Assembly: GCA_002269645.1 (NCBI GenBank)
Contig: NIVC01000220.1
Span: 1 to 21,084, forward strand
Direction of reading: 5' to 3'
Length of the DNA stretch: 21,084 bases
Origin: Macrostomum lignano
Lineage: Eukaryota
Below, piece by piece: positions 1 to 21,084 of the stretch. The position numbers were made by a program, and so were the translations under genes. The notes under the pieces were generated by a model. The model was not told where the DNA came from. It was given only the letters and a program-made list of their open reading frames with translations, and did no database searches. The first letter of the stretch is position 1, and the number at the start of each line of letters is the position of its first letter.

Positions 1-2482
1 TGGCTCCAAATGAAGGGATTGGCGTAGAGAAATCGGGACCCAATGCTTCAGGCTCCATTCTAGAGCCTTAAGTTCACATGAAATCCACATTTATCCCCTT
101 TCTCCCCACAGAGATCCCCAAACGCTAAAGTGGTCGGGTTTTCGGCATAACGGGAGCCATTTGGCTCCAAATGAAGGGATTGGCGTAGAGAAATCGGGAC
201 CCAATGCTTCAGGCTCCATTCTAGAGCCTTAAGTTCACATGAAATCCACATTTATCCCCTTTCTCCCCACAGAGATCCCCAAACGCTAAAGTGGTCGGGT
301 TTTCGGCATAACATGAGCCATTTGGCTCCAAATGAAGGGATTGGCGTAGAGAAATCGGGACCCAATGCTTCAGGCTCCATTCTAGAGCCTTAAGTTCACA
401 TGAAATCCACATTTATCCCCTTTCTCCCCACAGAGATCCCCAAACGCTAAAGTGGTCGGGTTTTCGGCATAACGGGAGCCATTTGGCTCCAAATGAAGGG
501 ATTGGCGTAGAGAAATCGGGACCCAATGCTTCAGGCTCCATTCTAGAGCCTTAAGTTCACATGAAATCCACATTTATCCCCTTTCTCCCACAGAGATCCC
601 AAACGCTAAAGTGGTCGGTTTTCGGCATAACGGGAGCCATTTGGCTCCAAATGAAGGATTGGCGTAGAGAAATCGGGACCAATGCTTCAGGCTCCATTCT
701 AGAGCCTTAAGTTCACATGAAATCCACATTTATCCCCTTTCTCCCCACAGAGATCCCAAACGCTAAAGTGGTCGGGTTTTCGGCATAACGGGAGCCATTT
801 GGCTCCAAATGAAGGGATTGGCGTAGAGAAATCGGGACCCAATGCTTCAGGCTCCATTCTAGAGCCTTAAGTTCACATGAAATCCACATTTATCCCCTTT
901 CTCCCCACAGAGATCCCCAAACGCTAAAGTGGTCGGTTTTCGGCATAACGGGAGCCATTTGGCTCCAAATGAAGGGATTGGCGTAGAGAAATCGGGACCC
1001 AATGCTTCAGGCTCCATTCTAGAGCCTTAAGTTCACATGAAATCCACATTTATCCCCTTTCTCCCCACAGAGATCCCCAAACGCTAAAGTGGTCGGGTTT
1101 TCGGCATAACGGGAGCCATTTGGCTCCAAATGAAGGGATTGGCGTAGAGAAATCGGGACCCAATGCTTCAGGCTCCATTCTAGAGCCTTAAGTTCACATG
1201 AAATCCACATTTATCCCCTTTCTCCCCACAGAGATCCCCAAACGCTAAAGTGGTCGGGTTTTCGGCATAACGGGAGCCATTTGGCTCCAAATGAAGGATT
1301 GGCGTAGAGAAATCGGGACCCAATGCTTCAGGCTCCATTCTAGAGCCTTAAGTTCACATGAAATCCCCATTTATCCCCTTTCTCCCTACAGAGATCCCCA
1401 AACGCTAAAGTGGTCGGGTTTTCGGCATAACGGGAGCCATTTGGCTCCAAATGAAGGATTGGCGTAGAGAAATCGGGACCCAATGCTTCAGGCTCCATTC
1501 TAGAGCCTTAAGTTCACATGAAATCCACATTTATCCCCTTTCTCCCACAGAGATCCCCAAACGCTAAAGTGGTCGGGTTTTCGGCATAACGGGAGCCATT
1601 TGGCTCCAAATGAAGGGATTGGCGTAGAGAAATCGGGACCCAATGCTTCAGGCTCCATTCTAGAGCCTTAAGTTCACATGAAATCCCCATTTATCCCTTT
1701 TCTCCCCACAGAGATCCCCAAACGCTAAAGTGGTCGGGTTTTCGGCATAACGGGAGCCATTTGGCTCCAAATGAAGGGATTGGCGTAGAGAAATCGGGAC
1801 CCAATGCTTCAGGCTCCATTCTAGAGCCTTAAGTTCACATGAAATCCACATTTATCCCCTTTCTCCCCACAGAGATCCCCAAACGCTAAAGTGGTCGGGT
1901 TTTCGGCATAACGGGAGCCATTTGGCTCCAAATGAAGGGATTGGCGTAGAGAAATCGGGACCCAATGCTTCAGGCTCCATTCTGGAGCCTTAAGTTCACA
2001 TGAAATCCACATTTATCCCCTTTCTCCCCACAGAGATCCCCAAACGCTAAAGTGGTCGGGTTTTCGGCATAACGGGAGCCATTTGGCTCCAAATGAAGGG
2101 ATTGGCGTAGAGAAATCGGGACCCAATGCTTCAGGCTCCATTCTAGAGCCTTAAGTTCACATGAAATCCCCATTTATCCCCTTTCTCCCCACAGAGATCC
2201 CCAAACGCTAAAGTGGTCGGGTTTTCGGCATAACGGGAGCCATTTGGCTCCAAATGAAGGGATTGGCGTAAAGAAATCGGGACCAATGCTTCAGGCTCCA
2301 TTCTAGAGCCTTAAGTTCACATGAAATCCCCATTTATCCCTTTCTCCCCACAGAGATCCCCAAACGCTAAAGTGGTCGGGTTTTCGGCATAACGGGAGCC
2401 ATTTGGCTCCAAATGAAGGGATTGGCGTAAAGAAATCGGGACCCAATGCTTCAGGCTCCATTCTGACTCTTAAGTTCATATG
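1..2482. repeat. 161-bp tandem satellite array, ~15.4 near-identical copies, open at the left window edge
   Basis: Unit CTAGAGCCTTAAGTTCACATGAAATCC...CAGGCTCCATT recurs at 60, 221, 382 and onward (period 161). Differences are mostly 1-nt homopolymer indels. The array stops at ...CTTAAGTTCATATG (2482). Confidence 0.98.
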
Positions 2483-3030
2483 CCCTTTAAGGCAAAAGGG
2501 GTCGAATACGAGATAGTACGAGCGTATTCACAAATTTGAGCGATATTCGCTCAACATTTGAGAATATAATTTCTGTGCTTTGCAGCGACCTGAATGCAGA
2601 TGACTTCGTCGCATCTAAGCTGACAGCGGACAATATGATGCTCGCCATCAATGTCCCGCCGGTCTGCGCCGCCCGCTTCACTGCAGAGTTGATATTTAAA
2701 CATATCAACAAGGTTCTGCAGTCGGACTCCAGTGTCTTGGGCAACAACTTTAAATTGTTTTTACTCAAGGCCTGGGTCCCGCGGGGCGGCTGCGGCAGCC
2801 TAGATGCGGCGGAGCGCCACATCCAGGCACGCCATTCAATGGGCTATAATTACGTTGTCATTGCCAACCGCGACAAGCGGTGCCTTATCCGGGCGCTGAT
2901 TGTCGCCAAGGCATACGCCGATCTGCAGGCCAAGGCCATCACTAAGCGGGCTTGGCGGACTATCAAAGCCGACTCCTCACTGCAGACGAAGCTGACTGGG
3001 GAGCTTCAGATTGCTGCCAATCCGTATTCG

Positions 3031-3112
3031 GTGAGTAAAAATGTTCTTGCACATTTTAATTTGCATTTTTATTAATATACAAATGTTTTAGTCTTTATCA
3101 ACCATTGCACAG
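3031..3112 (+). other. Spliceosomal intron 1 of pPolB (82 nt, phase 0)
   Basis: GTGAGT donor, TTGCACAG acceptor, ~26% GC between GC-rich coding segments. A further 1-nt frameshift near 3140 is needed to join the 3157 ORF. Confidence 0.75.
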
Positions 3113-5048
3113 GCCGGGCCTTTCTGGGTTGACGTGCTCCTCAACTGCTCGCCGCCATGAACGCTCAGTCACCCGGCCGGGATTTCGGCGTTCGTGTGTA
3201 CAGTGCTGAGGGAGGCAACACGTGTGTGTATGCCCTGCCCGGCAACACGGTGCTGAATCTGCACCTAATTGGCGAACACTTTAACGCGGTGTGCAAGGTA
3301 CCGCCATTTTTCGGTGCTCGCCGCTATTGTGAAAGCTGCCAGCAGCCGTACGACTGCGTGTCTGGAGAACACAAGTGCGCCAACACCTGCCCTCAGTGTA
3401 AAGTGCCCGGCTCCAATTGCAAGAGCCTGCGGTGTGACTATAAGCGCTGCGCTGATTGTGGCCTCAAGTGCTACAATCAGCAGTGCTTTAACAATCACCG
3501 CCAAAAAAACCGAGCCGGCAGGTCTCGCTGCAGCTCCATACGCGTCTGCTCCAAATGCGGATATTTGGAGGAGATGAAAGCGGGCCAGAAGGAGCCGGAG
3601 CACAAGTGCGGGCATGTCAAGTGCCCACTGTGTAAACAGTACGACGAGGCCGGCTCACATTTGTGTTTCGTCAAGGCTCCCAAAGTGAAAGCTTCGACTA
3701 TGCCGTACGTGTTCTACGATACGGAAACGTACACGGACGAGGAGAAGCAGCATCACGTGCATCTGGTGACTGCCGTCACGTGCTGCGAGACCTGCTCCGG
3801 CCGGGCGTTTCCGCGCGAGACTTGCCGCCTCTGCAATGGCCTGCATAGCGCCGCCAATTGTCTGACTGGCCGCGATCTGGGGGAGGAATTCTCCAATTGC
3901 GTCAGCCACTCAGACTGCGCCTGCCAAATGGCCGATTTTGTGGCTGTGGGCCCGGCCTCGCTGAATGCGTTTTTCGCCTGGCTGAGCACAGCTTTCCGTG
4001 GCGGCGCCATTGTTGTCGCGCACAATGCATCAGGCTATGATGCGTTTCTACTGCTTGGCGCTCTGCTCAACGGCCTGGCCAAGAAGCGGCCCCAAGTACT
4101 GTTCCAGGGTAGCCGGCTAATGAGCATGACGGTGGATAAATTGGTATTTAAAGATTCGTTAAACTTTATACCAATCCCGCTTGCGCAATTCCCCAAAGCG
4201 CTGGGGCTCGCTGACACAAAGCTGGCCAAGGGGACGTTTCCCCACGAGTTCAACAAGCCGGCTAATTGGAACTACGTGGGCCCCTACCCGGCTATTGAAT
4301 ATTATGGCGGCAAAGCAAACAATGACTACGACTCCATCTGTGCTTGGCTGGCCTCGCGACAGGGCGAGTTGTTCAACTTTAATCGGGAGTATCTCGATTA
4401 TTGTTTGAGTGACACAGTCCTGCTTCGCGAGGGCTGCATCAAGTACAGGGCAATAATTGGCGACATTTGCGACGGCCTGGAACCGTTTGTTCAGGCCAAT
4501 ACGATTGCCAGTTTGGCAATGGCCGTATTTACTACTAAATTCATGGAGCCCAACTCGGTCGGCGTGATTGCCCGGCAGGCCGACCAGCAGTCATTCAAGG
4601 CGCGCAAGTAACTGGCCTATTTGAATGCCACCGAATTTGGCGGGCGGCTGCGCACCTGCGACTCGACTGGCGGCGAGGCGGTCATTCTCGGCCGCAAGGT
4701 GGACGGCTTTGATGAGGCTAGCAACACTGTTTTGCAGTTTCTTGGTTGTTTCTACCATGGCTGCGAGCAGTGCATGCCCGATCAGGATGTCGTCCACCCG
4801 CTCTGAGCCACATTCGCCACGAAACCGAGTGGTTCACTCGCGAGTTGGAGCGGCATAATTACAGTGTTCGTACAATTTGGGAACATGAATACGACGCTGT
4901 ATTGGCATCGCAGGCCGATTTTATCGCCGCAACTGCCCATCTGCGCGCTCCACTCAAGATGGAGGATGCGCTCTATGGCGGCCGCGTAGAGTGTTTTATC
5001 CCGCATGCTGTGGCCAGCGAGACTGAGACGCTCAAATATCGGGATGTG

Positions 5049-5130
5049 GTGAGTAGTGATACTACTAATATAGTAGAATATTTTGTAAAAATACAGTTTA
5101 TGAAAAATAATGCTTTATTTCAACTTGCAG
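5049..5130 (+). other. Spliceosomal intron 2 of pPolB (82 nt, phase 0), inside motif A
   Basis: GTGAGT...ACTTGCAG. Removal gives KYRDV-VSLYPTV, restoring the DxxSLYP motif. Confidence 0.93.
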
Positions 5131-5685
5131 GTCTCTCTGTACCCGACGGTGCAGTCGAAAGACCCATACCCGATTGGCCACCCGGTGCAACATCCGACGC
5201 CGCAGACGCTCAACTCTGACGCGCTGGCCAGCTACTTTAATTGGCATTGCCAAAGTGACTGTGCTACCGCCGTCGGATTTGCATATTCCGCTGCTGCCGT
5301 ACAGGGTGCAAAAGAAGCTCTTTTTTGGGCTTTGCCGCACCTGTATGGAGCAGCAGTGCGGTGGCGAGTGCTGCGACCACTCAGACGAGGAACGGGCGCT
5401 GACTGGCACCTGGGCAACGCCGGAGCTGCAAAAGGCCTTCCAGTTGGGCTACCGTCTGCAGGCTGTTCACGCGCTAGCCTACTGGACAGAGAAGCGGACC
5501 GGTCTATTCGGTGATTACGTGAATGCCTTCCTGAAGCTGAAGGCCGAATCGAGCGGCTCCCCCGGCATGTCGGATGAAGATAAGGCGGTCTATATTGCCG
5601 ATTTCTTCGCCAAGGAGGGCGTCACGCTGGACAAGGTCGAACCCAACCCAGGACTTCGCTTTGTAGCGAAAATCTTTTTGAATTC

Positions 5686-5757
5686 GTAAGTATTCATAAA
5701 TTTTGTTTTTTAAATGATTTTCTTCTACTAACAGTAGCTTTTCTTTTCACTACACAG
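5686..5757 (+). other. Spliceosomal intron 3 of pPolB (72 nt, phase 2), inside motif B
   Basis: GTAAGT...CTACACAG. Removal gives KIFLN-S(TC|G)-LWGKF, in frame with the 5807 ORF. Confidence 0.94.
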
Positions 5758-6045
5758 GCTCTGGGGCAAATTTTGTCAGCGTGACGACCTGACATCGACC
5801 GAGATTGTGTCCAGCTACGAGGACTGGCTCGCCCGGCTGACCGACCCCAACCTCAAAGTCAAGGCCTGCGAACCGATTGGCAGCGAGTTTATGCTGCTAG
5901 AGTACCGGCACCGTTACTTTAATCAGCGGCCATTCAGGTACTCCAATGTGCCAATCGGAGTCTTTACGACCACGCAGGCCCGGCTGCGCCTGTACGAGGC
6001 ATTGGAGGGGCTCGGCGAACGGGCCATTTACTGCGACACTGACTC

Positions 6046-6130
6046 GTAAGTATTGCATTGGAAAAATTCTTTTAGAATTGAATAGTTAGCATGTGGAACT
6101 AATTATCTCGTTTTTCTCTCCCCCACACAG
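6046..6130 (+). other. Spliceosomal intron 4 of pPolB (85 nt, phase 2), at the end of motif C
   Basis: GTAAGT...CCACACAG. Removal gives YCDTD-S(TC|G)-VVYRH, continuing to SLGMWTDE. Confidence 0.94.
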
Positions 6131-6538
6131 GGTCGTTTACCGGCATTCCGAGGGCCAATGGGAGCCGCCCCATGGCACGAGCCTCGGAATGTGGACCGAT
6201 GAGGTGCCCGCAGGCAGCCGGATGACCGACTTTGTAAGTGGGGGCCCAAGCTCTACACTTACATTGTCGAGGATGCGGCCGGTGTCCGCAGCCAAGTCCT
6301 GAAATGCAAGGGCATCCGCCTGACTCCGGAGATACGGGAGCGTAGCGATGACTTGCGCAACACCCTGCTACACGGCGGCTCTCTGCAGCTGCCGCAGTTT
6401 CAGTTCAGGCGCGACAAGGCGTCTTGTACCATACACACGATCAGTATGGACAAGACGTTTCAGCGCGTGCTGACGAAACGCGTGTACGGGGCCTGCAGCA
6501 GGCCTTATGGCTATAAATAATGCTGACTGACAATTCAA

Positions 6539-7260
6539 TGTACATTTTGCATTATAAAATTAGTAAAATCTATTTGTTGTACATAATTTGCATATCAATG
6601 TACATAAAGCATTTTTGCATTGTAGCTCGTACTATTGCCAAATTTATCAGCGTGAATCTATTTGTTGTACATAATTCATGTACATAAAGTATTTTTGTAT
6701 TGTATGCGGTGAAATTGCCTATGTAATTACGAGTATCTATTGTACATATTTTGCGTGTCAGACCTGCTTAAAATCATTTATGAAGAGAAAAATATTGAAA
6801 AACAATGTAAAATTTTCCGTTTATTCTATTTGCTGGTAATGTACATAAATTTTTTCCTGTAATATGCTACTGATTTATTGTAAATATATCTTCTTTGTAA
6901 ATAGTTTATATACGATGTGAGCTGTACAATTAGTTGACTCATTTAGATGAGATTGTACACCAATTCTCACCTCTGCGAACAACTGTACATGTAGTAGGGT
7001 TTCGAGTTGTACATGTAATCTTGGTGATTCATACAGAGCGCGCCGGCCGTCTGGGGAAGACACTGTACATGTAGATTAATGTAGAAGTATGTACTGCGTA
7101 CATATAGAATTGGGGATAGAACATGTACAATTTGGGATAGATAGGGATTAATGTACATGGGATTAATGTACATATCCATTTGAGATAGATAGGGATTAAT
7201 GCAGTACATGGATTAATGTACATATGCAAGTACATATAGAAATATGCTATGTATACATAT
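6539..7260 (+). repeat. AT-rich TGTACA/TGTACATA-dense region with short internal duplications (putative pPolB 3' UTR or flank)
   Basis: About 16 TGTACA hexamers in ~700 bp. Duplicated blocks at ~6566-6624 vs ~6656-6704 and ~7131-7178 vs ~7180-7228. Confidence 0.8.
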
Positions 7261-7631
7261 TTCACGCTTAGAATAGCGTTTTCATATACTACTTACTTCA
7301 TTTTCAAATAGTAGTATAATTTGCGTTTTTTGCGTCAAATCTGTCTAAAAATCGACAACAATCTGCACGATACGTAGTCTTAAAACTACAAATTTTATTA
7401 ATGATTTCCAGAACTGGCTTGTTACAGGCGGTCCAGGTGCTGAGTTAAGACGTTCAGTTAGACTTGCCATAAACAGTCAAAGATTAAATACAAATATTTT
7501 AAGTTCAGTTTTGCCGGTAAAAGTGTCACAACACGCTCAAAATCCCATTCAAGCAAGCATCAGTGTTTAATAAGTAAACACATTCGTGTCTTAAATCAGA
7601 TAACAAGTGACAGTTGAAGGTTTTTAGATGT

Positions 7632-7789
7632 TGTTGTGGGTTGATGGCTTTGCCATAGACATTTTTGTTACGCGACTGCGTTGATGAATTGAACCATGCT
7701 ATTGAGTTATGAAATAAATAATAGACGCGTCAGAGGTCAACAGACCGCTAGACTGACAATTGCTTAAGACTAAAGCCAAAAGCACAACA
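7632..7789 (+). mobile_element. 5' LTR of a Ty3/Gypsy retrotransposon (158 bp)
   Basis: Begins TGTTGTG and ends CACAACA (perfect 7-bp terminal inverted repeat), has an internal AATAAA, and is followed by a PBS-like sequence and gag. No second LTR in the window. Confidence 0.75.
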
Positions 7790-7790
7790 G

Positions 7791-7805
7791 TGGCGTCGGC
7801 AAGCA
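7791..7805 (+). promoter_or_regulatory. Degenerate primer-binding site (tRNA-Ser-like)
   Basis: TGGCGTCGGCAAGCA, 1 nt after the LTR end. Resembles the tRNA-Ser complement TGGCGTAGTCGGCAGGA with a 3-nt deletion. Confidence 0.55.
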
Positions 7806-7817
7806 TAGGCTACGAAA

Positions 7818-8414
7818 ATGCCTGGAAGTACGCCAGCATCGCCAACTAAAGGAGTTGGTAAAACGGTTTCGAGCGACAAAGCACCACCGCTTGCGATCTC
7901 GTCGAAATCAGTCCAAGCGACAAAGTCGGCAACAGCGACAGCGCAGAACCCAAGCGCACAAGTATCGAGAGGACAGCAAGTTGACATCGAAAAACTCGAT
8001 GAAAGTTCGAACTTCCAGAGGTGGTTGGACCGATTCACACTGTGCAGCGAACTCAACGGCTGGCAGGACGACACGAAAAATAAGCTGCTGCTGATTAAGC
8101 TCAGTACCAAGCTGTACGACGCATTGGCAGATCGAGCCGCTCCCAAGAAGCCGGGAGAAAAGAGCTTCGATGAACTGACCAAACTACTGGCCAGCATCCT
8201 GGAACCAAAGACGTTCGTCATGGCTGAGAGATTCAATTTCCAGCATATCACTCGCACGGCATCAATGAGCATTCGTGAGTATGCACAGCAACTCTGCATG
8301 CAGGCAGACAAGTGTCAGTTTGGCCTATCCAGAGATGAGAGACTGAGAGAAAATTTAAACCTTTCAATCATTCGAAATCATGATCCTTGCCCCATCACCT
8401 TCATGCAACCTTGA
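7818..8414 (+). mobile_element. gag: Truncated Ty3/Gypsy (Mag/K02A2.6-like) gag ORF
   Basis: FQRWLDRF...KLYDALADRAAPKKPGEKSFDELTKLL...EPKTFVMAERFNF...SIREYAQQL...ADKCQFG...ERLRE matches the Mag-type Gag pattern. Similarity ends at ~8360. No zinc knuckle or pol. Confidence 0.82.
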
Positions 8415-9287
8415 CTGGCCGTGCCAATACTCATACCGAATAGAGCAGCATCACAACAGAGTCCGAAGTGACACGCCATAAGCCCACAGAAATCCGACGT
8501 CTGTCCTCATCAATAGGATGTCTGCAGCGTCAGTAGCTCCCGCACCGCGGCTATACTGGATTGAAAAAACTTGAGAACGATCCAAGGACCAAGTTTTTCT
8601 TCGAACTATTGTTTTCTGAGATTGAATTCAATTTTTTTAATTCTGCCATCCACACTGCTTTTTGCTCCGGAAGTATTTGTGTCCGTTACCAGGAAATGAG
8701 CTTGCTGCATGCCCTCACAATGCATTTTGTTATCTTCCTCAGCAAGTACCTTTTTACAGGTAGAGTTCCGGAAGATTGCAGGCTGGAATACGTGAGCCCC
8801 GATGTCTCCGGAGGTGCATCAGTAGCGTCAGCAGTTCCCAGGGATGTGGAGACTAGGTACTGGATTGTTGACGATAAATCTGTGGTGAATTTGCATGCTC
8901 TATGCGATTATTTAACGTATAAAATGCACTGATTTACTACATCTATCAGTAAGAAAATGTACATGCACATTGAGCACTAGCTTATTAGGTGAGAGCCAAC
9001 CTCTCCTTTCCTCTCAACTCGACTTAATTTATTTGGCGAGCAAAAATCGTCTTGACACGATTGAAGGGAACTTTCTTCTCCAAAAAAACTTCTTTTACGT
9101 AGATTCTATGCTCATAAAATTGTCAATCTTCTTCTGCATTGCAGGTATCCAAAAGTTAATTAGACCGAAACTCAAAATATTGTCCAACAGAATGTTACTT
9201 TTGCCTCTAGCTCTAGAACTTATTATTTTCAGATCGTTTTCATGCTGTTTGGCCTCGAAGCTGCTTGTCCGTCCTTACAAGACTCAA

Positions 9288-10001
9288 CTAGGTTTTGATG
9301 AACACAGCCCATCCGGGTCCGGTCAGGCTGGCTGGCGGGAAGGCGAACGGCAGCAGGCGGCAGGCGAGCAGCTGCTTGGAGAAGACGGCGCCGCTGCAGT
9401 TGGCTCTGGCGCTGCACTGGAGCAGGCAGTCCGCGTCGGACTGGGCAGCGGCCGGCCAGGACGAGTCGACGGTAGAGGTCACCGTGATGTCCGAATTCTT
9501 CAGCACAGTGTATGCATTGTTGCCTGAAAGTTGTGTAATTTTATTAAGATTTTCTCTCAGTTGAAATTCTAAGAGGCAGCGTCGAGCTAACTCACTCGGG
9601 AAGGTCATAGCAAACACGGAGTTGATTGAGAAGCCGCCACAAATCTGCTCTGGGTTTCCCGTGCACTGCCTGTTGCACATGCTATCACTGAGCTGTCCGT
9701 GGAGTCCGTAGGAGCTGCCGCAGAAGCACTGCTTGCCGACCTGCACGCCGAAGTAGGGAAAGCGGCCCAGAGAGCAGACGTTGCTGCAGAACTCGTGCGA
9801 CATGTTGTTGAGGCTGTGCACTAGGTCGCCAACACCAATACTGTACGGCCCCAGATTTTTTAACCCTTTCAGACCTGTCATATCTCTGTTCGAGTTATCA
9901 CCGTCTCGATAACAACCAACGTAGGAGAAATGAGCCACCCTGCCGGCTGCACAGGTCAGGAGGCCGCACAGCAACGCCGACTCTAACAGTGAGATTCTCA
10001 T
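9288..10001 (-). CDS. Secreted WSC-domain protein with C-terminal PAN/Apple-like Cys domain, paralog 1 (2 exons; intron 9524-9595; ~213 aa spliced)
   Basis: Signal-peptide-like N-terminus. WSC pattern YVGCY.D...C...C...YFGVQ.G.QCFCG...C...C.G.....CGG..NSVF. Intron GTGAGT...TTTCAG is 72 nt and in frame, so the ORF track reads through it. Same intron position as paralog 2. Confidence 0.88.
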   Translation of the reverse strand: MRISLLESALLCGLLTCAAGRVAHFSYVGCYRDGDNSNRDMTGLKGLKNLGPYSIGVGDLVHSLNNMSHEFCSNVCSLGRFPYFGVQVGKQCFCGSSYGLHGQLSDSMCNRQCTGNPEQICGGFSINSVFAMTFPSELARRCLLEFQLRENLNKITQLSGNNAYTVLKNSDITVTSTVDSSWPAAAQSDADCLLQCSARANCSGAVFSKQLLACRLLPFAFPPASLTGPGWAVFIKT

Positions 10002-10083
10002 TCTAATTCAAGAATAGTTACGGGTTAAAGCTATCGAATCTCAACATCCGGAGCTTGGAAGCAATTCTCTCACGAGCGTCATC

Positions 10084-10129
10084 CTTTTATCCTTTTCTGA
10101 GTACAGGCATTCAGATTTTATCCAATCAG
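10084..10129 (-). promoter_or_regulatory. Proximal promoter footprint of WSC paralog 1 (GATAAAA box, TGCCTGYACTC box, CCAAT box)
   Basis: Three short motifs shared with the paralog 2 upstream region, where flanking sequence has diverged. Confidence 0.55.
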
Positions 10130-10675
10130 ACGGTTATGTAAGCTTTGAATTAGCCATGCTCGATTATTCACAGATACTAGCGACGGGTCATAGGAAGATT
10201 CAAACAGTTGCGAGCGTATCTAAAACTCCGACAGTGGCGTACTGCAACTTCATTCCCGTAAACAACAATGAGTACTCGCAAACACTGGTTGAAATTCGCT
10301 ACAAATAAAAACAAGCAGTCTCGTACAAGAACAAAACTGACCAAATTTCTCAACCCAATGAAGTGCAGCTACCATTCTGCAACTTTGTCATATACTCAGC
10401 AGCATTAAAAAGTCGCCACTCAATGCGCCAGTGAGCAATTTCTCTTGGACTATTCTGAAATAAAAGATACGAGAAAACTGATCGGGGTAGCTTTAATCCG
10501 TCCAACCCTCGCACACCCCCCCTCCACTTCATTCCTCAACTCAAGTCTGCCGCGGCGTAGCTGAGTTGCATCACTCGCAAAGGATTGAGAGACTTTACCT
10601 GCACTCTCAAAAGTGGCGACCACAGACTGGATCTTCTGTGATGGCAACTTTTCGATGTTGGTGAGTATATAGTAC

Positions 10676-10780
10676 GTGTCCTTGAGCAAGACACTTATTT
10701 ACTCTGCATTGCTTCGGTTCACCCAGCTGTAAAATGGGTGCCAGCAATAGCTATAGCAGTAACTGAGGGTGTGCTAGTCG
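10676..10780 (+). mobile_element. 5'-truncated copy of a tRNA-derived CORE-like SINE
   Basis: GTGTCCTTGAGCAAGACACTT...CACCCAGCTGTAAAATGGGTGCCAGCA aligns in reverse to 13545-13645. Confidence 0.75.
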
Positions 10781-12420
10781 TCAGGCATGTACACTGTCTG
10801 TCCCTCATTGGTTGTCAATTGCACAACAACCCTCGGGCAAGTTTCGTGCAAAAACCCCCTGAAAAATGGTTCCTTTCACGAAATCGTGAAAGCGAGCGAA
10901 CGAAAGTGATAAAATTTTCCCGCAGCACAGGCAATATTTTTGGCGAGCTACAAAAGTTTAAACTTTTCAGTAAAAGCATAAAACTGTAGGGACGTTGACC
11001 CTAAACTTTGCAGGCTCTAAGCAGAGCTACGGGAGATACTCGCAGCACAGGAGAAGATGATGGAAGCTGTCGAGAGCCGACACTCAGTGGCGGTTTGACA
11101 GCTTCAAGCAGGCTGCAGCACAGATTGCAACGCCACCTGATACTCCGTCGATCCCTCCACATCCCTGTTGTGTCTTTAAAGGCAACCATGTGGACACAGA
11201 GCAACCATGCTCGCAATGACCCAATCCACTGACTACAACAGCTTTGTCTCGCCCTTTGTTCGGAAGGTGGCCGCCTCCCCCAGTTACTAGCTCCCTAGCC
11301 TGTGAGTTTCCGTTATTGAAAAAATTTCTTCTATATACAATACTGTTTTTAAACATAGGAAGCAAGCCTCAAAACGAAGGTTTTCCTATTTTTTGAGCAG
11401 CTTTTTTTCTTTTCTTATCAGGTATTTCCCAAAACAATAGAAATCCTTGGAAGGACCGAACCAAAATGAAAACTAAAAAAAATCAATTCGTCAAATTTTT
11501 TTCTTCCATCTTTTATTGTCGAGATACTGCGGAAAGCGCGACCGCCCGAAAAAGAAGAGATCGAGCTTTTGCGACGATCACGGAGGAACCATGCAGCGTC
11601 GCTAGCAGCTTCCTGCTGGAAGGTGGATTTCTGCCCTTCGAGTGTCTCAAAAGCAGCGCATGAGCTGATTAAAGTAGTCAGGTTTGCGTCGTTACCTAAA
11701 TTGTGCGCTAATGTGCATAAATACGCATTCTTGTCAAAATCCCTAATTTCTAGATCCATCCTGTCTAGATCCATTGCGTGTACTGGGTGCATTCCTTTTT
11801 GCACTGGTATTTGGATTCGAACTTAGGATCATGCTGCTTATAATAGGAACCTAGTGGCACAAATGAGAAAACTTCAATTGTAAATTAATTTTTAGGAAGG
11901 TGCAGGTGGCCCTGCACTGATGGTTGAAAGTTGTTGGGACTCTGGTTTTGGGCAGCAAATTGAATGAGGTTTAAAGAATACGTATGGAAAGTGGATAATT
12001 AGAAGACTAATACAAGTAGTGAGTAAAAGTAGTATATTAGGAAGGTTTTCGAACTAAGATGATTTTGTTTTTTTCTTTTAGAATAATCAATATACTTCGT
12101 AGAATTAATGGGATTACGGGGGAAGTGAAAACTCGAATAGCACACTCAGGAAAACTATTGAAATAAATCTTAATCCCAGGAAGATGCATGGTTTAATGCC
12201 ATTTGTTAATTGCCAAAAAGCTGATTGACAATCGATTTAAAACATTTTTTATTTAACTCACACTATCTCACAGTAACAAAGCGAATTCCAGCACATCAAA
12301 AATCTTATTAGATCAAAAACCGATTTTTTTCTGAGATAAATCTTTTTCAGTTTTGTTCAGAGTCGAATCGTTGTCATGCTGTTTGGCTTCGAAGCCGCTT
12401 GTCCTTTTCTCTGAAATCAC

Positions 12421-13139
12421 CTAAGTTTTGATGAACACAGCCCACTCCGGTCCGGTCAGGCTGGCTGGCGGGAAGGCGAACGGCAGCAGGCGGCAGGCGA
12501 GCAGCTGCTTCGAGAAGACGGCGGCGCTGCAGTTGGCTCTGGCGCTGCACTGGAGCAGGCAGTCCGCGTCAGACTGGGCAGCGGCCGGCCAGGACGAGTC
12601 CACGGCAGAGGTCACCGTGATGTCCTTCAGCACAGTGTAGGCATTGCTTTCTGGAAGTTGTGGTTCCAACAAAAACCTACTCAATTAGATAAATTCGCAA
12701 CTCCAAGAGAACGGAGCAATGTTAACTTACTTGGGTAGTGCAGAGCGAACACGGAGTTGATGGTGAAGCCACCGCAAATCTGCTCTGGGTTTCCCTTGCA
12801 CTGGCTGTTACATTTGCTATCGCTGAGCTGTCCGTGGAGTCCGTAGGAGCTGCCGCAGAAGCACTGCTTGCCGACCTGCACGCCGAAGTAGGGGAAGCCG
12901 AACAGAGAGCAGAAGTTGCTGCAGACCCCGAGCGTCATGTCAGGGCTGTACATTAATGCACCGTCGGTGATGTACGATCCCAGATTGTTAAGTCCTTTCA
13001 GTGTTTTCAGGCCTGTCAAGTCTCTGTTTGGGTTAGCGGCGTCTTGGTAGCAACCGACATAAGAGAAATGAGCCACCCTGCCAGCCGCACAGGTCAAGAG
13101 GGCGCACAGCAACGCCGACTGCAGCTGGGAAATGCTCAT
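12421..13139 (-). CDS. Secreted WSC-domain protein with C-terminal PAN/Apple-like Cys domain, paralog 2 (2 exons; intron 12651-12730)
   Basis: Exon 1 MSISQLQS...FALHYP, phase-1 intron GTAAGT...TTCCAG (80 nt), exon 2 (K)SNAYTVLK...WAVFIKT*. Clear paralog of 9288-10001. Confidence 0.9.
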
Positions 13140-13223
13140 TGAGAAGAACTACAAGGCGACAGTTTAAGTCTTTGGAGTCTTAATGATAGTGCTAGTGCTA
13201 TCTTAGTTCTTAGTCGAATCAGT

Positions 13224-13279
13224 CTTTTATCCTGTTGCGAGTGCAGGCAGTAACTAGATGTAGATTACTATCCAATCAG
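13224..13279 (-). promoter_or_regulatory. Proximal promoter footprint of WSC paralog 2
   Basis: On the + strand: CTTTTATCCT (13224), GAGTGCAGGCA (13239), TATCCAATCAG (13269), matching the motifs at 10084, 10099 and 10119. Confidence 0.55.
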
Positions 13280-13518
13280 GTGGTTTCCATTATTGTCTAC
13301 GACATTCTGGAAAATGCTAGAAAGCCTATTGCGATTGGCTACGCACTACTGAATGCTGATTACCTATGATCGCAGATAAAGTGATAAGTTAGAAATAGGT
13401 CTAAATTTGCTGCAGTTCAGATGCCGACCAGATTTCGAGTACAATAAATAATAATTAAATAACTGATTACTACTGACTTAATGGGCAGATAAACAAACGA
13501 CATCTGAAAGCAGCGTAC

Positions 13519-13719
13519 GGCTATTCAGTCCAAGGACTGGTTGGTCGACACACACACCCTGAATTACTCCAGCTAATGCTGGCACCCATTTTACAGCTGG
13601 GTGAACTGAAGCAATGCAGAGTTAAGTTGTCTCGCTCAAGGACACAAATTGTTCTAATTGGGTCGAGAATCGAACCTCCAACCTTCCAGTCGTGAGTCCG
13701 ACGCTCTAACCACTAGGCT
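13519..13719 (-). mobile_element. tRNA-derived SINE with CORE-like central domain
   Basis: Minus strand: A-box-like TAGTGGTTAGAGCG, B-box GGTTCGATTCT (13666-13676), then TGTGTCCTTGAGCGAGACAACTTAACTCTG...CAGCTGTAAAATGGG resembling the MIR/CORE consensus. Second copy at 10676. Confidence 0.8.
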
Positions 13720-14289
13720 CTAGGTTTTAAGAATTCTCAGTAGCTGCTAAGGTAGATGCCGACTTTTCAAGCCGTTTGATGTCCTCTAGTTCTTGCACAC
13801 CTATACCTGTGAAATTGGCTGAGTCCGAAGGCTCACTTCCCAGATAAAATTTTCCAACACGGAAAAAACTTTAAGATTGACACTCATCAGCAAAAATCTT
13901 CACCACACTATCTGACTCTTTGTCCTACGATGAGGGAAATACTGGCAAGAAATTGTGGTAAACGTCGTAGGACGAATACTTTTGGAGCCACATGAGACTG
14001 TTATACTGCTGCTGACACAACGTGTGCCTTTTTAATTGTTATTACGCACCGTGGAGCATCGGTGATTGATTAGAAATACTTTTTTACTTTTTCTAAACAG
14101 TCACATCACAACCAGTTTAGCAACCTGTGCAATTGCGCACTGATGCTCGAACTCAGATGCTAAAGCATCAAACAGTTTCGAAGCATTTTTGAAGCAGTTT
14201 TGCAGCATTGAAAATTTTTCCTGCGACCAACGAACTGAAGACTTGTCTGCTTCTGGCACTGAGGAATCGATCAGTATACGCGTTTTTCT

Positions 14290-14640
14290 CTGGGGCCGGA
14301 GTCCGGAGTCCGGAAACAGCGAGGAGGCGTTGCCGCCCATTTCGCTAAACCCTGGTGACCACGGGCAGCTGGTGCTGCGCGGTGTCGCGCAGGGAGTTCC
14401 AGTGGTGCCGGTGTCCGCAGCGCGGTCCCCCTCCGGAGAGTCCAGGAGGTGGTTTGTCGTCCGCCCGGTAGCTCTTAGGTAGCGGACGAGCTGGCAGAGA
14501 TTCTCGAGACTGAAAACGTCGGAGAGGTCCGGGTTTGGGCCGAGGTAGGTGAGCCTGTCCTGAGTAAAGGTGGGGCATTTACAGATAAAGTGCTCCGCAT
14601 TCTCGACGCCGGAGAGGCAGAACATAAACAGCCTGTGCAT
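14290..14640 (-). mobile_element. 3' fragment of a non-LTR retrotransposon (C-terminal Cys/His domain of ORF2 plus probable 3' region)
   Basis: FC...[13 protein letters not shown]...R..YLG......VF....[10 protein letters not shown] is typical of the end of RNase H-containing LINE ORF2. GC-rich block in an AT-rich context. Boundaries approximate. Confidence 0.65.
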
Positions 14641-15822
14641 GTGTTAAAAACAGTAATTTACAGTAGTCTGAATCACCTTGAGTAGAATTTATACTGATGT
14701 AAAATATTGCATTCGTATGCCTGTGATTTGCGCAGTCAAAGGCTGCTAATCTTCTGGTAGGATTTTGAACTAATACTGCATAACTAGAAAATAAAATACA
14801 AATAACAGAAAAGACACAAATGTAGATTAATCAGAATTTCACCACAGCCGCCTCACGTGAGCTTGTAGTCAGAGACAATGGCCCCCGCAGCTCTGGGCTG
14901 AAGCTGCTTTTCTGAAAGTAGTTCCCAAGGCAGGCAAGCAGAACACAAGTAGGCGATGGAAGGAATTGAGAGCAGAGGCGCAAAAACTGTTTTTGACTTC
15001 ATCGTGAGCTTTCAAATTCTGCGAGCAGTCTCGGGTGACTGCTGTTCTGTTTGTGACACACTGGAAACTTTTCCTGATTCTGACACTGAGGAATCGATGG
15101 GGTTATTCAGCAACTACGAAGTCTTTTGAAGGCTTTTTTGATGAAGGAGAGTTTCTTTGTTTAAAGACAAGTACGCGAGTTTGTAGGGTTTGGATTGGAT
15201 AGGCAAGGAAGGAAAAAATTATGAATCTGCAGCAATGCCATTGTAAACTCTCGTATTCCGTTATAACCTCAGGCGGAAGAAAACCTGCTTAGATGACAAA
15301 ATTTCAGCACTTCTGTATACAGAGCCAGAGATACCACTGAGGCTTGACGAAGCCTCTTGGCGCTTCTTAGATGGATACTCAAGTTACATAACTGAGCAGA
15401 CTTCCTACAATTTCATCCCCTGGCGTCGATGGGGTGAGATATCGTGAGCTAACGACGACAAGGTTTACACAGGTAACACAGCTCAAGCAATAAGATTTAA
15501 AACGCGGGGGTTGACACGCGGGTTGCTACGGGGGCGAGGGTTAGGCGGTTAGACTCATCAGTTTTACTCTGTTTGAGTTAGAGTGTTTGGGGGAAGTCAG
15601 TTCTGAGTTCTTTTGCTGTCTTTTCGTGCGGGCCGGTCCGCGCGTCCACCCTTCGGTTGCTACGCCCCTCGGGGGTTGTATTGTAATTTGTTATTGAATT
15701 TAATATTCTTATTGAATTCAAATTACAATGCAATATTTGACACAATATGGTATAAATAACTTTTCGCTTCCAATTATTTTCGAACAGCAAGTCATGGCGG
15801 CTGCAGGAAGCGCTCACCGTCA

Positions 15823-15922
15823 CGAATCTGCGTCTCTAGAACTGAATCTGCGTCTCCAGAACTTAATCTGCGTCTCCAGGACTGAATCTGCGTCTCCAGA
15901 ACTGAATCTGCGTCTCCAGAAC
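15823..15922 (+). repeat. 20-bp minisatellite, ~5 degenerate copies
   Basis: ACTGAATCTGCGTCTCCAGA-type units, plus partial units at ~15948-15972. Confidence 0.88.
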
Positions 15923-16064
15923 TTAACAGCTAAAGCAAACAGAGAAGCTGCGTCTAGACTGAATCTGCGTCTGGGCCACTTGATGTGCTATAAATAGTTC
16001 AGGCTACATTCTGGTCTCCAAACTGAAGAGTACATGCAGGCTCATCAATGCACAACTTCAGTGC

Positions 16065-16092
16065 GAAATGCGAAATGCGAAAATCGAAAAGC
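16065..16092 (+). promoter_or_regulatory. GAAA x4 array with 7-bp period upstream of GIMAP copy 1 (IRF-E/ISRE-like)
   Basis: GAAATGC GAAATGC GAAAATC GAAAAGC. Cores are conserved in copy 2 while spacers differ. Function is inferred. Confidence 0.4.
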
Positions 16093-16279
16093 GTACGAAG
16101 AGGACCACTGAGGCAGTACAGGTACTACCTGCTCTAGACAATAGCAAATATGCTTAATGATGAGCTTTACCTAAAGCTCTAGGCACTACTCTGTTCAAAC
16201 TCTATATATCTGTTCAAAGTTTCAAGAACAGAAAACTACTAAGCCATCTCTAACCTACAGAGAAGACTGCACTACAGCA

Positions 16280-17213
16280 ATGTCAGCCGAACAGCCACAA
16301 GACTCCAGCCAGATGACAACGGTGGTCTGAGCAAGACGGGCAGCGGAAAGAGCTCTCTAGCCAACACCCTAATGAACGAGAAAAGCTTCATAGTCGGAAA
16401 CGGCTGATCTGGCAGACGAACCAGTGCGAGGCGCAGATGCGAACGCGTCCGCGGTCGCAGCCTGCTGGTCTGGACACTCCCGGAACCATGGACTCCAAGG
16501 ACGTTAACATGCCGCAGGGTGAGCTGCTGCGCACCCTGAACTGTCCGTGCGGCGTTGACGCCTTTCTCGTGGTCGCCAGAGCGGACGTGCGCTTCACCAA
16601 CGAAGAGTGGGCCATCCGCCAGACTGTGGACGTGTTCGGCCCGGAGTCGTGCAAGCGCGTCATCGTGGTGTTCAGCAGAGGTGACCATTTTGACAACGAC
16701 ATCAACGAATTTAAAAATAAAGAGCTGAAGGTCGCGCGAGAAGAAATTCCTGGATTCGACAAGATGATGAAGGACTTCGGAGACCGCTATGTGCTGATGG
16801 ACAACGGCAAGAGGTGCGACACGGAAGTGCAGGAACGGCAGGTGGCATCGCTGATGGGCCTTATCGATGAGGTATCGAAGCTGAACCCGAGCAAGTACAA
16901 GTACCTGGATAAGCAGACTGAGGAGCGGAAACGCCGAGAGGAGGCTGAGGCCCAGAAGCAGAATGACGTAGAAGATGGAAAAGATGGAAGCCGAGATCAA
17001 GCTTTTAAAGAAACAGCATCAGCAGCAGCAGCAGCAGCATCAGCAGCATCAGCAGCAGCATCAGCAGCAGCATCAGCAGCATCAGCGGCAGCAGCAATCA
17101 ATATATGCGCAGCGCCAACAGCCACAGCTCAGTTTAGGCTTTGTGGGCATTGTGAGCAGTCTCGGACAGGAGGCTTGAGCAATCATTGCAAGTCCTGTGG
17201 TCGACGCTGCTAA
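16280..17213 (+). pseudogene. AIG1/GIMAP-family GTPase, copy 1 (intronless, frameshifted in the 5' part)
   Basis: ATG at 16280. P-loop SKTGSGKS out of frame, G3 DTPG, G4-like FSRGD, family motifs RFTNEE, VFG, YVLMDN. Open from 16437 to 17213. Indels at ~16325-16475 may be real or assembly errors. Confidence 0.82.
17014..17096 (+). repeat. GCA/CAG imperfect microsatellite in the GIMAP C-terminus (poly-Ala/Ser in frame, poly-Gln/His in an alternative frame)
   Basis: (CAG)n interrupted by CAT. Equivalent tract in copy 2 at 21047-21084. Confidence 0.9.
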
Positions 17214-18000
17214 GCTATTTGATAAAGTTTTTGGCTGACAGTTTTCTTAAGAACTCCTTACACTCTCCTATCTATAGAAAACCGCTGTCCTATGAGATTG
17301 AGTTAATTTCTGAGTTCTTTGCTTTGGTAGTTTTGTTGAATACTCCATGGTTATTCAGTTTATGAAACCTTGTAAATTAGTGACACAACAAATTTTGCGA
17401 AATGGACTTTTTGAGGTCTATGGCCCAGAGACACGCTCTCTGACTTCTACCCTTTCTGGCCACTGTGTGGCTGGCGGGAGAAGTATTTTGTTGTTGTTGC
17501 TGAAATTGACTCAAATTATGCTGTACTATTGTGCCTCACTGCCTATCCAGAAGCTTATCAATAGTGATTCTTTGCTTGATCAGCTTGCTATCCATTACAG
17601 CAGGCTCAAGAATTTATGCCTCATTCTGCTATGCAAACCAATTAATATCGGTGAAGTAGAAAGTTTGCGCTCAGTGTTAAAAAATTAGTAGTCCTGAGTT
17701 AAGCTTTAATCCAGACAAGACTCACCTTAATTAAAGTCCTAGATGCTATTGGTGTAAAAACAGTGAGAATAAATATAAAATATTTAATACAGGTATTTGT
17801 ACCAACAAGCCACACTTCGAGCATGGCTCCTTCCGATTGCATAAACTTTTAATAGCCAAGAATAAATATAAAGTTATCCGTGTTCTACGCGATATTATGT
17901 GCCTGTGGTAACTTAATCAAGGGCCTAGCAGAAAAAATCATTGAAGATAGTTCTGCTAGGAAGTTCCTATGTTCTTCAATCTGATTTCACTAAATTGGGG

Positions 18001-18070
18001 GCAAGTAGTTAAATAGAATTGCGTTGGACTCTTGTGTCAAAGTCCCGAGTTCGATTCCGTTCGGGCCGCA
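18001..18070 (+). mobile_element. Degenerate tRNA-derived (SINE-like) head
   Basis: B-box-like GAGTTCGATTCC (18047-18058). GCGTTGGACTC matches GCGTCGGACTC of the SINE head at ~13690-13710. No CORE body follows. Confidence 0.4.
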
Positions 18071-19320
18071 TCAATGACAAGGTCATTGTTGTTCAATAGA
18101 AAATAAAAGAAACAGCCTGTGTTCATACAAACTAATGAATTATTGTCGAGACTACAGAATCTCTGTAAATTTTTTACTACGTAAATTATTTTTTGTATAT
18201 CTGCGATTTGCGCAGTCAAAGGCTGCTAATCTTCTGGTAGGATTTTGAACTAATACTGCATAACTAGAAAATAAAATACAAATAACAGAAAAGACACAAA
18301 TGTAGATTAATCAGAATTTCACCACAGCCGCCTCACGTGAGCTTGTAGTCAGAGACAATGGCCCCCGCAGCTCTGGGCTGAAGCTGCTTTTCTGAAAGTA
18401 GTTCCCAAGGCAGGCAAGCAGAACACAAGTAGGCGATGGAAGGAATTGAGAGCAGAGGCGCAAAAACTGTTTTTGACTCCATCGTGAGCTTTCAAATTCT
18501 GCGAGCCGTCTCGGGTGACTGCTGTTCTGCTTCTGACACACTGGAAACTTTTCCTGATTCTGACACTGAGGAATCGATGGGTTATTCAGCAACTATTGTA
18601 AGGCCTTTTTTGATGAAGGATAGTTTCTTTGTTTAAAGACAAGTGCGCGAGTTTGTAGGGCTGGATTGGATAGGCAAGGAAGGAAAAAATTATGAATCTG
18701 CAGCAATGCCATTGTAAACTCTCGTATTCCGTTATAACCTCAGGCGACGAAAACTTCCGATGACAAAATTTCAGCACTTCTGTAGAAAGAGGCAGAGAGA
18801 TACCACTGAGGCTTGACGAAGCCTCTTGACGATTCTTAGATGAATACTCAAGTTACATAACTGAGCAGACTTCCTACAATTTCATCCCCTGGCGTCGATG
18901 GGGTGAGATATCGTGAGCTAACGACGACAAGGTTTACATAACACAGCTCAAGCAATAAGATTTAAAACGCGGGGGTTGACACGCGGGTTGCTACGGGGGC
19001 GAGGGTTAGGCGGTTAGACTCATCAGTTTTACTCTGTTTGAGTTAGAGTGTTTGGGGGAAGCCAGTTCTGAGTTCTTTTCCTGTCTTTTCGTGCGGGCCG
19101 GTCCGCGCGTCCACCCCTCGGTTGCTATGCCCTCAGGGTTGGCCGCCGGTCTTGGGTGCGCCCGCTGCTCCTCCCCAGGAGCGGCCTCCTTGTCGGGCTC
19201 ATTTAATATTCAATAGCAAATAACAATACAATATTTGACACAATATAGTATAAAGAACATTTCGCTTCCAATTATTTTCCAACAGCAAGTCATGGCGGCT
19301 GCAGGAAGCGCTCACCGTCA

Positions 19321-19657
19321 CGAATCTGCGTCTCCAGGACTGAACCTGCGTCTCCAGGACTGAACCTGCGTCTCCAGGACTGAACCTGCGTCTCCAGGAC
19401 TGAACCTGCGTCTCCAGGACTGAACCTGCGTCTCCAGGACTGAACCTGCGTCTCCAGGACTGAACCTGCGTCTCCAGGACTGAACCTGCGTCTCCAGGAC
19501 TGAACCTGCGTCTCCAGGACTGAACCTGCGTCTCCAGGACTGAACCTGCGTCTCCAGGACTGAACCTGCGTCTCCAGGACTGAACCTGCGTCTCCAGGAC
19601 TGAACCTGCGTCTCCAGGACTGAACCTGCGTCTCTAGGACTGAATCTGCGGCTCCAG
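19321..19657 (+). repeat. 20-bp minisatellite, ~17 copies, mostly identical
   Basis: TGAACCTGCGTCTCCAGGAC repeated. Only the first and last two units differ. Confidence 0.97.
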
Positions 19658-20080
19658 TTTCGTTTTGTGTTAAGCCGAGCAAACAAGGAGTGGGATAAAG
19701 GGGCATGGTAATTCTTCACTATCATGGTACGTCAAGTGCATAACCCCAGTACTTCAACATAGGTAGCCTATCTACAATCAGGAACAACTTTAAAAAGATG
19801 CACTTTTTACAAGGCCAGTAGGCGTGTTTTGTCTTTCTTTCAATCTCAGCTGTCACGAAAATATTACAATTTGATTATTGTCGGTTTCAAGGATTTTCCT
19901 GGTTATTTCATCATGGAAAATTATTTGTGTACATTCAGCTGGAATGACTGCAGCAGACTAGACAGCTAAAGCAAACAGAGAAACTACTGGAGCACTTGGT
20001 GTGCTATAAATAGTTTAGGCGTACATTCTGGACCAAATTTGAAGAGTACATGCATGCTCATCAATGCACAGCTTCAATGC

Positions 20081-20108
20081 GAAATACGAAAAGTGAAAAT
20101 CGAAAAGC
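20081..20108 (+). promoter_or_regulatory. GAAA x4 array with 7-bp period upstream of GIMAP copy 2 (IRF-E/ISRE-like)
   Basis: GAAATAC GAAAAGT GAAAATC GAAAAGC, containing GAAAAGTGAAA. Confidence 0.4.
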
Positions 20109-20310
20109 GGTACGAGGACCACATTAAAGAATGTTGTGCAGGTACTACCTGCTCTTGACAATGGCAAATAGAGTTTATTGATGAGCTTTACCTAAAACTC
20201 GAGGAACTACTCTGTTCAAAAAACTCTATATATACAGCGGGTGTTCAAAGCTCCAAGAACAGAAAACTACTAAGCCATCTCTAACCTACAGAGAAGACTG
20301 CACTACAGCA

Positions 20311-21084
20311 ATGTCAGCCGATCAGCCGCAAGACTCCAGCCAGATGACAACGGTGGTGCTGATGAGCAAGACAGGCAGCGGAAAGAGCTCTCTAGCCAAC
20401 ACCCTAATGGAGGAGGAAAGCTTCAAAGTCGGAAATGGCATGAGTCGCAGACGAAGCAGTGCGAGGCGCAGATGCGAACGGTCCGCGTCGCAGCCTGCTG
20501 GTGGTGGACACTCCCGGAACCATGGACTCCAAGGACGTTAACATGCCGCAGGGTGAGCTGCTGCGCACGCTGAACAAGTGTCCGTGCGGCGTTGACGCCT
20601 TTCTCGTGGTCGCCAGAGCGACGTCCGCTTCACAAACGAAGAGTGCCTGGCTATCCGCCAGACTGTGGAAGTGTTCGGTCCGGATCGTGCAAGCGCGTCA
20701 TCGTGGTGTTCAGCAGAGGTGACCATTTTGACAACGACATCAACGAATTTAAAAATAAAGAGCTGAAAGTCGCGCGAGAAGAAATTCCTGAGCTCGACAA
20801 GATGATGAAGGACTTCGGAGACCGCTACGTGCTGATGGACAACGCAAGAGGTGCGACCCGGGTATGCAGGAACGGCAGGTGGCAACGCTGATGGGCCTTA
20901 TCGATGAGGTATCGAAGCTGAACCCGAGCAAGTACAAGTACCTGGATAAGCAGACTGAGGAGCGGAAACGCCGAGAGGAGACTGAGGCGCAGAAGCAGAA
21001 TGACGTAGAAGATGGAAAAGATGGAAGCCGAGATCAAGCTTTTAAAGCAGCAGCAGCATCAGCGACAGCAGCAGCAGCATCAGC
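20311..21084 (+). pseudogene. AIG1/GIMAP-family GTPase, copy 2 (frameshifted, 3'-truncated by the window)
   Basis: MSADQPQDSSQMTTVVLMSKTGSGKSSLANTL, then LLVVDTPG, CPCGVDAFLVV, VIVVFSRGD in successive frames. Several 1-nt indels at positions different from copy 1. Confidence 0.82.

Follow-up and report, generated by a model that had tools for sequence, protein, structure and literature searches.

A spliced protein-primed DNA polymerase gene in a multicopy, probably Polinton-derived element of Macrostomum lignano

Polintons, or Mavericks (eupolintoviruses, with PolB of the "Alpha" adintovirus type), span about 15-25 kb and combine a PF03175 protein-primed DNA polymerase (pPolB) of phi29-like fold with an rve integrase, MCP, mCP, ATPase and protease, between long terminal inverted repeats (TIRs) that have trinucleotide-repeat tips and are flanked by target-site duplications (TSDs) of 6 bp. 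Intact vertebrate Mavericks are described as intronless in passages of PMC8097293. Polintons are regarded as lacking introns and as bringing their own integrase. The element reported here, from the marine flatworm Macrostomum lignano, shares the polymerase family and fold, the long TIRs, the 6-bp TSD and the style of tip; yet it measures only 8.8-10.4 kb, has neither integrase nor capsid gene, and maintains under selection a pPolB interrupted by conserved spliceosomal introns, where a Polinton would have an intronless core reading frame. Its ends, ACTAC...GTAGT, differ from the Polinton ends reported in those same passages (AGT2/ACT2, AG3/CT3 and AC3A/T(GT)3).

A decayed copy beside a satellite array

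The window, a stretch of 21,084 nucleotides of contig NIVC01000220.1, contains one copy of the gene (Table 1). Its likeness to other genomic copies begins at 2486, and the left TIR is absent from the window; the unit of the adjoining satellite has matches, among the loci examined, only in two near-identical duplicates of the window locus. An earlier note on this DNA had started the gene at 2480 and read from there an open pPolB of ~1240 codons. The ATG at 2480, however, consists of the final bases of the satellite, and its frame stops at 2537; replacement of the 5' end by satellite, five frameshifts (near 2518, 3138, 4803, 5240 and 6241) and a stop at 4609 together leave the window copy without a protein of that length. 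It is a decayed pseudogene. From its position, the first remnant exon would represent the N-terminal terminal-protein/vOTU region as laid out in passages of PMC11161782.

Table 1. Features of the polymerase locus in the window
Feature	Coordinates	Strand	Remarks
Satellite array, 161-bp unit, 15.5 copies	1..2482	.	outside the element; adjoins the truncated element
pPolB exon remnant	2486..3030	+	third exon of complete copies; frameshift near 2518
Spliceosomal intron 1, phase 0	3031..3112	+	82 nt; skipped in 1 of 4 runs
pPolB exon	3113..5048	+	Cys-rich region, 3'-5' exonuclease, VSR-like insert, start of motif A; PF03175 E=3e-13; breaks near 3138, 4609, 4803
Spliceosomal intron 2, inside motif A, phase 0	5049..5130	+	82 nt; skipped in 3 of 4 runs
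pPolB exon as far as motif B	5131..5685	+	PF03175 E=1.5e-5; frameshift near 5240
Spliceosomal intron 3, inside motif B, phase 2	5686..5757	+	72 nt; skipped in 2 of 4 runs
pPolB exon, ending in motif C (YxDTDS)	5758..6045	+	
Spliceosomal intron 4, at end of motif C, phase 2	6046..6130	+	85 nt; skipped in 3 of 4 runs
Final pPolB exon	6131..6520	+	frameshift near 6241; stop at 6518-6520
Right terminal inverted repeat	6895..7378	.	ends ...TACGTAGT at 7378; matches both ends of TSD-bounded copies

Introns of the polymerase gene

The four AT-rich segments that the earlier note had taken for introns all run from GT to AG with GTRAGT donors, at a GC content of 24-34% as against 53-59% in the exons. 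GT and AG recur at all four positions in 20 other aligned copies from two subfamilies, A and B, with the exception of one mutated intron-1 donor; between the subfamilies, exons are identical at 0.63 of positions and intron cores at 0.24. Each of the proposed junctions (3030/3113, 5048/5131, 5685/5758 and 6045/6131) was seen in contigs, those of introns 2 and 4 in runs X1, X5 and X6 and that of intron 3 in X5 and X6, although the RNA nature of these runs is an automatic guess, none being recorded as RNA and X1 looking partly like DNA. Intron 1 is skipped in X6, where the joint is listed as 3031 to 3115 with one letter between and is read as 3030/3113 with a substitution. None of the four joints appeared in X14, a run of no recorded type whose intron cover is DNA-like, and no intronless match to a junction was found in the genomic loci examined.

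The expectation that excising introns 2-4 restores the polymerase motifs is borne out by GenBank protein ALD16274.1 (P0206, from the sister subfamily), which spans them with its motifs continuous. Of the 21 aligned copies, 14 keep all five exons equivalent to those of the window open, in splice phase only, and the remaining 7 are broken. With GT-AG ends, GTRAGT donors and removal from transcripts, introns 1-4 have the characters of U2 spliceosomal introns, and they are real. A count of four is incomplete for the gene: bounded copies show two further putative introns upstream, flanking a micro-exon of 45/51 nt, and complete copies probably carry six in total. Summing exon lengths by hand suggests a spliced product of ~1,310 codons in subfamily A. 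A TATA-type promoter region lies upstream of the gene in complete copies.

A multicopy element without integrase or capsid genes

The gene lies in an element that is multicopy in M. lignano. Its tips read ACTACGTA...TACGTAGT in subfamily A and ACTACTA...TAGTAGT in subfamily B, and its TIRs, up to 100% identical, extend over ~0.25-0.45 kb in subfamily A, against 0.9-1.4 kb for most copies of B. From 45 stretches we retained 20 pairs of TIR tips with a flank match of at least 4 nt, of which 19 have a TSD of exactly 6 bp and one lies within a microsatellite; as only flank-matching pairs were retained, this census gives no failure rate. The ACTAC elements have 18 distinct TSD hexamers and a target preference of nAYRTn. 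Matches to the gene number at least 89 and fall into two classes of identity, with 87 of 202 candidates scored; for the open copies, each of the 91 pairwise comparisons gives a dN/dS of 0.05-0.14.

Besides pPolB the elements usually encode PC4, and other cargo is variable (dUTPase, nested Mariner or non-LTR insertions). Used as tblastn queries, the INT, mCP, MCP, PRO and ATPase of Polintons resident in the same genome matched none of the 20 bounded elements, and an integrase profile run against 7,607 peptides found its positive control alone. Subfamily B elements leave no room for a morphogenetic module, and in one left arm from subfamily A 4 of 38 indels are multiples of three. Polymerase-less derivatives with identical tips also occur; they are non-coding or fold-back palindromic, or contain a nested Mariner. 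The earlier note had overlooked the dead state of the window copy, the missing integrase and capsid genes, and the ends and target preference unlike those of resident Polintons.

The polymerase matches the PF03175 profile at E=1e-43, and the predicted structure of ALD16274.1 (pLDDT 80) finds phi29 polymerase as its best PDB match (E=1e-21); a single-sequence fold of P0003 reached pLDDT 31. Its nearest named proteins outside the host, from a sea anemone, a sea spider and a damselfly, are 32-36% identical. In a FastTree phylogeny of 74 rows, outside which P0003 fell by a length filter, A and B form a clade (support 100) with P0059 as sister (support 100), and deeper forks are weak. With P0206 as query, the viral contigs searched gave no match and the metagenome contigs searched gave seven distant, uninformative loci at 23-34% identity.

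In our view the gene probably encodes the protein-primed DNA polymerase of a reduced element of Polinton descent that lacks capsid and integrase and is supplied with a helper integrase in trans. The dispersal of copies bearing TIRs and 6-bp TSDs, conserved introns, spliced contigs and purifying selection all support the earlier note's suggestion of a Polinton-derived lineage that relies on host splicing. Lacking integrase and capsid genes, the element is apparently self-copying and must borrow its insertion enzyme. The spliced polymerase, with an N-terminal priming domain, would copy the excised linear element from the ACT-repeat tips of its TIRs, in the way suggested for Polintons; an rve/DDE integrase from elsewhere, cutting 6 bp apart and preferring nAYRTn, would then insert the copy. 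Historically, loss of the virion module may have confined the element to the nucleus, where introns would be tolerated and could have been fixed before A and B split.

Alternative readings and related systems

A source for the helper could be sought in the abundant complete Polintons of this genome (at least 114 integrase matches, from 114 of 2,227 candidates scored, and at least 93 MCP-like matches), whose rve-chromo integrase, and perhaps capsids, would mobilise the element as a satellite. The main resident family has 6-bp TSDs at 6 of 10 end pairs and in one derivative; its ends share the frame A-S-T-A-S with ours (AGTAG, ACTAC), PC4-like genes related at ~30% identity occur in both, and one polymerase-less derivative is inserted within a resident integrase gene. 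A difference in target bias weighs against this family as helper: of 36 strand readings of ACTAC elements, 26 have A as the second target base, compared with 17 of 52 for the main family (p=0.0004 by Fisher's test; 5 of 14, p=0.025, with verified TSDs only for that family). Moreover, the complete resident Polintons have AGT ends without TIR similarity to the ACTAC elements, and an intronless polymerase of another class in a single 1,312-codon reading frame. We regard this explanation as unlikely, and the main family, different in ends, polymerase and target bias, is probably not the source of the helper integrase. A second resident family yielded two usable ends from 13 stretches, and a search for an integrase-carrying element with ACTAC ends found none in the loci examined, which cover a minority of the A-type TIR matches. 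An intronless, decayed pPolB of the same class (G000:C234) seemed to be ACTAC-ended; the motif, however, belongs to a separate repeat, and the gene is a single relic.

Were the polymerase mere cargo of a non-autonomous cut-and-paste transposon of another superfamily with 6-bp TSDs, protein priming would be irrelevant to movement; the missing cis integrase, non-canonical ends, palindromic target bias and variable contents would fit, but strong purifying selection on pPolB in both subfamilies implies that the gene is needed for spread, trinucleotide-repeat tips with a 6-bp TSD are Polinton hallmarks in the passages of PMC8097293, and the fold-back palindromic derivatives suggest end-initiated replication, which makes this a rather improbable account. 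Host domestication, which the earlier note had also considered, with passive amplification by segmental duplication, appears very improbable: the introns, transcripts and promoter region are host-like and some loci, the window locus included, are duplicated together with their flanks, yet the gene is multicopy and TIR-bounded at different insertion sites, with distinct TSD hexamers and with broken copies among those aligned. We give almost no weight to the AT-rich segments being neutral, non-functional insertions or introners, despite the death of the window copy and the entry of introners into Polinton-like viruses described in parts of PMC12166617, since their positions and GT/AG ends are common across dS>2, they are removed in transcript contigs, and introns at different positions show only weak low-complexity similarity. 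The intron-versus-intron comparison revealed only weak matches, where introners would have similar sequences at unrelated positions; genome matches to intron 2 (35 of 35) fall mostly at known polymerase loci, with 7 on contigs outside the polymerase candidate list.

More tentatively than we hold to Polinton descent with a helper in trans, we suggest a kind of mobile element not described before in animals: a protein-primed "polymerase-only" replicon (pPolB and PC4, with ACT-tipped TIRs) that is nuclear and spliced by its host, long under selection, with two subfamilies and non-coding derivatives of its own, inserted by a separate integrase, in effect a Polinton split into replication and integration parts. 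No description of the element was found in the literature, the passages of two M. lignano papers being silent, although supplements or Repbase could contain it; the greater novelty in our findings lies with the minimal element. It illustrates a path from virus to nuclear plasmid-like transposon, of a type that screens based on reading frames or capsids would miss or mis-call; as a laboratory model, its host animal allows one to observe replication intermediates and new insertions.

Capsid-less linear TIR replicons of Polinton descent have precedents in transpovirons, stand-alone Polisuviricotina replicase modules and Polinton-derived cytoplasmic linear plasmids (passages of PMC11161782 and 10.64898/2026.10.13.758929), from all of which the Macrostomum element differs in residing in the nucleus, in its chromosomal integration with TSDs and in having introns. 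Transpoviron pPolB, in the passages of PMC11161782, lacks an exonuclease and is fused to a superfamily 1 helicase, whereas the Macrostomum enzyme has an exonuclease region conserved in the alignment, and no helicase family was found in the element. The PLVs AHEV_PLV1 and Ca_PLV1 are likewise integrated without a detectable integrase, for which supply in trans is suggested in parts of PMC11296320; they encode a capsid, however, and the Macrostomum element combines the lack of a capsid gene with a spliced pPolB. Spliceosomal-type introns are likewise present, according to sections of PMC12166617, in dinoflagellate eupolintoviral proviruses, where they are introners, young and repeated transposon-introns, while those of Macrostomum are old, mutually unrelated, conserved in position and spliced in contigs.

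Introns of the polymerase family

The window copy contains the four intron segments claimed for it, with GTGAGT or GTAAGT starts and CAG ends (see table), at 24–34% GC versus 53–59% in the exons, and its exon pieces match Pfam DNA_pol_B_2. The open frame that the earlier note placed at 2480–6520 is absent: the ATG at 2480 falls within the final bases of a 161-bp satellite, and its frame meets a stop at 2537. Carrying frameshifts near 2518, 3138, 4803, 5240 and 6241 relative to an open copy and a premature stop at 4609, the window copy is a dead, 5'-truncated pseudogene.

Features of the window
Feature	Position	Strand	Remarks
161-bp satellite	1-2482
Intron 1	3031-3112
Intron 2	5049-5130
Intron 3	5686-5757
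Intron 4	6046-6130
Element right end	7378		TIR tip
Gag-like ORF fragment	7809-8414		just beyond element right end; DUF7083 E=1e-6, Retrotrans_gag weak
Tandem pair of intron-containing WSC-PAN domain genes	9288-10007, 12421-13148	minus	domain scan of first gene
Tandem duplicated AIG1/GIMAP GTPase genes	16317-17213, ~20185-21084		second apparently broken; 20-bp minisatellite upstream of each

Within its own genome the 492-aa window ORF has at least 89 matches (scores were computed for 87 of 202 candidates), which fall into two identity classes, subfamily A (~90–99%) and subfamily B (~55–68%); the top protein-database matches are gene models predicted automatically for Macrostomum lignano. Duplication inflates copy counts, since L021 (G000:C1486; 99.8% identity) and L022 (G000:C221; 98.4%) both repeat the window locus together with its satellite junction. 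PMC5730564 describes an assembly of this species as heavily redundant. Among 21 copies aligned from the top of each class (the window, 8 A and 12 B), intron positions 1–4 are all occupied in every copy, the donor being mutated in one A copy, and A–B identity is 0.63 in exons versus 0.24 in intron cores. When each is read in splice phase, all five exons are open in 14 of the 21, and the protein is under selection, with dN/dS of 0.05–0.14 in 91 of 91 pairs of these open copies, within and between subfamilies (A–B dS >2, saturated). We found no intronless junction among the genomic loci examined. A pPolB of the same class at L116:3650-5940 (G000:C234), found once, is AT-rich, decayed and free of introns; it shares ~31% identity with the spliced family.

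Four contig runs were aligned to window 2400-7500. X5 and X6 both skip introns 2, 3 and 4, X1 skips introns 2 and 4 (its contigs cover introns as well), and X6 alone skips intron 1, at a junction that by our reading includes a single base substitution; the RNA label of these three runs is a guess. X14, of unrecorded type and DNA-like cover, skips none of the four in this interval. Loose ends of X5 and X6 join B-type exon across intron 3, and the B-type GenBank protein ALD16274.1 ('hypothetical protein') is continuous across introns 2–4; its predicted structure (pLDDT 80) is most similar to phi29 polymerase and to tectivirus, bidnavirus, adintovirus and adenovirus polymerases. Introns 1–4 are spliced and are genuine, functional introns of the family. 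The window copy itself gives no sign of expression among the contigs listed at its premature stop, because these have other letters there. Outside the family, the closest relative is P0059 (41% identity; FastTree support 100), a single ORF on a metagenomic contig, which suggests that the introns are specific to the spliced lineage.

Upstream, all 14 bounded polymerase rows (13 elements, one row being an outer nest) have a short first exon and a micro-exon of 51 nt (A) or 45 nt (B), from which complete genes probably have six introns. A 69–79-nt intron directly follows the micro-exon, phases agree between A and B, and both exons are preceded by a TATA box.

Element ends, cargo and derivatives

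Self-comparison of copies revealed TIRs, with tips of ACTACTA...TAGTAGT in B and ACTACGTA...TACGTAGT in A. In a census of 45 genomic stretches, keeping only those tip pairs whose flanks match over 4 nt or more, the TSD is exactly 6 bp in 19 of 20 pairs, the remaining pair lying within a microsatellite. The copies are thus dispersed and bounded by TIRs and TSDs, and the host-domesticated polymerase offered earlier as one option is rejected. Unnested polymerase-bearing elements span 8.8–9.9 kb, with one additional copy of 10.4 kb and one of 13.8 kb owing to an insertion.

B elements carry a PC4-like gene head-to-head with pPolB. The left arm of some A-type elements (L049/L115 on G000:C1263; L043 on G000:C157) holds a dUTPase, a low-complexity ORF and PC4, and that of others is non-coding. 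None of the 20 census rows matches the integrase, capsids, protease or ATPase of the resident Polintons, and an integrase HMM found only its control; neither integrase nor capsid is present in cis. One copy (L037, G000:C2286) has a 4.4-kb ORF inserted in frame within the first pPolB exon, which we take to be non-LTR-retrotransposon-like from its motifs.

Six of the 20 rows are derivatives that keep these tips but lack the polymerase. Many such derivatives are long palindromes (L178, L071, L074, L076, L041-L042), in L178 with the flank also inverted, a pattern that suggests fold-back at an end.

The integrase and known relatives

Complete Polintons also reside in the genome. They encode an rve-chromo integrase and a protease, carry capsid-like genes and ATPase-like ORFs, have AGTAGT ends, and use another polymerase, whose 1,312 codons form one ORF. 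A TATA-binding-protein-like ORF (Pfam TBP E=1e-22) accompanies PC4 in one (L101:7219-7782, G000:C130), and a similar ORF is visible in a second resident family (L110:8469-9107). One polymerase-less ACTAC-tipped derivative with a 6-bp TSD (L076:1-6492, G000:C1944) sits at the edge of a resident integrase match.

We at first expected these Polintons to be the helper, supplying integrase to the ACTAC elements in trans. Target sites argue against this: ACTAC elements target nAYRTn, with A at position 2 in 26 of 36 strand readings and G never at position 3, whereas the main resident family lacks this bias (17 of 52, p=0.0004; 5 of 14, p=0.025, for verified TSDs only). Some main-family flanks may be false targets, as only 6 of 10 tested end pairs have a TSD; the second family contributed 2 ends from 13 stretches to this comparison. 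We propose that host Pol II would transcribe the element, that an excised linear form would be copied by protein priming, as modelled in 10.64898/2026.07.28.741278, and that a trans-acting rve/DDE integrase would insert the copy; the introns may have been gained after the virion module was lost. What most deserves follow-up is the polymerase-only architecture with its putative separate helper.

Within the text covered by full-text literature searches, neither an ACTAC-ended polymerase element nor conserved spliceosomal introns in animal pPolB are described. Published accounts cover intact vertebrate Mavericks without introns, with end motifs (PMC8097293), PolB classes Alpha and Beta (PMC8502044), dinoflagellate eupolintoviruses with introners (PMC12166617), PLVs with group I introns (PMC12220804), priming and vOTU domains (PMC11161782) and an integrated PLV without integrase (PMC11296320); we also consulted 10.1101/2023.08.22.554363, 10.64898/2026.10.13.758929 and PMC4604429. 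The element differs from Polintons in integrase, capsid module, end motif and size, and falls outside them, yet it is built like one.

Follow-up and report, generated by a model that had tools for sequence, protein, structure and literature searches.

Polintons, also known as Mavericks or adintoviruses, are elements of 13-25 kb in which a protein-primed family-B DNA polymerase (pPolB) and an integrase are encoded together, as set out in the accessible text of a nematode survey (10.1101/2023.08.22.554363). That survey counted a pPolB only if it was linked to an integrase and, as far as the same text goes, would therefore miss elements carrying the polymerase without an integrase. Intact vertebrate Mavericks are described as intron-less in the available part of PMC8097293. 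Among viruses, the bidnaviruses carry a Polinton-derived pPolB in a bipartite ssDNA genome with matching termini (PMC4061559 and PMC8502044, in their accessible sections). Conserved sites are where homing endonucleases take inteins as well as group I introns, and for which spliceosomal introns show no preference, according to the available portion of PMC2814812. A look-up of terms in the searchable text of PMC11071308 and 10.64898/2026.10.13.758929 returned no segmented Polinton, and our literature search (Repbase, supplements and closed journals lay outside it) turned up no description of a Polinton in two parts, nor of spliceosomal introns with a preference for pPolB motifs.

Here we describe a pPolB gene of Macrostomum lignano which, unlike the intact vertebrate Mavericks as that source describes them, contains spliceosomal introns, and whose element is probably one half of a Polinton, the genes being divided between two elements of ∼10 kb instead of residing in one of 13-25 kb. 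The window, i.e. the whole stretch of 21,084 nucleotides analysed (contig NIVC01000220.1, forward strand), contains one copy of this gene. It encodes a protein-primed family-B polymerase (PF03175, E = 3e-13), whose closest UniRef homologues are from M. lignano itself, followed at 33-40% identity by proteins of molluscs, corals and metagenomes. The features of the element copy are as follows (a slash marks the position of an intron).

1..2465, no strand: 161-bp satellite array inside the element copy, replacing the polymerase 5′ exons
2487..3030, plus strand: first surviving pPolB coding stretch, N-terminal region
3031-3112, plus strand: intron 1, 82 nt, phase 0, starts GTGAGTA; outside the polymerase motifs
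3113..5048, plus strand: long exon with Cys-rich region, exonuclease domain, VSR-like insert and start of motif A (PF03175)
5049-5130, plus strand: intron 2, 82 nt, phase 0, starts GTGAGTA; in motif A, DV/VSLYP
5131..5685, plus strand: exon from motif A to motif B, with a frameshift near 5190-5240
5686-5757, plus strand: intron 3, 72 nt, phase 2; in motif B, LN-TC/G-LWGKF
5758..6045, plus strand: exon from motif B to motif C; 36 synonymous versus 12 non-synonymous codon variants in 27 copies
6046-6130, plus strand: intron 4, 85 nt, phase 2; in motif C, DTD-TC/G-VV
6131..6520, plus strand: last exon through the stop codon, with a frameshift near 6250
7060..7378, no strand: right terminal inverted repeat; the outermost 31 bases are laid out as in the integrase-capsid partner element
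7379..7384, no strand: 6-bp target-site duplication CTTAAA, whose mate is found at this insertion's left end in G000:C1486

The label VSR is borrowed, by description, from the accessible text of 10.1101/2023.08.22.554363. The window copy of the gene is dead: in addition to the satellite and the frameshifts listed, the long exon has a frameshift near its start, an in-frame stop at 4609-4611 and a frameshift near 4800. The satellite is not present in other copies, and lies between both element ends in the near-identical copy G000:C1486. Throughout the genome the gene exists as two families with 73-76% amino-acid identity between them, family 1 at no fewer than 44 places and family 2 at no fewer than 53. 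Of 28 loci in family 1, 15 are unbroken over the aligned part; synonymous variants outnumber non-synonymous ones in both comparisons made (36:12 and 69:43). A third intron-bearing pPolB family was not found among 91 scored of 974 candidates, and viral contigs yielded no relatives, either with a family exon as query or with an alignment of the partner's major capsid protein.

Four introns interrupt the gene at the positions given by the original prediction, and joints in contigs of probable RNA runs agree with these coordinates. Re-reading of the sequence bore out the ends, phases and lengths as well, together with the splitting of motifs A, B and C as DV/VSLYP, LNS/LWGKF and DTDS/V. All four introns are GT-AG and followed by an exonic G; their GC content is 0.24-0.34 versus about 0.55-0.6 in the exons, and skipping any of them restores an unbroken motif. 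A spliced profile aligner made for this analysis placed introns 2-4 to the exact base. Removal was read from contigs of four runs from four studies, which the software guessed to be RNA, none being recorded as such. Intron 4 is skipped exactly by contigs in all four runs, intron 2 in three and intron 3 in two; intron 1 is skipped in one run, with one other letter at the joint. Some contigs extend into introns 3 and 4, which in contigs looks the same for retention, pre-mRNA and DNA. The same runs gave no further intron joint in 2480-6620.

Family 2 keeps the same four positions, including that of intron 1, and by sequence comparison these positions predate the split of the two families. GT-AG ends were found at 25/27, 29/30 and 28/30 junctions in family 1 and at 35/35, 35/35 and 23/23 scored junctions in family 2 (40 loci; the rest missed the patterns), where intron lengths range from 65 to 144 nt in all three frames and none has been lost. 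No intron-less DNA copy occurs among the scored junctions of 30 family-1 and 40 family-2 loci; at C1165 a long open frame had raised the suspicion of a loss, but the intron is still there, behind a variant donor. The common length of introns 1 and 2 is a property of the window copy, intron 2 ranging from 81 to 88 nt in family 1. Introns near the 5′ end appear, by eye, to be more numerous in fuller copies. A group I or group II identity was rejected, since Rfam gave no match up to E = 1 in 2400-7500 and the introns measure 65-144 nt. YTRAY is present within the last 50 nt of five of eight introns, a count that stands without a control set. In donor, acceptor, length and exact removal from probable transcripts these introns are host-like, as fits U2-type spliceosomal introns.

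The placement of the introns is non-random, three of the four falling in catalytic motifs. The sites of introns 2-4 each lie in the top 4% of conserved seven-residue windows (761 columns), and permutation gave p = 3.8e-4. A binomial estimate for at least three of four introns within 24 of about 1250 codons was 2.8e-5, and all settings fell between 3e-5 and 0.016, the latter being the loosest (six introns, 10% of codons counted as motif). When sites were matched for flanking exon bases, p was 2e-4 to 1e-3 for the window and up to 0.016 for family 2. Host myosin introns, taken as a control, were unbiased (p = 0.19 with 31 filtered positions, 0.98 with 47 unfiltered ones).

Intron positions were also compared in distant pPolB homologues, with 87 related loci aligned: seven viral ones and 80 from metagenomes, the top scorers out of at least 500 matches, a sample that is thereby biased toward intron-less genes. 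Calls were kept if they had a GTR donor, a YAG acceptor and a GC content at least 0.05 below that of the flanks. This filter removed nine automatic calls from the C-terminal run and about 30 from the full-length one; among the failures, a call at window column 514 was an artefact, and one L156 intron misses the GC threshold but has the same position as that of L144. Filtered introns remained in six of the 87 loci at eight positions, namely in exonuclease motif II, at two points of the VSR-like insert, next to and within motif A, in motif B, and at two less conserved sites. None of the eight coincides with a position in the window gene. Conserved sites are again preferred (p = 6.8e-4), and independent introns cluster at columns 900.2, 905.0 and 906.2 of motif A and 1090.2 and 1093.1 of motif B. 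The carriers are spread over at least three clades, with intron-less sequences in between, in a FastTree phylogeny (4 of 90 rows left out as too short, deep branches weakly supported), and the ancestral pPolB appears to have been intron-less. This bias is less firm than that of the window gene, because it disappears when all automatic calls, including filter failures, are admitted (p = 0.20) and because introns are more easily detected in conserved stretches. A preference for conserved sites, repeated at different bases, contrasts with the result for spliceosomal introns in the available portion of PMC2814812.

The elements that carry this gene, here called A, measure 9.4-9.9 kb in both families and have terminal inverted repeats (TIRs) starting ACTAC and 6-bp target duplications; the window copy ends at 7378. 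Among 18 family-2-ended elements whose two ends could both be seen, 17 have the duplications, as do seven family-1 A insertions. The polymerase (PF03175), the TIRs and the 6-bp duplications are traits A has in common with the VSR-type pPolB group of Polintons. Measured against a single-element Polinton, A has the protein-primed polymerase and the TIRs with target duplication, but lacks the integrase, the capsid module, the length of 13-25 kb and the intron-less core genes; none of the A elements examined contains an integrase or capsid gene. Searching with the terminal 17-mer of family 2 first revealed a second type of element, B, of about 10-10.5 kb, which encodes an rve integrase (PF00665), a major capsid protein (MCP) and candidates for a minor capsid protein, a protease, an ATPase and PZ. 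The minor capsid, protease and PZ assignments are our assumption from gene order and known motifs, with no library match. A capsid search led to a second B family, 84-88% identical to the first, whose ends match family-1 A. All eight B elements with both ends seen have 6-bp duplications, and the outer 31 bases have the same layout in A and B.

The capsid protein of B is a predicted double-jelly-roll MCP: the modelled fold of an 81%-identical homologue (pLDDT 64) is of this type and resembles PBCV-1 Vp54 and Sputnik (E about 3e-13). A sequence search of the PDB with the MCP gave no match. The ATPase has a P-loop and 32-35% identity to that of a resident Polinton; searching the genome with the Pox_A32 family gave no match despite the ATPases present, and is hence insensitive. 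The 11 B copies examined lack a polymerase domain; a 73-residue match in one of them is to the N-terminus of a gene model only. The gene sets of A and B never occurred within one of the elements examined. The 97 pPolB and 62 MCP places have a contig in common twice, at distances of 47 and 167 kb, and another comparison adds one pair separated by about 470 kb. Three of those probable RNA runs also contain B sequence, which testifies to presence only, and no GT-AG joint was found in B across the 8.1 kb compared with these runs.

Taken together, A and B hold the full Polinton core gene set, with pPolB and integrase identified by Pfam. It is likely that the two complement each other, and their gene content and shared termini suggest that they probably constitute a bipartite Polinton. 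A would then copy both halves, B would integrate and package both, and the non-coding palindromes described below would ride along. Alternatively, the integrases of conventional Polintons, rather than that of B, could serve A; such Polintons exist in the genome as several groups (L052-L070) with long uninterrupted pPolB frames, besides one degraded AT-rich pPolB without introns (L051), but A-like ends were absent from 16 stretches around conventional Polintons. The two-element arrangement resembles that of bidnaviruses in its two segments, matching termini and Polinton-derived pPolB, as the accessible sections of PMC4061559 and PMC8502044 describe them. However, by the same sections bidnaviruses have a parvovirus-like capsid and no integrase, and here the capsid is of predicted double-jelly-roll type and both halves are integrated with duplications. 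Assignment to the Bidnaviridae was accordingly rejected, the predicted fold of the B capsid differing from the parvovirus-like single jelly-roll of these ssDNA viruses. If true, a split Polinton whose halves need each other would bring segmentation to the double-jelly-roll DNA viruses and provide a model for the step toward bipartite bidnaviruses. Surveys that demand intact ORFs or a linked integrase overlook both motif introns and the split layout.

Several further elements and genes were seen around A and B. Some family-1 A elements (L107, L240, L241 and L245) carry a PC4-like gene, so labelled because a resident Polinton protein that weakly matches PF02229 is 31% identical, and a dUTPase gene (PF00692) in the arm opposite pPolB; in other family-1 A elements this arm is non-coding and akin to the palindromes. 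A Fic-domain gene (PF02661) is present in family-2 B (L073:9122-9901) and absent from those family-1 B elements that were examined. A further set of elements, 3-10 kb long and non-coding, shares the element ends and the 6-bp duplications; many are giant near-perfect palindromes with arms up to 99.9% identical (L071, L072, L074-L076 and L079-L085 in family 2; L091-L106 and part of L108 in family 1). These non-coding elements appear to be defective hitch-hikers that are copied and inserted in trans. Within the termini, bases 9-27 (window 7352-7370) comprise two short blocks; each has at least 10 variants, combined in many ways, and the two ends of a given element usually agree. Some variants are common to A, B and the palindromes (2/4 and 2/6 B variants in the loci examined). 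The 20 or so bases with which family-1 B ends continue are those of family-2 A. In ENA and Logan contigs we found capsid proteins 80-81% identical to that of B (P0228-P0230, P0234), which places close relatives of B outside this assembly.

Why should the introns sit in the catalytic motifs? We favour, and consider reasonably likely, the view that host-type introns in the pPolB of a probably partner-dependent Polinton half-element of ∼9.5 kb have been kept where precise splicing is obligatory. The element would replicate as DNA and be prone to indels, such that an intron in a variable loop may vanish by imprecise deletion or, alternatively, turn into an in-frame insert. Either event in motif A, B or C would kill the polymerase, and old introns would pile up there. 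That this precision filter by itself explains the motif bias is a more tentative proposal, somewhat short of an even chance. In its favour, the GT-AG splice sites are conserved while intron length and frame drift, and the read-through exit is often open, since 15 of 36 copies have an intron 2 that keeps the frame and contains no stop. Against it stand the large excess of loss from variable regions that it requires and the position of intron 1, outside the motifs yet equally old, along with the additional 5′ introns that fuller copies appear to have; no direct case of imprecise loss or of an exonised intron was observed. The pPolB introns provide a clean system in which intron gain and loss can be tested.

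A close rival to this filter, although on the whole unlikely, is targeted gain: nucleases, homing or restriction-like and from competing elements or the host, would cut invariant motif codons, repair would leave AT-rich inserts, and the spliceable ones would survive and protect the site. The bunching of independent introns within a few codons of motifs A and B speaks for this idea, as does the delivery of inteins and group I introns to conserved sites by homing endonucleases in the available portion of PMC2814812. The pPolB introns resemble those insertions in being removable from the most conserved motifs of an essential enzyme, as that portion describes them; unlike them they are short GT-AG introns with no coding capacity and no ribozyme. 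On the other hand, inspection of the spliced junctions of both families and the relatives revealed no common word, neither A nor B yielded a nuclease gene, Rfam had no match, and no intron-less allele was seen in the genome. Less likely again is a broader scheme, in which a segmented integrating dsDNA animal virus with ∼10-kb halves uses polymerase introns as shields against rival nucleases, repeatedly across Polinton lineages.

We also considered chance combined with ascertainment, i.e. that the introns are few and those in motifs were the ones that reader and aligner noticed. This lineage offers just three motif sites, and the external signal is lost with unfiltered calls. The window introns, however, are found from GC content and RNA-type joints with no need of motif knowledge, these joints point to no other intron in 2480-6620, and the window statistics hold in every setting, all of which makes this explanation improbable.

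The third intron of the P element is retained in the soma and spliced in the germ line, and the original prediction envisaged a similar on/off switch here, with retention in the soma and splicing in germ line or stem cells. The present gene is like the P element in that a transposon enzyme depends on host splicing; unlike the P element, it gave no sign of weak sites, a conserved retained product or tissue control. A few contigs do contain intron sequence, and a retained intron 3 or 4 would lead to an immediate stop in most copies (31/34 and 34/36), but such a stop is automatic for any phase-2 GTRA donor. The donors are of the strongest host types, spliced forms are present in runs of four studies, and a retained intron 2 is read through in the stop-free copies and reaches stops at varied distances in the others, with nothing to suggest a conserved product. 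An intron anywhere upstream of motif C would disable the enzyme if retained, and a switch hence does not explain the motif placement. The switch thus found no support and is quite improbable, and splicing is likely constitutive.

The original prediction also noted that introns 3 and 4 both start GTAAGTATT and finish ACACAG, and offered either a common intron-gain mechanism or the host splice consensus as the reason. For comparison with the host we used 54 myosin introns kept out of 82 calls (28 were dropped for weak flanks, disagreement of two scorings, or origin in one near-duplicate gene). The commonest host donors are GTAAGT (11) and GTGAGT (9), together 20 of 54, and these are the types found in pPolB; CAG acceptors occur in 41 of 54 and lengths of 65-106 nt in 24 of 54. 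Host donors are GTRAGT in 14 of 21 cases when the last exon base is not G, and otherwise in 6 of 33. The Ser codon at introns 3 and 4 forces a non-G last exon base, so that this conditioning explains the shared donor. The same GTAAGTATT donor is also present in one host myosin intron, and its extra AT lengthens pairing with the 5′ end of U1 snRNA. A naive host matrix gave a 9-nt donor match a probability of about 1e-3, with 0 of 1399 host pairs matching. Since the match is rare by this matrix, common origin was tested directly: for all 28 pairings of the eight introns from both families, the bodies align no better than shuffles (best z 2.1), family 2 has another pattern of intron ends in which the pairing is absent, and ends differ among copies. 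Host consensus therefore accounts for the shared termini, and the idea of a common gain origin was abandoned. An introner, or intron transposition, as the common source of the pairs is most improbable, for although nine donor and six acceptor bases of introns 3 and 4 are identical, introners are known in dinoflagellate Polinton-like elements (10.1101/2025.03.18.643946, in its accessible text) and homology may have decayed (the orthologous introns of the two families no longer align either), the bodies form no repeat family among the pairs compared.

The remainder of the window contains unrelated features. An LTR-retrotransposon gag-like frame fragment (DUF7083, weak Retrotrans_gag) lies at 7809-8414. 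Two tandem WSC-domain genes follow on the minus strand (9284-10007 and 12417-13148), each with one short GTRAGT intron. Finally, 14700-21084 is occupied by a tandem duplication of 3.5-4 kb with two AIG1/GIMAP-like genes that show apparent frameshifts, and includes a 20-bp minisatellite.

Follow-up and report, generated by a model that had tools for sequence, protein, structure and literature searches.

Candidate Pumilio response elements behind the replicase gene of a Polinton-type family in Macrostomum lignano, with parallels in distant Polintons

Results

Organization of the locus

The window analysed here, a stretch of 21,084 nucleotides from Macrostomum lignano (contig NIVC01000220.1), carries the remains of a Polinton-type protein-primed family B DNA polymerase gene (pPolB), whose features are collected in Table 1. 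The gene starts abruptly after a 161-bp satellite (15.5 copies, 98% identity, positions 1-2482), which abuts the truncated 5' end of the polymerase and replaces the left end of the element. The final stop codon, at 6518-6520, is preceded by in-frame stops at 4609 and 4804 and by frame breaks near 4805, 5240 and 6240, as seen in a three-frame translation. Being 5'-truncated, with internal stops and frame breaks, the window copy is a dead relic, unable to make a polymerase. The family itself is multi-copy, since 29 of 32 longer relatives belong to M. lignano or are close models, the best of them 99% identical. Its profile matches the phi29 polymerase (E=1.7e-5) and, weakly, the Vsr endonuclease (E=0.4-0.5).

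These traits recall the VSR-bearing pPolB2 Polinton/Maverick elements (adintoviruses) of marine nematodes and molluscs, which, according to section 9 of PMC10748475, likewise combine PF03175 with an N-terminal part rich in Cys and an insert that weakly resembles Vsr. Relatives of the M. lignano gene are also flanked by integrase, ATPase and protease genes, as in Polinton/Maverick elements, whereas the M. lignano gene differs in having spliceosomal introns and in lying in a window where no other Polinton gene was found: among the 9 of 20 window ORFs scanned, none encodes an integrase, ATPase, protease or capsid protein, but the copy is truncated. An integrase domain is similarly absent from the precomputed Pfam column of about 29 M. 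lignano pPolB database models, and the M. lignano family possibly consists of polymerase-only elements.

Three introns are documented by joints in contigs of sequencing runs guessed to be RNA (Table 1), and no intron joints occur among the contigs of run X14. The spliced contigs differ from the window copy by several per cent, and therefore originate from paralogues; these paralogues are spliced and probably transcribed.

Elsewhere, the window contains a tandem duplication of WSC(-PAN) genes whose starts resemble signal peptides (9288-10001 and 12420-13139, reverse strand) and a duplication of about 3.5-4 kb with an AIG1/GIMAP GTPase gene (14700-17213 and 18190-21084), inside which a 20-bp minisatellite counts 5 versus 17 copies.

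Table 1. Features of the pPolB gene and of its 3' flank in the window
Feature	Position	Strand	Basis or remark
Polinton-type protein-primed family B DNA polymerase gene, 5'-truncated and broken	2486..6520	+	PF03175, E=3e-13
Three GT..AG introns	5049-5130, 5686-5757, 6046-6130	+	Joints in contigs of runs X1, X5 and X6, guessed to be RNA
Fourth intron, predicted only	starts 3031	+	Splice signals
AT-rich (26% GC) non-coding 3' flank, putative 3' UTR	6521..6910	+	One contig of a diverged copy, from a run guessed to be RNA, spans the stop and the region
Near-match TGTACATT to TGTAHATA	6539	+	Same pPolB 3' flank
Poly(A)-signal variants	TATAAA 6553, AGTAAA 6562, CATAAA 6603/6683/6844	+	Motif scan of the flank
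Degenerate tandem duplication, two units, 81% identical	6567..6704 (units 6567-6624 and 6655-6704)	+	Supplies 2 of 8 sites
Eight TGTAHATA, putative Pumilio response elements	6578, 6599, 6666, 6679, 6741, 6840, 6879, 6896	+	pPolB 3' flank, 6578..6903
Higher-copy TGTACA/GGGATTAATGTACAT-rich repeat	6911..7419	.	Contigs with other sequence before 6911; holds sites 7167 and 7217

The 3' flank and the repeat behind it

The segment 6520-6910 may lie inside the mature pPolB mRNA, as a putative 3' UTR. A 424-nt contig of run X5, derived from a diverged copy, extends from about the pPolB stop to 6944, but this run also has unspliced contigs, so that the contig is no proof of inclusion in mRNA; contigs as such do not reveal a poly(A) site. 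The contigs of run X6, whose expressed copy is a diverged paralogue, leave 6466-6900 uncovered, a contig gap that is no evidence either way. The forward strand displays neither AATAAA nor ATTAAA within 6500-7450. The tandem duplication varies between copies, two contig joints (6593>6671 and 6598>6680, skipping 77 and 81 nt) indicating one unit fewer elsewhere.

Beyond 6911 begins a repeat of higher copy number, possibly the terminal region or terminal repeat of the element. In a search for terminal inverted repeats, 6500-7420 matched nothing in the remainder of the window. Summed contig depth in X14, which gives no true copy number, is much higher at 7075-7335. In each of the four runs, those guessed to be RNA included, the stretch 7075-7340 reaches a very high summed depth. 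This stretch contains an inverted pair ATACTACT...AGTAGTAT at about 7285-7318; it may be a non-autonomous element or a terminal repeat carried in many transcripts. Behind the polymerase, the repeat is cut by a probable Ty3/Gypsy remnant (7420-8414), with a TGTT start at about 7420, a primer-site-like TGGCG at about 7791 and a gag-like ORF with DUF7083 at 7818-8414.

A sense-strand cluster of TGTAHATA words

The initial annotation had pointed to ten canonical Pumilio/PUF elements (TGTAHATA) on the sense strand downstream of the pPolB stop, eight of them within about 390 nt of it, with none on the opposite strand. Our motif count recovered all ten at the same coordinates and none on the reverse strand within 6500-7300; the last of the eight ends 383 nt past the stop. 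Both the identity of the motif and its placement hold. The whole window contains 12 TGTAHATA against 1.18 ± 1.15 in dinucleotide shuffles, the remaining two being on the reverse strand (11332 and 20229).

An enrichment test against shuffled sequence, which had also been proposed, places the cluster far above chance. In 6520-6910, the 8 sites compare with 0.24, 0.60 and 2.09 expected from di-, tri- and tetranucleotide-preserving shuffles, none of 2000 reaching 8, and the probability is 0.0025 even when 5-mers are preserved. The annotation had rightly warned that some sites arise from local duplication. Once the duplicated unit is removed, 6 sites in 314 nt remain, versus 0.19, 0.54 and 1.28 expected, and 0 of 2000 shuffles reach 6 at each level. 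The high-copy TGTACA repeat gave rise to the sites at 7167 and 7217 as by-products: both lie in a 48-nt tandem repeat at 7130-7225, among nine TGTACA palindromes, where 2 sites versus 2.24 expected (tetranucleotide-matched) is chance level.

On the forward strand, 8 of 15 TGTA in the cluster continue as HATA; with 1-2482 and 6520-7420 set aside, none of the 49 TGTA elsewhere in the window does so. The introns of the same gene, equally AT-rich over about 300 nt, contain a single TGTA and no TGTAHATA. The flanks of three host genes in the window have no site, three genes being too few for a baseline. The sites are predicted to be of average or low local accessibility (percentiles 7-87). The global fold of 6517-6950, a pairing of self-complementary UGUACA cores, was not trusted. 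A Nanos-Pumilio element is defined, according to the portion of PMC4995099 consulted, by an A/U-rich Nanos-binding site directly 5' of UGUA; the residue at −1 is A or T in all eight sites, which is unremarkable at 74% AT.

The word peaks behind the stop of distant pPolB genes

For comparison with distant relatives, a first set of loci was assembled from the best 80 of 490 metagenome relatives plus 12 viral contigs; 71 of these 92 had a locatable stop with at least 200 nt behind it, and de-duplication left 56, at 20-43% identity. Within 300 nt past the stop, they display 28 sense sites, in 18 of the 56 loci, and 4 antisense sites, for a shuffle mean of 3.4 and a maximum of 10, while only 2 sites lie behind 87 other ORFs of the same contigs. 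No overlap with AATAAA exists for 21 of the 28 sites. A second set was drawn from genome contigs, where 19 of 21 loci were usable and 14 remained once duplicates were removed. It gave 4 sense sites in 2 of 14 loci, 3 of them from one locus, and 1 antisense site (shuffle 0.54, maximum 3); the direction is the same as in the first set, but the signal is weak. Host DNA is likely in several of these records, whose titles describe bins of animal-associated bacteria.

Over the 70 pooled loci, sense sites exceed antisense sites in 18 and the reverse holds in 3 (P=7e-4), 50 loci being site-free within 300 nt. When 8-mers were ranked with no prior choice, TGTAAATA came first, being found in sense in 15 loci and in antisense in 1, against 2.44 expected. 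Site density reaches 1.57/kb in the first 300 nt past the stop and does not exceed 0.41/kb in any other bin. When only non-coding flanks no shorter than 200 nt are considered, a site occurs in 15 of 40 behind pPolB versus 2 of 52 behind other ORFs. Within the 22 contigs having both kinds of flank, 14 sites fall in 5503 nt behind pPolB (10 loci) versus 1 in 9449 nt behind 36 other ORFs (P=8e-6).

The distant loci are Polintons, given their pPolB neighbours: a Pfam scan of 40 ORFs from one clade revealed an integrase with a chromodomain, an A32/IVa2 ATPase and a C5 protease. One Polinton contig (L038, 4175-4720) has a TATA-binding protein gene (PF00352, E=4e-27) beside the integrase. In one Polinton family (L116:5657, L117:7157, L118:9594 and L124:4197, reverse strand), TGTAAATA contains the pPolB stop codon itself; the convergent integrase flank of this family also has such sites. 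Thirteen integrase-anchored loci, mostly one related family, were left out as a set; the integrase flank of one integrase-anchored family likewise has two sites, which counts against the pattern.

The pattern is not common to all pPolB genes. A second, distantly related class, in which 24 of 25 loci were usable and 21 remained once duplicates were removed, many of them with very short flanks, has no strand bias: 5 sense sites lie in 3 of these 21 loci versus 4 antisense sites in 4, and TGTA shows no strand bias either. In trees, site-bearing loci are scattered over many branches; the M. lignano row is a long branch in one tree, and its closest locus in the other (L032) has no site.

Part of the comparative signal may reflect an ordinary animal 3' end, the other Polinton genes having no true 3' ends there, since UGUANAUA is already present in 20% of human 3' UTRs (PMC2522278). 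Altogether, the feature is real, partly inflated by repeats, and has an unexpected cross-lineage echo.

Specificity of the word

The PRE consensus UGUAHAUA is given with tolerance at positions 5 and 8 in the consulted parts of PMC5758885 and PMC2522278, the former also using the looser definition UGUANAUW. With the relaxed motif TGTANATW, the strand asymmetry of 6520-6910 falls to 9 to 3, from 8 to 0. Behind pPolB stops, sense and antisense counts by ending are 32/5 for HATA, 11/1 for HATT, 1/1 for GATA and 3/5 for HAAA, and 8/8 when the first U is changed. This pattern of variants fits the PUF code rather than a forkhead or promoter signal. Word choice differs between the distant loci, which mostly use TGTAAATA and TGTATATA, and the window, where TGTACATA predominates.

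Alternative explanations

The main rival is nuclear 3'-end processing, with repeated UGUA bound by cleavage factor Im (CFIm25) at a poly(A) site deprived of AAUAAA, the PUF match being incidental or secondary; we consider it unlikely as the full account, and it could coexist with Pumilio control. CFIm is a UGUA-binding factor that can work where AAUAAA is missing. Its known elements upstream of poly(A) sites share with the present cluster the UGUA core, the strand and the position. The 391-nt cluster region contains 15 TGTA on the forward strand, and the 7 on the reverse strand simply reflect the palindrome TGTACA; the forward strand has no AATAAA nearby, and three TGTACATAAA join UGUA to the variant CATAAA. 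Among the distant loci, bare TGTA is twice as frequent in sense as in antisense behind pPolB (160 vs 79), a surplus absent behind other ORFs (107/116), and TGTAAATAAA occurs in 6 of the 56 loci of the first set. However, HAUA at positions 5-8 is not required by CFIm25, and it is precisely to these positions that the excess is confined: 32 of 177 TGTA continue as HATA, whereas seven AT-matched endings together stand only 1.4-fold over shuffle. The word is moreover rare at other ORFs with AATAAA or ATTAAA in their 3' flank (3 of 47 vs 13 of 33).

A by-product of repeat expansion, whereby a TGTACA-containing unit was duplicated near the end of the element and the strand bias stems from copying one seed, seems improbable for the cluster as a whole. 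It accounts fully for 7167 and 7217 and draws on the 81% duplication and its copy-number variants, on the reduced asymmetry of the relaxed motif and on the 16 TGTACA palindromes of 6520-7300, a stretch whose 5-mer-preserving shuffles do reach 10 sites (P=0.12). A comparable array exists at L125 (14014-14101, reverse strand), where five TGTAHATA sit in a tandem repeat of roughly 20 nt just upstream of an ORF. Yet two of the six sites that survive de-duplication are TGTAAATA, which is not palindromic, and the peak behind unrelated pPolB genes is left unexplained.

A reading of the words as DNA elements, whether promoter sites (forkhead-like or TATA-like) that serve a gene downstream or sites where proteins bind the terminal repeat, is very unlikely. 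TGTAAATA resembles forkhead sites, a site at L114 overlaps a TATA-like TATATAAA 46 nt before the ATPase start, the L125 repeats precede a start codon by no more than about 110 nt, and L116 and L117 have sites on both strands between convergent genes. Against this, start codons show no upstream surplus (0 of 33 pPolB, 2 of 102 other ORFs, 3 of 28 tandem neighbours), most sites (23, in 12 of 22 loci) have no ORF within the next 500 nt, the forkhead word GTAAACA is not enriched (4/5 sense/antisense), and the window has no element gene downstream. On these start-codon, downstream-ORF and GTAAACA counts, the forkhead and promoter readings were largely rejected.

The suggestion of the annotation that the transcript may act as a PUF sponge, taken here as de-repression of host mRNAs in the manner of NORAD, is hardly credible and finds no support: the flank does reach about 20 sites/kb in a family of many copies, against a total of 17 sites for NORAD (per the part of PMC4947167 consulted), but a sponge needs abundant cytoplasmic RNA, nothing in the contigs, which cannot measure abundance, points to it, and the window copy has no 5' end and early stops.

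Discussion

Comparison with known systems

The arrangement behind pPolB is that of animal PREs (UGUAHAUA or UGUANAUA), such as the Drosophila hunchback NRE and the human PUM1/2 targets: an identical 8-mer, in several copies, in sense, behind the stop. The putative target differs, being the replicase of a virus-like transposon and not a host gene. In contrast to the hunchback NRE, no separate upstream Box A (Brat) was found, GTTGT overlapping the site itself at 6576 and 6664. With the PUM decoy lncRNA NORAD, the cluster shares multiple PREs in repeated units born of duplication; here, however, they occupy the short flank of a coding gene, number 6-8 and come with no sign of an abundant non-coding RNA.

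Proposed Pumilio control of the replicase mRNA

We propose, with a probability of about 0.58, that host Pumilio destabilizes the mRNA of a Polinton-type replicase via the TGTAHATA words of the pPolB 3' flank. The segment 6520-6910 would be the 3' UTR of pPolB in a multi-copy family and its words genuine Pumilio response elements. In intact members, host Pumilio would occupy several sites and recruit CCR4-NOT, so that the replicase mRNA would be short-lived and poorly translated. What is observed is the surplus of the motif, its strand and place, the splicing of the family and the enrichment across lineages, whereas presence in the mRNA, PUF binding, direction of the effect and cell type are inferred. 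The direction of this effect is taken from canonical PUM function: in the parts of the respective articles consulted, PUM binding recruits CCR4-NOT and lowers mRNA levels (PMC5758885), and the response increases with the number of sites (PMC4995099). The outcome would be a limited dose of replication enzyme in the typical sites of Pumilio expression, stem and germ cells, and hence in cells where the element can be inherited; Pumilio is listed in the conserved germline multipotency set in the consulted portion of PMC5381599. The trait would be old and recurrent in this pPolB class, M. lignano presenting an extreme version amplified by local duplication.

PUF repression of the transcript, as initially annotated, thus stands in part: the peak of sense sites behind distant pPolB stops, and not behind their neighbours, speaks in its favor, whereas the copy in the window cannot make a polymerase, which leaves the role to other members of the family. 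Within the portions consulted, PMC10748475 reports no 3'-UTR regulation of Polintons, and the main text and four supplementary files of PMC5173321 contain no mention of Pumilio; a search of these four files for pPolB terms also returned no matches. Among the titles and abstract beginnings searched, a corpus that excludes subscription journals, none links Pumilio to Polinton transcripts. The motif is a textbook element; the class of target would be new.

Polintons populate many animal genomes and are almost never seen replicating, and how they stay quiet or switch on is an open question. If Pumilio control is true, the action of an RNA-binding protein of the host on the 3' UTR of the replicase would constitute a layer of control separate from piRNA silencing. 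M. lignano allows a direct test, as transgenesis is established in it (PMC5730564) and its poly(A) sites can be mapped from 3'-end libraries (PMC5173321). A broader and more tentative idea, which we hold as possible though doubtful, is that Vsr-type pPolB Polintons have repeatedly placed their replicase mRNA, and not their other genes, under Pumilio as a latency or dose switch. Were this so, the self-synthesis of the element would be coupled to how far the host cell has differentiated, and the M. lignano family would represent the extreme case.
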